From the NCBI GenBank assembly GCA_963674755.2, contig CAXXVS010000002.1, positions 2,464,001 through 2,528,000 on the forward strand: a DNA stretch of 64,000 nt, given 5' to 3'. Shown here piece after piece: positions 1-64,000 of the stretch (its first letter is position 1; every line of letters begins with the position of its first letter). This DNA is from Desulfobacterales bacterium. GTDB taxonomy: Bacteria; Desulfobacterota; Desulfobacteria; Desulfobacterales; UBA5852. The translations under genes and the position numbers were made by a program. The notes beneath the pieces are model-generated. The model worked only from the letters and a program-made list of their open reading frames with translations. It was not told the origin of the DNA and searched no databases.

Positions 1-543
1 TCCGTGGGCGACCTGGGCGACACCATGACCACCTACGATTACAACATCATTCGCGAAGAACTGGGCACCGACGTGGAAATGACCACTTTCATCAACGAAG
101 ACGCCACCGTGACCCTGGAATTCGAGGCCGAGATCACGAGCCCTATCCTCAACTACAGCACCATCCCGGTGGTCAACCAGCAAACCGGCGAGACCATCGA
201 ATTCCCCCTGGATGCCACAACCAAGAGCGAGCTCAAATCGATCCTGTCGGCCAAATCAGGGCAGTCCATCGCCATCGGCGGCATCATCAAGGAAACCCTC
301 GATCTCCTGGAAAACAAGGTGCCCGTGCTGGGGGATATCCCCGGTCTGGGCTTCTTCTTCCGGGAAATCAACAATGCCAAAAAGAAAACTGAAACCGTCA
401 TTATCCTGACCCCCCATGTGATCATGCACCCGGCCCTGGCCGGGCATGCCACGGAAGAATTCCTGCGGCGTAAGAGCTCCCATGAGCAGATCACCAGGGG
501 CATGGAAAATATTCTGGAAAGGGATCTGCCTGTCAAACCATGA
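1..543 (+). CDS. Secretin (GspD/PilQ family), C-terminal part; 5' end lies outside the window
   Basis: C-terminal secretin signature IAIGGII...KVPVLGDIPGLGFFFR...TETVIILTPHVI; adjacent to PilT/GspE/GspF genes. Confidence 0.9.
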   Translation, partial: SVGDLGDTMTTYDYNIIREELGTDVEMTTFINEDATVTLEFEAEITSPILNYSTIPVVNQQTGETIEFPLDATTKSELKSILSAKSGQSIAIGGIIKETLDLLENKVPVLGDIPGLGFFFREINNAKKKTETVIILTPHVIMHPALAGHATEEFLRRKSSHEQITRGMENILERDLPVKP

Positions 544-1691
544 GCCTGTGTGCCCCCATCCCCATGGCCGAGGCCCGGCCCTGCGACATGGACGCGTTGT
601 TCCGGGAAACCCTGCGCCGCGGTGCTTCGGACCTGCACCTTACGGCCCACATGCCGCCCGTCTTCCGCGTGAAAGGCGACCTGCGGGCCATGGCCTGCAA
701 TGCTTATGCCCCGGAGGAAATCGAAAGCCTGCTCAGGCCCATTCTGAGCCCCCGGCACCGGCAGGTGCTGGAGAAGAAAAAGTCCGTGGACTTCGCCATC
801 AGCGTCAATACCGTGGGCCGCTTCCGGATCGCGGCCTTCTACCAGCGCGGGGCCTTGAGCGTGGCCGCGCGCCTGCTGCACGCCGGCATCCCCACTTTCG
901 AAAGCCTGGGCCTGCCCGGGAGCATCGCCCGGCTCACACGGCTGCGCGACGGCCTGATCCTGGTGACCGGCGTCACCGGCTCGGGCAAATCCACTACGTT
1001 GGCCACCGTGCTGGACGACATCAACAACACGGCTCGGCACAACATCATCACCATCGAGGATCCCATCGAGTACATCCACCAGAACAATCGCAGCGTGATC
1101 CACCAGCGGGAGCTCTTCACGGACGTGCTCTCCTTTGCCGACGCCCTGCGCGACGCTTTGCGGGCCGATCCGGACGTGATCCTGGTGGGGGAAATGCGCG
1201 ACCTGGAAACCATGCGGACCGCCATCATGGCCGCCGAAACCGGCCACCTGGTTTTCTCCACCCTCCACTCCCGGGACTGCATCTCCACCATCAACCGCAT
1301 GGTGGGGGCCTTTCCGGCCGGGGAGCAGGCCCAGATCCGCCAGCAGCTCTCCTCGACCTTGAAGGCCGTGGTCTCCCAGCGCCTGTTGCCCAACGCGGCC
1401 GGCACGGGCCGGGTGCCGGCCGTGGAAATCATGCTCACCACGCCAGGCATTGCCAACCTGATCCGCCAGGGCAAAGACGATATGATCTATTCGGCCGTCG
1501 AGACCGGCATCCAGCAAGGCATGCAGACCATGGAGCAGAGTCTGATCAAGCTGATCCGCGAGGGGCTGATCGGTATGGACACGGGCCTGGCCGCGGCCCG
1601 CAACGAATCCCTGCTGCGCCAGCGCCTGTCGGTGCACCGCACAGGCCAGAGCCTGGCGCCGATAAGCGATTATCCGCGGAACCGGAGGTAG
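540..1691 (+). CDS. pilT: PilT/PilU-family retraction ATPase
   Basis: ASDLHL; Walker A GVTGSGKST; TIEDPIE; LRADPDVILVGEMRD; ETGHLVFSTLH; GIANLIRQ (AIRNLIRE-like); GMQTMEQSL. Confidence 0.9.
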   Translation: MSLCAPIPMAEARPCDMDALFRETLRRGASDLHLTAHMPPVFRVKGDLRAMACNAYAPEEIESLLRPILSPRHRQVLEKKKSVDFAISVNTVGRFRIAAFYQRGALSVAARLLHAGIPTFESLGLPGSIARLTRLRDGLILVTGVTGSGKSTTLATVLDDINNTARHNIITIEDPIEYIHQNNRSVIHQRELFTDVLSFADALRDALRADPDVILVGEMRDLETMRTAIMAAETGHLVFSTLHSRDCISTINRMVGAFPAGEQAQIRQQLSSTLKAVVSQRLLPNAAGTGRVPAVEIMLTTPGIANLIRQGKDDMIYSAVETGIQQGMQTMEQSLIKLIREGLIGMDTGLAAARNESLLRQRLSVHRTGQSLAPISDYPRNRR

Positions 1692-1697
1692 GACACC

Positions 1698-3344
1698 ATG
1701 GTACGCATGGAACGTTTCGGGGAATTCCTGGTGAAAAAGGGCGCCGTGCGCCGGGTGGACCTGACCCGCCTGCTGGCGGCCCAACGCCTGGTGCGGGAGA
1801 AAATCGGCACCATCGCCGTACGCGAAGGTCTGCTGACCGAGGACGAGCTGACCGCCTACCTGGGCGAATATCTGGGCATGCCGCTGTTCAAAGCCACCGT
1901 CGACACCATCGAAAAGGGCATTATCCGCGTCATTCCCAAGAAAATGGCCCTCAAGGCCAATGTGTTGCCCGTGGGGACGGGTGAGGGCGGCGCGCTTTTG
2001 CTGGCTTGCAGTGGCCCGCTGTCCAAAACCATGCTCCAGACGATTTCCCGGCTCAGCAAACAGCCGGTGCGCCTGGTGCTGACCTCCCCGCGCAAACTGC
2101 ACAAGATGCAGAATCTCTTCTACAGCCGGGAGTTCGACACCGCCATCAACCTGACCGGCGCGGTGGACCTGGAGGACACGGGCTTCATCATCGAGCTTTT
2201 CGAGAAGCTCATGCTGCGGGCCGTCAATCAGGGGGCCTCGGACATGCACGTGGAACCGGAGCGTGACGTTCTGGCGATCCGCTTCCGGGTGGACGGGATG
2301 CTGGTCAGGACCGAGGCCCTGCCCAGCGATCTGGCCGGCCGGTTGGTGTCCCGCATCAAAGTGCTGGCCGGGATGGATATCGCCGAACGCCGCAAGCCCC
2401 AGGACGGCGCCTTCTACTTCCTGCCCCAGGCCCTGGACGTGGCCATCGACGGGGTCAACGTGCGGGTCAGCACCCTGCCGGTGGTGAACGGCGAAAAAGC
2501 CGTCCTGCGGCTGCTCCCGCCCCATGACGAGGTCATCGAGCTGGACGGCCTGGGCATGGACGCGGCCCTGCTGGCACGTTTCAAGCGTTTGCTGCGCACC
2601 CCCCACGGGATTCTGCTGGTGACCGGCCCCACCGGGTCGGGCAAATCCACCACCCTGTATGGCGCCCTGCAAATGCTGCGGGCCGAGACCACCAACATCA
2701 CCACCATCGAAGACCCGGTGGAACTGACCGTGCGGGGAGTCAACCAGACCCAGGTGGACTCGGGGGAGCGGCTCTCCTTTGCCAATGCCTTGCGGGCAAT
2801 CCTGCGCCAGGACCCGGATGTCATCATGGTGGGGGAGATCCGCGACCCGGAGACCCTGCGGATTGCCCTGCGGGCGGCCATCACGGGCCACCTGGTACTC
2901 TCGACCCTGCACACCAACGACGCCCCCAGCGCCTTCAACCGCATGATGGACATGGGGGCCGAACCCTTCCTGGTGGCAGCCTCGGTGCGGGCCGTGTTGG
3001 CCCAGCGCCTGGTGCGCACGGTCTGCCCGGCCTGCGGCCGGGCCGTGCCCATCGGCGTCGCCGAACAGCGCATGCTGGGCCTCGATAGTATGCCCTTTCA
3101 GATCCGCCGCGGGCCGGGGTGTGACAACTGCCAGATGGGTTTCCGAGGGCGGCTGGGCATTTTCGAATTGCTGGAAGTGGACGAAAAGCTGAAGCCCCAT
3201 ATCCTGGAGGCCGCCGACTTTGAAACCCTGCGGCAGGCTGCGATCACACACCAGGCTTTCCGCACCCTGCGGGAGGACGGCATCGCCAAGGTGCGGCAGG
3301 GCCTGACCACACCCGAGGAAATCATACGGGTGACCATCGACTGA
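1698..3344 (+). CDS. GspE/PilB-family secretion/pilus assembly ATPase
   Basis: ASDMHVEP, RFRVDG, DIAERRKPQDG, GPTGSGKSTT, LRQDPDVIMVGEIRD, CxxC...CxxC Zn site, GRLGIFELL. Confidence 0.93.
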   Translation: MVRMERFGEFLVKKGAVRRVDLTRLLAAQRLVREKIGTIAVREGLLTEDELTAYLGEYLGMPLFKATVDTIEKGIIRVIPKKMALKANVLPVGTGEGGALLLACSGPLSKTMLQTISRLSKQPVRLVLTSPRKLHKMQNLFYSREFDTAINLTGAVDLEDTGFIIELFEKLMLRAVNQGASDMHVEPERDVLAIRFRVDGMLVRTEALPSDLAGRLVSRIKVLAGMDIAERRKPQDGAFYFLPQALDVAIDGVNVRVSTLPVVNGEKAVLRLLPPHDEVIELDGLGMDAALLARFKRLLRTPHGILLVTGPTGSGKSTTLYGALQMLRAETTNITTIEDPVELTVRGVNQTQVDSGERLSFANALRAILRQDPDVIMVGEIRDPETLRIALRAAITGHLVLSTLHTNDAPSAFNRMMDMGAEPFLVAASVRAVLAQRLVRTVCPACGRAVPIGVAEQRMLGLDSMPFQIRRGPGCDNCQMGFRGRLGIFELLEVDEKLKPHILEAADFETLRQAAITHQAFRTLREDGIAKVRQGLTTPEEIIRVTID

Positions 3345-3400
3345 CATCGCCTGTTAGCAAGGCGGCCTGACGACGGCCGTAAGGAGTATAGCGATAGGGT

Positions 3401-4612
3401 ATGCCACATTTCAGGTACAGCGCGATCGATTCCGGGGGTAAACGCATCCGCGGGCGCCTGACGGCCGACGATGTCAATGCGGCCGCCGAACGCTTGCGGG
3501 CCCAGGGCCTGACCATCACGGAGATCAGCGAAACCACGGAACGCGCTGCGGCCGGCCTTGGCGGGGGGCTGACGGCGGTCCTGGGGGTGGTGCGGACCAA
3601 GGACGTGGTGCTGTTTTTCCGGATGTTTTCGGCCCTGATCGCCTCTAACGTGACCATTTCCGAGGCCATGGAAATCCTGCACGAACAGGCCGAGAACCGC
3701 CAACTCAAGCGCGTGCTGAATGATATCCGTCTGAAAATCGAGGGGGGCGAGCCCTTGAGCGACGCCATGGCCGGTCATCCGCGGGTTTTTCCACGGGTGG
3801 CCACCAACATGATCCGGGCCGGGGAGCTGGGCGGCATCCTCGACACAGTCCTGGAGCGCATTTCGGATTACCTCGAAAGCAAGGCGTCCCTGCGGACCAA
3901 GATGATCGTCAGTATGATCTACCCCACGGTAGTGGTGGTGGTGGCCACCGTGGTGGTGGTTTTCCTGGTGACCTATGTGATCCCCAAGTTCGCCTCGCTG
4001 CTGGGGGGCCGGAAGCTCCCGGCCAATACCCAGTTCCTGCTGGATACAGCCGCTTTCCTGACCGGCAACGCCCGGGCCATTCTGATTGCCAGCGCGGGGT
4101 CAGGGCTGGTCCTGGGGGTGCTGTTCGCCCTGCCGGCCAGCCGGATCTATATAGACCGCTATAAGATCCGCATTCCGGTGATCGGCCCGATTTTCCGCAA
4201 CGGGGTCATCGTGCAGTTTTCCAAAACCCTGGCGTCCCTTCTGGAAAGCGGCATTACCCTGGTGGATGCCCTGCGGGCCACGGCCGATACGGTCACCAAC
4301 GAGGCCGTGCGCCAGCAAATCCGCCGGATGAACGACCGGGTGCTGGCCGGCGACCCTCTGTCCCACGCCTTGGCCGGCGACCGGTTCTTCACGCCCATGG
4401 TGAAGGCCATGGTGCGAATCGGCGAGCATTCGGGGCTGATGGACCAGGCCATGGCCACCGTGGGCCAGCTCCACGAAAAAATCCTGCAGGACAAAATCGC
4501 GCGCATGAGCGCCATGATCGAACCGGTCCTGATCATCGTTTTGGGGGGTATCGTGGGCTACGTGGCCTGGGGCCTGGTGGCCGGCATGCTGGCATTGTAT
4601 TCGGCGGCATAA
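3401..4612 (+). CDS. GspF/PilC-family inner-membrane platform protein
   Basis: Two T2SSF repeats (GELGGILD..L; GEHSGLMD), MIYP..V, IEP..II.LG; 403 aa. Confidence 0.92.
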   Translation: MPHFRYSAIDSGGKRIRGRLTADDVNAAAERLRAQGLTITEISETTERAAAGLGGGLTAVLGVVRTKDVVLFFRMFSALIASNVTISEAMEILHEQAENRQLKRVLNDIRLKIEGGEPLSDAMAGHPRVFPRVATNMIRAGELGGILDTVLERISDYLESKASLRTKMIVSMIYPTVVVVVATVVVVFLVTYVIPKFASLLGGRKLPANTQFLLDTAAFLTGNARAILIASAGSGLVLGVLFALPASRIYIDRYKIRIPVIGPIFRNGVIVQFSKTLASLLESGITLVDALRATADTVTNEAVRQQIRRMNDRVLAGDPLSHALAGDRFFTPMVKAMVRIGEHSGLMDQAMATVGQLHEKILQDKIARMSAMIEPVLIIVLGGIVGYVAWGLVAGMLALYSAA

Positions 4613-4697
4613 TAGAAGAGGGTCCCGTATAGCGAACAGGCGGACGGCCTTCCCGATGGGGGGCCTGCCGACAGGTATCGCAAAGGAGACGAACAGA

Positions 4698-4928
4698 ATG
4701 AAACACAAGTTGATTCTTCATTCATTATATCTCAGCATGATCATCATGAATATCGGGATTGCCCTGGCCTTCGGCATCTTGCCAACCTTTGTGATGGCGT
4801 TGCTGACCATGATCCACTGGATGGCCACTTCTTTAAAAGAAGAAGAAGTATTGTTGCAGAAATTTCCCGATGCCGATCGCCAATATAAAAAAAAGGCGCC
4901 ATGGCGACTGCCTCCGGGGGATTTTTGA
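4698..4928 (+). pseudogene. C-terminal fragment of an isoprenylcysteine carboxyl methyltransferase-like (Ste14/PEMT) membrane protein
   Basis: HSLYLS (degenerate RHPxY), EEEVLLQKFP..Y.KKAPWRL.P resemble the family C-terminus; N-terminal helices absent. Confidence 0.5.
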
Positions 4929-4989
4929 CGGGCATAAGAAGCATATGGCCTTTATGGCCGATCACCGTATCCAAATTGCAGAGAAGACG

Positions 4990-5796
4990 ATGAACCAGAA
5001 ATTAAGCGGCATTCCGGAAACGATGCTCATTCCTTTATGGGCGCGAGCCGTGGAGACGGTGCGGGAGAAACCGATTATCCGGGATGACATGGCGGTGGAA
5101 ATGGTCTCCCGGATCGACTACGACTTTGCCAAATTTAAAAAATCCTGGTTGTCGCAAGTTGGGGTGTCGATCCGAACGATGCTGATAGACAATGCCGTGC
5201 ACGACTTTGTAACCCGCCATCCCGGTGCGCAGATAGTCAACCTCGGCGCCGGACTGGATACGCGCTGTGAGCGGTTGAAAGAGGAAGCGATTGTCTCCTG
5301 GCACGATCTGGACGTACCGCATGCGATTGAATTGAGGCGTAAATTCTTTGCGGAAAGCGAAAGGAACCGGTTCATTGCCAAGTCGGTTTTCGACCTGTCC
5401 TGGATGGACGATATGGATGCCGCCGGTCAAAAGACGTTGATCATCGCCGAAGGCCTGCTCATGTATTTCACCGAGGAAGACATCCGGGTTCTTTTCAAGC
5501 AACTGGCCGCGCGATTCCCGGGAGCTGAGATGCTCTTCGAGATGCTGGCCCCTTTTCTGGTGGGCAAGAGCAAGCATCATGATGCCGTAAGCAAAATCGG
5601 CAGCCGCGCTGAATTCAAGTGGGGCCTCAAAGACAGCCGGGAGATCGAGACCTGGGACGTGCATATCCGATTTATGGAAGAATGGGATTATTTTGATTTC
5701 CACAAGGAGCGCTGGAAGTGGTTCGGCTACCTGGGACGTTTCCCGCTAATCAGACCCCTGCTCTCCAACCGGATCGTTCATTTGTGCTTTATGTAA
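4990..5796 (+). CDS. Class I SAM-dependent methyltransferase (leucine carboxyl methyltransferase/TcmP-like)
   Basis: ETMLIPLWARA, VNLGAGLDTR, DLDVP..IELR, IAEGLLMYF. Confidence 0.88.
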   Translation: MNQKLSGIPETMLIPLWARAVETVREKPIIRDDMAVEMVSRIDYDFAKFKKSWLSQVGVSIRTMLIDNAVHDFVTRHPGAQIVNLGAGLDTRCERLKEEAIVSWHDLDVPHAIELRRKFFAESERNRFIAKSVFDLSWMDDMDAAGQKTLIIAEGLLMYFTEEDIRVLFKQLAARFPGAEMLFEMLAPFLVGKSKHHDAVSKIGSRAEFKWGLKDSREIETWDVHIRFMEEWDYFDFHKERWKWFGYLGRFPLIRPLLSNRIVHLCFM

Positions 5797-5822
5797 CCCT
5801 GAACTCTTTTGGGAAGAGATTT

Positions 5823-6704
5823 ATGAAACTTCACGCATTAAAGATCCTTTTGACCCTTTTCTGCCTGACGCTGGGTGTGTCGGGCTGCCACCAGGCGGAA
5901 TCCGGTGACAATGTGGTAGTACGTTTTGAGGGCGGCCGGCTGACCGCGGAAGACCTTTCGGCTCATTACGATAAGATGAAAAAAGGCACCCGCTTCCGCC
6001 GGAACCAGGAGCAGCTCACCCCGGAATTCGCTTTCGAGCACGCTGTCAACATGGAGATGATCATTGCCAAGGGGCTCGAGGAAAAACTTCACCTCGATCC
6101 CCGCATCCGGGCCGAGATCCACGCCTTCATGGCCGACCTGTTTCTCAAAGTCATGCAGGAAAAGCTCGTACCCCAAATCGACAAGCAGGACTTCAGCGAG
6201 GAGGAGGTGCGCGCCTATTTCGACGCCCATCCGGAAAGCTATCAAACCCCCGCGCACTACGATGTGCGGATCATCCGGGCGGCCGACCGGGCCAAGTTGG
6301 AAAATATTCGGGTGGAAATCGCGAAGGGAGCGATCACCTTCAAGGCGGCGGCCCGGGCGCATTCCACCGATGGCCGCACCCGCGACAAGGGCGGTGCCGT
6401 GGGGCCGCGCCCTCTTGAACGGTTCCGGTCCGACTGGCGCGCGGTCATTGCCGAGCTGGAACCGGGATCGCTGTCGGCGCCCACCGCCATCGGAGACGAC
6501 TGGTTTCTGTTCGAACTGGCCGGCCGAACCGCCCCGGTACCCCATGATTTCGAAGAAAAGAAAGCCTATGTGCGCAATGACCTCTTGTATGCACGCTACC
6601 GCGAATCCTGGCAGGCGACCTACGAGCGGCTCAAGAAAGAGTTCGCTCTCAAGGTGGACGCGGCCCGACGGGATCGCTTTCTGAAAGGAGAAAAGCCCTC
6701 ATGA
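5823..6704 (+). CDS. PpiC/parvulin-type peptidyl-prolyl isomerase, probable lipoprotein
   Basis: Lipobox-like VSGC; F..AARAHSTD..T.DKGGAVG rotamase motif; SAP.AIGD.WFLF. Confidence 0.8.
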   Translation: MKLHALKILLTLFCLTLGVSGCHQAESGDNVVVRFEGGRLTAEDLSAHYDKMKKGTRFRRNQEQLTPEFAFEHAVNMEMIIAKGLEEKLHLDPRIRAEIHAFMADLFLKVMQEKLVPQIDKQDFSEEEVRAYFDAHPESYQTPAHYDVRIIRAADRAKLENIRVEIAKGAITFKAAARAHSTDGRTRDKGGAVGPRPLERFRSDWRAVIAELEPGSLSAPTAIGDDWFLFELAGRTAPVPHDFEEKKAYVRNDLLYARYRESWQATYERLKKEFALKVDAARRDRFLKGEKPS

Positions 6705-7237
6705 AACCCCAGCCTGTAAGTCGTCCGGCGGTCATTTTTCTGCTGGCAGCCATCCTGCTGCTCGACAGTGCGGTTGCCGCCCGGGCTCACAGCACCAAGG
6801 GGCGCATCAAGATCCCGCTGGAAAAGACGGATATCGGCGTGGATGACGTGGCCTATTTCGTCGAGTCCTATGTTCACCGGGAACTCTACAAGCATCGCTT
6901 TGTCCAGAGCAAACGGCGCTTCTATGTCAAGGAGTTTCTCCGGGTGGACCACGATGGTCCCCGGGCGGACATCCACTTCATCGTTCTGGACGTTAAGGAG
7001 AAGACCACCTTTCCCGATGTCATGACGATCCGCCGCGGATCGGACGGCATCTGGCACTATCGGACGAAGAATACGACCGCCCCTTTGGAAGTTTACACCT
7101 ACGTCATGAAATGGGGCTATTACTACCAGCGCTACGTGCTGCCGATCAGCGCCGCCGGCGTCGGGCTGGCGATTTTTTTCCTGGCCATGCTGCGCCTGCA
7201 CAAACGCAAGAAAGGAGCCTCCCGATGCGACGCCTGA
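6701..7237 (+). CDS. Exported hypothetical protein with C-terminal membrane anchor
   Basis: Signal peptide ending ARA|H; C-terminal hydrophobic helix followed by KRKK; ATGA overlap with upstream gene. Confidence 0.7.
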   Translation: MKPQPVSRPAVIFLLAAILLLDSAVAARAHSTKGRIKIPLEKTDIGVDDVAYFVESYVHRELYKHRFVQSKRRFYVKEFLRVDHDGPRADIHFIVLDVKEKTTFPDVMTIRRGSDGIWHYRTKNTTAPLEVYTYVMKWGYYYQRYVLPISAAGVGLAIFFLAMLRLHKRKKGASRCDA

Positions 7238-7533
7238 CATGGATCCTCGGAGCGATTCTTTTGATGGGAACGCCGGCCCCGGCCTTGGCTCACACGGCCA
7301 TCATCGACTGCATGGAAGCCGATGGTGAGTGCCAATGCCAAGGTTTCTTTTCGGACATGTCGCCAGCCACCGGAGCCCGGGTGACCGTTATAGACGATAC
7401 CGGCCAGATAATTCGACAGGGGGAAATCGACGTACACGGCGAATTCTCCTTTCCGCTACCGAATACCCATTACCGGGTCTACATGCATGCTGGTCCGGGT
7501 CACAACGCCGAACCCTGCGACCCGACCGAATGA
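7225..7533 (+). CDS. Small exported protein (CbiL/NikL-like beta-sandwich), paralogue of 11601-11927
   Basis: RBS AAGGAG; signal peptide ALA|H; C..GFFSD.SPATGARV...GEFSF..P...YRV...AG.GH. Confidence 0.7.
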   Translation: MRRLTWILGAILLMGTPAPALAHTAIIDCMEADGECQCQGFFSDMSPATGARVTVIDDTGQIIRQGEIDVHGEFSFPLPNTHYRVYMHAGPGHNAEPCDPTE

Positions 7534-7569
7534 GACATGCTCTCAATTACTTGATGGAAAGCACCCCGA

Positions 7570-7950
7570 ATGGTTGAAATCATCCGACGACTGATCGTGG
7601 CGGGCCTGGCCATCGGGGTCATTGCCGGCAACGCCGACGAGATCACCCGCTTCTACGACGAAACCGTGGCCCACGCCCGGCATCTGGCCACGGCGGCCGA
7701 TCTGCGCAGCATCAGCAACATGCTGGACTATGCCTTCATGAAGCGGGGACGCTACCCGCGTCCCGTGCAATTCGCTGATTGGCTGGCGCGAACCTTCAAG
7801 GAAAACCCCATGCAGGACCTGGGCCGCGATCATTGGGGACAATGGCTGGTCTATGAGACCGATGCGGCCCAACGCCGATTTACCCTGACCAGCATGGGTC
7901 CGGACGGAATGGCCGGCACCGCCGACGACCTGCGCGTCAGCGGCCCCTGA
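7570..7950 (+). CDS. GspG-like pseudopilin-domain protein
   Basis: GRYP, DHWGQWLVY, FTLTSMGPDGMAGTADDL match the GspG C-terminal pattern. Confidence 0.72.
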   Translation: MVEIIRRLIVAGLAIGVIAGNADEITRFYDETVAHARHLATAADLRSISNMLDYAFMKRGRYPRPVQFADWLARTFKENPMQDLGRDHWGQWLVYETDAAQRRFTLTSMGPDGMAGTADDLRVSGP

Positions 7951-7964
7951 AAGGAGAAAACACC

Positions 7965-8471
7965 ATGACATCGACAACGATTCGCGCCCTGGATAAGACG
8001 ACCCATACCCGACGCAAGCGCTTCCAGCGCCGCAACTACTTCATCAACAAACCTTTTCAGCTGGCCTTCGCCGGCAACATGCTTCTGATCGCCGCCTTGG
8101 GAATGCTGGTCACGGCCCTGACGGTGAGCTGGATTTTCATCTATATCTTGGACGACCAATTGTGCACCGTCTTACTGCACCCGGGTTATCTTCTTAAATT
8201 GGGCATCATACTGGTTTGCCTGGCGGCGGGAATCCTGACCTGGACGGTGCTGCGAACCCATGCCATTGCGGGTCCCGTCTATAAGACCCGCCAGGTGCTC
8301 CGAGCCGCGGCCGAAGGGCGCTTCCCGGACCGGCCGGTGACTTTCCGTAAAAGCGATGCCTTCAAGGATCTGGCCGGCGATCTCAACCGCTGCCTGGATG
8401 CCATGCGCGCCGACCGGAAACGGCTGCGGGGTCTGGAAACATTGTCGCAAAACGACCCCGAAATGCCTTAA
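7965..8471 (+). CDS. Two-TM membrane protein with HAMP-like C-terminus
   Basis: RRNYFINKPFQ N-terminus, two hydrophobic helices, THAIAGPVY...FRKSDAFKDLA..LN; RBS AAGGAG. Confidence 0.7.
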   Translation: MTSTTIRALDKTTHTRRKRFQRRNYFINKPFQLAFAGNMLLIAALGMLVTALTVSWIFIYILDDQLCTVLLHPGYLLKLGIILVCLAAGILTWTVLRTHAIAGPVYKTRQVLRAAAEGRFPDRPVTFRKSDAFKDLAGDLNRCLDAMRADRKRLRGLETLSQNDPEMP

Positions 8472-8654
8472 AGCGTTCCTAAACATCCGACGCGAGGTCT
8501 CCGGGACAGATCGGCCGGTCTCGGTGGGATCCTGGCAGACCCCATGAAAGATTTTTTGCCAGGGCCGAATTTCAGAACACCCTGAAGACGCAGCCACTTT
8601 GTTGTCGCCTGTCTGGGAAACCTCGACCAAAAATCCTATTCCCCCAAAAACCCC

Positions 8655-8713
8655 TTGACAACACGACACCCCTATTGTTATTAGCAATTCCTCAAGTCGT
8701 TAGGGTTATCTAA
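8655..8713 (+). promoter_or_regulatory. Sigma70 promoter with two DtxR/IdeR-like operators upstream of feoA
   Basis: TTGACA 8655-8660; TG-n-TATTAG at 8676-8684; TTAG-N6-CT(C/A)A boxes at 8681-8694 and 8700-8713. Confidence 0.6.
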
Positions 8714-8719
8714 TTTCTA

Positions 8720-8860
8720 TCGACTTGCCTTACGGTCTTCGGCCGGTCGCAGGCGCGAAGAAAGTGAAGGCGCAACACGCGGTTCGGCATCCATGTGACG
8801 CATCCCCGGGGATGATGTCACTGATGGATGACTGCCAACCAAGCGGTTGCGCCTTTTTTT
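8720..8860 (+). promoter_or_regulatory. Conserved 5' leader (copy 1) with intrinsic terminator; candidate riboswitch/attenuator
   Basis: Shares TCGAC, CCTTACG, AAGTGAAGGCGCAA and TGCGCC-T(n) with 15322-15415; AAGGCGCAA/TTGCGCCTT stem followed by a T7 tract. Confidence 0.65.
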
Positions 8861-8892
8861 ATGGTCACATGCCATTGGGGAAGGAGCCGAAC

Positions 8893-9123
8893 ATGACCTT
8901 GGACGAATTGAAGCCCGGCAGCGAGTGCCGGATCAAACGCTTGTCGGTGCGGGACAAATTGGGCCAGCGACTGATGGATATGGGGGTTTACCCCGGCCTG
9001 CGGCTGAAGGTGGTGCGCAATGCCCCCCTCAAAGATCCCATGGAGGTCGAACTGGACGGCTATTTCGTGAGCCTGCGCCATGATGAGGCCCGCTTCGTGG
9101 AGGTCGAACACTGTGAGCGCTGA
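8893..9123 (+). CDS. feoA: Ferrous iron transport protein A
   Basis: QRLMDMGVYPG...RNAPLKDPMEV...SLRHDEA; RBS AAGGAG. Confidence 0.95.
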   Translation: MTLDELKPGSECRIKRLSVRDKLGQRLMDMGVYPGLRLKVVRNAPLKDPMEVELDGYFVSLRHDEARFVEVEHCER

Positions 9124-11581
9124 CAAGGTTCTTGTAGCCCTGGCCGGCCAGCCCAACTGCGGCAAATCGACGGTATTCAACGCCCTCACCGGCGCCCGCC
9201 AGCATGTGGCCAACTATCCCGGCGTCACCGTCGACAAGATGACCGGCTGGTACAAACACAACGGTCTGCGGGTTGAAGTGGTGGATCTGCCCGGCACCTA
9301 CAGCCTGACCTCTTATTCCCCCGAGGAGCGGGTCTCCCGGGACTTTATTCTCCACGATCAGCCCTCCGTGACGGTGAACGTGATGGACGCCGCCAATCTC
9401 AAGCGTTGCCTCTATCTGACCTTTCAACTGCTGGAGATGGAGACCCCGCTGGTCCTCAATCTCAACATGATGGATACCGCCGCCAAGCGCGGCATGGCCA
9501 TTAATGTTCAAAAGCTTTCCGAGCGCCTGGGTATCCCGGTCGTGCCCACAACCATGAAAAACGGGCAGGGCAAAAGGGACCTTTTGGAAACCATTGCGAC
9601 CCTGGCCGGCGGCGGGCGGACCAAGCCGGCAGCACGCATCGATTACGGAGAGCTGGAGCCCTGCCTGCGGGAAGTGGAAACGCGGCTGGCCGATACCGGC
9701 GCGCTTTTGGAAACCCAGGCCCGGCGCTGGACGGCCATCAAACTCATGGAGGGCGATAGCGAGATTCAGCGGCTACTCCGGCAGAACAATCCTGAAGCCG
9801 AAACCTTGCTGGCCGCCGTTGAAACCCTGCGGGAGGATTTCGAAAAACGCCACGGGGTGGCCTCCGAGGTCGCCATTGCCGACCGCCGCTATCGCATGGC
9901 GGACGATATCGCACGTTCCGCCCTGACAATGGCCGGCGGTGCCAAACGCCCCCTTTCGGATAAAATCGACGCCCTGGTCTGCCATCGCTTTCTGGGACCG
10001 GCCATCATGGTGGGGATCATCTGGCTGCTCTACTACCTGTCCATTGTTCAGGGCTACAACATCACCAACTATACCTGGCCGCTGCTGGCCAAACTACGCA
10101 GTCTGACCGAAGCAGTGATGCCGGCCCCGGGATTCATCGAAATTCCGCTGATCCGCGCCCTATCCCTCTGGATGGTGGACAGCGTCAATGCGCTGCTGAA
10201 TTACATTCCTATTTTCTTTATTCTTTTCGGTCTGATCGCCATTTTGGAGGACAGCGGGTATATGCCGCGCATGGCCTTCATCATGGACAAGCTGTTCAGC
10301 CGTTTCGGCCTGCACGGCCAGTCCACCCTGCCCATGGTGCTAGGAGGCATCTACGTCGGCGGCTGCGCCGTGCCGGGGGTCATGTCCTGCAAAGGCATTC
10401 CGGACGAACGCTCGCGTCTGGCCACCATCCTGATCATCCCCATGCTCAACTGCCTGGCCAAGGTGCCGCTCTACGTGCTGCTGATCAATATCTACTTTGC
10501 GGCCCACAAGGCCTGGGCCATGTTTTTCATTTCCACCATCAGCCTGCTGCTGGTGCTGCCGGTATCCAAAATACTGACCCTGACCGTTCTCAAGGACAAA
10601 GAGACGGCCCCCTTTGTCATGGAGATGCCGCCCTATCACCTGCCCACCCTGCGGGGCGTACTGGGCCGGGCCCTGGAGCGGGTCTGGCTGTTCATGCGCA
10701 AGATCACCACCATTGTTGTCGCGGTGGCGGTGGTGGTTTTCGTGCTGCTCCAGTTCCCGGGAATCGACGAGAAGCGCATGACGCACTACAAGACCCGCCA
10801 GGAAAAGGCGGCGGCCGCGTTTTTTAAAAAAATAGGAAAGACGTCCTATGTCGATAAACTCCGGGGCGACAACCTGATGGCATTGATCATCTACGGGGAC
10901 GACTACAAGGCCGCCCGCATGGGGGCCAAAAGCGAGGCCGCCCTGGCCGAACTGAACGCCGCCTTTGAAGCGCGCAATCCGGATTATTTTGCGGTCGTGC
11001 GGCGCGACGGCAAGGACGGCAAAACCGTGAACCGGGCGCTTAAAAATCTCGTGCGAACCCGCAAAGGGCTGCTGCTCGATATGCGCAAGGAACGCATCGA
11101 CAAAAGCTTTCTGGGCACCATGGGGCGCTGGCTGGAGCCGGTGACCCGCTGGGCCGGCTTCAACTGGCGGGTGAATGTGGCCCTGCTGAGCGCCCTGGCC
11201 GCCAAGGAAAGCAGCGTGGCCACCCTGGGCGCCCTGTATGAGCCGCAAGAAGAGGGCGAAGCCCTGGAAGAACGCATGGCCCGGGGCGAGGAAGGCTTCA
11301 CCCCCCTGCACGCCCTGGCCCTGATGCTTTTCATGGTGCTCTACCCGCCCTGCCTGGCCACCGCCATTGCGGTCAAATTGCAGGCGGGCTCGGTCAAATG
11401 GATGCTGTTTTCCATCGCTTATCCCATGGCGCTGGGGCTGGCTGTGGCGACCCTCGTCTTTTCCCTGGGCCGGGCCCTGGATTTTAGCGGACTTCAGGCC
11501 ATGTTCGCCTTTTACGGCCTGGCCCTGGCGTTTACCCTATTCATGGGCCTTATCAAAAACCAACCGGAATACGCATCATAA
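9113..11581 (+). CDS. feoB: Ferrous iron transporter B
   Basis: GQPNCGKST, VANYPGVTVD, DLPGTYSL, NMMD G motifs; EDSGYMPRMAF; FVMEMPPY; AKE; LYPPC; GTG start overlapping feoA. Confidence 0.96.
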   Translation: MSADKVLVALAGQPNCGKSTVFNALTGARQHVANYPGVTVDKMTGWYKHNGLRVEVVDLPGTYSLTSYSPEERVSRDFILHDQPSVTVNVMDAANLKRCLYLTFQLLEMETPLVLNLNMMDTAAKRGMAINVQKLSERLGIPVVPTTMKNGQGKRDLLETIATLAGGGRTKPAARIDYGELEPCLREVETRLADTGALLETQARRWTAIKLMEGDSEIQRLLRQNNPEAETLLAAVETLREDFEKRHGVASEVAIADRRYRMADDIARSALTMAGGAKRPLSDKIDALVCHRFLGPAIMVGIIWLLYYLSIVQGYNITNYTWPLLAKLRSLTEAVMPAPGFIEIPLIRALSLWMVDSVNALLNYIPIFFILFGLIAILEDSGYMPRMAFIMDKLFSRFGLHGQSTLPMVLGGIYVGGCAVPGVMSCKGIPDERSRLATILIIPMLNCLAKVPLYVLLINIYFAAHKAWAMFFISTISLLLVLPVSKILTLTVLKDKETAPFVMEMPPYHLPTLRGVLGRALERVWLFMRKITTIVVAVAVVVFVLLQFPGIDEKRMTHYKTRQEKAAAAFFKKIGKTSYVDKLRGDNLMALIIYGDDYKAARMGAKSEAALAELNAAFEARNPDYFAVVRRDGKDGKTVNRALKNLVRTRKGLLLDMRKERIDKSFLGTMGRWLEPVTRWAGFNWRVNVALLSALAAKESSVATLGALYEPQEEGEALEERMARGEEGFTPLHALALMLFMVLYPPCLATAIAVKLQAGSVKWMLFSIAYPMALGLAVATLVFSLGRALDFSGLQAMFAFYGLALAFTLFMGLIKNQPEYAS

Positions 11582-11600
11582 CAGAAGGGAGGATTGCACC

Positions 11601-11927
11601 ATGCACAAACGCACCATCATTTTCCTATACGCCCTGGCCATCGGGCTGATTCTGGGGAGCGGCGCCGCCTGGGCCCACACCCCGCTGTGTTCCTGCTACG
11701 ACAACGGCGACGGGACCGTTACCTGCGAAGGCGGCTTTTCGGACGGCTCTTCGGCCTCCGGGGTGCAGATGCGCGTGGAGGACGGCAGCGGCGCCAAGCT
11801 GATCGGGGGCAAGATGGACGAATTCAGCGAATTCACTTTTGAAAAGCCTTCCGGGGACTACCGGGTCGTCTTCGACGCCGGTGAGGGGCACCGCATCGAA
11901 ATCGACGGGAAGGAAATCCTCGAGTAA
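11601..11927 (+). CDS. Small exported protein (CbiL/NikL-like), paralogue of 7225-7533
   Basis: RBS GGAGG; signal peptide AWA|H; CEGGFSDGS...YRVVFDAGEGH. Confidence 0.78.
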   Translation: MHKRTIIFLYALAIGLILGSGAAWAHTPLCSCYDNGDGTVTCEGGFSDGSSASGVQMRVEDGSGAKLIGGKMDEFSEFTFEKPSGDYRVVFDAGEGHRIEIDGKEILE

Positions 11928-12040
11928 AGCGGTACCTCCGGCGCACGGATCATATCCCGATCCCGAACCGAGGCGATCAGGAATGGTTGTTCACATCACC
12001 GAAAACGAGAAGACAATTCATGACGAAAGGAGTTTGTTCG

Positions 12041-12841
12041 ATGCGAAAGACAATTGCGGTAATGGCCGGTTTGCTGACCCTGGCCGTGGCGGTTCCGGCC
12101 ATGGCCCATTTCCAGATGATCTACACGCCCGAGTCGGCCCTGGATAAGGCCGGGGAAATCGACCTCAAGATGGTCTTCACCCATCCCTTCGAGGCCGGAC
12201 ACACCATGGACATGGGCCAGCCCGAGCAGTTTTTCGTGGTCCGCAAGGAGAAAAAAAGCGATCTGCTCGGCACCCTGAAGCCCATCACCTGGACCAGCCT
12301 CACCAACAGCGGGGCGGCCTACGAAACCAGCTACAAGCTGCGCGGCATGGGGGATAATGTTTTCTGCCTGGTGCCGGCCCCCTACTACGAGGCCGAAGAA
12401 GAAGTCTACATCCAGCAGATCACCAAGATGGTGGTCAACACCGCCGGTTTCCCCACCGACTGGGACGCCGAGGTCGGCCTGTCGGCGGAAATCGTTCCTC
12501 TGGACAAACCCTACGCTCTATGGACGGGAAATGTCTTCCGGGGGATCGTCAAGGGTGGCGGGAAACCGGTCCCTTATGCCGAGATCGAGGTGGAATACCT
12601 GAACCACGCCCCTATGATGGACAAGAATGCTTTCGCCGCCAAGGCCGCTGTAGAAGCGCCCCAGGACGCTTTTGTCACCATGACCATCAAGGCCGATGCA
12701 GACGGCGAATTTTCCTTCGGAATTCCCAAGGCCGGCTGGTGGGGCTTTTGCGCCCTGGGGGCCGGGCCGGTCAAGGAGCACCAGGGCAAGGAGCTTTCCC
12801 AGGACGCCGTTATCTGGGTCCAGGCCCGGGATATGAAGTAG
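12041..12841 (+). CDS. DUF4198-family periplasmic metal-transport-associated protein
   Basis: AMA|HFQMIY, FTHPFE, PAPYYE, EIVPL.KPY, GKPVPYAEIEVE, ADADGEFSF.IP.AGWWGFCAL. Confidence 0.85.
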   Translation: MRKTIAVMAGLLTLAVAVPAMAHFQMIYTPESALDKAGEIDLKMVFTHPFEAGHTMDMGQPEQFFVVRKEKKSDLLGTLKPITWTSLTNSGAAYETSYKLRGMGDNVFCLVPAPYYEAEEEVYIQQITKMVVNTAGFPTDWDAEVGLSAEIVPLDKPYALWTGNVFRGIVKGGGKPVPYAEIEVEYLNHAPMMDKNAFAAKAAVEAPQDAFVTMTIKADADGEFSFGIPKAGWWGFCALGAGPVKEHQGKELSQDAVIWVQARDMK

Positions 12842-13169
12842 TGTCCATCCCAGAGATGGCATCTTTCGGCCCCGACCGGCGTTCTGGTTCTCTGGAAATC
12901 CTCGCCGTAGCCCAGCTACGCCTCCGGTTTCCACCCACAGCGGGGTTGGATCAGACGGGAAGTCCCGACTAGCGGGATAATATCCAGCAGTGCTGGACAA
13001 TTCCCTGCGGCCTTGGCCGAAACCAAAATCTACCATCTCTGGGCGGACATAAACTAGTAACGCCTTTGCCGCGGACCTCCTCGCCCGCGGCAAGTGATCA
13101 CCGGGCGGCCGCCGAACACCCCGCCGGCCGCCCGGTGGTCTTCCTTTAACGATAACCACAGGACGGTGT

Positions 13170-13787
13170 ATGGCGCACATTCTTATCCTTTTGGCCGGCA
13201 GTAGCTTTCTGGCGGTACTGCTTTTCAAAGGGTGGTGCCTGCGCCTTGCCGGTTACGACGTCAAAGGCCGGCCGCCTGTCTCCCGGCCGGTTTTTCTAGC
13301 CGGCAAAACCGCCATGGGTCTATTGTGGGGGCTGACTTTGTGGCGCGCTGCGGCGGCCGTGAGAATGCCCGGAGAGCCCGTGACATGGCTCCAGTATAGC
13401 GGAACCATTCTGTTTGTCGCCGGCAGCAGTGTGGCTTTAATATCTTTTGCCGCCCTCGGCCGCGAGCTGCGCTTCGGGCTTCCGAACGGTAACTGCCGTT
13501 TGAAAGCCAGCGGTATCTATAGCTGGTCACGTCACCCTATGTATACGGGCTTTTTCCTGATGGCCGGCGGGGCTGCCCTCTATGTCGGCACCCCTCTGGC
13601 GGTCGTTTGCCTGTTGGTGGCGGTGGGCATCCACCATCGTGTGGCGCTGGCCGAAGAGCGCTTTATGGCCCGGCACTTTGGCGTCGCCTGGCAAGCCTAT
13701 ACCGAAAACGTGCCGCGTTACGGCGGCCTGATCTACACGCTTCTCAAACGATCGGAGCAGGGTCACGACCAACGTCATTGGAGTTGA
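13170..13787 (+). CDS. Isoprenylcysteine carboxyl methyltransferase-family membrane protein
   Basis: LKASGIYSWSRHPMYTG, EERFM..HFG..WQAY..VPRY. Confidence 0.85.
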   Translation: MAHILILLAGSSFLAVLLFKGWCLRLAGYDVKGRPPVSRPVFLAGKTAMGLLWGLTLWRAAAAVRMPGEPVTWLQYSGTILFVAGSSVALISFAALGRELRFGLPNGNCRLKASGIYSWSRHPMYTGFFLMAGGAALYVGTPLAVVCLLVAVGIHHRVALAEERFMARHFGVAWQAYTENVPRYGGLIYTLLKRSEQGHDQRHWS

Positions 13788-13816
13788 GCACCCGGCCCAT
13801 CGTTAAGGATAATGTC

Positions 13817-13993
13817 ATGGAATTGTTACTTGTCCTGCTCGTTTTCGGCGCTGCCTTTTGGTACCTATTCCGGCGCTTTCGCCGTTCCATCAGTTCCGAC
13901 AATCCGTCCTGCGCGTGCGGCGGCTGCGATGGCTGTCCGGCGCAGGGCAATCTTCACAAAGACAGGGACCGGCCGGATGCAGACCAGCGTTAA
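13817..13993 (+). CDS. FeoB-associated Cys-rich membrane protein
   Basis: Single N-terminal TM helix followed by SCACGGCDGC; located in the feo operon. Confidence 0.8.
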   Translation: MELLLVLLVFGAAFWYLFRRFRRSISSDNPSCACGGCDGCPAQGNLHKDRDRPDADQR

Positions 13994-14222
13994 CGCCCTT
14001 ATCGTTCAGCATACCATTGCCGGACGCATCCGCTTGCGGATTCCTTTGATTCGCCAAAGCGCTGAAATCCGCGAGCGGTGCATTTTTATGGAAACCCTGG
14101 CGCTGATGGATGGTGTGCCCGACCGGCTGATCAATCAGCTCATTATGACCGGTTTTGCCGCTTCCCTCGCAACCTGCACACGCACGTTCTATAGTCAACC
14201 GCAAAGGAGACCGCTTCCATGA
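13977..14222 (+). pseudogene. HMA2-like N-terminal fragment, probably an internally deleted gene
   Basis: IVQHTIAGRIRLRIP matches the H.x.PGRxRxR start of HMA2 domains; only 81 codons, remainder unrelated. Confidence 0.5.
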
Positions 14223-15247
14223 CATCCCTTCCGGTTTTGCAAACGAGTTATCAAGTCCTGCACGATATGACGGCCGGCCCGATTCGATCCCGCCTGCTGA
14301 TGGCCGGCATCGAGCTGGGTGTCTTTGATGAACTGGAGACCTTCCGCGCCGCTACTGCGGTGGCCGCCGCCATCGGGACACATAACGGCAATACCGAACG
14401 GCTTCTGAACGCTCTGGTGACGGTCGGTCTGCTGGAGAAAAGGGCGGGCCGCTTTCGCAACAGTCCGGTGGCGCAGGCCTACCTGATGCGATCCTCGGCG
14501 ACCTTTTTAGGTCCTTTCCTGGACCTGGTGGACACCATGTGCGTGACCTCCCTCGATGATCTCTGCGAACGGGTGAAGCACGGCCCGGCGACACCTTCCC
14601 CGGAAACCGATTTCAGCGCCGAGGCCCTCTGGGCGGAGGTCACCCGGGCGAGTGCCGGCTGGGTGAAAGGTTTTGTGGGCCCGCAGGTGGCGGCCATCGT
14701 CGCCGGTCTGCCCGAGTTCCCGGCGTTCCGGCGCATGCTGGATTTGGGCGGCGGCCACGGCCTGTTCGCCCTCTATTTCGTCGAGGCCCATCCGAACATG
14801 ACGGCCGTGGTGTTCGACCGCCCTGCCGTCTTGGCGGTGGCGGAGAATTTTGCCGGGGAATATGCCCTGCAAGACCGCGTGTCGATGATGGCGGGCGATT
14901 ACCTGACCGACGCCATCGGCAGCGGGTACGATTTCATCTGGGCCTGCTCCACCCTGAATTTCGCCCGCCACGATCTGGATCCCCTGACCACGAAAATCCA
15001 CGAGGCGCTGAATCCCGGCGGCGTTTTCATCAGTTTTCAGGACGGCCTGACTCACGAGCGGACTTGGCCCGCCGTTATGCTGGGGCACCTGGGCGATATG
15101 CTCCGCACGGGGCGGGACCTGGCCTTCGACCAGGGAGAAATCGGCGCGGCGGCCCTGCGCTGCGGATTCCGTTCGGTGCACTCCCGCACCATCGAACTGC
15201 CCATGGGAGCCATGGACATGGATGTCGCCCGCAAAAATTCGTTTTGA
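14219..15247 (+). CDS. SAM-dependent O-methyltransferase with N-terminal dimerisation domain
   Basis: GIELGVFD, RLLNAL..GLL, MLDLGGGHG, VFDRP, AGDY, ALNPGG. Confidence 0.88.
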   Translation: MTSLPVLQTSYQVLHDMTAGPIRSRLLMAGIELGVFDELETFRAATAVAAAIGTHNGNTERLLNALVTVGLLEKRAGRFRNSPVAQAYLMRSSATFLGPFLDLVDTMCVTSLDDLCERVKHGPATPSPETDFSAEALWAEVTRASAGWVKGFVGPQVAAIVAGLPEFPAFRRMLDLGGGHGLFALYFVEAHPNMTAVVFDRPAVLAVAENFAGEYALQDRVSMMAGDYLTDAIGSGYDFIWACSTLNFARHDLDPLTTKIHEALNPGGVFISFQDGLTHERTWPAVMLGHLGDMLRTGRDLAFDQGEIGAAALRCGFRSVHSRTIELPMGAMDMDVARKNSF

Positions 15248-15258
15248 TGAAATACTGC

Positions 15259-15315
15259 TTGACAGGCAAGGAATTCCCATTGTACGGTATTTCTAAATGA
15301 ATTAGGTAATTCTAT
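15259..15315 (+). promoter_or_regulatory. Sigma70 promoter with two DtxR/IdeR-like operators upstream of the flavodoxin operon
   Basis: TTGACA 15259-15264; TACGGT -10 candidate at 15283; boxes TACGGTATTTCTAA (15283) and TTAGGTAATTCTAT (15302), 19 bp apart as at feoA. Confidence 0.58.
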
Positions 15316-15321
15316 TTTATT

Positions 15322-15415
15322 TCGACATACCTTACGTCCGGCGACCGTCTGGTGGTGCGCAGGGAAGTGAAGGCGCAAGCGATTTCGCAACTCGCGAAAT
15401 CCCTGCGCCTTTTTT
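15322..15415 (+). promoter_or_regulatory. Conserved 5' leader (copy 2) with intrinsic terminator; candidate riboswitch/attenuator
   Basis: Same conserved blocks as 8720-8860; AAGGCGCA/TGCGCCTT stem with inner GATTTCGC/GCGAAATC stem and a T6 tract. Confidence 0.65.
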
Positions 15416-15539
15416 AGTGCCGAAGACAGGACGGCATAACGCGACATTCCTTGCCTGATAGGCCTGACGGACGCATGCAGGCCATCAGACAGTCCCGAGC
15501 GCACTTGTTTTCAACCGAACCATTCGAAAGGAAATCGCT

Positions 15540-15926
15540 ATGGCGAAAATCGGCAAGCGCACCAAAAGCGATTGGAAAATCGGCGCCCATCCGGTCAACT
15601 CCTACAAAGCCAGGGTCCCCGATCCGGCCGTCCAGCGCAAACGCCGCACCAGCAAAGAAATTCGGCGGGTGATTGCCCGGGCCCTGAACCGGGTGCGGGA
15701 CGACGGCCGCACAGTTCTTTTGACCGCCGAAAGTTACCGGGGCCGGCCCAAACCCAAAACCATGTACCGTGTCGAACTGTTTAAACACAACTACTATGTT
15801 CTGTGCGCGCAGCAGCAGGTCATCACGCTCTTTACATCGGACATGGTGGCCGGTGACAGCCGCAAGGGTCATTTGGTTTTTCGTGACCAGGAGCCCTTCG
15901 AAGAACTTTCATCCTATTATTCATAA
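15540..15926 (+). CDS. Hypothetical basic cytoplasmic protein
   Basis: RBS AAGGA; 128 aa; first gene after leader copy 2; K/R-rich. Confidence 0.65.
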   Translation: MAKIGKRTKSDWKIGAHPVNSYKARVPDPAVQRKRRTSKEIRRVIARALNRVRDDGRTVLLTAESYRGRPKPKTMYRVELFKHNYYVLCAQQQVITLFTSDMVAGDSRKGHLVFRDQEPFEELSSYYS

Positions 15927-15980
15927 CGCCCGGGGCGACGGGAATTTCACGCCCTTCCCACCCCCACAGGGAGGTTTTCT

Positions 15981-16391
15981 TTGCATCAGGACTTTCATAT
16001 CGATTATCGCCACAGTGCGGGCAATCTGCATATCCAGCTTTCCGGCACGTTCAACCTCATGTGCGCCTGGGCGCTTTACAAAACCATCAAACAACAGAAC
16101 GCTGGCTCGGGTCGCATCTTTGTCAATACCAAGGGACTTACGAAGGTTATCACCGGCGATGCGGAGCGGTTCAAAGGATACATGGTACAGGGAAGAATGC
16201 CCCCGGACTGGCTTTATTTTAAAGGCGAGAAAGGATTGGCTATCGCACCGAACGGGAGCCGGGTACTCATTTGCAAAACACCAGACCGCAGAAGGCGTGA
16301 GCCCTTCCCGACCCTGAAACCATGCGGTTCAAAACCGCATCGCTTTTTATTACCCGATCACAAAAGGAGAAAAAGATGGGCAAAGCATTGA
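15981..16391 (+). CDS. Hypothetical protein, STAS-like
   Basis: RBS GGAGG, TTG start; NLHIQLSGTFN..CAW.L, RIFVNT.GL, LYFKGEKG..IAPNGSRVL. Confidence 0.65.
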   Translation: MHQDFHIDYRHSAGNLHIQLSGTFNLMCAWALYKTIKQQNAGSGRIFVNTKGLTKVITGDAERFKGYMVQGRMPPDWLYFKGEKGLAIAPNGSRVLICKTPDRRRREPFPTLKPCGSKPHRFLLPDHKRRKRWAKH

Positions 16392-16825
16392 TTCTTTTCG
16401 GTTCCACCACCGGCAATACCGAGGATATGGCCGGCACGGTTCAAAAAGCACTGGAAGACGCCGGACTGCAAACCGTGTTGAAAAATGTCATGGAGGCTAC
16501 CGTAAACGATTTGGCCGCCGACAACGACCTGATTGTTTTGGGATGTCCCGCCTATGGTGATGACAGTATCGAGTTGCAGGAAGATTTCGAAGAATTCTAC
16601 GAACAAATGGACAGTGTCCAACTGAACGGCAAGCCCTTTGCCGTTTTTGCGCCTGGTGACAGCTCCTATGAATACTTCTGCGGTTCGGTCGACAAGCTCG
16701 AAGAAAAAATGACCGAACTCGGGGGCAAACTGGTGCAGGACGGACTGAAAATCGACGGCGACCCGGCCGACTACCAGGACGAAATCGTCGGTTGGGCCCA
16801 ATCCGTCGCCGGGGAGTTTGCGTAA
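16376..16825 (+). CDS. fld: Short-chain flavodoxin
   Basis: FGSTTGNTE FMN loop, LGCPAYGDDSIELQEDF, GDSSYEYFCGSVD, LKIDGDP. Confidence 0.95.
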   Translation: MGKALILFGSTTGNTEDMAGTVQKALEDAGLQTVLKNVMEATVNDLAADNDLIVLGCPAYGDDSIELQEDFEEFYEQMDSVQLNGKPFAVFAPGDSSYEYFCGSVDKLEEKMTELGGKLVQDGLKIDGDPADYQDEIVGWAQSVAGEFA

Positions 16826-16981
16826 CCCTCCGGATCGGCTCCGATTGCCATGGACCATAGCGGTCATCCATCCATGGCTTGCGGCCGACCCCCACGACCC
16901 GCCAGAGGCCGGCCATCCTCTCTCCCTGGAGGGATGCCGGCTTTGGCGGTGGTTATCTGCGGATAGTGGAACAAGGGGAGC

Positions 16982-17377
16982 ATGTCACCGCAGCAGCGAC
17001 AAACATATTGTACGGCCAAATATTTAAGGATGATCCTGCGGCTGGAGCGCCAGGAGGGATGCATACGTGTCAAAAACCTCGCCCGCGAGCTGGGGTTGCG
17101 CAAGGGATCGGTCAGCGGGGCTTTGAAAACCCTAAGGGAGAGGGGACTGGTCGATTACCGCCCCTACCAACCGATCCGACTGACAGAGGCGGGGCGGGAA
17201 ATGGCGGAAAAAATTGCCGGACATCATTGCATCATCGCCTGTTTTCTCAGGAAAACCCTTAGGATGTCCCCCAAGACCGCAGAAATGTCCGCTGCCCGCA
17301 TGGGATCGGTTGTGGATGAGGCGGTGGTTGCGCGTATGCGGCACTATCTGGAACGCTCTCCCACCGAAGTTTTTTAG
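16982..17377 (+). CDS. DtxR/MntR-family transcriptional regulator with degenerate metal ligands
   Basis: YL..I..L, RVKNLARELG..KGSVSGALK.L...GLVDY.PY..IRLTE.G. Confidence 0.82.
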   Translation: MSPQQRQTYCTAKYLRMILRLERQEGCIRVKNLARELGLRKGSVSGALKTLRERGLVDYRPYQPIRLTEAGREMAEKIAGHHCIIACFLRKTLRMSPKTAEMSAARMGSVVDEAVVARMRHYLERSPTEVF

Positions 17378-17476
17378 TAATCGCCAAACTGGCCTTAATA
17401 GGACAAAGGGGATAACACACCCAAACGACACGACAACCCTGTCTTTTGTGCCCTCGCTGGGCCTCCCGAAAGGAAA

Positions 17477-18346
17477 ATGACCATGTTTCCTCACCAGAAC
17501 TACCGGCGTTTCTTTTGCACCCTGGCCGCTTTTGTCCTTTTGGCCTTCATGCTTCCCACAGCGTCTGTGGCCCACTCCCTGTACATTCAGTCCGGCCGCC
17601 ACCAGGTGTCGGAAGGCAAAGCCTCGCCGCTTTTCTTCTGCTACGGCCACCACTTTCCGGTGGACGACGCCATCCGCCGCCAAAAGCTCGCCTATGTCCG
17701 GGTGATCGCGCCGGACGGGGTTGCCAACGAGGTTGCCCTGCGGGACGATCGGTCCCTGCACTCCTATCCCATCACCTATGAGATCCCCGGCACCTACGTC
17801 CTGACTGCCGAAACCCGTCCGGGTTATTTTGCCATGTACATCGACAATAAAGGGCGCAAGCGTCATTCCCTGAAACCGATGGACACCTTTGCCGACAAGG
17901 CCCAAGAGATCCTGTCAAGCATGCGCAGCAGCCAGTGGGCTAAAAGCTACGTCTTGTGCGGGGCATCCCCCAAGCCCTTTCCGGCCCGAGTGGGGCTCCC
18001 CCTGGAGCTCGTACCGACCCGCGACCTGTCCCAACTTAAAAAAGGCGACCGAATTGAGCTGCAGGTGTACAACGATGGCCAGCCGTACGACGGAAAGGGC
18101 TTCTGGGACGCTACCTATACGGGTTTTTCCACCGAAGCCGAGGATCTCTATATCCAGAAGACGCCCTGCGATGCCGGTCAATTCAGCGTACCCATCGATG
18201 TCAGCGGCCGCTGGTTTATCCGTTTTTACACCAAAACCCCCGCCCCCGAGGAACGCCAAAAAGAATACCTGACTGAAAAGCGCACCGCCACCCTGGTTTT
18301 CGAAGTCCGCAATGAACGCCGCAGGCCTGCGCTCGATTCGCATTGA
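17477..18346 (+). CDS. DUF4198-family periplasmic protein
   Basis: Signal peptide SVA|HSLYI, YGHHFP, PGTYVL, GLPLELVP, GRWFIR. Confidence 0.75.
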   Translation: MTMFPHQNYRRFFCTLAAFVLLAFMLPTASVAHSLYIQSGRHQVSEGKASPLFFCYGHHFPVDDAIRRQKLAYVRVIAPDGVANEVALRDDRSLHSYPITYEIPGTYVLTAETRPGYFAMYIDNKGRKRHSLKPMDTFADKAQEILSSMRSSQWAKSYVLCGASPKPFPARVGLPLELVPTRDLSQLKKGDRIELQVYNDGQPYDGKGFWDATYTGFSTEAEDLYIQKTPCDAGQFSVPIDVSGRWFIRFYTKTPAPEERQKEYLTEKRTATLVFEVRNERRRPALDSH

Positions 18347-18510
18347 CACCCATTGGTCGCCAATCGCGCCGGGTCGCATTGACCGTTACCGATGGCATTG
18401 GTATAAACAGATATTGATGCTACCAGTGGTTCGACGGGAATGTGATGGCGCGCAAACACGTATCGTTCATATTGCATTGAGTAAAACGCTGCCGGGCCGC
18501 GGGGCTAATC

Positions 18511-19086
18511 ATGCTGGCGGCCCTGTTGCTGCCCCTGCCGGCCCCGGAAGCCCATCCCCATGTATTTATCGTGCAGCGTCTGACACTTGTATTCGACGCT
18601 GAAGGACTGGGCGGAATCAAGGTCTGGTGGAAATTCGACGACATGTTCGCCAGCATGATTGCCGAGGATCATGATACGAACCGGGACGGTCGTCTGGAAG
18701 CCGAAGAGGTGCAGTCGGTAAAGGAGAATGCTTTTGCCTTCATCAAAACTTACAACTACTTCACCTTTATCCGGATCGACGGCCGACCTTTCGACGTGAA
18801 GTTCGTCAAAGACTTCAACGCCGTTCTTGAAGACAATCGTCTGGTCTACGAATTCTTTATCCCCTGCCATGTGACAGCTATCACTGCTCCCAAAAAGCTG
18901 GCCATCGTCACCTACGATCCCAACTATTACTCGGCCATTTATTTTACCCAGAAGGCCCCGGTTTCCCTGAGCGCCGCTGATGCCTATGAGGTCAAGACCG
19001 AAGTACGTGAAGATCCGGACACGTCGATCTATTATGATATGGTCCACCCCTGGGCGCTCTTCCTGGAATTTCGGAAAAGGGTATGA
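18511..19086 (+). CDS. DUF1007-family exported protein (Ni/Co transport-associated)
   Basis: A|HPHVFI, W.FD.MF, EF-hand-like DTNRDGRLEAEE, YNYFT, YDPNYY; an in-frame TGA at 18478-18480 separates it from an upstream ATG at 18445. Confidence 0.8.
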   Translation: MLAALLLPLPAPEAHPHVFIVQRLTLVFDAEGLGGIKVWWKFDDMFASMIAEDHDTNRDGRLEAEEVQSVKENAFAFIKTYNYFTFIRIDGRPFDVKFVKDFNAVLEDNRLVYEFFIPCHVTAITAPKKLAIVTYDPNYYSAIYFTQKAPVSLSAADAYEVKTEVREDPDTSIYYDMVHPWALFLEFRKRV

Positions 19087-19507
19087 AGCGTTTTTGGCTT
19101 GCGGCGATCATGTTGACCATCAGTGTAGCGGCGGCTGCACCCACCTGGGCTCAAAACCCTTTCACGGACAAACCGGGAATTCAGCAAAAAACACCCGCCC
19201 CCCCCATCAAGAACAAGTTCTTCGTCAAAATCGTCCTGTGGCAGCACCAATGGTCATGCTCTTTTGCCTGTCCATGGATGTGATGGTGCTGGGTCTGGTG
19301 CTGGTCGGCTGCCTGGCACTCGGCATGGCCACCACCATTTCCATCGTTGTAATCGCCGTGACCTTGGGCAAAAGCGGTCTGTTCACCCTGGTCTCCGACC
19401 AGCGGGCCCACACCATCGAAGGCATCCTGGGGCTTGTCTCCGGGGGAGCCCTTGCCGCTTTCGGGGTTGTTTTCCTTCTGGCCACCGTCCAGGCCGCCTA
19501 CTTTTGA
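19083..19507 (+). pseudogene. RcnA/HoxN-like Ni/Co transporter with large internal deletion and frameshift
   Basis: N-terminus AQNPF...KIVLWQHQ continues out of frame into VMLFCLS...GMATTIS...C-terminal TMs; follows DUF1007. Confidence 0.6.
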
Positions 19508-19532
19508 CCTTATAGGCGCCGTAGTTACAATT

Positions 19533-20837
19533 CTATTGGCCTACCAGGCGCCAGACAACGCCTGACGCCGCTCCCAACGGCACCAGGTAATGAATGGGCA
19601 GGTGCCATTTCTGCAGCAGCACCAGGGAAACCACCGCGGATGCCGCCGCAAAAAAATCGATGCCGCCCTCGGGCAGCACGACTTTGTAGCCGAACCAGAC
19701 GGCCAGATTGAGCACCACCCCCACCACCGCCGCGGTGACACCGGTGAGGGCAGCCTGCAAGCGCTGATTGCCGGCCATGGCCTCGATGAAAGGGGCGCCT
19801 GCAAAGATGAAGAAAAAGCAGGGCAGAAAGGTCACATAAGTGGTCACGAGGGCGCCGGCGATGCCGGCCGTCAGCGGGGTGAGCCCGCCCGGCAGGTTCC
19901 AGGCCGCCAGAAACCCCACGTACTGGGTCACCATGATCAGGGGACCAGGGGTTGATTCGGCCAGACCGAGACCGATCATCATCTGAGGAGTGGAAAGCCA
20001 CCCGCTGGAGACGGCCACATCCGTGATATAGCTCAGCACGGCATAGGCGCCGCCGAAGGTCACAAAAGCCGCCTTGGTAAAAAACAACCCGAGCTGGGTC
20101 AGCGTGTGGCCACCCTGCCAGAGCCAAAGCCCTCCGACGGCCAGCCCCCACAGGAAAAAGCAAACCAGAAATACCCGGATGACATGGAAAAGGGTTGGCC
20201 GGGATCTGGTCCCGGCCTCGTCCTGCTCGTCTTCGATGCGGCACTCCCGGGTCTCCCGGTCGAAGCGTCCTTTGCAGAAGACCTCGGGCAGACGCCGCTG
20301 CAGGAGCAGCCCCCCGATGGCGGCCGCCGCCACGATAGCCGGGAACGGGATTTTCAGAACAAAAATGGCGATAAAGGCCAGGGCCGCAAAGAGATAGAGC
20401 ACACCATGTTTGAGGGCCTTCTTGCCGATGCGCCATACCGCTTCGATCACCACGGCCACCACCACCGGCTGGATGCCGTAAAAGGCGGCCGCCACGGCCG
20501 GAACGTCGATATGGGCCACCGCCAGGTAGCTCAGGGCCAGCATGATGAAAATCGACGGGATCACGAACAGCGCCCCGGCCGCGATGCCCCCCAGGGTGCC
20601 ATGCAGGCGCCAGCCGATATAGGTGGCCAGCTGCTGGGCTTCGGGGCCGGGCAGCAGCATGCAGAAATTCAAGGCCCGCAGGAACTGGTTTTCACCGATC
20701 CAACGGCGGCGCTCCACCACTTCCTGATGCATGACGGCGATCTGGCCGGCAGGCCCGCCGAAGCTGATGAATCCCAGTTTGGCCCAAAATTTGAGAGCCT
20801 CCTTGAAGGACGTCGGGGACGGGGGTGATGTCGTCAT
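19533..20837 (-). CDS. chrA: Chromate efflux transporter (long-chain CHR)
   Basis: KLGFISFGGPAGQI, LLPGPEAQQLA, TFGGAYAVL, AESTPGPLIM. Confidence 0.95.
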   Translation of the reverse strand: MTTSPPSPTSFKEALKFWAKLGFISFGGPAGQIAVMHQEVVERRRWIGENQFLRALNFCMLLPGPEAQQLATYIGWRLHGTLGGIAAGALFVIPSIFIMLALSYLAVAHIDVPAVAAAFYGIQPVVVAVVIEAVWRIGKKALKHGVLYLFAALAFIAIFVLKIPFPAIVAAAAIGGLLLQRRLPEVFCKGRFDRETRECRIEDEQDEAGTRSRPTLFHVIRVFLVCFFLWGLAVGGLWLWQGGHTLTQLGLFFTKAAFVTFGGAYAVLSYITDVAVSSGWLSTPQMMIGLGLAESTPGPLIMVTQYVGFLAAWNLPGGLTPLTAGIAGALVTTYVTFLPCFFFIFAGAPFIEAMAGNQRLQAALTGVTAAVVGVVLNLAVWFGYKVVLPEGGIDFFAAASAVVSLVLLQKWHLPIHYLVPLGAASGVVWRLVGQ

Positions 20838-20952
20838 ACAGCCTCCCTTGAAGCGCTACGAAGCAGGAAAACCACCTATGGGGCAAACGGAAATGATCGG
20901 CCGGCCAGCTGATTCCGGTTGGCCGGCGTCGAACCGGCCAGCCGGAGTTGTC

Positions 20953-21264
20953 TCAGGAAAGCCCGGTGGATGTGTCGACCTCACAGCGGTTCTCGGGACA
21001 GAAGACATCCAGCCAGAAGCTTTTCTTGGCCTGAGGGTCTTCACAGGAGACCGGCACGCGGAGGCGCTCTTCTTCGATGAAACAGGCGTCGTCCGGGCAA
21101 AAGACTTCCAGCCAGACGCCTTTTTTATGGCAGGCCGTCTCGTAGGCCTTCTCCTGCTCAGACAGACTATGGCGCTTGTCTTCCGACAGCACCTGGGCAT
21201 GACGTAGGAAAACACGCTTGCGTTTTGACGCGTTGGTTTCATGGGGTTCGTTGTGATGTGTCAT
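20953..21264 (-). CDS. Small hypothetical protein with duplicated WLxVFCPxxxC motif
   Basis: RBS AAGGAG; KGVWLEVFCPDDAC and KSFWLDVFCPENRC; within the chr operon. Confidence 0.7.
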   Translation of the reverse strand: MTHHNEPHETNASKRKRVFLRHAQVLSEDKRHSLSEQEKAYETACHKKGVWLEVFCPDDACFIEEERLRVPVSCEDPQAKKSFWLDVFCPENRCEVDTSTGLS

Positions 21265-22120
21265 GGTTTATCTCCTTATATGCAGGCAACGGGATGTCGC
21301 GGCCGTAAACCACGAAACCTGCCGTGCCGATGATCCCGAAGACCAAGGCGGTCACCAGATTGGTCTCCGGGCTGATTTGCCAAAGCATCGCCCCGCCGAA
21401 AGCGGCCAGGGATACGACCACATCCCGGATCAGGTAGTAAAGCCCGAACATGCCGGCTTGGCAGGTTTCCGGCGCCAGATCCATGATCAGGGACTTGCGG
21501 GTGGGCTCGCCGAACTCCTTGAGCCTCCGCAGGACAAAGGCTGCCATCAACCATTCGAAGGAGTGGCTGAACAGCAGCACAAGGGGAAAAAGCGTAAAAA
21601 AGCCGAAAGTGATGAGCACGAAGGGCTTCTTGGTGGTCCGGTCGGCCAGGTAGGCCACCGGAATGTAGACCAGCACCGCCGTTGCCATTTCAATGGCGGT
21701 CAACCAACCGAACTGCAGGGCCGACACGGGTTCGGCGATCACCTTCATGCTCCAGACGACCACGAAGGCGTAGGGGATCTGCTCGCAGAAACGGATGAGG
21801 ATGTCGGTGACCAGCAGCCGTTTCATGGCGGGATTCATGATCCTCGGCAATTTGATCGGACTCTTCTCGGGCGTGAGGGGACAGGAATCACCGGACGATA
21901 CGCGCTCCGGTCGGTCGTCCGCGATCATGCGCTGTTGCAGGAACAACGCCGCCACCGTCATGGCCAGGGCCATGATGTAGATGGGCAGGAAACGCTCGGC
22001 CATGCGCTCGCCCATGCCCACCAGCACCACCATGGCCAGCATACCGACGGTGCTGCGCTGAAGACCGAGGAAACCGCTCAGCCGGGAGGCCCTCGTTTTT
22101 AAGGCGTCCGATGTGGCCAT
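21239..22120 (-). pseudogene. MFS transporter with in-frame internal deletion of the N-terminal half
   Basis: First TM (GERMAERFLPIY) joins directly to mid-protein; C-half motifs LADRTTKKPF, KEFGEPTRKSLI, FGLYYLIRD; 293 aa, short for a 12-TM MFS. Confidence 0.65.
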
Positions 22121-22235
22121 GGTCACGCCCTTATCCTTCGCGCCAAGCCACATGGGCCTGGAATCGCATATTCCATTGCATGTCGAAATTCCCGGCGCAT
22201 CCCTGGTCGGCTGGCGCCCATCAGCCGCAGGCGAT

Positions 22236-23207
22236 TCAGCGCGCCTTCTGGCGCCGGTAATGCGCATATAAATGGTCCATCAGCTGCATGCCGAGATCCA
22301 GCCGCCGCCCGTCGTCCGGCTCCGCGGCGGCCAGCCCGTTCAGCAACGCCTTCACGCCGTCCGTTTCGGCGCGCCGGTATTTGGCATCCTTCAGATCGAT
22401 GTCGTGGATGACTTCGGACAACGCTCCCAGACCCGGATTCCCAAGGCCAAGCCGTTGCACCATGACTTCAAACGTGCAGTGCTCCCCTTCGTGGGTGAAG
22501 TCGCCCTCAAACATGTCGAACCGGACCTCGTTCGGCCCGGCGGCATGGGTTTCGGGATCGACGAATTGGATGTCGGCATCCTCCTCCACGAAGCGTCGAA
22601 TAAGCCAGCCGCAGGCAATGCGATCCACGAAGATATTGCGCCGCGTCACCCACGTCTTGCCGCGCAATTCAGCGCGTTTGCCAGGGAGGCCGGTTTCCGC
22701 GCTCTCGCCCGCAAGGCGTGAGGATAGATCCCGGATCAGCAACTCCGCCGTCCCCCGCTCCGGCGCCCTGAAAAAATCGATGGCGGCAACCTCGTCGAAC
22801 CGCCGCTGCAACCTGGCGACCTGGGTCGCCGCTTTGGTTGCCGGATCCTGGGGATTGATGGCGTGCGCCGCCCATTCCGTTAGCAGGAGATTCGCCTCCT
22901 GGATGATTCTTCCATAGTCCGCCTTACGGGCATTCTGAAACAGGGCGATCACCTGATCGTCATTGAGTCCCTCCTTGAACCGCACTTCGGATATGGAACC
23001 ATCTCCCCCGCCGTCCACGATTTCCCTGAGGGTCCAGTTCAGATCCTCCAGGGAATGCTCGCAAGCGGGCATGACGTATACCGACGGTTTGATGGCCACC
23101 GCCCCCACCTGCTGCAATCGTCGCCAGATCTTGACCCTGAGGGCGTTGGGTTCGGGGGGGAGCTGATGAATCAGGAGAAGCCACTTGTCATGCGATGAGG
23201 TTGCCAT
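22236..23207 (-). CDS. chrB: Chromate resistance regulator ChrB
   Basis: WLLLIHQLP, RVKIWRRL..GAV, WVTRR..VDRIACGWLIRRF, FDM..G.FTH.GEHCTFE, IHDIDLKD. Confidence 0.9.
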   Translation of the reverse strand: MATSSHDKWLLLIHQLPPEPNALRVKIWRRLQQVGAVAIKPSVYVMPACEHSLEDLNWTLREIVDGGGDGSISEVRFKEGLNDDQVIALFQNARKADYGRIIQEANLLLTEWAAHAINPQDPATKAATQVARLQRRFDEVAAIDFFRAPERGTAELLIRDLSSRLAGESAETGLPGKRAELRGKTWVTRRNIFVDRIACGWLIRRFVEEDADIQFVDPETHAAGPNEVRFDMFEGDFTHEGEHCTFEVMVQRLGLGNPGLGALSEVIHDIDLKDAKYRRAETDGVKALLNGLAAAEPDDGRRLDLGMQLMDHLYAHYRRQKAR

Positions 23208-23225
23208 TCAGATATCCAATTCAGA

Positions 23226-23264
23226 TGTTACGTTGAAATTGTAACAGGTGTGACATCATGTCAA
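23226..23264 (-). promoter_or_regulatory. chrB promoter with palindromic operator(s)
   Basis: TGTTAC-N9-GTAACA (23226-23246); TGACAT-C-ATGTCA (23251-23263) overlapping a minus-strand TTGACA. Confidence 0.5.
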
Positions 23265-23861
23265 TGCCCACCTGAATGTTTGGTCCGGCATTGGCCGGCG
23301 GCCGAAGGACCACCATGGAAGGTCACCCTTTTGTATGGGAGATGAAACCAAAAGGTCGGAATTGAAGCGAACAGCCAGGCATCCTGTCAAAAGCTTCGGG
23401 GGGTCGGCATTGGCCGGATAGGCCGGTGTGTCCAGCGGATCTCCCGGATAGATCCGGTAGAAAACACGTCACCTAGCCAGGGCCTGATAGGGAATCTTTT
23501 GGGGAAAGGGGCTCCGGTCGCCAGGGCCTCGGAAAAGGGGATCCCAGGCGCTGCCGACCGTGATGAATACTGCGGTGTCATCCGGTCCCCGGGCAACGTC
23601 AGCCTCCGCCTGCCGATCGAATTTAGGAAGGATGCCGCCGACCGGCGCCAGCTTTCAATACCGCCCGTCGCAATAGAACCGCCAGGCCCCCTCCCGGCAG
23701 AGAATTTCAGCGGGAGGAGGGCCTGGACCCGTACGTGATGGCAACGCTTGCCCGCCTTCGATCGCATGAGGATGCACGCGCGACAGAGATCCCCGCCGGG
23801 TCGGCAAGCAGCCGTGGCGCTCACCTGCGGGTTGGCCGCGCTGCCCGGATGTCTGACGGTC

Positions 23862-24377
23862 TTATTTGTCAAATGGAGTATACATAAACGGTATCTCGAA
23901 GGTGCCGTCCGGAGACTTGCCCGTCATTCCATTATAACCGATGGCGAGGGCCACCGCCCCGGCAGGTATGGTTTGATCACGATGGAAGAGGCGTACTTTA
24001 GGATTTCGGGCGTCAAAGTCAGTGAAGTCCACAAAGGAGAAAAAGTTTTTAATGCTGATCACCTCGCCGCGCGCATCCAGAAAATAGAGGTGAAAGACCA
24101 GCTCATTGATGCTATCAAAGCGGATCTTGCTCGTGCCCCAGATTTTCAATTGATCGCCGACCCTGCGGCACTGGTAGTCAATCGTCATGGCGTTGGTTTC
24201 GAAAGCCCCGGAACTGGTCTGCCCCGGGCTGGGAATGGCCACCCGATTGGCTTCGGGCACCACGCGCCCCATATCCCCCTGACCGAAGGTTTGGCAGCCT
24301 GCCAGCCCGACCGCCATAAAAATCCCGATGAGCATCATGCCAACCGCTGTCTTGCGCTTTATCGAAATTGCGTTCAT
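23862..24377 (-). CDS. Hypothetical lipoprotein
   Basis: Basic n-region, hydrophobic core and lipobox LAGC. Confidence 0.7.
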   Translation of the reverse strand: MNAISIKRKTAVGMMLIGIFMAVGLAGCQTFGQGDMGRVVPEANRVAIPSPGQTSSGAFETNAMTIDYQCRRVGDQLKIWGTSKIRFDSINELVFHLYFLDARGEVISIKNFFSFVDFTDFDARNPKVRLFHRDQTIPAGAVALAIGYNGMTGKSPDGTFEIPFMYTPFDK

Positions 24378-24776
24378 TGTAAGACCCTCTCTTTCTTGGT
24401 GAATGGTAATTGACTCATCACGATACGTCATACGCCAGGGCCGCCGGCAAACAGGAGCCCAAGGAGGCATGCTTTCCATCTTCCTGGGCCGTCCCTTCGG
24501 ATCGGCCTATAGCCGCCTGGCACGGCCCTTCAAAAATAAGGGGTGCGCCAAAGGTTCAGGGCCAGGGCCTGTCGACATATCAATTACCGGAATTCCAAGC
24601 CGTCGAAGGCCATCCATAGGAGGTTCCTGTGAGCGTCCCAGATGTTGTCGTGGAATCGTATGGATCTGAATACAGGCAGAAAGCTACGCGCACCTATCTG
24701 CTATTAAGGCGGAATCTTATACAGCGTCAAGGCGGGTAATCATGTATTTAGGGGGGCTGGCGGCCCACCACGTCGG

Positions 24777-25409
24777 TCACGCATCGCTTTTCCAAATGCG
24801 CGGCTCCGTGCCGGCGAGGAGCCGGCGGATATTATCGCGATGGCGGATCCAGATCCAGGCGGCCGTCAGTCCCGCCCAGAGGGCAAAAACCGCCGAATGG
24901 GTGGCATACCAGACGGTCAGGGGCAAAGTGGCAGTGGCTGCCAGGGAGGCCGCCGACACCCGGTTGAGGCCGCAGGCCGCCATGATGAAGACCAGTCCGC
25001 TGACCCCCAGGGCGCCAGGGGCGACAGCCAGCAGGCAGCCGGCCGCCGTGGCGACCCCTTTGCCGCCGGTCCGGAATTTGAGGAAAACAGGATAGAGATG
25101 GCCGGCCAGGGCGCATACTCCCACCAGGGCCACGTAGGCCTGGATCCAGGGGGAGGGCGCACCTGCCGCCAGACTTCCGGCCCACCACACCGGCAGAAAG
25201 CCTTTGGCGATATCCCCCGACAGCGTCGTCACCGCCGGGAGGGTGCCCACCGTACGCCGCACATTGGTGGCGCCAATATTGCCGCTGCCGGCTTCACGAA
25301 TATCCCCGCGCCCCATGAGGCGGACGATGACAAAGCCGAACGGTATCGAGCCCATCAGATAGGCTGCCCCAGGCAGTCCCAGGGCAATAATCCACAGTCC
25401 CGAATGCAT
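24777..25409 (-). CDS. plsY: Glycerol-3-phosphate acyltransferase PlsY
   Basis: YLMGSIPFG, GSGNIGATNV.R, DIAKG, GHLYPVFLKF.GGKGVAT, RHRDNIRRL. Confidence 0.95.
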   Translation of the reverse strand: MHSGLWIIALGLPGAAYLMGSIPFGFVIVRLMGRGDIREAGSGNIGATNVRRTVGTLPAVTTLSGDIAKGFLPVWWAGSLAAGAPSPWIQAYVALVGVCALAGHLYPVFLKFRTGGKGVATAAGCLLAVAPGALGVSGLVFIMAACGLNRVSAASLAATATLPLTVWYATHSAVFALWAGLTAAWIWIRHRDNIRRLLAGTEPRIWKSDA

Positions 25410-25569
25410 GTGTGCGTCCCTCCAAGCCGATCGCCGTGCCATCCATACCGTCGGCCGACGGTATCGGGGTTGCCTCGCGGGTGAAGTCATGGGAACATAC
25501 CTTGATGCGTTTGGCAGGGCAAGCCCAAGGACGCCGCCCCATGCGGTATGCCCCATTGGAAGGATAATC

Positions 25570-25893
25570 ATGACCGGCGACCAGGATCAACCGCCCTTTG
25601 AGGGGCCAGTCGAACTCGCCATCGATGGCGAACTCGACCTGCATACCTTTCACCCCTCCGAGCTGGCCTTCCTGTTGCAGGACTATATCGACGCCTGCCA
25701 TGCCAAGGGCATTCTCACCCTGCGCATCATCCACGGCAAAGGCCGGGGAGTGCTGCGGGAGCGCGTCCACGCGCTGCTGAAAAGAAACCCTCTGGTCAAA
25801 GAGTTCCGGCTGGCCCCGCCCGAAGCCGGCGGGTGGGGGGCCACCCTGGTGGTGTTGGCGGCCCCCCGACCTTCCCCGGATTTTTCAGGTTGA
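25570..25893 (+). CDS. Stand-alone Smr/MutS2 C-terminal domain endonuclease
   Basis: LDLH, RIIHGKGRGVLR, GGWGATLV. Confidence 0.9.
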   Translation: MTGDQDQPPFEGPVELAIDGELDLHTFHPSELAFLLQDYIDACHAKGILTLRIIHGKGRGVLRERVHALLKRNPLVKEFRLAPPEAGGWGATLVVLAAPRPSPDFSG

Positions 25894-25990
25894 TACTCCG
25901 GAGGTTGGATGTTAGAAATAAGTTATCAAGCTTGATGGGTGGGCATGCTGACAACGCTCCGCCATGGGGCCCGCCGGAACGGGATGCGTG

Positions 25991-26278
25991 ATGGAAAAAA
26001 CAATTGGATGGCATACCAGGGACGACAGCGGAATGGTCAGCAAGACCATTTTGCTGGAAGACCTTCGCCATACCCTGGTGCACATCCTTTGCAAAGACCT
26101 GGACGAGGAAGAGCAGCAGGATATGCAACATTCCATCGACGACTTCATGCTGAACAGCGCCACCCACTACACCTCGGATGAATTGATATCCGATTTCGAC
26201 TCCACCGAAAAAATCCTCGACCATTTCATCGCCCACCTGGAAACCCGCAAGGAAATGGCGGGCCAGACTCTCCACTGA
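25991..26278 (+). CDS. Hypothetical acidic protein
   Basis: 95-aa ORF co-oriented between Smr and archease; no motif recognised. Confidence 0.55.
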   Translation: MEKTIGWHTRDDSGMVSKTILLEDLRHTLVHILCKDLDEEEQQDMQHSIDDFMLNSATHYTSDELISDFDSTEKILDHFIAHLETRKEMAGQTLH

Positions 26279-26402
26279 CCCCCTATCCTACCGGAAGCCG
26301 GCCCCCTGCGCATTCGCGGTCGACGCTTGCATTGTCCCGGCGCCATGCGCATTTTAATTGAGCCGGCGAAAGAAACGGGCCACCCATCAACCATCCCCAG
26401 CC

Positions 26403-26825
26403 ATGAACGAACCGGATACGGGCTTTTTCGAGGAAATCGAGCACACGGCCGACCTTGCATTGCGATGCGGGGGAACGAGCCTGGAAGCCCTTTTCCGTAG
26501 CGCCGCCCGGGGCATGTACCATCTGATGGGGATTGAAACCCGGGGATTGGCCGCCGCTACCCGCCACAGCATGCGCCTGGCGGCCGAGGATGTGGAGGGC
26601 CTTCTGGTGGACTGGCTGGGGGAATTGGCCTACCAGGCGGAAGCCGGGGGCCTCGTCTTCGCAGAGATGCGGTTTGAAACCTTGTCGGCCACCCGCCTTG
26701 GGGCCAAGCTCGTGGGCCGGCCGATCCGGCATATCGACACCTTGATCAAAGCGGTCACCTATCACCAGTTGAAGATTGAAAACGTCGGCCGGGGCTACAC
26801 CGCAACCGTGGTTTTCGACGTGTAA
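26403..26825 (+). CDS. Archease
   Basis: EHTADL, LLVDWLGEL, IKAVTYHQL, VVFDV C-terminus; directly upstream of rtcB. Confidence 0.92.
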   Translation: MNEPDTGFFEEIEHTADLALRCGGTSLEALFRSAARGMYHLMGIETRGLAAATRHSMRLAAEDVEGLLVDWLGELAYQAEAGGLVFAEMRFETLSATRLGAKLVGRPIRHIDTLIKAVTYHQLKIENVGRGYTATVVFDV

Positions 26826-26861
26826 ACGGTCAACCCCGGCAATGAAAGCGTGGATAGCCCC

Positions 26862-28310
26862 ATGGCACTTTTAACCCCCGCCAGAATAGGCCCCTTTACC
26901 TATGAAATTCCCACCGACTGGCGGGCGGATATGCAGGTCCCGGCGCGTCTGCTGGCCGACCCCACAATTCTGAAGGCCGCCTCCGCCGACCGCAGCCTGG
27001 AACAATTGGTTAACACGGCCTGCCTGCCGGGCCTCGTCAAGTATGCCCTGGCCATGCCGGACGTTCACCAGGGGTACGGCTTTCCCATCGGCGGCGTGGC
27101 GGCCACGGAGGTCCCGGACGGGGTCATCTCGCCGGGGGGCGTGGGCTACGACATCAATTGCGGGGTGCGCCTGTTGGGAACCCACCTTTGGCGGGAGGAG
27201 GTGCAGCCCTACCTGGAGGACCTGGTTTCAGCCCTCTACGCCCATTGCCCCAGCGGTGTGGGCCGGGGCGGCACCCTCCGCCTGAATCCCAAGGCGCTTC
27301 GCCAGGTGTTGGAAAGGGGCGCCCGCTGGGCCTTGCAGCAGGGCCTGGCCACGGAAAGCGACTTGGAACGGACCGAGGGCGGCGGCTCCCTGGCCGGAGC
27401 CGACGCCGGCTGCGTCAGCGAGCGGGCCCTGGAGCGCGGCCGGGATCAGGTGGGCACCTTGGGAGCCGGCAACCACTTCATCGAAATCGACGCCGTGGCG
27501 GAAATCTTCGATCCTGCCGCGGCCGAGCGCATGGGCCTGGCCGAAGACGGCGTCGTGGTCCAGATCCATTGCGGCTCCCGCGGCCTGGGCCACCAGGTTT
27601 GCAGCGACTACGTCAAACGCTTCCAGAAAGCCATCCATACTTACGGTCTGCACCTGCCCGACCGGGAGCTGATGTGCGCACCCCTAAGCAGCCCGGAGGG
27701 CCGGGGATACCTGGCCGCCATGACCGCCGCCGCCAACTACGCCTTTGCCAACCGGCAGGTCCTGACCCACGGCATCCGTCTGGGCTTCGAACAGGTCCTG
27801 GCCGGCAAAGTCGCCAACCACCAAGTTTTCCAGGTCTACGACGTGGCCCACAACATGGCCCGCATCGAAACCCACCGGGTCGACGGGCGCCCCCGCGAGC
27901 TCTGCGTCCATCGCAAAGGCGCCACGCGCGCCTTCGGACCGGGATCCCCCGGGCTGCCGCCGGAGTATCGCGATATCGGGCAGCCCGTTCTGGTGCCCGG
28001 CTCCATGGGCACCTGCAGTTGGGTCCTGCGGGGCACCGCAGCGGCCATGGAGCAGACCTTCGGGTCCACCTGCCACGGGGCTGGCCGGCAGATGAGCCGC
28101 CGCCAGGCGCGCAAGCGTTACAAGGGTGCCAGGCTGCGCCAGGCGATGGAAGACAGCGGCATCCATGTGCGGGCCGGCAGCATTTCCGGGCTGGCCGAGG
28201 AGGCCCCCGGGGCTTACAAGGATGTGGACCGGGTGGTGGAAGTGGTGCATGGCGCCGGGATTGCGCGGAAGGTGGCCAGGCTCGTGCCCATCGCCGTCAT
28301 CAAGGGCTGA
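26862..28310 (+). CDS. rtcB: RNA ligase RtcB (archaeal/eukaryote-like, archease-associated type)
   Basis: [63 protein letters not shown]. Confidence 0.96.
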
Positions 28311-28867
28311 GCGGGGCCGTAAAACGGCCAATCTCGGCGTTGTGCGACGTTCCTCGTCGCTACGGCGTACCTGATGTACGCCTCCCTCCTCCGAACTTGC
28401 ACGCCTTGACCTTGGCCGTTTTACGACCCCGCTCCCGGCGGGTTAGACTACCTCCCCATCAATGCTCGCAACTTCGGGATGGCTACAATCTCGGCGTTGG
28501 GCGGCGCCCCTCGTCGCTGCGGCGTACCTGATGTACGCCTCCCTCCTCCGAACTTGCACGCCTTGACCTTGGCCGTTTTACGACCCCGCTCCCGGCGGGT
28601 TAGACTACCTCCCCATCAATTCTCTCAACTTCGGGATGGCTACAATCTCGGCGTTGTGCGGCGCCCCTCGTCGCTGCGGCGTACCTGATGTACGCCTCCC
28701 TCCTCCGAACTTGCACGCCTTGACCTTGGCCGTTTTACGACCCCGCTCCCGGCGGGTTAGACTACCTCCCCATCAATTCTCTCAACTTCGGGATGGCTAT
28801 AATCTCGGCGTTGTGCGGCGGCTCCTCGTCGCTGCGGCGTACCTGGTGTACGCCTCTCTCCTCCGAA
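28309..28867. repeat. Tandem array of a 157-bp palindromic repeat (about 3.4 copies)
   Basis: AATCTCGGCGTTG recurs at 28330, 28487, 28644 and 28801; first unit is bounded by a 23-bp inverted repeat (28309-28331 / 28412-28434, 1 mismatch). Confidence 0.95.
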
Positions 28868-28918
28868 TTCGTTTTCTTCCCCGCGGAAGAAAACGAATTA
28901 CTATTTCAAATAGATATA

Positions 28919-30211
28919 TTATTTAACACCATTGACGGCCCTGTCCAATATGCGGTCATACACGGCCTGCACCTTTTGGTAGACCCCGTCCCAGGTGTAA
29001 GCTTCCAATTTGCTTTGCACGGGCGTGCGATCGATGTCGGGGCAGCGTGCGGCCGCCTCGATCTGGGTCTGCAGGGCATCTGCCAGGCGCTGTTCGAAGG
29101 GGGCCTCGTCTTCCGCCAGGGGCTGGTCGATGTTGACCAGCCGCGGCGTTTGAACCAGGGTGATGAAGTCGGCGGCCACATTCCCCAGGAGTTCCGCCAC
29201 CCCGGGCAGGCCGGTGGCCACGATGCGGCAGCCGCTGGCCAGGGCCTCCAGCACCACCAGGGGCAGTCCTTCGTAAAAGGACGGCAGTACGAAGATGTGA
29301 GCGGCTTTCATGATCCCGGCCAGGGCATTCTGGGATATGGCCCCGTGCACCCGGACGCGATCCCCCAATTGCCGGGCCAGCGCCAGGCAGCGGGTCTTCT
29401 CTTCGCCGCTGCCGCCCCCCACCAGGTGCAGCCGCCAGGCCGGAGCCGTGATGGCGGCCAGGGACCGCAGCAGCCAGGGGACACCCTTGGCATTGCTCAA
29501 TTTGCCGGCATAGACGATCTGCACCGGATCCGGCGGTGGTTTGGTTTCCGGAGCAAACAGGCAGTCATTGTAGCCGGCCCCCACTACGAAGACCTTCTCG
29601 GCGGCCAGCCCGTAGAGCGACACGATGTCCGCTTTCTGGGCCTCGCTCAGGGCCATGACCGCATCCAACCGCCGGCAGCCTTCAAGCACGCGCCGCCGGA
29701 GGTGGGAGCAATTCTGAAACTGCCGCAGGTCGGATCCATGGCAGGTGGTCACCAGGGGAATCCCCGGCGCCAGCCGCCGCGCCAGGGCGCTGACGATCCA
29801 CAAGTGATGGCTGTGAATGAGGTCGGGAGTAAAACGGGCCAGCATCTTGTGGAGGCGCGCGGCAAAGGCGGCCTCATATTCTTGAAGCTGATCCGGAGAG
29901 AGGTCGCCGAAGCGCGAACTGGGATAGGGCATGACATCGCTCATCCCGACGATGGGAAAGGCGACTTCCTGCCCACCGAAGCGCACGAAACTGCACCGGT
30001 CGTCTGCCAGACCGTCCAGGACCGCCGGCTGGTCGTGGGGAATGCCGGCCACCAGACAATTACGGTGGCCACGAGCGGCCGTTTCCCGCAGCATGGCCTG
30101 GATGTAGATGCCGCTGCCGGTGGAATCCGGACGCTGGCTGAGAACGTGCAGGAGATTGAGGGGGCGACCGCCGGCCTTGCCATGGGCCCCGGCGATCCCC
30201 CGGCTAGACAA
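28919..30211 (-). CDS. Glycosyltransferase family 4 protein (start uncertain)
   Basis: PDLIHSHHLW, TCHGSDL, YAGKL...KG, FVLPSFYEGLPLVVLEALASG. Confidence 0.88.
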   Translation of the reverse strand: MSSRGIAGAHGKAGGRPLNLLHVLSQRPDSTGSGIYIQAMLRETAARGHRNCLVAGIPHDQPAVLDGLADDRCSFVRFGGQEVAFPIVGMSDVMPYPSSRFGDLSPDQLQEYEAAFAARLHKMLARFTPDLIHSHHLWIVSALARRLAPGIPLVTTCHGSDLRQFQNCSHLRRRVLEGCRRLDAVMALSEAQKADIVSLYGLAAEKVFVVGAGYNDCLFAPETKPPPDPVQIVYAGKLSNAKGVPWLLRSLAAITAPAWRLHLVGGGSGEEKTRCLALARQLGDRVRVHGAISQNALAGIMKAAHIFVLPSFYEGLPLVVLEALASGCRIVATGLPGVAELLGNVAADFITLVQTPRLVNIDQPLAEDEAPFEQRLADALQTQIEAAARCPDIDRTPVQSKLEAYTWDGVYQKVQAVYDRILDRAVNGVK

Positions 30212-30678
30212 AGCGCCCCGCTCCGACCGGCCGCACGTTCACCAATAAAACGGCATCGCGCGCTGCGGCTTGGCGGTCGATGTCGCCACCGTATGGGGGG
30301 ATCGTCTTAAAGTGTCCGATGCCCAGTGACAGGGGGATCGTATTCGACCTGATGCCGATGACTTCCACGAACACACCTCCGCTCGGAAAAGGCTGGGGAT
30401 TCGATTTCACAACCCTGGAAACTAAACCATCAAAAGCACCACGGGGTCAAGCAACACCCGGCAGAAGCGGTTGCCTGAAGAATTGTATCCCTGCGCTGAT
30501 CCACCCGCTATAAAGCACACCCGGGGAGTCTCTGAAACAAGAAACAGGGGTGATGATAAAAAGGGTTGACGACGGCGCGACTTCCATGGAATCGTACTTT
30601 CACCACGCACGCAAGACATACCGACAGCTTCGATTTCACACGTCTAACAACCCATGCGTACCAGCAAAGGAGGTCTGA

Positions 30679-31134
30679 ATGCGATCCATGTTCAAAATCG
30701 TGGCGGGCGTTGCCCTGGTGGTAATGGTGGCCGGTGTGGCCGCAGCCCAGTTTGCCAACCCCGAAGAGGCCATTCAATACCGTAAATCGATCATGTCCCA
30801 GATTGCCAAACACTTTAAGCCCATGGCGGCGGTCATGCAGGGCAAGGCGGATTTTGACCGGCAGATCTTTGCCCAAGATGCGGAGGCCGTCAAGACGCTG
30901 GCCACGCAGCCCTGGAAGGCCATGCTCGAACCGGGTACGGACAAGGGCGACACCACCATGGATTCGGCCGTTTTTGAAAAGAAAGATGACTTTTTGAAAC
31001 TTTCAGCCGCCTTCCAAAATGATACGGCCATCCTGGCGGAAGCGGCCCAGGGCGCGGATCTGGACGGACTCAAGGCCCCTTTCAACGCGGTGGCCAAAGA
31101 CTGCAAGGCCTGCCACAAAGCCTTCCGCAAATAA
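30679..31134 (+). CDS. Cytochrome c' (class II cytochrome c)
   Basis: Signal peptide; EEAIQYRKSIM; C-terminal CKACH haem motif; RBS AGGAGG. Confidence 0.9.
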   Translation: MRSMFKIVAGVALVVMVAGVAAAQFANPEEAIQYRKSIMSQIAKHFKPMAAVMQGKADFDRQIFAQDAEAVKTLATQPWKAMLEPGTDKGDTTMDSAVFEKKDDFLKLSAAFQNDTAILAEAAQGADLDGLKAPFNAVAKDCKACHKAFRK

Positions 31135-31227
31135 CCGCTCCCCACGATCATCCCAACAAGGGCGCTGCCGCAAGACAGGGGGGCGCCCTTGGCGGATCCC
31201 ACACCCCGCAAAAGCCGAACGTCGGCT

Positions 31228-31929
31228 TCAATAGATGATCCCATAGACCCCTGCCGCCAGGATGGCCGCCAGGACAAGCGCCTTGACCGGATGGCCCTCG
31301 GCCTGGCGGACCGTTTCGTGCCAGTATTTGCGCCCCGTCATCATGGGAGCGACGAGGTTTTCGCGCTTCACCCCCCAATAGAAAACGATCGCGGCGAGAT
31401 GCAGCACGATCAAGGCCAACAGGATGTCCTGATTGATGCGGTGAACACGGGTCAGCCAATCACTGGTCGCCTTGCTGACCAGATGAAACAGGGGGCCTTC
31501 GGTGAAGATGTCGTCGTTCGCGAAAAGACCGGTTCCCGCCTGGATAGTCAGTACCGTCAGCATGGCTATGATCGACCAGGCCCCCATGGGATTATGGCCG
31601 AGATAGGCGTCGTGCCCCTTGCCCCACAAGGTACGCGCGTAGGCCCAAACCGTGCGTGGCCCGCGCAGGAAGGAAACAAACCGTGACGGCGTGCTACCCC
31701 AAAACCCCCACAGCACGCGGAACAGAATCAGCCATAGAATCACCACGCCGCTCCACTCGTGGTAGCGCATGGCCGTGCCCCCCGCCTTGCCCGTCACAAA
31801 CGATACCGTCACCAGCAAAACAAGCAGCCAGTGGAAGACGCGGGTGGGTAGGTCCCAGACCAGTATAGGCATCAGGCGCTTCTCGGAAACGGCGTTTTTC
31901 GAATTGGATTTGGACCTGTCATCAGTCAC
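31228..31929 (-). CDS. Di-haem cytochrome b (Ni-hydrogenase cytochrome b-like family)
   Basis: VWDLPTRVFHW, HEWSG, RVLWGFWGS, GHNPMGA, LHLAAI, ENLV.PM.TG. Confidence 0.9.
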   Translation of the reverse strand: MTDDRSKSNSKNAVSEKRLMPILVWDLPTRVFHWLLVLLVTVSFVTGKAGGTAMRYHEWSGVVILWLILFRVLWGFWGSTPSRFVSFLRGPRTVWAYARTLWGKGHDAYLGHNPMGAWSIIAMLTVLTIQAGTGLFANDDIFTEGPLFHLVSKATSDWLTRVHRINQDILLALIVLHLAAIVFYWGVKRENLVAPMMTGRKYWHETVRQAEGHPVKALVLAAILAAGVYGIIY

Positions 31930-32174
31930 GGTTCGCCCTCCTTGGAATGGCAGCATGGCGTTTCCAGCCGGACCGGCAGGGGATGCGTCTGTCAGAAAGC
32001 ACCACCAAACCGGCCTCCCCCAATGGCTGCCGGAATAGCCGGGAATGCCTGGACAATTGTCGAAAACCATCTATTTTAATCTATCGATACCATTCAGAGG
32101 GATAAAATCAGAACTCGCCGGCGTTATCAAGTTAGGAAACCCCAAACCGAAAACTATTTAAACGGGAGGTTGAA

Positions 32175-33280
32175 ATGCCGGATACATCCAATAAACCCCA
32201 CAGCGACGCGCCCTGCACGCGGCGTATTTTCTTTCATGTTCTGTTAACGTCCTTTTATGCCCTGGTCCTGGTTGCCCTGCCCTTTGGCTTCCACCACGAC
32301 ACAGGCCAATTGCCCGCAACCTGACCGGCGACGCCGACAGCGCGGACGACCTGGTTCAAATGGCCTGCGAGCGTGCCCTCCAGCGCCTGCACCAGTACCG
32401 CGACAGTACGCGTCTGGACAGCTGGCTCTACCGGATTGTCTACACCCAGTGGATCGACCGGACCCGCCGAAGGCAACGACGCGCATCCCACCAGGAAGCG
32501 CTCCGGGAGGTCCAAGATAGCCGCGGGGAAGGTCCCCCCTCACCGGGGCGGCTGATTTCCTTCATGGATGTCAAGAAGGCCCTGGGGCAATTGGCCCAGG
32601 AGCATCGGGCGGCAATCCTCCTCGTGGCCGTCGAGGGACATACCTATTCCGAAGCAGCCCGCGTCCTGGGAGTTCCGGTGGCCACCCTTTGGCCGCTGGC
32701 CCCGGGCAAAACAGCGCACTACGTCGAGTCGGGAAAATGGCGGGACGAAAACAACCGGGAGCACACCTACGAAGCCCACTGGCAACTGGAAGTGATCGGC
32801 CAGGAACGCATCCGCGTCAAGGCGGGTGACTTCGACACATGGAAGATCGTCGGCCGCCGGTTTTCTGCCGGAGACGCCTTTAAGCCTTCCCGCCTGCGCG
32901 AAAAACGCATCTTGTACTATGCCCCGGTCGTGGGCTATTACGTGAAGCTGGAAGGCCGTTACCTGGGGCGCCGCCCGGACCGCAGCATCGAATTGCTGGC
33001 CGTCCTGCCACCGGTCGCGGATATGCATCGCGCGGCGCAGGCCGCTTTCCAAACCAGCTTCCAGCAGGCCCTGGAAGAGAAACCCAGCGGGGCCGCCTTG
33101 CAGTGGAACCGCGCGGAACTTGGCCTTTCCGGCACGACAACCCCGACGGCCACCTTCAAACTTGCTTCCGGCGACTACTGCCGCCAGTATGTGCAGCACC
33201 TGAACCGGTCAGGCGAGGAGCAAGTTTTCTTTGGTCTGGCCTGCCGGACGGACGCCGGACAATGGCAAATACCGCGCTGA
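32175..33280 (+). pseudogene. Chimeric remnant: membrane-protein N-terminus, ECF sigma factor core and C-terminus of a surface-antigen-like protein
   Basis: ARNLTGDADSADDLVQMACERAL...LDSWLYRI...LLVAVEGHTYSEAARVLGVPV (sigma regions 2 and 4) switches to ATLWPLAPGK...YCRQY...ACRTDAGQW; no in-frame start for the sigma part. Confidence 0.6.
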
Positions 33281-33804
33281 TGAAACGCTTCCCCCTGATG
33301 ATCACGCCGGCGCAATGACGGCGTGGCGTTCCGCTCCGATGGCCGCGACGATTAGTTTCGGCACAGGATTGTCCGCGGCCGCCATCGACGCGGCCGGATC
33401 GATGGCAGCGATCACCATTTCATTCGGAAGTGTGAGACTGCGAGATTAGCGCTTCCTACCTGCAATTAATCCGGATTCTGGACAGTGGCACGCAATCTGG
33501 AATATCGGGAAGCGCTCAGAGCTTGTGATTTTCTTATCAATATTAACTAATCGCAACTTAGGTTTTTTATAACCACCCAATTTAAATCCAAGAAAATCTT
33601 GACAAATTCGAATATCATTTAGTACCCATAGCTTGGGTTTATACTCCTCTAATAGCTTTCAGTTCTCACCCCCTCCTCTCTATCCGTGACCGAAGTTTTC
33701 TTTCAATTGATCTCATTCCGCAAAAACCTACTCATCTAGTTTCCATTTCCTCTGCTTCCATTCAAAATAACAATTACATCCACTAACAGAATCTCTGAAG
33801 GAAT

Positions 33805-35325
33805 ATGGAGGTCAGTATGGGAGACTTTGCAGAATACGAACAATATGACGGTGTGGGTTTGGCCACTTTGATTCGGAACGATGAAATTAAGGCTGTTGAC
33901 GTATGTGAAGAAGCAATTCGCCGAGCAGAAGCGCTAAACCCCAAGATCAACGCTATTATTACGCCCTTGTATGATTATGCCAGAAAGGCATTAGGGGTGC
34001 TGCCGGTAGATGGTTCGTTCTCTGGTGTTCCATTTTTGCTGAAAGACGCCCACCACGCATTGAAAGGGGAAACTTTAAGTTATGGAAGCGCCTTATTGAA
34101 ACAGAATGTCGCCGATATCGATGCGGAAATCGTACGCCGCTTCAAGCAATGTGGTTTAGTGATTTTAGGGAAAACCAATACACCGGAATTTAAAATTGGC
34201 TATGTCACTGAACCTAAAGCATTTGGAATAACAAGGAACCCATGGAATCCGGAATTTACGCCTGGCGGTTCCAGCGGGGGATCGGCTGCAGCCGTAGCTG
34301 CTCGCATAGTTCCCCTATCATCAGGTACAGATGAAGGTGGTTCGATTCGTGTGCCCGCATCCTGTTGCGGTCTATTTGGTCTCAAACCAAGCAGAGGCCG
34401 TAATCCTGTTGGCCCGGATTTCGACTTGGAATGGGATGGCGTATCAACCAGCCACGTGATCACGCGATCGGTTCGTGATTCTGCCGCAATACTGGACGCA
34501 GTTTCTGGATATGAATTTGGCGCTCCCTTTTGGTCTCCACCCCACCATCGACCATTCATCGATGAGGTAAGCACAGAGCCGGAGCCCCTCACCATTGGGT
34601 TTCACACACGTTCTGCCTTCGGTAGAGAGGTCCACGCGGAATGCAAGGAGGCCGTTAGACAGACGTGTAGGTTATTAAATGAACTTGGGCATCAGGTCGA
34701 AGAAATCGAACTCGCTTACAAAGAAGAGGAAATGGCTTTGGATTGGTTCATCGTCATGCTTGGAAATTTTGCGGCCCATGTCGAAAAATTGATTTCGGTC
34801 TATGGTAGGAATGCTGTCAAACACAATTTGGAAGAAAGAAGTTATGCATCTTACCGAATAGGATCGAACTTGAAGGCGGTGGACGTTATCAATGCCAAGC
34901 GTAAATGGCGAACTTACGGGTACATTATGGGGCAAACCTTGCAGAAATATGACCTTATACTCACACCGACGATTGGAGAACCGCCGATTCCTGTAGGTTC
35001 TGTAGGTCCGAGCAAATCAGATCAACGGGCCATGAAACTTCTCAGTTCGATGGTTGGTAAAATCATGACGGCCAATAGAAAGGTGATTTTTTCAATTATA
35101 GAAGATATTATTCAAAAACTTATGGTAACTCAGCTACCCTTTACTTTAATTGCCAATATTACGGGACAGCCAGCAATGTCCGTCCCCTTGTATTGGACGG
35201 AAAATGGGCTTCCTTGCGGTGTTCAGTTTCTTGCCCGGATTGGTGACGAAGCGGCCCTGCTGAGGATGGCTGGCCAATTGGAAAAGGCGAAGCCCTGGGC
35301 AGATAAAAAACCTCGGAATCTATGA
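33805..35325 (+). CDS. Amidase signature family protein
   Basis: [55 protein letters not shown]. Confidence 0.93.
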   Translation: MEVSMGDFAEYEQYDGVGLATLIRNDEIKAVDVCEEAIRRAEALNPKINAIITPLYDYARKALGVLPVDGSFSGVPFLLKDAHHALKGETLSYGSALLKQNVADIDAEIVRRFKQCGLVILGKTNTPEFKIGYVTEPKAFGITRNPWNPEFTPGGSSGGSAAAVAARIVPLSSGTDEGGSIRVPASCCGLFGLKPSRGRNPVGPDFDLEWDGVSTSHVITRSVRDSAAILDAVSGYEFGAPFWSPPHHRPFIDEVSTEPEPLTIGFHTRSAFGREVHAECKEAVRQTCRLLNELGHQVEEIELAYKEEEMALDWFIVMLGNFAAHVEKLISVYGRNAVKHNLEERSYASYRIGSNLKAVDVINAKRKWRTYGYIMGQTLQKYDLILTPTIGEPPIPVGSVGPSKSDQRAMKLLSSMVGKIMTANRKVIFSIIEDIIQKLMVTQLPFTLIANITGQPAMSVPLYWTENGLPCGVQFLARIGDEAALLRMAGQLEKAKPWADKKPRNL

Positions 35326-35910
35326 AAATCAAGTCGCTGAATGTTTGAAAGAGACTATCCAAATAAAAGCCTGATCATAGGATAGCCCTGCCTTGATCTC
35401 AATCCTCCGTACTATCAGTTTGGTATCAAATGCCTATCTGGATGTAGGACTCAGCCCAAGCCGGTTGGACAGTGGCACGTAATCTGGATTTTTGGCTGGT
35501 TCAATTTCGGTGGGTTTATCTCAATATATCGGTAGTTGGTTGATCTTTGGTTTAATGGCCAGGTATGACTACCCGCTACTGCTCCCCAATCCCGCTGCTG
35601 CTCCCCAATAATGATTGACTAAATATCACCGATTTGATTACAAGCTTTATTGGATAGATTCTGAACCATCACTCCATCTGACTTGGAGCGGCTCTCTATC
35701 GCTGAATCGAGTCCTTCTTCCGTCCTCTCCTTCCATTCTCTGGTTGATCCGCTTGCTGAGTACTAAGGGTAAAACTTCAACCATGTGGGTATACCTATGG
35801 CTGATGAAGGCGCTTAGCGTCAGTGTTGGGCGGCGGTTCCAAATAACTACTAGTAGACGACAGCAAGTGAAAACAAATTACCAAAAATATATGTTTTAAG
35901 AGAGTGTAAA

Positions 35911-37284
35911 ATGCATATTTATAACAATTTTGTTAGCCGTATACATAGACCGCCCAATAATTTGAAAGACAGGTATTATAAATCGTGGGTTTTAGGAAAT
36001 TATGCTACAATAATGGGTGGATTATTTCACTTGATGTTTATTTTTATTTTTACAATTTTTGATGTTTTGCCACTGGCATTACTGAATATATTAAGTTCTA
36101 TAATTTGAGCATTTGCGGTTTATTTTAACCTCAAAGGTTTCATGAAAACAAGCTTTGTATTCGCCAACTTCGAAATTGTTATGCATGCGTATATTTGTAC
36201 CATTTTCATTGGTTGGAATACTGGCTTTCATTACCATATATTGGTGATGACTTCCTTTATCTTTCTAACGCCCTGGACAATTGGGCCCAGAATAGTAGCA
36301 TTTTCAATAAACATAATATTATACAGCCTCCTCAATTATTTCTTCCGAAACTTTTCTCCTATATTTGTTATAAATCCGACACTCTCGTATGTTTTCAATT
36401 ATTCTAATATTGTTTTTTTTGGTTTTATTCTTTCGTATTTTTCATACCATTACCAAACTATTGTGGATGAAACAGAGTTTAAATTAGAATTGGAGCACCA
36501 AAAAACAAATGAGGCTTTAGCGGAGCGAAATGGGATATTATCACTATTAAATGAAGAGCTTACAGAAGCTGAAGATTACGTTAGAAGTCTTCTGCCAAAT
36601 CCAATTGCTGAAGGTTCGGTTAAAACAGAGTGGCGATTTATACCTTCTGCGTCTTTAGGTGGTGATGCTTTCGGTTATCATTGGATCGATTCAGATAATT
36701 TTGCATTATACCTGATAGATGTTTCAGGACACGGTGTCGGAGCTGTATTGCTTTCTGTATCCGTTATGAATGCTATCCGTTCGCAGTCATTGCCTGAAAT
36801 CGATTTTAGGGATTGCAAACAGGTATTGGAATCATTAAACGAAAAGTACCCAAGTGAAGATAATAATGATATGTTTTTTACCATATGGTACGGCGTTTAC
36901 AAAAAAAGTACCGGATATTTGACCTATGCAAGTGGAGGCCATCCGCCAGCTATCTTACTAAGATACAACACTAGAAATGATTCCGAAGCAAAATTGCTGA
37001 AAACGCCAAATTATGTAATTGGAGGCATAAAAGATGCCACGTACGAAAAAAGAAAATTATCTGTTGGCAAGCATGCAAAATTGTATGTTTTCTCCGATGG
37101 GGTTTATGAAGTTAAAAAACAAGATGGTTCTATGTGGCGTTTTAAGGAATTTACAGACTTTATGATTAAGATCCAGACTGACGGTCAATCAATACTCGAT
37201 CGATTACACCGATATGCTATAGATCTAAAACACTCAGAAAGTTTTGAAGATGATTTCACAATCCTTGAGGTTACATTCACTTAA
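35911..37284 (+). pseudogene. Membrane-anchored SpoIIE/PP2C-family phosphatase split by an in-frame TGA at 36106-36108
   Basis: ORFs 35911-36108 and 36142-37284 share a frame; LGGD, DVSGHGV, FFTIWYG, SGGHPP, FSDGVYE, EDDFT. Confidence 0.8.
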
Positions 37285-37684
37285 AAGAATGCTAACAATA
37301 TTTTGTCTAATTGTGATGTCAAAATTTGACTGTTGTATACCGGTATTAAGCTATTTAATCAAAAAGTTTTGGGTCCTCCAACTTGTTTGTAAAATTACCA
37401 GAGTGCAGTTATCTGCTATGGCTTCGCACTAGTCAGAGCTCTGAATCCTTGAGAGAGACGATACAAATCCATACCTCGCTGGGCAAGCCCCGAGGCTTGC
37501 CCAGCAGAGACACAGTTCATCAGAGGTGACAACTACCCTGACACAGGGGGCCTTTTCAATATTCCGCGCCACTTTATTAAGGATTGCTCATTGAGGTATT
37601 ACAAATGGACTAAATTTTGAGGCAAAACGAAGGGGTGGATTATGAATGTACTCTTTACATCACAGATGGTCGGCAATGTAGAAA

Positions 37685-38247
37685 GTGAAGGCTCCGACCG
37701 CCTAAAGGCGGTGGCTTCAAACGTGGTCGACTGAAGTCGACTCACGAGTCCACGGTGAAGTCGTCATCGCGGGCTCGCTCAGTGTGGGTTTGCTTTTCGA
37801 TATAGTCAGCTATGACCTCATCGGTGACATTACCCGATGATGCTGCAAAATAGCCGCGAGCCCACAGATGACGACCCCAACATTGTCTGGCTAAAATACG
37901 GCTTTCGCTTAACAACCGCCTTGACGTTTTTCCTTTGATGCGTTTCATCACCTGGCTTACCGAATGATACGGCGGTACGGAAACAAACAGATGGACGTGG
38001 TCCTTGGAAACATGCCCCTTGATGATCTCTATATCCATCGCCTTGCAGATCTCACGGATCAGCTCCCGCAACCGCGTCCCCACTCCTTCACTGAGCATCG
38101 GCTTGCGATATTTCGTGATCCATACCAAATGATACTTGATGTCATAAACCGAATGCGAGGTCTTGCGGTAATTCTTCATAATATCGCAAGCCTACTAAAG
38201 TCTTCGCCTAAAGGCGAGGGATTTTCTCCCATTCCCCGAGGGGGACA
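37685..38247 (-). mobile_element. IS200/IS605-family insertion sequence (tnpA only)
   Basis: Subterminal hairpins sharing CGCCTAAAGGCG near 37697-37712 and 38201-38221; no target duplication; removal restores the host reading frame. Confidence 0.88.
37742..38179 (-). CDS. tnpA: IS200/IS605 Y1 (HUH) transposase
   Basis: YHLVWITKYRK, DHVHL (HUH), KGKTSR, LWARGYF, YIEKQ catalytic Tyr. Confidence 0.96.
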   Translation of the reverse strand: MKNYRKTSHSVYDIKYHLVWITKYRKPMLSEGVGTRLRELIREICKAMDIEIIKGHVSKDHVHLFVSVPPYHSVSQVMKRIKGKTSRRLLSESRILARQCWGRHLWARGYFAASSGNVTDEVIADYIEKQTHTERARDDDFTVDS

Positions 38248-39436
38248 TTAAAAACCGGTTTGTTCATTCTGCTACATATGAAGGAATGGCAGGTCCTGAC
38301 GGTAGCGTCACAAAAAATCTGCTAAAACGCTACCATCAGCTGGCTCAGGGGGAGGTCGGTTTGATAATTCCAGGATTTATGTATGTCCATCCTCTCGGTC
38401 GGGCCTATAATGCCCCCATGGGCATTCACTCGGACAATATGATTGAAGGGCTGGCCAGTCTGGTAAAAGCAGTCCACGAATTTGATTCCAAAATTTTTTT
38501 CCAGATCAACCATGCCGGCCAGCAGACCCGTCCTGAAGATATCGGTCAGACGCCTTTGGCACCGAGCAACTCAGTCAGGGATCCGAGCTATTTTTTCAAA
38601 CCCAGGCAGATGGATGAAACCGAGATTAGAGACGCGGCAAAAGCATTTGCAGATGCTGCAGAAAGGGCTGTAAAGGCAGGGGCCGACGGGATACAAGTAC
38701 ATTGTGCCCATTGCTATCTGATCAATCAGTTTCTATCGCCTTTCTTTAACCGCAGACAGGACAAGTGGGGCGGATCGTCAGAAAACAGGTTTAGCTTCCT
38801 GAAACAAGTGATCCAATCCATACAGGATAGAGTGCCGGATGATTTCTGCATAACCGTCAAGCTAAATACCAATGATTTCACCCCCAAGCCAGGAATAACC
38901 CCTGAACTCGCCGTTGAATACGCCGGAATGCTCAAAGACCTGGGCGTTGACATGATCGAAGTAAGCTGCGGTTCATCCATATTCTCCTACATGAACATGT
39001 GCCGCGGGGATGTTCCGGTTAAAGAGCTGGTTCAGAGCATGCCGCTTTGGAAAAAGCCGCTTGCCTGGTTTATGATACAGAGTCTGAAAGGAAAGTATGA
39101 TCTTGATGAAGGATATAATATGGCCGCGGCAAGATCAATCCGGCCAATGATAGGAGATATCCCACTTGCTTTAGTGGGGGGCATGCGCACCCTGGACAAA
39201 ATGTCGCAGGCCGTCACAGACCAGGATGCGGATCTGATCTCCATGTCTCGTCCCTTTATCCGGGAGCCGTTTATCGTCAAAAAATTTAAAGAAAGTAAAA
39301 AAGGTAAGGTTTCATGTGTGTCTTGTAACCGTTGCCTGGCAGCCATTCCCAACGGTTTTCCAGTCCATTGCTATAATAAGGGTTTTCCAAGAAAAGCCTG
39401 AAAAAAATGGGTTACGGGAATTTGATACTTAAACCT

Positions 39437-39505
39437 ATTGGGATAGGGAGACGCCGCACTTCCACCCACTCCCCGCAGCATATGGGTCCGTAATGCGCTC
39501 TTCGG
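39437..39505 (-). mobile_element. Probable decayed 3' end (domains V-VI) of a group II intron
   Basis: Minus strand GAAGAGCGCATTACGGACCCATATGCTGCG...CCCTATCCCAAT resembles DV and the CCCTAYCCRAT-type terminus; no RT ORF present. Confidence 0.45.
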
Positions 39506-39946
39506 CTTATCGATATAAGATTGATGGTGAGCCAATTCGGCTTGCTGAGCAATGTCCGGATAAGTTTCGATTTTTTCGAAATGGATAATATTTTCATCCA
39601 CTGCATTCAGGGGATTGCATTCAAGTGCGCTCCATGCACCTTCTAATGCAATCGTTCGCCTGACTAAAAATTATCCCTTCAAAGTTTTCTGCCATCGAAA
39701 ACTGGCTAAATTCAGATCCGTAACGCGTATTTTGAAAATATTGGAATAGTGTGAACCTGCGCTATCACCAACTTGTCCGTAAAACACCCTGAATTGTGCT
39801 AGCTGCTATTAACAGAAAGCCCTCAATGTAGTTCTGAAATTTGAGATAGCTAAAAAATATGTAAACCTTGGGAGATTCATAGGATGCTTTGATAACGAAT
39901 TGTCAACGGATGCAAATTCCCCTCCCGATCAGGATTCTATGGGCGT

Positions 39947-40279
39947 TTAGCTTTCGATATCCCGTTTGAGCCGTTCAAATTCTTCTTTTGAAATCTCGCC
40001 TTTGGCGTAACGGGTTTTCAGAATATCCAGAGGCGTTTCACGATGACTCCCGAAAGATCCCCCGGCCCCGACATTCCGATTGTAAATGAGATAGACGACG
40101 ACAGCGATCACGATGATAATGATCAACCACATAACCCCTCCTCCATAACCGCCATAGCCCATCATGTTGCCCCAGCCCCCCATGGCGCCGCCCATCGGCT
40201 GCGGGGTGCACCCGAGAAAGGCGAGCGGCAGCAATATCCATGTCACAAGAATCCGAAGTGTTCGCTTCATTCTCATCAT
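39947..40279 (-). CDS. SHOCT-domain membrane protein
   Basis: MMGYGGYGG, TM helix, PLDILKTRYAKGEISKEEFER. Confidence 0.85.
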   Translation of the reverse strand: MMRMKRTLRILVTWILLPLAFLGCTPQPMGGAMGGWGNMMGYGGYGGGVMWLIIIIVIAVVVYLIYNRNVGAGGSFGSHRETPLDILKTRYAKGEISKEEFERLKRDIES

Positions 40280-40298
40280 GATGCCCCTATGGTCCCCC

Positions 40299-40781
40299 CT
40301 ATCCGCAGCACGATCCATGCAACGGTATGGTCGATCTGTCCGATGGCGTCACGATCGCGGTGATGGTAGGGGTCATCCGGATGCGCAATCGCCGGCTGCG
40401 TCCGATGCAGACCGCCGTCCCGAAGCCCAGACCCAGCCCCGCCAGCCCTCCCAGAACCGACGCACCGTTGCCCCAGCCTGCGGTGCCGCCCAGCCATAGT
40501 CCGCCCACCGCGCCCAGGATCAAGGTTGCGATGGGCAGCAGGTACATGATGGCCGCCCCTTTGAAGAGCGTGGCCGGGGGAATGCTGATCCTGACCACAT
40601 CCCCCACACCGGCATTGACCGGGTTGCTGACCTCACTTTCCAGCTTGCTGCTCGCTGTCAGACAGCCATGGCAATGGCCGGGTCCGGAATGGCAGCCGCC
40701 GCAGGCACTGTTGCGGTCGGTCACCACCCGCGCCATGCCGTTCGATTCATTGTTGACGACGATTCCGATCTGCTCACCCAT
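40299..40781 (-). CDS. RseC/MucC-family protein
   Basis: SACGGC...C..C, NPVNAGVGD.V.I, AAIMYLLP, two TMs. Confidence 0.82.
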   Translation of the reverse strand: MGEQIGIVVNNESNGMARVVTDRNSACGGCHSGPGHCHGCLTASSKLESEVSNPVNAGVGDVVRISIPPATLFKGAAIMYLLPIATLILGAVGGLWLGGTAGWGNGASVLGGLAGLGLGFGTAVCIGRSRRLRIRMTPTITAIVTPSDRSTIPLHGSCCG

Positions 40782-40793
40782 GTTGCACCTCGC

Positions 40794-41141
40794 TCAGGAG
40801 ACAATCAGTTTGCCATCCATCCAGAAATGTCCCCAGCCGCAGAAGTGCGTGCACTTGAAGGTGAATTCGCCCTTTTTGTCGGCTACGAATTCGATTCGTA
40901 CGGTCTTGCCGGGAGGCAAATCCTTATCGATGTTGAAGGCGGACAGCCCGAAGCCATGTTCCGTGTCGATCGCCGTCACCTCCAGCACGACCGTGTCGCC
41001 CAAGTTCACGTTGATGGTTTCAGGGGTAAAATGATACTTTTCGGCGGTCATTTTGATGACCCTGGTTTCCGCGGCCGAAGCGCCCGCCGTATAGCCCAGA
41101 ACCACGAGAAAGACGCTTGCCAAGCCGATCCATTTTTTCAT
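40794..41141 (-). CDS. Periplasmic cupredoxin with CuA-type site
   Basis: Signal peptide; HGF and CTHFCGWGHFWM. Confidence 0.85.
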   Translation of the reverse strand: MKKWIGLASVFLVVLGYTAGASAAETRVIKMTAEKYHFTPETINVNLGDTVVLEVTAIDTEHGFGLSAFNIDKDLPPGKTVRIEFVADKKGEFTFKCTHFCGWGHFWMDGKLIVS

Positions 41142-41276
41142 AGCAGCACCTCGCTTTTCTTCTCCTTTGCGGTCGCCGTCATTGCGGACGGGGATCGTTC
41201 CCCAAAGCTGTTGCAACGATGCAACCTACAGGGACGTAAACGGGTTCTTCCCTTCCATAGATCCTGGCATGCCCCT

Positions 41277-41687
41277 CTACCAGGCGTTCGCATAAGGCGC
41301 GTTTGGATAACGTCCGGCCTCTTCCTGTTGCAGCAAATCGAACCCGTATTCTGCATGGGCCAATTCCGCCCGCAATTTCCCGATGTCGTGATGCAGCCGT
41401 TCGACCTTGGTTACGTCGGGGATGGGGCGGTTCAGTTCCTGATCGAGGGCGACCTGCCGGGCCTTGATGGCCTGGTGCAGACAGCGGTATTCCTGATCGT
41501 ACTGTTGGCGCTCATGCGCTTTCTGGGCGAGGGTTTCCAGCGGCAACGGGGCGTCATTGCGCCATTGGCCCTGGTCGTTCATTTTATGATCGTTCAGGTA
41601 GCCTCCGCCGCCCAGCCCGCCGGCCCAGGCGGCGGGTGTCATCAACAATAGGGTTGCGCTTAAAGCGACCATCCATATTCTTTTCAT
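41277..41687 (-). CDS. Periplasmic Spy/CpxP/ZraP-like helical protein
   Basis: Signal peptide; LDQELNRPIPDVTKVERLHHDIGKLRAEL resembles the equivalent segments of 45452 and 46303. Confidence 0.6.
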   Translation of the reverse strand: MKRIWMVALSATLLLMTPAAWAGGLGGGGYLNDHKMNDQGQWRNDAPLPLETLAQKAHERQQYDQEYRCLHQAIKARQVALDQELNRPIPDVTKVERLHHDIGKLRAELAHAEYGFDLLQQEEAGRYPNAPYANAW

Positions 41688-41797
41688 GAGGATTCTCCCT
41701 GGCTGTTTTCTTGTTCGGACACTTAGCCCCATCTTCGCGGCGCACCCGCGGTCTTGCCTTCGGGGGGCGCCCCTTTTCCTTCCAAGCTTGCCTGTCG

Positions 41798-44239
41798 TTA
41801 CTTTATCCGGGCCCGATACAGCCGCAGGCTGTTGCTCACCACCGAAATGCTGCTCATGGCCATGGCCAGGGCCGCCAGGATGGGGTGCAGATGGCGCAGG
41901 ATCTCGGGCAATCCGCTGAAAGGCGCCAGTACGCCTGCCGCTATGGGGATCAGGACCACATTGTAGACAAAGGCCAAAAAGAGGTTTTCGCGCACCGTGC
42001 GCATGGTCCGGCGGCTGATGGCGATGGTGCGCGGAATGCCGTTGAGGCTGCCGCTGGACAGGATCACGTCGGCGGTCTCGATGGCCACGTCCGTGCCGGT
42101 GCCGATGGCCAGGCCCACATCGGCCTGGGCCAGGGCCGGGGCATCGTTGATGCCGTCGCCCACCATCCCCACGATTTTGCCTTCTTCCTGGATCGCTTTG
42201 ACCTTGGCTGACTTTTCTTCCGGCCGCACTTCGGCGAAGATATCCTCGATGCCCACCTGGGCGGCGATGGTATGGGCGGTCTGAGGATTGTCGCCGGTCA
42301 GCATGATGACCTGCAGGCCCTGGTGCTGCAAAGCGGCAATAGCTTCGGCCGACTCTGATTTCACGGCATCGGCCACCGTCAGCAGGCCCGCCGTCTGATC
42401 GTCGCGGGTGACCACCATGACGGTCTTGCCCTCTTCCTGCAGCCTTGTGATATCACCGGCGGCATCCTCCAGGACGGCGTTGTTGAACCACTTGGGCTTG
42501 CCCACCCGCAGGGCTTGGCCGCTCACCCGGCCTTCCACTCCGAATCCGCCATGGGCTCTGAAATCTTCCAGTTTGCCCAACAGCAGGCCACGCTCCCGGG
42601 CTTCACGAACGATCGCCTTGCCCAAAGGATGTTCGGAGCCCTGCTCCACGGAAGCGGCCAGCACGAGCAATTCGTCTTCCGTAATACCGGCCCCGGGCCG
42701 GGGCACCAGGTCGGCCACGGCGGGTTTGCCTTCGGTGATGGTGCCGGTCTTGTCCAGCACGATGCTGTCCAGTTCGGTGGCTTTCTCCAGGGCGGCCGCC
42801 TGTTTGAACAGGATGCCCTTCTCGGCGCCCTTGCCGGTGCCGGCCATGATTGCCGTGGGTGTGGCCAGCCCGAGGGCACAGGGACAGGCGATGACCAGCA
42901 CGGCCACCAGGCGGATCATGGCAGGCACGAATTGGCCGCCGATCGCCCACCAGATGCCGAAGGTGACGAGCGCGATCAGGATCACCCCCGGCACAAAGAC
43001 GGCCGCCACACGGTCGGCCAGGGCCTGGATGGGGGCCTTGCTGCCCTGGGCTTCCTGCACCAGGCGGATGATCTGGGCCAGGGCGGTCTCGTGCCCCACC
43101 CGGGTGGCGCGGAACTTCAGCAGCCCTTCGCCGTTGATGGTGCCGCCGATCACCGTATCGCCGGTCGTCTTGTCCACCGGCAGGGGTTCGCCGCTGAGCA
43201 TGGCCTCGTCCACCGCCGAGCGGCCTTCGATCACCTGGCCGTCCACCGGGATGCGTTCGCCCGGCCGCACCACCACCACCATCTCCTTGGCGACCCGCGA
43301 CAGGGCGATCTCCTTTTCTTCCGTTCCATCGAGAATGACGGCGGTCTTGGGCTGTAAGCCGATCAGTTTGCGAATGGCGCTGCCGGTCTTGCCCTTGGTG
43401 CGGGCCTCCAGCAGCTTGCCCAGTTTGATCAGGGTGATGATCACGGCCGAGGTTTCGAAGTAGACATGGGTTCCCAGGGCGGGCAGGAAGAGCACGGTCA
43501 GGGAGTAGAAGTAGGCCACCGAAGAGCCCAGGGCGATCAGGACATCCATGTTGGCGCTCTTGTTGCGCAGACTTTTCAAACCGCCCACGTAATAGTCCCA
43601 GCCGGTGTAGAACTGGACCGGCGTGGCCAGGGCCAGGAAAAGCCAGTTCATCCAGACCGCATGGCTCCAAGTACCGATGATGCTGAAATCCCGCAGCATG
43701 CTCAACACGAAAAGGGGCGCCGCGAAAATCACGCCCACGATGAACTTGCGGGTCTGGTCTTTGATTTCGGCGCTCCGCGCTTGCAGCTCGGCATCTTCGG
43801 CATCCCCGCTCTCGTCCGGTGCGATGGCGCCGTAGCCCGCTTTCTCGATGGCGGCCACGATGGCGTCGATGGTCACCACGTCGGGCAGGTAATCCACGGC
43901 CGCCCGCTCGCTGGCAAAATTCACCGCGGCCTTCACCACCCCGTCCACCTTCTTATCGAGGACACGCGCGATGGTGGCAGCACAGTTGGCGCAGCTCATG
44001 CCGGTAATGGGCAATTCCACATGGGTGGCCGGCACTTTATAGCCCGAGCGCTGGATGCTCGCGACCAAATCCGCGACGGTCAAGGCCTCGGTGTCAAAAC
44101 GCACCTGGGCCTGTTCGGAGGCGAAATTGACCGAGGCCTCCTCGATGCCGTCCAGCTTTTTAAAACCACGCTCGATATTGGCGGCACAGTTGGCGCAGCT
44201 CATACCGGTAATGGGCAGGGTAACGGTCTCCTCACTCAC
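41798..44239 (-). CDS. copA: Cu(I)-translocating P1B-1 ATPase
   Basis: Two GMSCANC HMA domains, [22 protein letters not shown] and MAMSS. Confidence 0.93.
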
Positions 44240-44282
44240 GGCCGTCTCCTTTCAGCATTGTCGGGTGAAGCGGTGGGGAATT

Positions 44283-44471
44283 TCAGACCTTTTCCGTCCG
44301 CGTTTCTTTTTCTTCCGTGGACCGGGCCCCCCCATTGTCCGACGGTTCGTGCAAAGCCTTCGGATGGGGTGCCCACCCCTTGCCGTGACCGTCCTTGTCC
44401 GGCATGTGACGATCCACCAGGTTTCTAAGGTAAGTCTGCAAATCGGTATTGGCCAACGGATTCATGGTCAT
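44283..44471 (-). CDS. Small hypothetical protein
   Basis: RBS AAAGGAG; lies between a sigma54 promoter and copA. Confidence 0.4.
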   Translation of the reverse strand: MTMNPLANTDLQTYLRNLVDRHMPDKDGHGKGWAPHPKALHEPSDNGGARSTEEKETRTEKV

Positions 44472-44500
44472 CTCCTTTCCCCATGTTGCAGCGTAAATAG

Positions 44501-44516
44501 AGCAATCCGTGTGCCA
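44501..44516 (-). promoter_or_regulatory. Sigma54 promoter for the copA operon
   Basis: TGGCAC-ACGGA-TTGCT on the minus strand, followed upstream by an AT-rich IHF-like tract. Confidence 0.85.
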
Positions 44517-44727
44517 GCCAGCATAAAAATAGTTTTTTACTTTAATTTCTATAGGTTAAGATTTTTTTGGGAGAATGACGCTCGGGTAATTTCGTTACAG
44601 CGCTTGGGGGAAGAAAACGAGGGACTGTGTAATGATTACCCATTCCGTCTCAATCCGGCACGGAAGGGACGCCCGGCGGAAAGGGATGCGACCGCGCCTG
44701 GTGCACCACCGGCCGCATCCCTTCATT

Positions 44728-44973
44728 CTAGTGGCATGTCATGGGTTTGCCTCCGGTGGCCTTTTCCATGCGGGCCAAGTAGCGCCGCCAGAACCCCTTG
44801 CGCTTGGGCTTGGTGTAGCGCTCCGGGTTGGCGAGAAAGGCGTCGCGGCACCCTTCCGCACAAAAAAAAACGTTGATGCCCTCATGGCAGATTTCCGCGG
44901 TGGCGGTCGACGGGTCGACTTCCATGCCGCAGACCGGATCGATCATTCTGGTTGTGGATCTATGGGTGTTCAT
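44728..44973 (-). CDS. YHS-domain protein
   Basis: DPVCGMEVD, FFCAEGC...F.ANPERY. Confidence 0.88.
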   Translation of the reverse strand: MNTHRSTTRMIDPVCGMEVDPSTATAEICHEGINVFFCAEGCRDAFLANPERYTKPKRKGFWRRYLARMEKATGGKPMTCH

Positions 44974-45338
44974 TGTTCCCTCCCCCCTTGTTCCAGGTCG
45001 CGTCGCATGGCATCGTAGCGCTCCTTGTCGATCTCACCCCGGGCGTAGCGTTTCTGGAGAATTTCAAGCGCGCTTTCGGCGCGCGGAGCTCCTTGGCCGT
45101 CCCCGCTGCCGGTAAAAAGCGCCGCGATCAACAGGACCAGCGCAACGATGACCACCACCCAGAAAAGCAACATCAGGATCCCGAAACCGGCACCGCCGCC
45201 GATCATCATGCCTTGGGGCATCTGCCAGTAGCCGGTGGCCCATACGCTGTAGCGGTGGTTGAACAGGAACCAGATCGCCCCGGCCACAAGGGCGGCCGAT
45301 ATGCCGATGCTCAGATAAGTGCTTTTTTTATGATCCAT
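44970..45338 (-). CDS. SHOCT-domain membrane protein
   Basis: Two TMs; ALEILQKRYARGEIDKERYD. Confidence 0.85.
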   Translation of the reverse strand: MDHKKSTYLSIGISAALVAGAIWFLFNHRYSVWATGYWQMPQGMMIGGGAGFGILMLLFWVVVIVALVLLIAALFTGSGDGQGAPRAESALEILQKRYARGEIDKERYDAMRRDLEQGGREQ

Positions 45339-45451
45339 CACGGTGGGTTCTCCCTGCTCCAAAGCCTGATTTTGGCAGGCCGGCTATCTGCTTAGATTGT
45401 ATGGTCCGGGGCCGTTGGCCAGGCGGCCCCGGACGAGCGGTCGATTGCGAT

Positions 45452-46153
45452 TTACCAACCGTAGTCGCCGCGGAATCCGCCGGCATACGCCCGGTCGTGG
45501 TCCGAATCGGGCCGGGCCTTGTGAAGGGCCAGATCGTATTTAACCGAATATCGATCGAACTTGGCCTGCAACGAGGCCAATTCCTTTCGCAGCACTTTGA
45601 TCCTGTGCCGATTGGGAATCACCCGGTCCTTTTCGCGCTGGATGGCATGGCGGGTCTCGGCCATCTTTTCCTGCAGTCCGCGGGTCTGATGGTAGAACTT
45701 CGCCCGGGCCTTTTCCAGTCGGCGATATTCGCTCCGGGACAGATTGTGGTGGACCAGCCCATAGCTGTCATAGTCCGGCCCCATCATATCGTCATGGTGA
45801 TTCCAGCCGTCATGGTGGTTCCAGCCGTCGTGATGGCGCCAGTCGTCATGGTGGTGCCAGTCGTGGTCCATCATGGGACCGCCATGGTCGTAATACCCCA
45901 TCATGGGACCGCCGTCCCCCCCGCCGTAATCCCGTATATGGCCGCCGTAGTGCCAGTCGTGATCCGCCATGTGACCGCCGTAGCCGTCATCGAAATTACC
46001 CATCATGGGACCGCCGTCGTAATTCCACACATGGCCGCTGTCGTCGTCGCGGTCGCCCCGTTGCCCCCAGTCACCATGCGCCAGGGCGATACCGGACCCC
46101 GTGAAAACCAGCAGAACCGCCAGAATGAAGGCACTGCGCAATTGCCGTTTCAT
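45452..46153 (-). CDS. His/Met/Gly-rich periplasmic Spy/CpxP/ZraP-like protein
   Basis: Signal ALA|H; GGPMMG, DHDWH and WxHHD repeats; helical C-domain similar to 46303-46860. Confidence 0.75.
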   Translation of the reverse strand: MKRQLRSAFILAVLLVFTGSGIALAHGDWGQRGDRDDDSGHVWNYDGGPMMGNFDDGYGGHMADHDWHYGGHIRDYGGGDGGPMMGYYDHGGPMMDHDWHHHDDWRHHDGWNHHDGWNHHDDMMGPDYDSYGLVHHNLSRSEYRRLEKARAKFYHQTRGLQEKMAETRHAIQREKDRVIPNRHRIKVLRKELASLQAKFDRYSVKYDLALHKARPDSDHDRAYAGGFRGDYGW

Positions 46154-46302
46154 ATCGTTTCTCCTTTGCTGGTTTGCGATCCATCGTCGTGCTTCCCTTC
46201 ATATCTGGATTCCGATTTCTGCAAACCCGCTTTATGTTTGTATCTCGTATTACGGTCCGGGACCGTTGCGAAGTCGGCCTCGGACGAGCGGCAGGTTGCG
46301 GA

Positions 46303-46860
46303 CTACCAGCCGTAGCCACCGCGGTATCCGTATCCGTTTCCGTAAGCCGGACCAGGGGTCGCATCGGGCGCGATCTTCCGGACAGCCAGATGATAGTTCA
46401 GCGCGTCCTTATCGTACTGCGCTCGCAAGGCGGACAAATCCTTCTGGAGGGCTTCGAGCTTGGTCCGGTCGGGGTTCGGCTGGCTCAATTGTTCCTGGAT
46501 GGCATATTGTTTTTGATCCATTTTTTGCCGCAGATCCTGGGTCTGATCGTAGAATTTCTGCCGGGCGTTATCCAGCTGGTTGTATTGATCCTGGGACAAG
46601 TTGCCATAAGCCGGTCCATAGCCCGGCCCCATCATGGGACCGTAGCCGGGCCCCATCATCGGGCCGTAGCCGCCGCCATAGCCGTAGCCCATCATGGGAC
46701 CACCATAGCCGCCCCCATAGCCCATCATGGGACCGCCATAGCCGCCACCGTAGCCCATCATGCCGCCGTATCCGCCATGGGCCCATACAACGCCGGCACC
46801 GGCGAGAATAAATATGGCACTGATAATAAGCGTGTTGCGTATCTGTGTTCTGTTCATCAT
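46303..46860 (-). CDS. ZraP/Spy/CpxP-like periplasmic protein with GPMMG repeats
   Basis: Signal VWA|H; GPMMG(Y/P)GYG repeats; NLSQDQ...FYDQTQDLR...NPDRTKLEALQK. Confidence 0.8.
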   Translation of the reverse strand: MMNRTQIRNTLIISAIFILAGAGVVWAHGGYGGMMGYGGGYGGPMMGYGGGYGGPMMGYGYGGGYGPMMGPGYGPMMGPGYGPAYGNLSQDQYNQLDNARQKFYDQTQDLRQKMDQKQYAIQEQLSQPNPDRTKLEALQKDLSALRAQYDKDALNYHLAVRKIAPDATPGPAYGNGYGYRGGYGW

Positions 46861-46911
46861 TCGATCTCCTTGTATAAGGGTACTGGCTAAAGGTCGTTTC
46901 TTCGAAGATAT

Positions 46912-46927
46912 GGCAAAGCCCGTGCCA
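46912..46927 (-). promoter_or_regulatory. Sigma54 promoter for the ZraP-like operon
   Basis: TGGCACG-GGCT-TTGCC on the minus strand, with an AT-rich IHF-like tract upstream. Confidence 0.88.
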
Positions 46928-47119
46928 TTGTTAGCGACGACGTCGCATTATTTTTTTAACCTTTTGTTATTTTTATATTATTTAGCTTACGTAGGGCTGT
47001 GCAGGGCGCCTTGTCGGCCTGACGCCCTGGGTAGAAGTGACACGCTTGAGGGGAATATTGCGGGAACCGCCTGTAACCTATTTACACAGGATGGCTTGGC
47101 CGGCCGGGATCGACGGGAT

Positions 47120-48499
47120 TTAAGCCAAATCATAGGCCTTCAACTTGTTGTGCAGGGTTTTGCGGGAGATGCCCAGCCGCCGCGCGGTCTCGCTCTTGTT
47201 GCCCTCCGTGGCGGCCAGGGTGGCCATGATGGCGTCCTTCTCCAGATCTTCCAGCGTGCGGTTGCCGTCCGTGGCAGGCGGGGCGGCAACCTCCGCCGGG
47301 ACATGACCCGGATGCTGGCGGACGATCCGCAGCGGCAGATGTTTATCGGTGAGATGTTCGCCGGAGACCAGGATCACCGCCCGTTCGATGGCATTTTCAA
47401 GCTCGCGGACATTACCCGGCCAGCCGTATTTGAGCAGCATGTCCATGGCCAGGGGGGCGAAGCCTTTGACCGTCTTGCGGTTGCGGCGGGCGTAGTGGTT
47501 GAGGAAGTGCTGGGCCAGCAGGGGGATGTCTTCCTGCCGGTCGCGCAGGGGCGGGATGGTCAGGTGCACGACGTTGAGCCGATAGAAGAGATCTTCACGA
47601 AAGCGCCCGTCGGTCACGTCCTTTTCAAGATCGCGGTTGGTGGCGGCCACCACCCGCACGTCCACCGGCAGAACGGCTTCACTGCCCACGCGCTGGATTT
47701 CTTTTTCCTGGAGGACCCGCAGGAGCTTGGCCTGCATGCGGGGGGAGGTCTCCCCGATCTCGTCCAGGAAAATCGTCCCGCTGTCGGCCTGTTTGAAGCG
47801 GCCTTCGCGCCGGCGGTCGGCCCCGGTGAAGGCCCCCTTTTCGTGTCCGAAAAGCTCGGACTCCAGCAGACTCTCGGCCAGGGCCGCACAATTGACGGTG
47901 ACCAGCGGGCCTTCGCGGCGGGGGCTGTTGTCATGCAGCGAGCGTGCGATCAGCTCCTTGCCGGTGCCGCTCTCCCCCGATATCAGCACGGTGGCTTCGG
48001 AAGGCGCCACCATGGCCAGCATGTCCATCAATGCCTTCATGGAAGCGCTCTTGCCGATGATGTCCGGCCGATCGAAATCTTCCTGCAGACGTGCTTTGAG
48101 ATCGTCGTTTTCCGCTTTGAGGCCGGCATGCTCGCAGGCCCGCTCGATACTGAGTTTCAGGACATCAAAATCAAAGGGTTTGATTAAATAATCGTAGGCC
48201 CCGCCCTTGAGGGCCTCCACGGCCGATTCCACGGAAGAATAGGCGGTCATGACGATGATCGGGATGGCGGGGTTGTAGCCTTTGATATGGTCCAGGGCCT
48301 CGATGCCGCTCATGGTCGTCATGCGCACGTCCATCAGGATCAGGTCCACCGGCAGGGCTTTGACCCGCTCCACGGCCTCCCGGCCGTCCGTGGCGGTTTC
48401 CACCTGATAGCCCCAGCTGCGGATAACGGTGGCCAGCGAAATCAGGTGGCCGGGGTCGTCGTCCACGATCATGATCCGGGTTGTCTTGGCGGCCGTCAT
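47120..48499 (-). CDS. Sigma54-dependent response regulator (ZraR/NtrC family)
   Basis: Receiver (VDDD, DVRM), GESGTGKE, GAFTGA, FREDLFYRLNV, WPGNVRELEN, Fis HTH. Confidence 0.95.
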   Translation of the reverse strand: MTAAKTTRIMIVDDDPGHLISLATVIRSWGYQVETATDGREAVERVKALPVDLILMDVRMTTMSGIEALDHIKGYNPAIPIIVMTAYSSVESAVEALKGGAYDYLIKPFDFDVLKLSIERACEHAGLKAENDDLKARLQEDFDRPDIIGKSASMKALMDMLAMVAPSEATVLISGESGTGKELIARSLHDNSPRREGPLVTVNCAALAESLLESELFGHEKGAFTGADRRREGRFKQADSGTIFLDEIGETSPRMQAKLLRVLQEKEIQRVGSEAVLPVDVRVVAATNRDLEKDVTDGRFREDLFYRLNVVHLTIPPLRDRQEDIPLLAQHFLNHYARRNRKTVKGFAPLAMDMLLKYGWPGNVRELENAIERAVILVSGEHLTDKHLPLRIVRQHPGHVPAEVAAPPATDGNRTLEDLEKDAIMATLAATEGNKSETARRLGISRKTLHNKLKAYDLA

Positions 48500-50280
48500 G
48501 GGGTCTTTTCCTCCGGGTGGCAGGGCAGGCGCAGGGTGAAACGGCTGCCCCGCCCCAGGGTGCTGTCCACCGTCAGCCGGCCCCCGTGGGCCTCGACGAT
48601 CTTGTGCACGATGGCCAGGCCCAGCCCGGTGCCCTTGGGTTTGGTGGTGAAATAAGGATCGAAGATCTGCTCGCGCTGCTCCGGTGCAATGCCCGGACCG
48701 GTATCGGCCACCTCGATGTCCAGGTAGCGGCCGCGGTTGCTCCGGCAGCACACCGTCAGGGTCCCGCCGTTTTCCATGGCCTCGATGGCATTCAAATGGA
48801 GATTGAGCAGACACTGGGCGAAGCGGTCGGGGTCGACCCGGACCGGACAGAGGGCGTCGTCGATCCGGGTTTCGATGCGAATCGCGCGGTCGGCGGCATC
48901 CTGGCGGACCAGCTGCAGGGAGCGCGCGATCAGAAAGGGGATGTCGGCCTCTTGGGGCTTCAAATCCGTGGGACGCGCAAACTCCAACAATTCGGTGATG
49001 GCCCGGTTGAGGCGGTCCACTTCCTGGGTCATCACATCGGCGGCTTCCCGCCCCGCGCTGCCTGTGGCGAACTGCCCCGCGAAGAAAGTGGCCAGGGCCT
49101 TGATGGAACTCAGCGGATTGCGGATCTCGTGGGCCACCCCGGCGGCCAGACCGCCGATGGCGGCCAGCTTCTCCTGCCGACGCACTTCGTCCTGCAGGCG
49201 GCGCACCTCGCCGAGATCGCGCAGGATGAGCACCTGGCCCACATAATCGCCATCCGCATTGACGATGCGCACCGCACTGAGGCTGATCGGGACTTCGTGC
49301 CCCCCCGGCGTTTTACAGGCCATCTCTTGTTCCAGAATCGTTTTACCCCGCTCCAGGGCCTCCCGCAGTCCGCACAGGCTTTGGGGCAGGGTCTCATCGG
49401 CGATCCGGCCCCGCAGGCGGTCCAGATTCAATCCGGTGATGCGCGCCGCCGCTGCATTGTAAAAGGCGATCTGCCCCGCCGGATCGGTGGCGATCAGCCC
49501 CACCGGCAGATGGGCCACGATTTCGTCGGCATAGGCCGTGGTGTCCTGCAGATTTTTCTGGGCCACCCGATAATTCTGCATCCAGGACAGGGAGACCAGT
49601 CCGCCGAAGCCCAGGACCAGAAGCACTGCCGAAAGCACCACCGTATTGAGGATATCGCCGCGGATGGCCGCCTCGAAGGGGGAAACATCCAGGCCGGCCA
49701 CGATGAGCAGCTGATTGAGGGGCTGGAACCAATCCTCCCGGCCATTCGGCAGGGGGCCGTGCTGGGGTCGCATGGCCGCCGGGTGGCTCCCGTCCGGTTC
49801 CAGAATGTTGTCCCAGGGCCGGAAAGGGCGATGCACCTCGAAAACAAGCTGCCCCTTGGCTCCCTCCACCAGCTCCCAGTCTTCATCCTGTTCAGGGCCC
49901 AGATGCCGCAGGGGCCGTCCTTCGTCCCGGAAAGGCTTCCCGATAAGCGCCTTATCGCTGTCGGCCACGACCCGGCCGTTGCGGTCCACCACGGCCATAA
50001 ACAGCACGTCCGGCAGACGCGCCGTTTCTTCCAGCAGGCGCTGCACTTCCTGCCCGTGCCAGCGCATGCCGGTCATGCCGGTGCGCGCTCCGGCCTCCAC
50101 GGCCTGGATCAGGGCCGCCCCTCTGGTTTTAAGGACCAGGGCCATATAGCGCTTTTCACGGTTGGTATTGGCGATGGCCAATACCATGACCACCACCAGC
50201 AAAATGGCGGTCGAGCCCAAGATAATCCAGGGAGAGGTCTGCAGCCCGGGCGAGGGTTTCCTTCTCAGTCGAACGGTCAT
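48496..50280 (-). CDS. Sensor histidine kinase (ZraS-like)
   Basis: Two TMs, PAS, AGVAHEIRNPL, NAIEAM, DTGPGI, FDPYFTTK, GTGLGL. Confidence 0.93.
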   Translation of the reverse strand: MTVRLRRKPSPGLQTSPWIILGSTAILLVVVMVLAIANTNREKRYMALVLKTRGAALIQAVEAGARTGMTGMRWHGQEVQRLLEETARLPDVLFMAVVDRNGRVVADSDKALIGKPFRDEGRPLRHLGPEQDEDWELVEGAKGQLVFEVHRPFRPWDNILEPDGSHPAAMRPQHGPLPNGREDWFQPLNQLLIVAGLDVSPFEAAIRGDILNTVVLSAVLLVLGFGGLVSLSWMQNYRVAQKNLQDTTAYADEIVAHLPVGLIATDPAGQIAFYNAAAARITGLNLDRLRGRIADETLPQSLCGLREALERGKTILEQEMACKTPGGHEVPISLSAVRIVNADGDYVGQVLILRDLGEVRRLQDEVRRQEKLAAIGGLAAGVAHEIRNPLSSIKALATFFAGQFATGSAGREAADVMTQEVDRLNRAITELLEFARPTDLKPQEADIPFLIARSLQLVRQDAADRAIRIETRIDDALCPVRVDPDRFAQCLLNLHLNAIEAMENGGTLTVCCRSNRGRYLDIEVADTGPGIAPEQREQIFDPYFTTKPKGTGLGLAIVHKIVEAHGGRLTVDSTLGRGSRFTLRLPCHPEEKTP

Positions 50281-50603
50281 ACGCCGTATCCTTGAAAACA
50301 CCGTCCTGTAGCCATCTCTATAAAGTATCTATATCTGACGGAATGTAAACATAGCGGCCCCGCCGGGACGGCGCGCCCGGGGTCGGAGCAGCATTTTCCG
50401 CACGATTCAGGCAGGCACGGCCCGCCTCCGTTTTTTGGGGAGGGAAGGATCATGCGGGACCGGGCTTTCCCGGTGGGGCTCCTTGGAGAAGTGTCAAAGC
50501 ACGCCGGATGCTGACAGGCACATCCCGGCACCTCCCGGACCTTGCGGATTCCGGACACCCGGCATGCTTTGACGGGGCAGATGGTGGGCCCAGAGGCGTG
50601 ATC

Positions 50604-50900
50604 TCAGCAGGAAAGATCGCTCAAGGCATAATCCGGCTGGTCGGTCGGGCCGTCCGGATGGGCCGCGGTGCGATAAAGCAGGCCATCGGCGCCGATTTCG
50701 TAATCCGGCAACGAACCCGCCCCCAGGGGGTGATGGGGGCAGCGGTAGATCTTCCCGTCGGCCCGCAGCTCATAATCGGGGTTCTCCGACCACCCGCGGG
50801 GATGGTCGACGGTCGGGAAGAGCCGGCCTTCGTCAAGGAGATAATCCGGTTCCGTCGATCCGCCCAGATGATGGGTCGCCGTTCTGAAAAGTTTGTACAT
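50604..50900 (-). CDS. Small protein with four ~24-aa repeats, under cobalamin riboswitch control
   Basis: RBS AAAGGAGG; four repeats of pattern (L/I)(F/Y)xxxxH(P/H)xGxxxxPDY. Confidence 0.8.
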   Translation of the reverse strand: MYKLFRTATHHLGGSTEPDYLLDEGRLFPTVDHPRGWSENPDYELRADGKIYRCPHHPLGAGSLPDYEIGADGLLYRTAAHPDGPTDQPDYALSDLSC

Positions 50901-51034
50901 GGGGCATCCTCCTTTAAAGGGTAGCAATGCCCGCCGGAAGCGGTCGCCGGATGTGGTGGAAGCGGGGAGGGACAACCCCTGCCAGGACTTCCCTCCCCGC
51001 TTCCACCGGGGTGCGGCATCAACCGGAACACCAT

Positions 51035-51071
51035 AAAAAAAGCCCTTCAAACCTCTACGGTTTGAAGGGCT
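51035..51071 (-). terminator. Intrinsic terminator of the riboswitch expression platform
   Basis: Minus strand AGCCCTTCAAACC-loop-GGTTTGAAGGGCT followed by a T run. Confidence 0.85.
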
Positions 51072-51180
51072 GCACCCATCTAGCTTGACCCTTGTTCAAT
51101 CCGACCGGCCGGGCCTTCCGTTGTTCAACCGAAAGTCCTCCACCGATCGCATTGTCAACCGTCTTCCCGCGGTAGTTGTC

Positions 51181-51345
51181 AAGGCAGGTCTTCTGACTCC
51201 CGGGTCGTTCTACTCTCCAGGCCTTCCCGTTCGATGGCAATCGAACAGTGGCACGTGGGCGGATTTCGTCACCGGTTACAGCGGCGGGACCGTTCCCGAT
51301 TTGCACGGGATTCCCTATTAAGCCTTGCGGCACCTTGGGGATAGT
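51181..51345 (-). ncRNA. Cobalamin (AdoCbl) riboswitch
   Basis: Minus strand AGGTGCC...AATAGGGAATCCCGTGCAAATCGGGAACGGTCCCGCCGCTGTAA...GCCACTG...GGGAAGGC...AGTCAGAAGACCTGCC (B12 box). Confidence 0.95.
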
Positions 51346-51411
51346 TTTAGAGGAGACCGGGAGACAATGTCAAGCTCAAATACAGGGATATCGCTTTGGA
51401 TGGCCAACGCC

Positions 51412-51828
51412 TTATCGTGGGCCGTTGGCGTTAAAGAAAGTGCCGAAAGCGGCATCGGTCTTGCCGATATGCGCCACCAGCCAGTTCTTGAGAAAACGCA
51501 GCAGATCTTCTTTAAGCAAGGCCCCGCTCCTTTGGTAGGTGGCGATGTAATAGGCGATCTGGGTGACAAAGGCCTGGTGTTCTTCGCGGTGGGAGTCGAG
51601 TTCCGGGTAGCCGTGATCGATCATCATCTCTTCTTCGGCATCGAAATGATCCCCGATATAGTTGGTCAGGGCACCAAGAATCTCGGTCATCTCGTCCCCG
51701 GAGGTCCCCCGGTCCTGGATTTGGATGAGCTGGTTCACGATCGCGACCAGCCGCTGGTGCTGGGTATCGATCTCCGGAATATGAAGCGCCAAACGGTCAT
51801 CCCAGACAATAGGATCCATGTCCGTCAT
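51412..51828 (-). CDS. Bacteriohemerythrin
   Basis: IDTQHQRL, HFDAEE, HREEH, WLVAHIGKTD. Confidence 0.92.
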   Translation of the reverse strand: MTDMDPIVWDDRLALHIPEIDTQHQRLVAIVNQLIQIQDRGTSGDEMTEILGALTNYIGDHFDAEEEMMIDHGYPELDSHREEHQAFVTQIAYYIATYQRSGALLKEDLLRFLKNWLVAHIGKTDAAFGTFFNANGPR

Positions 51829-53642
51829 TCCTCGATAGAAACGATTTTGGCCACGATCAAGGTCATATCATCGGTCCGCCTGGTGCCACAAGCATGGGCG
51901 GCCGACGCATCGAACAGCGCTCCGAGGATGGCCTCGGCCGGCTGATCGCGACGCTCGCGCAGGATGTCGCGCACCTTGGCTTTCCCGAGCATGCGTCCCC
52001 CGCAGTCCATCGTCTCCCAGACGCCGTCCGTTCCGAGCAGAATAATATCCCCGGGCTGCAGCCCGGACGTTTGCTGCGTCCGATAGATCCACGCGGGATC
52101 GACCCCCAGGGCCATCCCCGGGCCGCCCAGATCGTCGAAGCGATCCTGGCCGCGTCGGTAAAGCATGCCCGGATCGTGCCCCGCCCGGACCCACCGGAGC
52201 TCACTATGGGCCCTGTCGACCAGCAGGGCCAGCAGGGTCATAAAGCGTCCCGAATCCCCCACATCCAAGGCAATCTGGCGATTGACATCGGAGACCACAC
52301 GTCCGATATCATCGCGGCCGTCATAGCGCTGGCGCAAGCCCGCCCTGACCGAACTCATGAGCAGGGCCGAGGGGATGCCGTGCCCGGCCACGTCGCCGAT
52401 GACCAGCTGCAGCGCATCCCCGTCGGTCAGGTAGTCGAAATAATCACCACCGGTCTCCTCGCAGTATTCACTGCGGCCGGCCACATCCAATCCCGGAAAA
52501 GCAGGCGCCCGGGCCGGGAGCAGGTTTTGCTGCACCTCTTTGGCCAAATCCAGGGACTGCAGGAGATGGGCCCGTTCCTTGAGTTGGGCGGCCATGGTGT
52601 TGAAGTTGTGGGTCAGGGCCCCAATTTCATCCTCGCTGCGCTCCGGCAGGGCCAGGTCGAATCGGCCGCGGGCAATATCCCCGGCGGCGACGGAGAGCTG
52701 GTTGACCGATTGGGCCACCTGACCGGCCACGCGGCGGATGAGCAGCAGAATGACCAGCACGAAACCACCCAGCGTCAGGAAATAGTATTTGCGGAAACGA
52801 AGGATGGGGCTGAGAATCTCTTCGCCGGGGGCCAAAACGACGATATACCACGGGGCTTCTTCGAGCCGGCAGAAGCCGCTGATCTCACGCGGCGGATGCC
52901 CTTGGCCCCGCAGTGTACCGGAATCGGTTTTCTGCATAGCGGCCAGGGTTTCCTCTTCCACCGGATCCCCCGTTCCGCCCAGTTGTTTGCGCCCACCGCC
53001 CGCCATGCTGACAAAAATCTGGCCGGCGCGGTCGGTCAGGAACGTTTTCTGGCTATGCCACCAACGGGCAAAGGGCATGTCCTGGAGAAGATAATCGAAA
53101 TCCAGAACCACCTCGATCTCGACATCGGCCGACGGCTTGTCGCTCACGGCGCGTGTTATGAGGGACACCGTACGATCATCCGTATCCGGGTTGTAATGCG
53201 GTTCAGTGATGGTAAACTCCCGTCCGCGCCCCATCGGCCCGGAGGCACGCCCCAGCCCGGCGTTCATCCGGCCCATGCCGCCGCCGGCCCCATGGGTATC
53301 CCGGCCGGTGGCGGCGGACACGCGCTGACCGTTGCGGTAGACCGCCATCACCCCCGGGTGGTCGGCGAGTTCCTTGAGGATGTCGATCCCCCCGGCCGGC
53401 GGACGCTGGTCGTTCTCCATCAATTTCAAATACAGGTTGACCCGTTCCTTGGGCCGCGCCAGCCGCAGGTCCACATGGTGGGCGGCCAGCCGCAGCCTGA
53501 GGATGGCGGCCTCCTCCCATTGGGTAATAATGGCATTGCGGCCGTAGACAAATCCCACGGCCCCCATAACGCAAAGGAGGAGCGCCACGGGAAGGAGCAT
53601 AGAGACTACGAAGCGCTGCTGCAGGGTTTTAATTTTCAGCAT
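51825..53642 (-). CDS. Membrane SpoIIE/PP2C phosphatase with HAMP domain
   Basis: Two TMs, HAMP (DEIGAL..NFN.M), TGGDYFD, GDVAGHG, RAGHDP, TDGVWE, DDMT. Confidence 0.9.
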   Translation of the reverse strand: MLKIKTLQQRFVVSMLLPVALLLCVMGAVGFVYGRNAIITQWEEAAILRLRLAAHHVDLRLARPKERVNLYLKLMENDQRPPAGGIDILKELADHPGVMAVYRNGQRVSAATGRDTHGAGGGMGRMNAGLGRASGPMGRGREFTITEPHYNPDTDDRTVSLITRAVSDKPSADVEIEVVLDFDYLLQDMPFARWWHSQKTFLTDRAGQIFVSMAGGGRKQLGGTGDPVEEETLAAMQKTDSGTLRGQGHPPREISGFCRLEEAPWYIVVLAPGEEILSPILRFRKYYFLTLGGFVLVILLLIRRVAGQVAQSVNQLSVAAGDIARGRFDLALPERSEDEIGALTHNFNTMAAQLKERAHLLQSLDLAKEVQQNLLPARAPAFPGLDVAGRSEYCEETGGDYFDYLTDGDALQLVIGDVAGHGIPSALLMSSVRAGLRQRYDGRDDIGRVVSDVNRQIALDVGDSGRFMTLLALLVDRAHSELRWVRAGHDPGMLYRRGQDRFDDLGGPGMALGVDPAWIYRTQQTSGLQPGDIILLGTDGVWETMDCGGRMLGKAKVRDILRERRDQPAEAILGALFDASAAHACGTRRTDDMTLIVAKIVSIEE

Positions 53643-54011
53643 GGGCGCGCGCCAACCTTATCATCTGCGGATCATGGCCCCGGTTCGGAAAGCGCCTGAT
53701 GGCAGCAGGGCGGCTTGCCCTGGGTGATTTTGGCCACCCGGTAACGAAATCTCTGGCCTGGTAGACTTTGATGCCGATGCCCACGAAAAGACCTCCCGCC
53801 TTGGGGAACCGATCATTGGGTAGCAGCCCCCATGATCGTCAATGGCGGCGAGCTTGTCAAGACGCGTCCAGTCCGGGTTTTGATCTTTCGGTATCGCGGG
53901 GCGTTCAGGTCTCGCTATCGACCTCCGGATAGAGCCGGGCCATGCAGTCGGGGCAAACCCCGTGGGTAAACTGGGCTTCCGATTGTTCGGCGATGTAAGC
54001 TTCGAGCGGAT

Positions 54012-57000
54012 TTATTCCTTTTGATCAAGGACTTCCCGCACCATTTGCAGCATTTCCGGAAGATGGAAGGGTTTGGCGATAAACCCGCGCGCACCTTTTT
54101 CAAGCGTCTCCCGGACGGTACCTCTGGGGGAATAGCCGCTGGCGACGATGACCCGGGGGGGCTTGTCGTGCGCCATCAGCTGGGTCAGGCAATTGGCCCC
54201 ACCCATGCCGGGCATGTTCAGGTCCAGGATCACCAGACCGATCTCCGCCCCCCGGCGCGCATGAATCTCGAGACCTTCCTCGCCGCTGGCCGCCTCCAGG
54301 ACCGTGTAGCCGAAGCGCCCGAGCAGATCGCGACCCAGCCGGCGGACCACGGCGTCGTCATCGACGATCAGGATGGTTTCCCCCCCGCCGACCAATTCCG
54401 CTTGCGGGGCCGAGGTCTCCTGATCTATCACTGCCAGCCCGGCCACCGGGAAGTAGATTGTGAATATCGTCCCCTGCCCCTTCGCGCTCGTGCAGGTAAC
54501 CGCCCCCCCATGGCTCGTGACGATGCCATATACCGTGGCCAACCCCAGGCCGGTGCCTGAACCGGTTTCACGGGTGGTAAAAAAGGGCTCGAAAATATGC
54601 TGCCGGGTTTTTTCGTCCATCCCGGCGCCGGTATCGCTGATGGTCAATTGAACGAATTCACCGGGCGAAACCGCCAGGCGACGGCCGTCTTCATCTTCCA
54701 AGCGGACCTTGGCCGTCTCGAAAACCAGCCGCCCGCCATCCGGCATGGCATGGCCGGCGTTGATGCCGATGTTCATGATCACCTGCTCCAACTGGACCTT
54801 ATCGACCCGGATGATGGGCAGATTATGCCGAAGGCGGGTTTCGATCTGAATCATCTTGGGCAGGGTACGCTCCAGGAGGCGGCAGGTTTCCCGGATTTCG
54901 CGATTGAGGTTCAGGGGCACGGGATTGCTTTCGATCTTGCGGCTGAACGTCAGTAGTTGGCGCGTCAGTTCCTCGGCATGACGCGCGGCTTGTCGGATGG
55001 TGGCCAACATTTCCCTGTCCTGCCTAGGTCGGGCCTCGTCCATCAGCAAAAGTTGGGTAAATCCCGATATGGCCTGCAAACTGTTGTTGAAATCATGAGC
55101 GATACCGCCCGCCAGCGTGCCCACAGCCTCCATTTTCTGGGATTGCAGCAGCTGGGCTTCCAGTCGTTTCTGGGAAGTGATGTCCCTCAGGAATACGATG
55201 ATGGCCGGCTGGTCCTCCCACTCGATCCGGACGGCATTGACTTCGACCCACTTTACATCGCCGTCCCGGGTCATCAGCCGGATGCTGTAGCTTTGGGGCA
55301 GCTCTTCCCCGGCTAAGCACCCCATGTGCCTGGCGATGACAAGCGCCCGGTCGTCGGCGTGGACCATCTCGGCAAAGTCCTGCTCCAGCAAATCCTTTTC
55401 GTCATACCCCAGAAATACCTGGGCCGTTCGGTTGGCAAAACGCAGCTGCATATCCTGAATCACCAGGATGGCATCGTGGGCGTTTTCCACCACCTGCCGG
55501 TATTTTTCCTCCGAACGGCGCAGCACCTCTTCGGCCTCCTTACGCTCGGTGATGTCCCGCCCCTCCGGAATCAGCATGACCACGCGGCCATCGGGGTCAT
55601 TGACCGGCTTGAGGGAAAAATCGATGTAATGCCGGCTATCGTTCCGGGCGATATGGACGGTTTCGAAACGGCAGAATTCACCGCCGGCGGCCCGCCGAAC
55701 AACATCTTTTATCCGCGCCGCACTCGCGGCGTCGTGCGGCCAGAAGGGCGCCTCCCATAACGGACGGCCGACGATATCGGCCGCGCACAGACCGAAAAAG
55801 TCCAACGCCGTCTGGTTGGCCTCCTGAACGACGCCGTCGGGATCCAGAACACCGGTCAACTGAAAGGTCTGATTGAAAATGGCCTGGAACTTGAGGCGGC
55901 TTTCCTGCAGGACAGCCTCGGTTTGTCGGCGCTCCTCGATTTCGGCCACCAGATCCCGATGGTAGGTTTGCAGTCGCGCCATGAAATCATTAAACATGCC
56001 GCCCAGACGGCCGATTTCGTCACCCCCGGTGACCGGCACCCGGGCTTCGTAGTCGCCGTTCCGCCCGCGTGCGATCATCGCCATGAGATCTTTGAGCGGA
56101 CTGGTAATGCTGGTACTGATCCACAGGGTCAGAACGATGCAAAGGCAAACGGCCGCTAGGATAAAAACGAATAGGATATCGCGTGCCTGCTCGACCGGGG
56201 CATAGATCACATCGATATAGTCGGTGGCCCCCACGATCCAGCCGTACTCGGGGATCGAACCATAATAGACCAGTCTTTCGCGGGCCTGTGCCTTCCCGGG
56301 ATCATGCCTGGTGTAGGTCAGACGGCCGGACTTCTCCGCCAGCATGTGTTCGAAAACCGCCCGGGGCATTTCCATCTCAAAAACAGATCCGCCGTCGAGC
56401 CGCGGATGGATGACCGCTTGACCGGTTCGGTCGGCGACAAACACATAACCGCTGGGGCTTGGCTTAAAGGACAGCACGCTGCTGCGGAGGTCCTGCATGG
56501 GCAGCAGGGACTTGAACTCGTCCCGATAGGCCGAAACGGAAATGATCCAGTCAAAGGGCTCGAAATAGACCATATAAAGCACCTTGGCGCGCGCCACCGG
56601 TTCTCCCGGGTTGCGCCATTCGTATTCGATATACCCTTCTTTGCGGCGGATCTGTTCGGCGGACAGCGGATATTGGGAAAGATCCTTCCCTTCCATGTCG
56701 GCTTTGGGATGGACCACGGCCACGGCCCGGCTGTCAATACAGAAAATATAACCGGTTTGACCGATCACCTGGGCCATCAGCACACGTCGAATCCGTCGAC
56801 GGGCTTCCGCCATGGTCATCTCGCCGGCCAGGGCCTGGTGGTAGAGCAACGCGGCAATCCGGCGATTGTATTCGGCGATGGATTTGAGGTGGGTCTTGAT
56901 GGCGGTCGTGGCGTTGGTTTCCACCAGATTGGCAATGGAATCGGTGGCCTGTTGAAAATCGGACTCGATATGGGAGCGGATAATGGCCCGCGTCAGGTAA

Positions 57001-57128
57001 ATCGCACCCAAACCGCCGATCACGAGCATCGGGATTAAAAGCCCGATATAAACGACGAGCAGCTTGCCGCGTATCTGCATATTCCCAAAGACGGAGAATC
57101 CGCCCATTGCTGACGTTCCCTGTGTCAT
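54012..57128 (-). CDS. Hybrid sensor histidine kinase (Cache-HAMP-PAS-PAS-HisKA-HATPase-REC)
   Basis: GYIFCID...HP Cache domains; QKMEAVGTLAGGIAHDFNN; FEPFFTT; GTGLGL; C-terminal receiver. Confidence 0.93.
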   Translation of the reverse strand: MTQGTSAMGGFSVFGNMQIRGKLLVVYIGLLIPMLVIGGLGAIYLTRAIIRSHIESDFQQATDSIANLVETNATTAIKTHLKSIAEYNRRIAALLYHQALAGEMTMAEARRRIRRVLMAQVIGQTGYIFCIDSRAVAVVHPKADMEGKDLSQYPLSAEQIRRKEGYIEYEWRNPGEPVARAKVLYMVYFEPFDWIISVSAYRDEFKSLLPMQDLRSSVLSFKPSPSGYVFVADRTGQAVIHPRLDGGSVFEMEMPRAVFEHMLAEKSGRLTYTRHDPGKAQARERLVYYGSIPEYGWIVGATDYIDVIYAPVEQARDILFVFILAAVCLCIVLTLWISTSITSPLKDLMAMIARGRNGDYEARVPVTGGDEIGRLGGMFNDFMARLQTYHRDLVAEIEERRQTEAVLQESRLKFQAIFNQTFQLTGVLDPDGVVQEANQTALDFFGLCAADIVGRPLWEAPFWPHDAASAARIKDVVRRAAGGEFCRFETVHIARNDSRHYIDFSLKPVNDPDGRVVMLIPEGRDITERKEAEEVLRRSEEKYRQVVENAHDAILVIQDMQLRFANRTAQVFLGYDEKDLLEQDFAEMVHADDRALVIARHMGCLAGEELPQSYSIRLMTRDGDVKWVEVNAVRIEWEDQPAIIVFLRDITSQKRLEAQLLQSQKMEAVGTLAGGIAHDFNNSLQAISGFTQLLLMDEARPRQDREMLATIRQAARHAEELTRQLLTFSRKIESNPVPLNLNREIRETCRLLERTLPKMIQIETRLRHNLPIIRVDKVQLEQVIMNIGINAGHAMPDGGRLVFETAKVRLEDEDGRRLAVSPGEFVQLTISDTGAGMDEKTRQHIFEPFFTTRETGSGTGLGLATVYGIVTSHGGAVTCTSAKGQGTIFTIYFPVAGLAVIDQETSAPQAELVGGGETILIVDDDAVVRRLGRDLLGRFGYTVLEAASGEEGLEIHARRGAEIGLVILDLNMPGMGGANCLTQLMAHDKPPRVIVASGYSPRGTVRETLEKGARGFIAKPFHLPEMLQMVREVLDQKE

Positions 57129-57241
57129 ATCTACCCTGGCGCCAGACCAATTGGTGGCATGTGCCGATCCATCTTAAAATGCCCCCGGGAAAGGGCAGTC
57201 GTAGCCGTCACTATGGGATATCGGGATTCCACCTTGGAACT

Positions 57242-58025
57242 TTAGCGGACAATACCGAGGCGGACCTCGCCCCCTTCCCGCAATCCTTGCGCAACATCGA
57301 TCAGGCCACACTCAATGGGCTTGGGGGCCGCCTGCGGATCGATCAGTTCAGTCCACTTCATGCGCCCCTCGATGTCGCCCCGGGTGTAGCCCACCAGATC
57401 GGCAAACCCCTGATTGGCCATCGAAAGGGTCGTATCCTGCTCGCTGAGCACCGCACCGGTGCCGGTGTTGTCGAAAACGGCCCGGTAGCGCTGCTCACTG
57501 AGTCGCAGGGCGTCCTCCACCCGCTGTTTGTCTTTCAGCTGTGTCTGTACCTCTTGCGGAGGATAATCTCATGCTGCCGGTGTTCGGAGATATCCCGCGA
57601 GACACTGACCACACAGGCCTCCCTGCCGATCTCCACCTGGCGGCCGGAAATTTCGAAGGGCTGCGAGCGGCCGTCTTTGATGGTGATATGCGCTTGGAAG
57701 CCGCGTACTTCGCCGTTCTCCCGCAAAAGGTTGACATACTGCCGACGATCTTCCTTATCCGCCCAAAGGTTGATGTCGAGAACCGTCCGGCCCACGACTT
57801 CTTCCCGACGATAGCCCGAAGTCTGTGTGAAGGAGTCGCTGATATCCAGGATCAAGCCGTCCTTCAGACGAGAAATTATCAGGTTGTCCGGACTTGAGAT
57901 GAGGGCGGCCGCCAGAACATGTGAATCTTGCAAATGGGCACTGGCGCTCGACGCCTGCACCCTGAGGCGTTCTTCCAAGTCGGCAATGCGAGCGTCAGTT
58001 CCTCGTAGCTGGGACGACGGGCCAT
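57242..58025 (-). pseudogene. Frameshifted, truncated PAS-domain sensor
   Basis: MARRPSYEEL continues as ARIADLEERL in another frame; PAS (SGY.REEVVGRT); second frameshift before EDALRLSEQRYRAVF; ends within a PAS domain. Confidence 0.7.
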
Positions 58026-58534
58026 GGGAATTCCTCGCGCCGTGCAAATGGCTTGATGGCAGGCATTTCAACGCTTGGGCGGAAAAACAAGAACCCTTTT
58101 TGCATGTACATCTCCGGATCGGTGCTGAATCCGGTCCGAAGCAGGGTGTCCCCTCACTTCAAAGAGGTGTGGCATATCGATGCCGACCTTAAAAAATTGT
58201 ATCATTTTTAATAACTTAAAATGTTAAGCGCTTCTGCAAAGAAATTCGAGGCCCGCGCGCGGCTAAAAACCTTCATAAGGAGGATTTCCCTCGGCTTTCA
58301 GGCGAATTGGGATTGACACGCTTTCCGCTCCTGATTAAGAAAATGTGGCATCCGGCCGGACAGCCGCCTGTTCTGCAATTTCCATCACGACGGCGCACCG
58401 CTCAAACACCAGCCGCGATCCGATAAATCGGTCTTAAAAGGCGCCTTGCCCTGCGCCTTAAACCCATTTGCATCCGTTCCGACATCCGGTGCGTGAGTTA
58501 TTTCAATCTCAGCCTTAGGCGAGGAGGATTGCGC

Positions 58535-60283
58535 ATGCATGTCAACACCTGGCCCACCGACTGCTGGCCCGAAGACGTACCGCGCAATATCACCGGATAC
58601 AGCAAACCACTCTTTTCCATCCTCGATGAGACCGCCGCCGAATATGGCGATCAGGTCTACACCATCTTCAGCGGGGCCACCCGAACCTTCGGTCAGGTGC
58701 AGGAGACCGCCAACCGCGTGGCCAATTTCCTGATTGACCGCGGCATCCGCAAGGGCGACCGGGTGGCCATCTTTCTTCCCAATCTGGCGCACTACCCGAT
58801 GGTTTATTTCGGAATCCTCAAGGCCGGGGCCGTGTGCGTCACCTGCAACCCCCTTTACACGGCCGGGGAGCTCAACTACCAGCTCAAGGATGCCGGCGCC
58901 AAAGCCCTCTTCTGCATGGATCACCCCCAGTTCTACCCCGTCACGGTGGCGGCTGTTCAGGACACGGATATCGAGACCGTGGTCATCTGCAGCGTCAAAT
59001 CCATCCTCCCGACGCTGAAAGGCTTCATCGGCGGCCTGCTCGGCAAAATTCCCAAAGCCGGCCGCTATACCGCCGGCCATCTATTCTTCGACCAGATTAT
59101 AAAGCAGGCCCGACCCCGGGCACCGGTCATCGAGATCGATCCCGAAAGGGATTTGGCGGTAATCATCTACACCGGCGGCACCACCGGCGTTCCCAAGGGG
59201 GCCGCCCTTACCCACGCCAACCTCGTCTTCGATGTCATGGCATTGGATCAATGGGTTCGCATCCCGCAGAAGCCGGGAGGCCGGCCGGAGCAATTGCGTC
59301 GAGGCGGTTTTCACTGCTTCTTAGGCGTTCTTCCGATGTACCACAGCTTCGGAATGACAATCATAATGCTCTGGTCCTGCCTTATTGCCAGCCGTCTGGT
59401 GTGCATTCCGGATCCCCGAGCCGGCAACCCACCTTTTACCGAAGTTCTCAAGGCGGTGGAAGACAACAAAGCCACTATACTGTCAGCCGTACCAACTATC
59501 TTCGTAGCCTTCAACAACCATCCCCTGCTGGATAAGTTCGACCTGTCCTCCATCATGGGCTGCGGCTCCGGCGGCGCCCCCATGCCGGTGGAGGTGGCCA
59601 AGACCTTCGAGGAAAAAACCGGTTCGGTGATCTTTGAGTGCTATGGGTTGAGTGAAACCGCGCCGCTGGCCACCGGCAATCCCACCGACAAGCATTCGCG
59701 GCGTTTCGGTACGGTCGGATTTCCCATCTCCAATACGGATGTTAAAATCATGGATCTCGCCACCGGAACCGAAGAGCTGCCCCGCGGGAAGGATGGCGAG
59801 ATCGCTATCAGCGGCCCCCAGGTGATGCAGGGCTACTGGAACAAACCCGAAGAGAACGTCGCTGTATTCCGCGATGTCCGAGGCCGACGCTATTTTCTTA
59901 CGGGAGATATCGGCCATGTGGACGAGGACGGCTACATCGTCATCACGGACCGTAAAAAGGACATGATCATCGTGGGGGGGTTCAACTGCTATCCGCGCGA
60001 AGTCGAGGAGGTCTTGTATACCCATCCCAAGGTCGCCCTGGCGGCCGTGGTGGGTGTGCCTGATCTCAAAAGCGGCGAGGCCGTTAAGGCCTTTATCCAG
60101 CTGGTACCCGGTGCGAGCGCCACGGAAGAAGAGATCATCGGCTACTGCCGGGAGCACCTGGCCGGTTACAAGCGCCCCCGCCGTGTCGAATTCCGTGAGG
60201 CCCTGCCCACATCGGTGATCGGCAAGGTTTTGCGGCGTGTTTTGCGGGACGAAGAGCACGAAAAAGCGCAAAAGGAGACGTAA
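58535..60283 (+). CDS. Long-chain fatty acid-CoA ligase (AMP-binding enzyme)
   Basis: YTGGTTGVPKGA, ECYGLSE, TGDIG, DRKKDMII, PTSVIGKVLRR; RBS GAGGAG. Confidence 0.92.
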   Translation: MHVNTWPTDCWPEDVPRNITGYSKPLFSILDETAAEYGDQVYTIFSGATRTFGQVQETANRVANFLIDRGIRKGDRVAIFLPNLAHYPMVYFGILKAGAVCVTCNPLYTAGELNYQLKDAGAKALFCMDHPQFYPVTVAAVQDTDIETVVICSVKSILPTLKGFIGGLLGKIPKAGRYTAGHLFFDQIIKQARPRAPVIEIDPERDLAVIIYTGGTTGVPKGAALTHANLVFDVMALDQWVRIPQKPGGRPEQLRRGGFHCFLGVLPMYHSFGMTIIMLWSCLIASRLVCIPDPRAGNPPFTEVLKAVEDNKATILSAVPTIFVAFNNHPLLDKFDLSSIMGCGSGGAPMPVEVAKTFEEKTGSVIFECYGLSETAPLATGNPTDKHSRRFGTVGFPISNTDVKIMDLATGTEELPRGKDGEIAISGPQVMQGYWNKPEENVAVFRDVRGRRYFLTGDIGHVDEDGYIVITDRKKDMIIVGGFNCYPREVEEVLYTHPKVALAAVVGVPDLKSGEAVKAFIQLVPGASATEEEIIGYCREHLAGYKRPRRVEFREALPTSVIGKVLRRVLRDEEHEKAQKET

Positions 60284-61710
60284 TGACCGATTTCAGTGAG
60301 TTGACCCGCCTGGATGCCATTGCCCAGGCCGAACGGGTGCGGAGAAAAGACATTCAGGCGATCGAGCTGGTGGATGCCGCCATCGAACGCATCGAGGCCG
60401 TCAATCCCAAGCTCAACGCCGTCGTGACGAAGATGTTCGACCAGGCGCGGGAAGCCGCCCGGAGGCCTTTGCCGGAAGGGCCTTTTACCGGCGTGCCGTT
60501 TCTCCTGAAGGACATCCTCGGCATGTGCAAAGGTGTCCCCATGACCGTTGGGTCCAAGCTCCTGCGCGATCTCGTCCCCGACCACGACAGCGAACTGGTA
60601 AACCGCTTGCGGCAGGCCGGTTTGATTTTCGTGGGCAAGACCAATGTACCGGAATTCGGTACTCTGCCCACAACGGAATCCCAATTGTTCGGCCCCTGCC
60701 GCAACCCCTGGGATACCACCCGCAGCACCGGGGGCTCCAGCGGGGGCTCGGCCGCGGCCGTGGCTTCGGGGATGGTCCCCATGGCGCACGCCAACGACGG
60801 GGGCGGGTCGATTCGGATACCGGCGTCCTGCTGCGGTCTCTTCGGTCTGAAACCGACCCGGGCCCGCAATCCTTTGGGGCCTGATTTCGGAGAAGGCTGG
60901 GGCGGACTGATGGCCGAGCATGCCCTGACCCGATCCGTACGCGACAGTGCCGCCCTGCTGGACGCCACGGCCGGCCCCGAGCTTGGCGATCCTTACTGGG
61001 CGCCCCCGGCCAAACGTCCCTTTTCAAGGGAAGTCGGCGCCGATCCGGGCGTCCTGCGCATCGCCCATGCGATTTCTCCGGATTTTCCGGTTCACGCGGA
61101 TTGCCGCCGGGCGGCGGAAGAAGCGATGGCCCTGTGCCGCGACCTGGGCCACCATATCGAGGAATTGCCCCTGGCGCTCGATGTCCCTTTCGAGCACTTT
61201 GCATCCTGTGTGCGGGTCGTCATTGCCGCGGGAACGGCCTCAGTCCTCAAAATGCTGGGCGCCGGCCCGGGCCAGGTGGAGCCCATGACCTGGGCCCTGT
61301 ATGAGATGGCCCGAAACATCGACGGAGCAGACTACGTCCTGGCGCTGGAACAGCTCCAGCGCAGCTCCCGCACGATTGCGGGCTGGTTTAAGCATTATGA
61401 TGTACTGCTGGCCCCGACCGTCCCGGAACCGCCGCCGTTGCTGGGCTCCTTCGATCCGGCACCGGAAAATCCCCTCCAGGGGTTCGACCGGGCCGGACAC
61501 TATGTTCACCTGAACCCCCTCGCCAACGTCACCGGCCAGCCGGCCATGTCCGTGCCGTTGTTCTGGAATGAGGCGGAGCTGCCCATCGGCGTCCACTTCA
61601 TGGGCCGCTTCGGCGATGAGGCCACCCTGTTTCGCCTGGCCGCGCAACTGGAAGCCGCCCAACCCTGGGCACACCGGACACCGCCCATCCATGCCGCCGC
61701 TGGCGACTGA
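60283..61710 (+). CDS. Amidase signature family protein
   Basis: [43 protein letters not shown] coupling to the CoA ligase. Confidence 0.93.
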
Positions 61711-61763
61711 CACACCGAACGGCGGTTAGCCCCTCGGGAGAGCCAACCGCCGCAGTCCGCATA

Positions 61764-62882
61764 TCAAGACGTGTGTTCCAGCAGAATCCGCAGCATCCGC
61801 CGCAGGGGTTCGGCCGCCCCCCACAGGAGCTGGTCCCCCACGGAAAAGGCGGTCAGATATTCCGGCCCGATCGTCAGCTTGCGCAACCGGCCCACCGGCA
61901 CCGTGAGCGTGCCGGTCACCTTGGCCGGCGTCAATTCCCGCAGGGTGATGTCCTTCTCGTTGGGGATCACCGCAACCCAATCGTTGTGTCCGGCGATCAA
62001 GGCCTCGATGTCATCCAGGGGCAGGTCGCGCCGCAACTTGATGGTGAAGGCCTGGCTGTGGCAGCGCATGGCGCCGATGCGAACGCATTGGCCGTCGATG
62101 GGTACGGGGTTGCCCTGGCGGCCCAGGATCTTGTTGGTTTCGGCATAGCCCTTCCACTCCTCCCGGGTCTGACCGTTTTCCATGGGGCGGTCGATCCAGG
62201 GGATCAGGCTGGCCGCCAACGGGGCGCCGAACTGGGCCACCGGGAAATCCCCGCTACGCAGGGTGTCGGTGACCCGCTGATCCAGGGCTTTGATGGCGGA
62301 AGCCGGATCGTTCAGCAGGGCCTCCGCTTCACTCCCGATGGTGTGCATCTGGGCCACCAGTTCGCGCATGTTGTTGGCCCCGGCGCCGGAAGCCGCCTGG
62401 TAGGTCATGGAGGTCAGCCATTCCACAAGGTCCTTCGCGAACAGGCCGCCTAAGGCCATGAGCATCAGGGATACGGTGCAGTTGCCGCCGATAAAATCTT
62501 TGACGCCCTCGGTCAGGGCCTTGTCGATGACCTGCCGGTTGACCGGATCGAGCACGATCACGCTGGCGGGATCCATCCGCAGGGTCGAAGCGGCATCGAT
62601 CCAGTAGCCCGGCCAGCCGTTTTGCCGCAGTGCCGGATGGGTCTTCTCGGTATAGCCACCGCCCTGGCAGGACACGATGATCTCCATCTGCGCCAGACGC
62701 GCCAGATCGAAGGCATCTTCCACCAAAGGCACGTCCCGGCCGATGTCAGGCCCCTTCTGCCCCGCCTGGGAAGTTGAAAAGAAATAGGGATCGTAACCGC
62801 TGAAATCGTCTTCCGCCTGCATACGATCCATGAGGACCGAGCCGACCATTCCCCGCCATCCGATAAAGCCGACACGTTTCAT
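61764..62882 (-). CDS. asd: Aspartate-semialdehyde dehydrogenase
   Basis: [55 protein letters not shown]. Confidence 0.97.
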
Positions 62883-62929
62883 CTTCTGCACTCCTTTTTC
62901 TGGGTAAATGAAAAACAGGGCGCCAAATG

Positions 62930-62970
62930 AAAAAGCCTCTCTGAACCCCGGTGCCGGTTCAGAAAGGCTT
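62930..62970 (-). terminator. Attenuator terminator upstream of asd
   Basis: Minus strand AAGCCTTTCTGAACC-loop-GGTTCAGAGAGGCTTTTT. Confidence 0.85.
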
Positions 62971-62991
62971 ACATTGCTTTGGATTCAATTC

Positions 62992-63096
62992 CTAGCGCCG
63001 CTTCCCGAACCAACCCCTTCCCGGGCGGGTCATTATGGTGGCGCCCCGCTTGGTGCCGGTGTGTGTTTTGGTTTTGGTCAGGTGGAGCGTCGGCAT
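62992..63096 (-). CDS. asd leader peptide (34 aa; Thr/Lys-rich, with Ile and Met)
   Basis: MPTLHLTKTKTHTGTKRGATIMTRPGRGWFGKRR; stop 21 nt before the terminator; its 3' end can pair with the terminator 5' arm. Confidence 0.75.
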   Translation of the reverse strand: MPTLHLTKTKTHTGTKRGATIMTRPGRGWFGKRR

Positions 63097-63269
63097 TGAA
63101 CCTTTGATCCTGTCAATACGCTTTCGCGCTTTTAAATTAGCGGTACTTTCCTGTATCTAGCCCGAAAAGTCAACCATCCAAATCGGGTTGTCCGGCGGAC
63201 CTTGTTCTCCCCAGGTGCGCGGCGCCATTTGCGGTCGTGATCGGGCATATGGCACACCAATTAGGATGA

Positions 63270-63674
63270 CTATGCTTTGGGCGCCACCAGCCCTCTGACA
63301 TCCGTAATTTTAAACCGGACGGCGGCTACGATGGCGTTGGCGGAGCGGTCGCCGGCCACTTCCCGGATGTTTTTCCGGAACGAATCCAGCAGTTCACCGT
63401 AGCGCTCAAAGGAATCCAGTTCCAGGTAAAGCCGGGCCCCCTTCCATTCCGTCGGGGATTCGCCGGGCTCGATCACGATGAAACTGGCCTTGGGATTTTC
63501 CTGCAGATTTTGGAAGGACCGGTTGTCGCCGATGGCCATGATCACGGTGTCCTCGTCGATCATGCGCGGCGAGCCGAAAACGGCGGCGTCGACATTGCCG
63601 TCTTTGTCGGCCGTGGCCAGCGCACCAATGCGGGTCTTCTTGTTGAACATCCTCATCACCTGTTTTCGATCCAT
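63270..63674 (-). CDS. Pyridoxamine 5'-phosphate oxidase-like FMN-binding protein
   Basis: LATADKDGNVD.A, NLQENPKA; RBS AAGGAG. Confidence 0.85.
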   Translation of the reverse strand: MDRKQVMRMFNKKTRIGALATADKDGNVDAAVFGSPRMIDEDTVIMAIGDNRSFQNLQENPKASFIVIEPGESPTEWKGARLYLELDSFERYGELLDSFRKNIREVAGDRSANAIVAAVRFKITDVRGLVAPKA

Positions 63675-64000
63675 GTCGTCTCCTTATGGTTTTGGGCCGC
63701 GTATACACAGACACTATCGCCAATGTTTCCGATCCATCCGGAAGTCAATGAACCTTGTTAATCAGTGGCCGTCCCGAAATGGTAGATTTTAGTTCCTGTC
63801 AAGGCCCGAACGCGTTTTCCCGCTTTGCGGGACTTCCCATCCGATTGATTCCCAGCGGTGGGTGTCAACCGGCGGAATAGTTCACTGTTTCGAGGATTGA
63901 CAACAAGCGAGACGCGGCCAGGGGCCGAAAGATGCCATTTCGGGCTGGACACTGATAGGGTAATACCGAACCTCGCCGGCGCAACGGGTGTCACGGGCGG

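Follow-up and report, generated by a model that had tools for sequence, protein, structure and literature searches.

An undescribed helical domain as the probable antiterminator of a bulged leader hairpin ahead of iron-uptake genes in Desulfobacterales

Among response regulators the usual RNA-binding output is ANTAR, and the CAT domain is a beta-sheet dimer. HutP binds RNA repeats with histidine and a metal; its gene comes first and a terminator precedes the structural genes, and GlpP, TRAP and PyrR are also comparable. Few families of antiterminators are known to bind leader RNA, and the accessible part of a 2025 review covers the antiterminator proteins CAT, ANTAR and HutP (PMC12591593). According to the accessible parts of that review and of an earlier source, ANTAR targets overlap the 5′ arm of an intrinsic terminator, with several targets per regulon, and CAT antiterminator genes lie beside their RAT targets (PMC3369931, PMC12591593). 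Metalloriboswitches, in the accessible part of PMC11672702, are mostly ON switches against toxicity.

The element described here is closest in RNA anatomy to the targets of CAT/RAT systems (BglG, SacY, LicT; PF03123), which are single conserved stem-loops partly overlapping the terminator and stabilised by the protein. It likewise forms a RAT-like single hairpin with a 7-nt overlap of the terminator 5′ arm. However, the RNA sequence differs, and the candidate protein partner, a small protein with an FKSK domain, is predicted to be all-helical and has no CAT or PRD match in Pfam or NCBIfam. The input of the FKSK systems would be repression or a phosphorelay, whereas that of CAT/RAT is the PTS. 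Like ANTAR (EutV, AmiR, NasR; PF03861), FKSK is a small helical, putatively RNA-binding output that occurs alone or behind a receiver and a long helix, and its target overlaps a terminator; this is a functional likeness, not homology. The FKSK target is one long bulged hairpin with a variable apical loop, whereas ANTAR reads two hexaloop hairpins with A1/G4. The gene order of HutP recurs at the third copy of the element, and HutP shows no sequence or fold match to the small protein. NiCo/czcD, yybP-ykoY and M-box are also leader RNAs ahead of metal-transport genes, paired with a metalloregulator (PMC11672702, accessible part), but the element has no Rfam match and no four-way junction, its sign would be wrong for uptake, and it has a candidate protein partner.

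Two copies of the element lie in the window, by which we mean the whole 64-kb stretch of DNA analysed. The sequence-only reading had aligned a leader ahead of feoAB with a second one ahead of a flavodoxin operon, and the blocks it aligned are present in both: TCGAC at 8720 and 15322, CCTTACG at 8728 and 15330, AAGTGAAGGCGCAA at 8762 and 15365, and TGCGCC followed by seven and six T, which forms the 3′ ends of the copies at 8860 and 15415. The DtxR-like boxes it noted do begin at 8700 and 15302, in each case 20 nt ahead of TCGAC; no further site of the box pattern occurs within the window. On its own the pairwise similarity of the copies is marginal: 72% over 68 nt, with a blastn E of 0.05-0.07 when searched against the genome. 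The features of the two loci are as follows.

8655..8684, + strand: promoter-like TTGACA and weak −10 with TG, found in the sequence by eye; a consensus scan did not recover it
8681..8713: tandem DtxR-type boxes 19 nt apart (degenerate 8681-8694, good 8700-8713), from the sequence and family-wide peaks
8726..8772, + strand: copy 1 antiterminator hairpin, from fold, covariation and a covariance model match with E 1.7e-16 (the model includes copy 1)
8766..8860, + strand: copy 1 intrinsic terminator, −52.8 kcal/mol, folding z −6.6
8893..11581, + strand: feoA (8893-9123) and feoB (9113-11581), with DUF4198 and FeoB-associated genes behind them (all by Pfam)
15259..15315, + strand: copy 2 promoter-like TTGACA at 15259, also with a weak −10 and absent from the consensus scan, and tandem boxes (degenerate 15283-15296, good 15302-15315), from the sequence
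15330..15373, + strand: copy 2 antiterminator hairpin, from fold and a model match with E 5.4e-8 (the model includes copy 2)
15369..15415, + strand: copy 2 intrinsic terminator, −26.5 kcal/mol, folding z −5.7
15540..19086, + strand: operon behind copy 2 (by Pfam), with ORFs of 128 and 136 aa (no Pfam match), flavodoxin (16379-16825), a DtxR-like gene (16982-17377), DUF4198 and DUF1007

Of the two iron-starvation operons claimed earlier, feoAB indeed lies behind copy 1, but behind copy 2 the flavodoxin gene is only the third in its operon. The DtxR-like gene in that operon is shorter than the one outside the window (131 vs 183 aa) and could be a feedback element. The 128-aa ORF family (window 15540-15926) recurs behind the element in loci L082, L117 and L142, and a 122-136-aa family recurs in L090 and L099. 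The latter has two paralogues in the own genome (window 15981-16391 and L001:16192-16560), STAS-like by eye only, and neither family has a Pfam or NCBIfam match.

The leader, which the sequence-only reading did not recognise as any known riboswitch, has no match in Rfam 15. At gathering score, the only Rfam match in the window is a cobalamin riboswitch at 51166-51352 on the reverse strand (111.8 bits). In E-value mode the sole match of copy 1 was a 21-nt fragment, which lies on the opposite strand and scores 14.9 vs 65.5 bits. A scan of the own genome (G000, 6.7 Mb) found exactly three copies, the third at G000:C2:2450793-2450880, 13 kb before the window and ahead of a DUF2325 gene. A covariance model that includes these three had them as its only own-genome matches below E 0.9 (150 of 2530 candidates scored).

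A two-part sequence pattern searched against one genome per species gave at least 124 stretches. Among the 80 matches listed, most are from Desulfobacterota by title, with Desulfobacteraceae, Desulfosarcina, Desulfatiglans, Desulfarculia, Syntrophaceae and Syntrophobacteraceae represented. Nine listed matches from unrelated taxa are without a terminator and were taken as chance, and two from Acidobacteriota MAGs are true copies. In the collected loci, 142 pattern matches were narrowed to 120 with a terminator-like 3′ end and 119 distinct copies, which we call class I. Desulfosarcina alkanivorans PL12 and D. variabilis Montpellier are among the genomes with class I copies. From the outside inwards, the hairpin consists of a loose lower stem RUGU/GCGY, CUU/AAG, a bulged G, AC/GU, GG opposite AA, a 6-bp stem, a 3′ bulge and a variable apex (consensus CUUAC-GG...AA-GU-G-AAGG). 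Copy 1 shows CUU/AAG, the bulged G8766, AC/GU, the GG/AA loop, then a bulge and the apical stem, with the 6-bp stem at 8736-8741/8756-8761. In copy 2 the second G of the GG/AA loop is missing, and the same CTTACGT variant occurs in G159, G214, G276 and G286. TCGAC, read earlier as part of the shared leader, was found in 2 of 118 copies and does not belong to the family. Nor did the proposed multi-stem interior of terminator 1 hold, as this segment folds into a single long imperfect hairpin. From core to U run it measures 88 nt, compared with 32-49 nt in the other 118 copies (window 8777-8845), and a long hairpin seems to have been inserted in its loop.

The middle of the earlier alignment, CG-n-CCG...GCG-n-AG, is real but turned out to be a covarying stem rather than conserved sequence. 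The six positions of this inner stem, which the search pattern does not fix, are paired in 108, 115, 112, 105, 109 and 104 of the 119 copies, against shuffled means of 65, 91, 98, 86, 98 and 75 (shuffle maxima 80-104). A covariation count gave 190 two-sided changes in 102 of the 119 copies, compared with 53 ± 11 expected; none of 500 shuffles reached this value, and slid controls gave at most 51. The last 7 nt of the hairpin are also the terminator 5′ arm (8766-8772 in copy 1), and the inner terminator pairs covary as well. The fold, the shared strand and the compensatory changes together bear out the mutually exclusive antiterminator pairing put forward in the sequence-only reading. The forced antiterminator costs 4.0, 5.4 and 5.9 kcal/mol in copies 1, 2 and 3 relative to the terminator state; on these energies the default state of the leader would be OFF, with a gap small enough for a binding partner to bridge. 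The folding z of the isolated 5′ hairpin was −2.1 in copy 1 and +0.5 in copy 2.

Since the class I core is fixed by the search pattern in the 119-copy set and in its covariation counts, pairing of the core was tested on loci picked by protein. Six genomes of six families carry CCTACGG...AAGTGAGGG, and the 3′ arm of their terminator has changed accordingly; in this clade the antiterminator U-A became C-G together with a U to C change in the terminator. Three further genomes have TTTACGG...GTGAA[AG] variants, two of them with a paired C-G to U-A change at the next pair. Among 75 model matches in the protein-picked loci, the three core pairs had 2, 5 and 2 two-sided changes in an alignment fitted by the model. 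One nucleotide is thus paired in both helices, with all three strands changing together, and this three-strand change probably represents one or two evolutionary events. Loci L263, L265 and L266 hold a diverged class I form with a longer apex and a downstream hairpin with no U run directly behind it; this variant may act otherwise than by termination. A pattern of the 3′ half alone, searched within the family, matched G008 and G015, where the 5′ half and the terminator are lacking. A loose pattern matched 144 of 301 genomes, but its reversed control also matched often, and it serves as a lead only.

The same data bear on explanations that involve no RNA-bound switch, for which we see very little room. 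A leader-peptide attenuator could be suspected from an ATG before the core in 57 of 118 copies; this ATG is absent in both window copies and in the CCTACGG clade, its frame is not kept, and core lengths of 32-49 nt represent all three frames. The conserved halves form an imperfect inverted repeat and the outputs of response regulators usually bind DNA, as a DNA operator for the FKSK domain would have it, but the G-U pairs, the covarying stems and a spacer whose length differs by 17 nt match an RNA rather than such an operator. A dispersed repeat was rejected because only three copies exist in 6.7 Mb, all of them in leaders and in the sense of the next gene.

First downstream ORFs were picked for 102 class I copies, and 75 of them were scanned. 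Feo proteins made up 27 of the 75 (FeoA 19, FeoB 6, FeoC 2), followed by DUF2325 (6), porin-type (3), TonB receptor, NifB/X-type, DUF3450, Slp and HD (2 each), one flavodoxin, one heavy-metal ATPase, three others and 24 without match. With one mismatch allowed and up to 110 nt searched, a TTAG-N6-CTAA box was found upstream of 58 of 118 class I copies, versus 23.5 ± 4.4 in local shuffles. Its positions peak family-wide at −29/−28 and −48/−47, that is, at tandem sites 19 nt apart, and the window copies agree. The adjacent genes and the DtxR-type consensus suggest that the box belongs to the DtxR family. Separately, the own genome carries a dispersed repeat of ~60 nt that ends in a TTAGATC..CTAA-like site, listed at about nine places including G000:C1:791538 and 804785, C2:269232 and 1418903, and C3:884970.

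Two further genes lie beside the third copy.

G000:C2:2449776-2450327, outside the window: DtxR/MntR-family repressor gene with both DtxR Pfam domains
G000:C2:2450479-2450772: unannotated ORF of the 97-aa FKSK-domain protein, following dtxR and with its own box

Copy 3 sits 24 nt 3′ of the 97-aa ORF, which is single-copy in the own genome. The presence of both a palindromic promoter box and a linked DtxR-family gene would place the leaders in a DtxR/MntR regulon, and the family-wide box excess together with the linked dtxR upholds the earlier proposal of a switch layered on DtxR-type repression. Iron is the presumed metal because the targets are feo, flavodoxin and TonB genes. The best scores of the linked repressor, all below cut-off, are with MntR models, so manganese may instead be the metal sensed.

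The DUF2325 protein behind copy 3 (L001:14944-16179, G000:C2:2450943) combines a Cys-rich N-terminal part, a coiled coil and DUF2325, and its gene is often first behind the small FKSK-protein gene. Between copies 3 and 1 lies a type II secretion or type IV pilus-like cluster with prepilins, GspE/F/G-like proteins and a PPIase (G000:C2:2455321-2472470, including window 1-8471). In G121 and G167 a class I element stands immediately 5′ of a small ORF and the first prepilin gene, so the pilus-like apparatus may belong to the iron-starvation island. RNA and protein are both absent from all six other members of the genus in the order sample, which suggests that the island is patchy and was gained or lost as a block.

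The FKSK family comprises at least 1655 clusters at 90% identity and 1075 representatives at 50%. In 46 aligned members, a near-invariant F-K-S-K turn and L-R lie between two helices (consensus E..VLEE.RK.FKSK.L..LR..L). The 97-aa protein was not named by Pfam, NCBIfam, PDB sequences, ESM Atlas, Foldseek or VIA-align; ESM Atlas returned three clusters labelled hypothetical, and the PDB sequence search gave nothing below E 0.5. Anti-adapt_IraP matched 14 of the 46 members weakly (best E 5e-4). The AlphaFold monomer contains helices only, with low global confidence (pTM 0.42), and its best structural match (Z 7.3) was to generic helical hairpins. Control could also be post-translational instead of being set by abundance, with the FKSK protein itself sensing a metal or Fe-S cluster through N-terminal Cys/His or requiring a partner such as DUF2325. 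We regard this as improbable: Cys and His are not conserved (C27 in 13, C28 in 17, C50 in 21 and H26 in 31 of 46 members) where the FKSK turn is near invariant, and the small gene has DtxR-type boxes and a dtxR neighbour. In its favour, 49 of 70 stand-alone proteins have two or three Cys, a C-x4-CP motif recurs in some of them and in many of the receiver fusions described below, in which the domain is one normally gated by an input domain, and DUF2325 genes often follow the first element.

In the 301 genomes of the order, the protein was found in 54 and the strict RNA pattern in 55; 46 genomes have both, 9 the RNA pattern only, 8 the protein only and 238 neither, with the reversed pattern giving 15 matches in 14 genomes. 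The covariance model finds the RNA in five of the eight protein-only genomes. G243, counted among the 46, has a chance pattern match and a partial gene; the model likewise found nothing in G132, G246 and G243, where the gene is either broken, located at a contig end or incomplete, and G097 reached only E 0.09. Five of the nine RNA-only genomes were checked, and the protein was detected in none of them; two hold no true element, and three do (G040, G071 with nine copies, and G241; 96-100% complete, in 90-520 contigs). In the sample of 401 genomes of the phylum, the strict pattern occurred in 12 and the protein in 23, with 9 in common. Of the 14 protein-only genomes here, two have fusions, and in each of the 12 with a stand-alone gene a variant element follows that gene directly; G313 and G521 have the element and no detectable protein.

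An element lies within 420 nt downstream of 47 of 70 distinct stand-alone genes, compared with one on the reverse strand, none upstream and 0.25 in shuffled sequence. The targets of the other 23, which have no element within the tested distance, may lie elsewhere. A dtxR gene was found within 1.5 kb upstream of 38 of the 70, and a box within 90 nt upstream of 28, versus 10.4 expected. Part of this co-occurrence in the iron branch reflects no more than linkage within one island, and related genomes are not independent.

As linkage within one island could explain the co-occurrence, an independent context was tested in receiver fusions. The FKSK C-terminal hairpin is also the output of response regulators of ~245 aa: a receiver domain is present in 34 of the 36 longer homologues, and hhalign of stand-alone against fusion sequences gave 99% and E 2.5e-18 with 52% identity over 46 columns, the fusion set having been picked with the same profile. 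In 80 metagenomic fusion loci, many of which lie behind apparent histidine-kinase gene ends (by eye), the class I model itself found one element (E 2.9e-6). These loci contain a sister RNA, class II (CCUU-GN-CG ... AG-NN-G-AAGG), with the same bulged G and G-A loop and one extra pair. With a pattern written after the flanks had been seen, class II was found in 35 of the 80 loci when 400 nt downstream were searched, and not in the other 45 (34 of 69 among loci for which 250 nt were available); controls gave 0 upstream, 0 on the reverse strand and 0.01 in shuffled sequence. A terminator-like 3′ end, by a crude pattern, accompanies 40 of 57 class II matches, and 51 copies show 94 two-sided changes compared with 30 ± 8 expected. 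DtxR boxes show no excess at class II (5 of 55 vs 6.3 expected). Downstream genes encode LuxR-type and other regulators, gas-vesicle protein A, integrases, DUF892 and NuoE-like proteins, and no Feo, TonB or flavodoxin was among the 36 of 46 class II downstream ORFs scanned. Rfam had no match for 20 class II loci at gathering score or for eight loci of both classes at E ≤ 1.

A class II model trained on the 51 copies scored below E 1e-5 in 57 of the 80 loci and had no match in the window. In G685, outside the training set, it found four elements (E ≤ 4e-11), each with a terminator, 6-14 kb from the receiver-FKSK gene and none elsewhere in the genome. Genomes with the stand-alone protein only (G000, G228, G053) had no class II element of note by the model, nor did G449, whose receiver-FKSK gene is diverged. 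When a terminator was required, the strict class II pattern gave no match in five genomes, among them G685, where the model finds four. In viral contigs 120 stretches matched the class II pattern; of 80 checked, one reached E 7e-5 and none encode the domain, and they were therefore rejected as chance matches. Class II elements also precede pilin-like genes in G685; in L312, L318 and L325 they follow the receiver-FKSK gene by 86-129 nt and stand ahead of gas vesicle protein A, and other metagenomic copies precede integrase, DUF892 and DUF1328 genes.

A quick tree built from 151 domain sequences (65 columns) places the 74 stand-alone sequences on one side (SH-aLRT 94). Class I follows 55 of these 74 and none of the 77 receiver sequences, whereas class II follows 33 of the 77 and none of the 74. 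Domain and RNA thus stay together across two unrelated regulatory settings and switch class together, as expected of a binder and its target. Comparison with ANTAR by sequence and profile gave no sign of kinship. Hhalign of FKSK against six ANTAR domains from relatives (a shallow template) gave 0.1% and 0.9%; ANTAR was neither among the eight Pfam matches of the own protein nor among the best 25 of 59 families for the 46 members (E ≤ 1), and G000 has no ANTAR match. In Foldseek with the predicted receiver fusion, EutV ranked third and fourth (TMq 0.48-0.54, rmsd 5.5-7.8), probably via its receiver domain, since the other rows are receiver domains.

The sequence-only reading had left open a metal-sensing or a protein-controlled attenuator. 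The evidence favours protein control and names a candidate protein, whereas a metal riboswitch found no support. A hairpin binding Fe2+ or Mn2+ directly, with the small gene as an island passenger, would fit the metal-uptake genes behind class I copies, the invariant bulge and purine loop that could hold an ion, and the three genomes with RNA and no detected protein. Such a riboswitch seems highly unlikely to us, given that the RNA is a single hairpin with no junction and that its sister precedes non-metal genes and accompanies the protein domain into two-component loci. Moreover, as the conserved fold is the antiterminator, any stabiliser would turn the genes ON, so metal binding would turn uptake ON in excess, contrary to DtxR logic. 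For uptake genes under a metal-dependent repressor, the stabiliser would have to be present when the metal is scarce, which a protein fits and the metal does not.

Taken together, the element is probably the RNA target of an undescribed RNA-binding antiterminator domain, FKSK, whose iron branch is a DtxR-repressed feed-forward circuit. From linkage and class matching we infer that the protein binds the RNA and raises read-through. By default, the terminator of a transcribed leader would fold and transcription would stop within the leader. The FKSK protein would bind the invariant bulge and G-A loop directly via its basic turn and hold the shared 7-nt strand, allowing read-through. In Desulfobacterota the stand-alone domain is encoded beside dtxR behind a DtxR-type box, so that the protein should appear only under iron shortage. 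Iron limitation would lift the repressor from the dtxR, small-gene, feoAB and flavodoxin promoters, and accumulated FKSK protein would open all three terminators of the own genome. This would constitute a coherent feed-forward loop with AND logic, in which the repressor frees both the promoters of the targets and the gene for the antiterminator, which in turn releases the terminators; copies inside operons would depend on the FKSK protein alone. In the second branch, receiver phosphorylation would gate the same domain, as described for EutV in the accessible part of PMC3369931.

We further consider it probable that these systems form a third widespread class of bacterial RNA-binding antiterminators, alongside CAT and ANTAR. 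In this view an FKSK hairpin of 45 residues recognises a bulged RNA helix and serves as output of an unrecognised family of two-component response regulators. In sulfate-reducing bacteria it would have lost its link to phosphorylation and come under a DtxR-type repressor, so that a protein mediates antitermination of iron-starvation genes, and class I and class II would be orthogonal pairs one base pair apart. Full-text literature, which leaves most subscription papers outside its scope, held no description of the RNA or the FKSK domain. The accessible part of PMC11109978 gives gcsH as one Desulfobacteraceae motif, so that such a genome was probably screened there, and its supplement may list the RNA; the main text of PMC5737381 mentions no iron, two-component system or response regulator, and its supplement may list the motif as well. 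The kind of mechanism is already known; the protein domain, the RNA and their wiring into iron control and two-component signalling appear to be new.

With a protein of 97 aa and an RNA of 50 nt, the system is small enough for direct tests in vitro or in E. coli. The two RNA classes may also provide orthogonal switches. If it is true, a family of at least 1655 clusters would gain a defined RNA target and an unnamed response-regulator output domain would gain a function. A tier of antitermination would also be added to iron homeostasis in anaerobes that face iron-precipitating sulfide.
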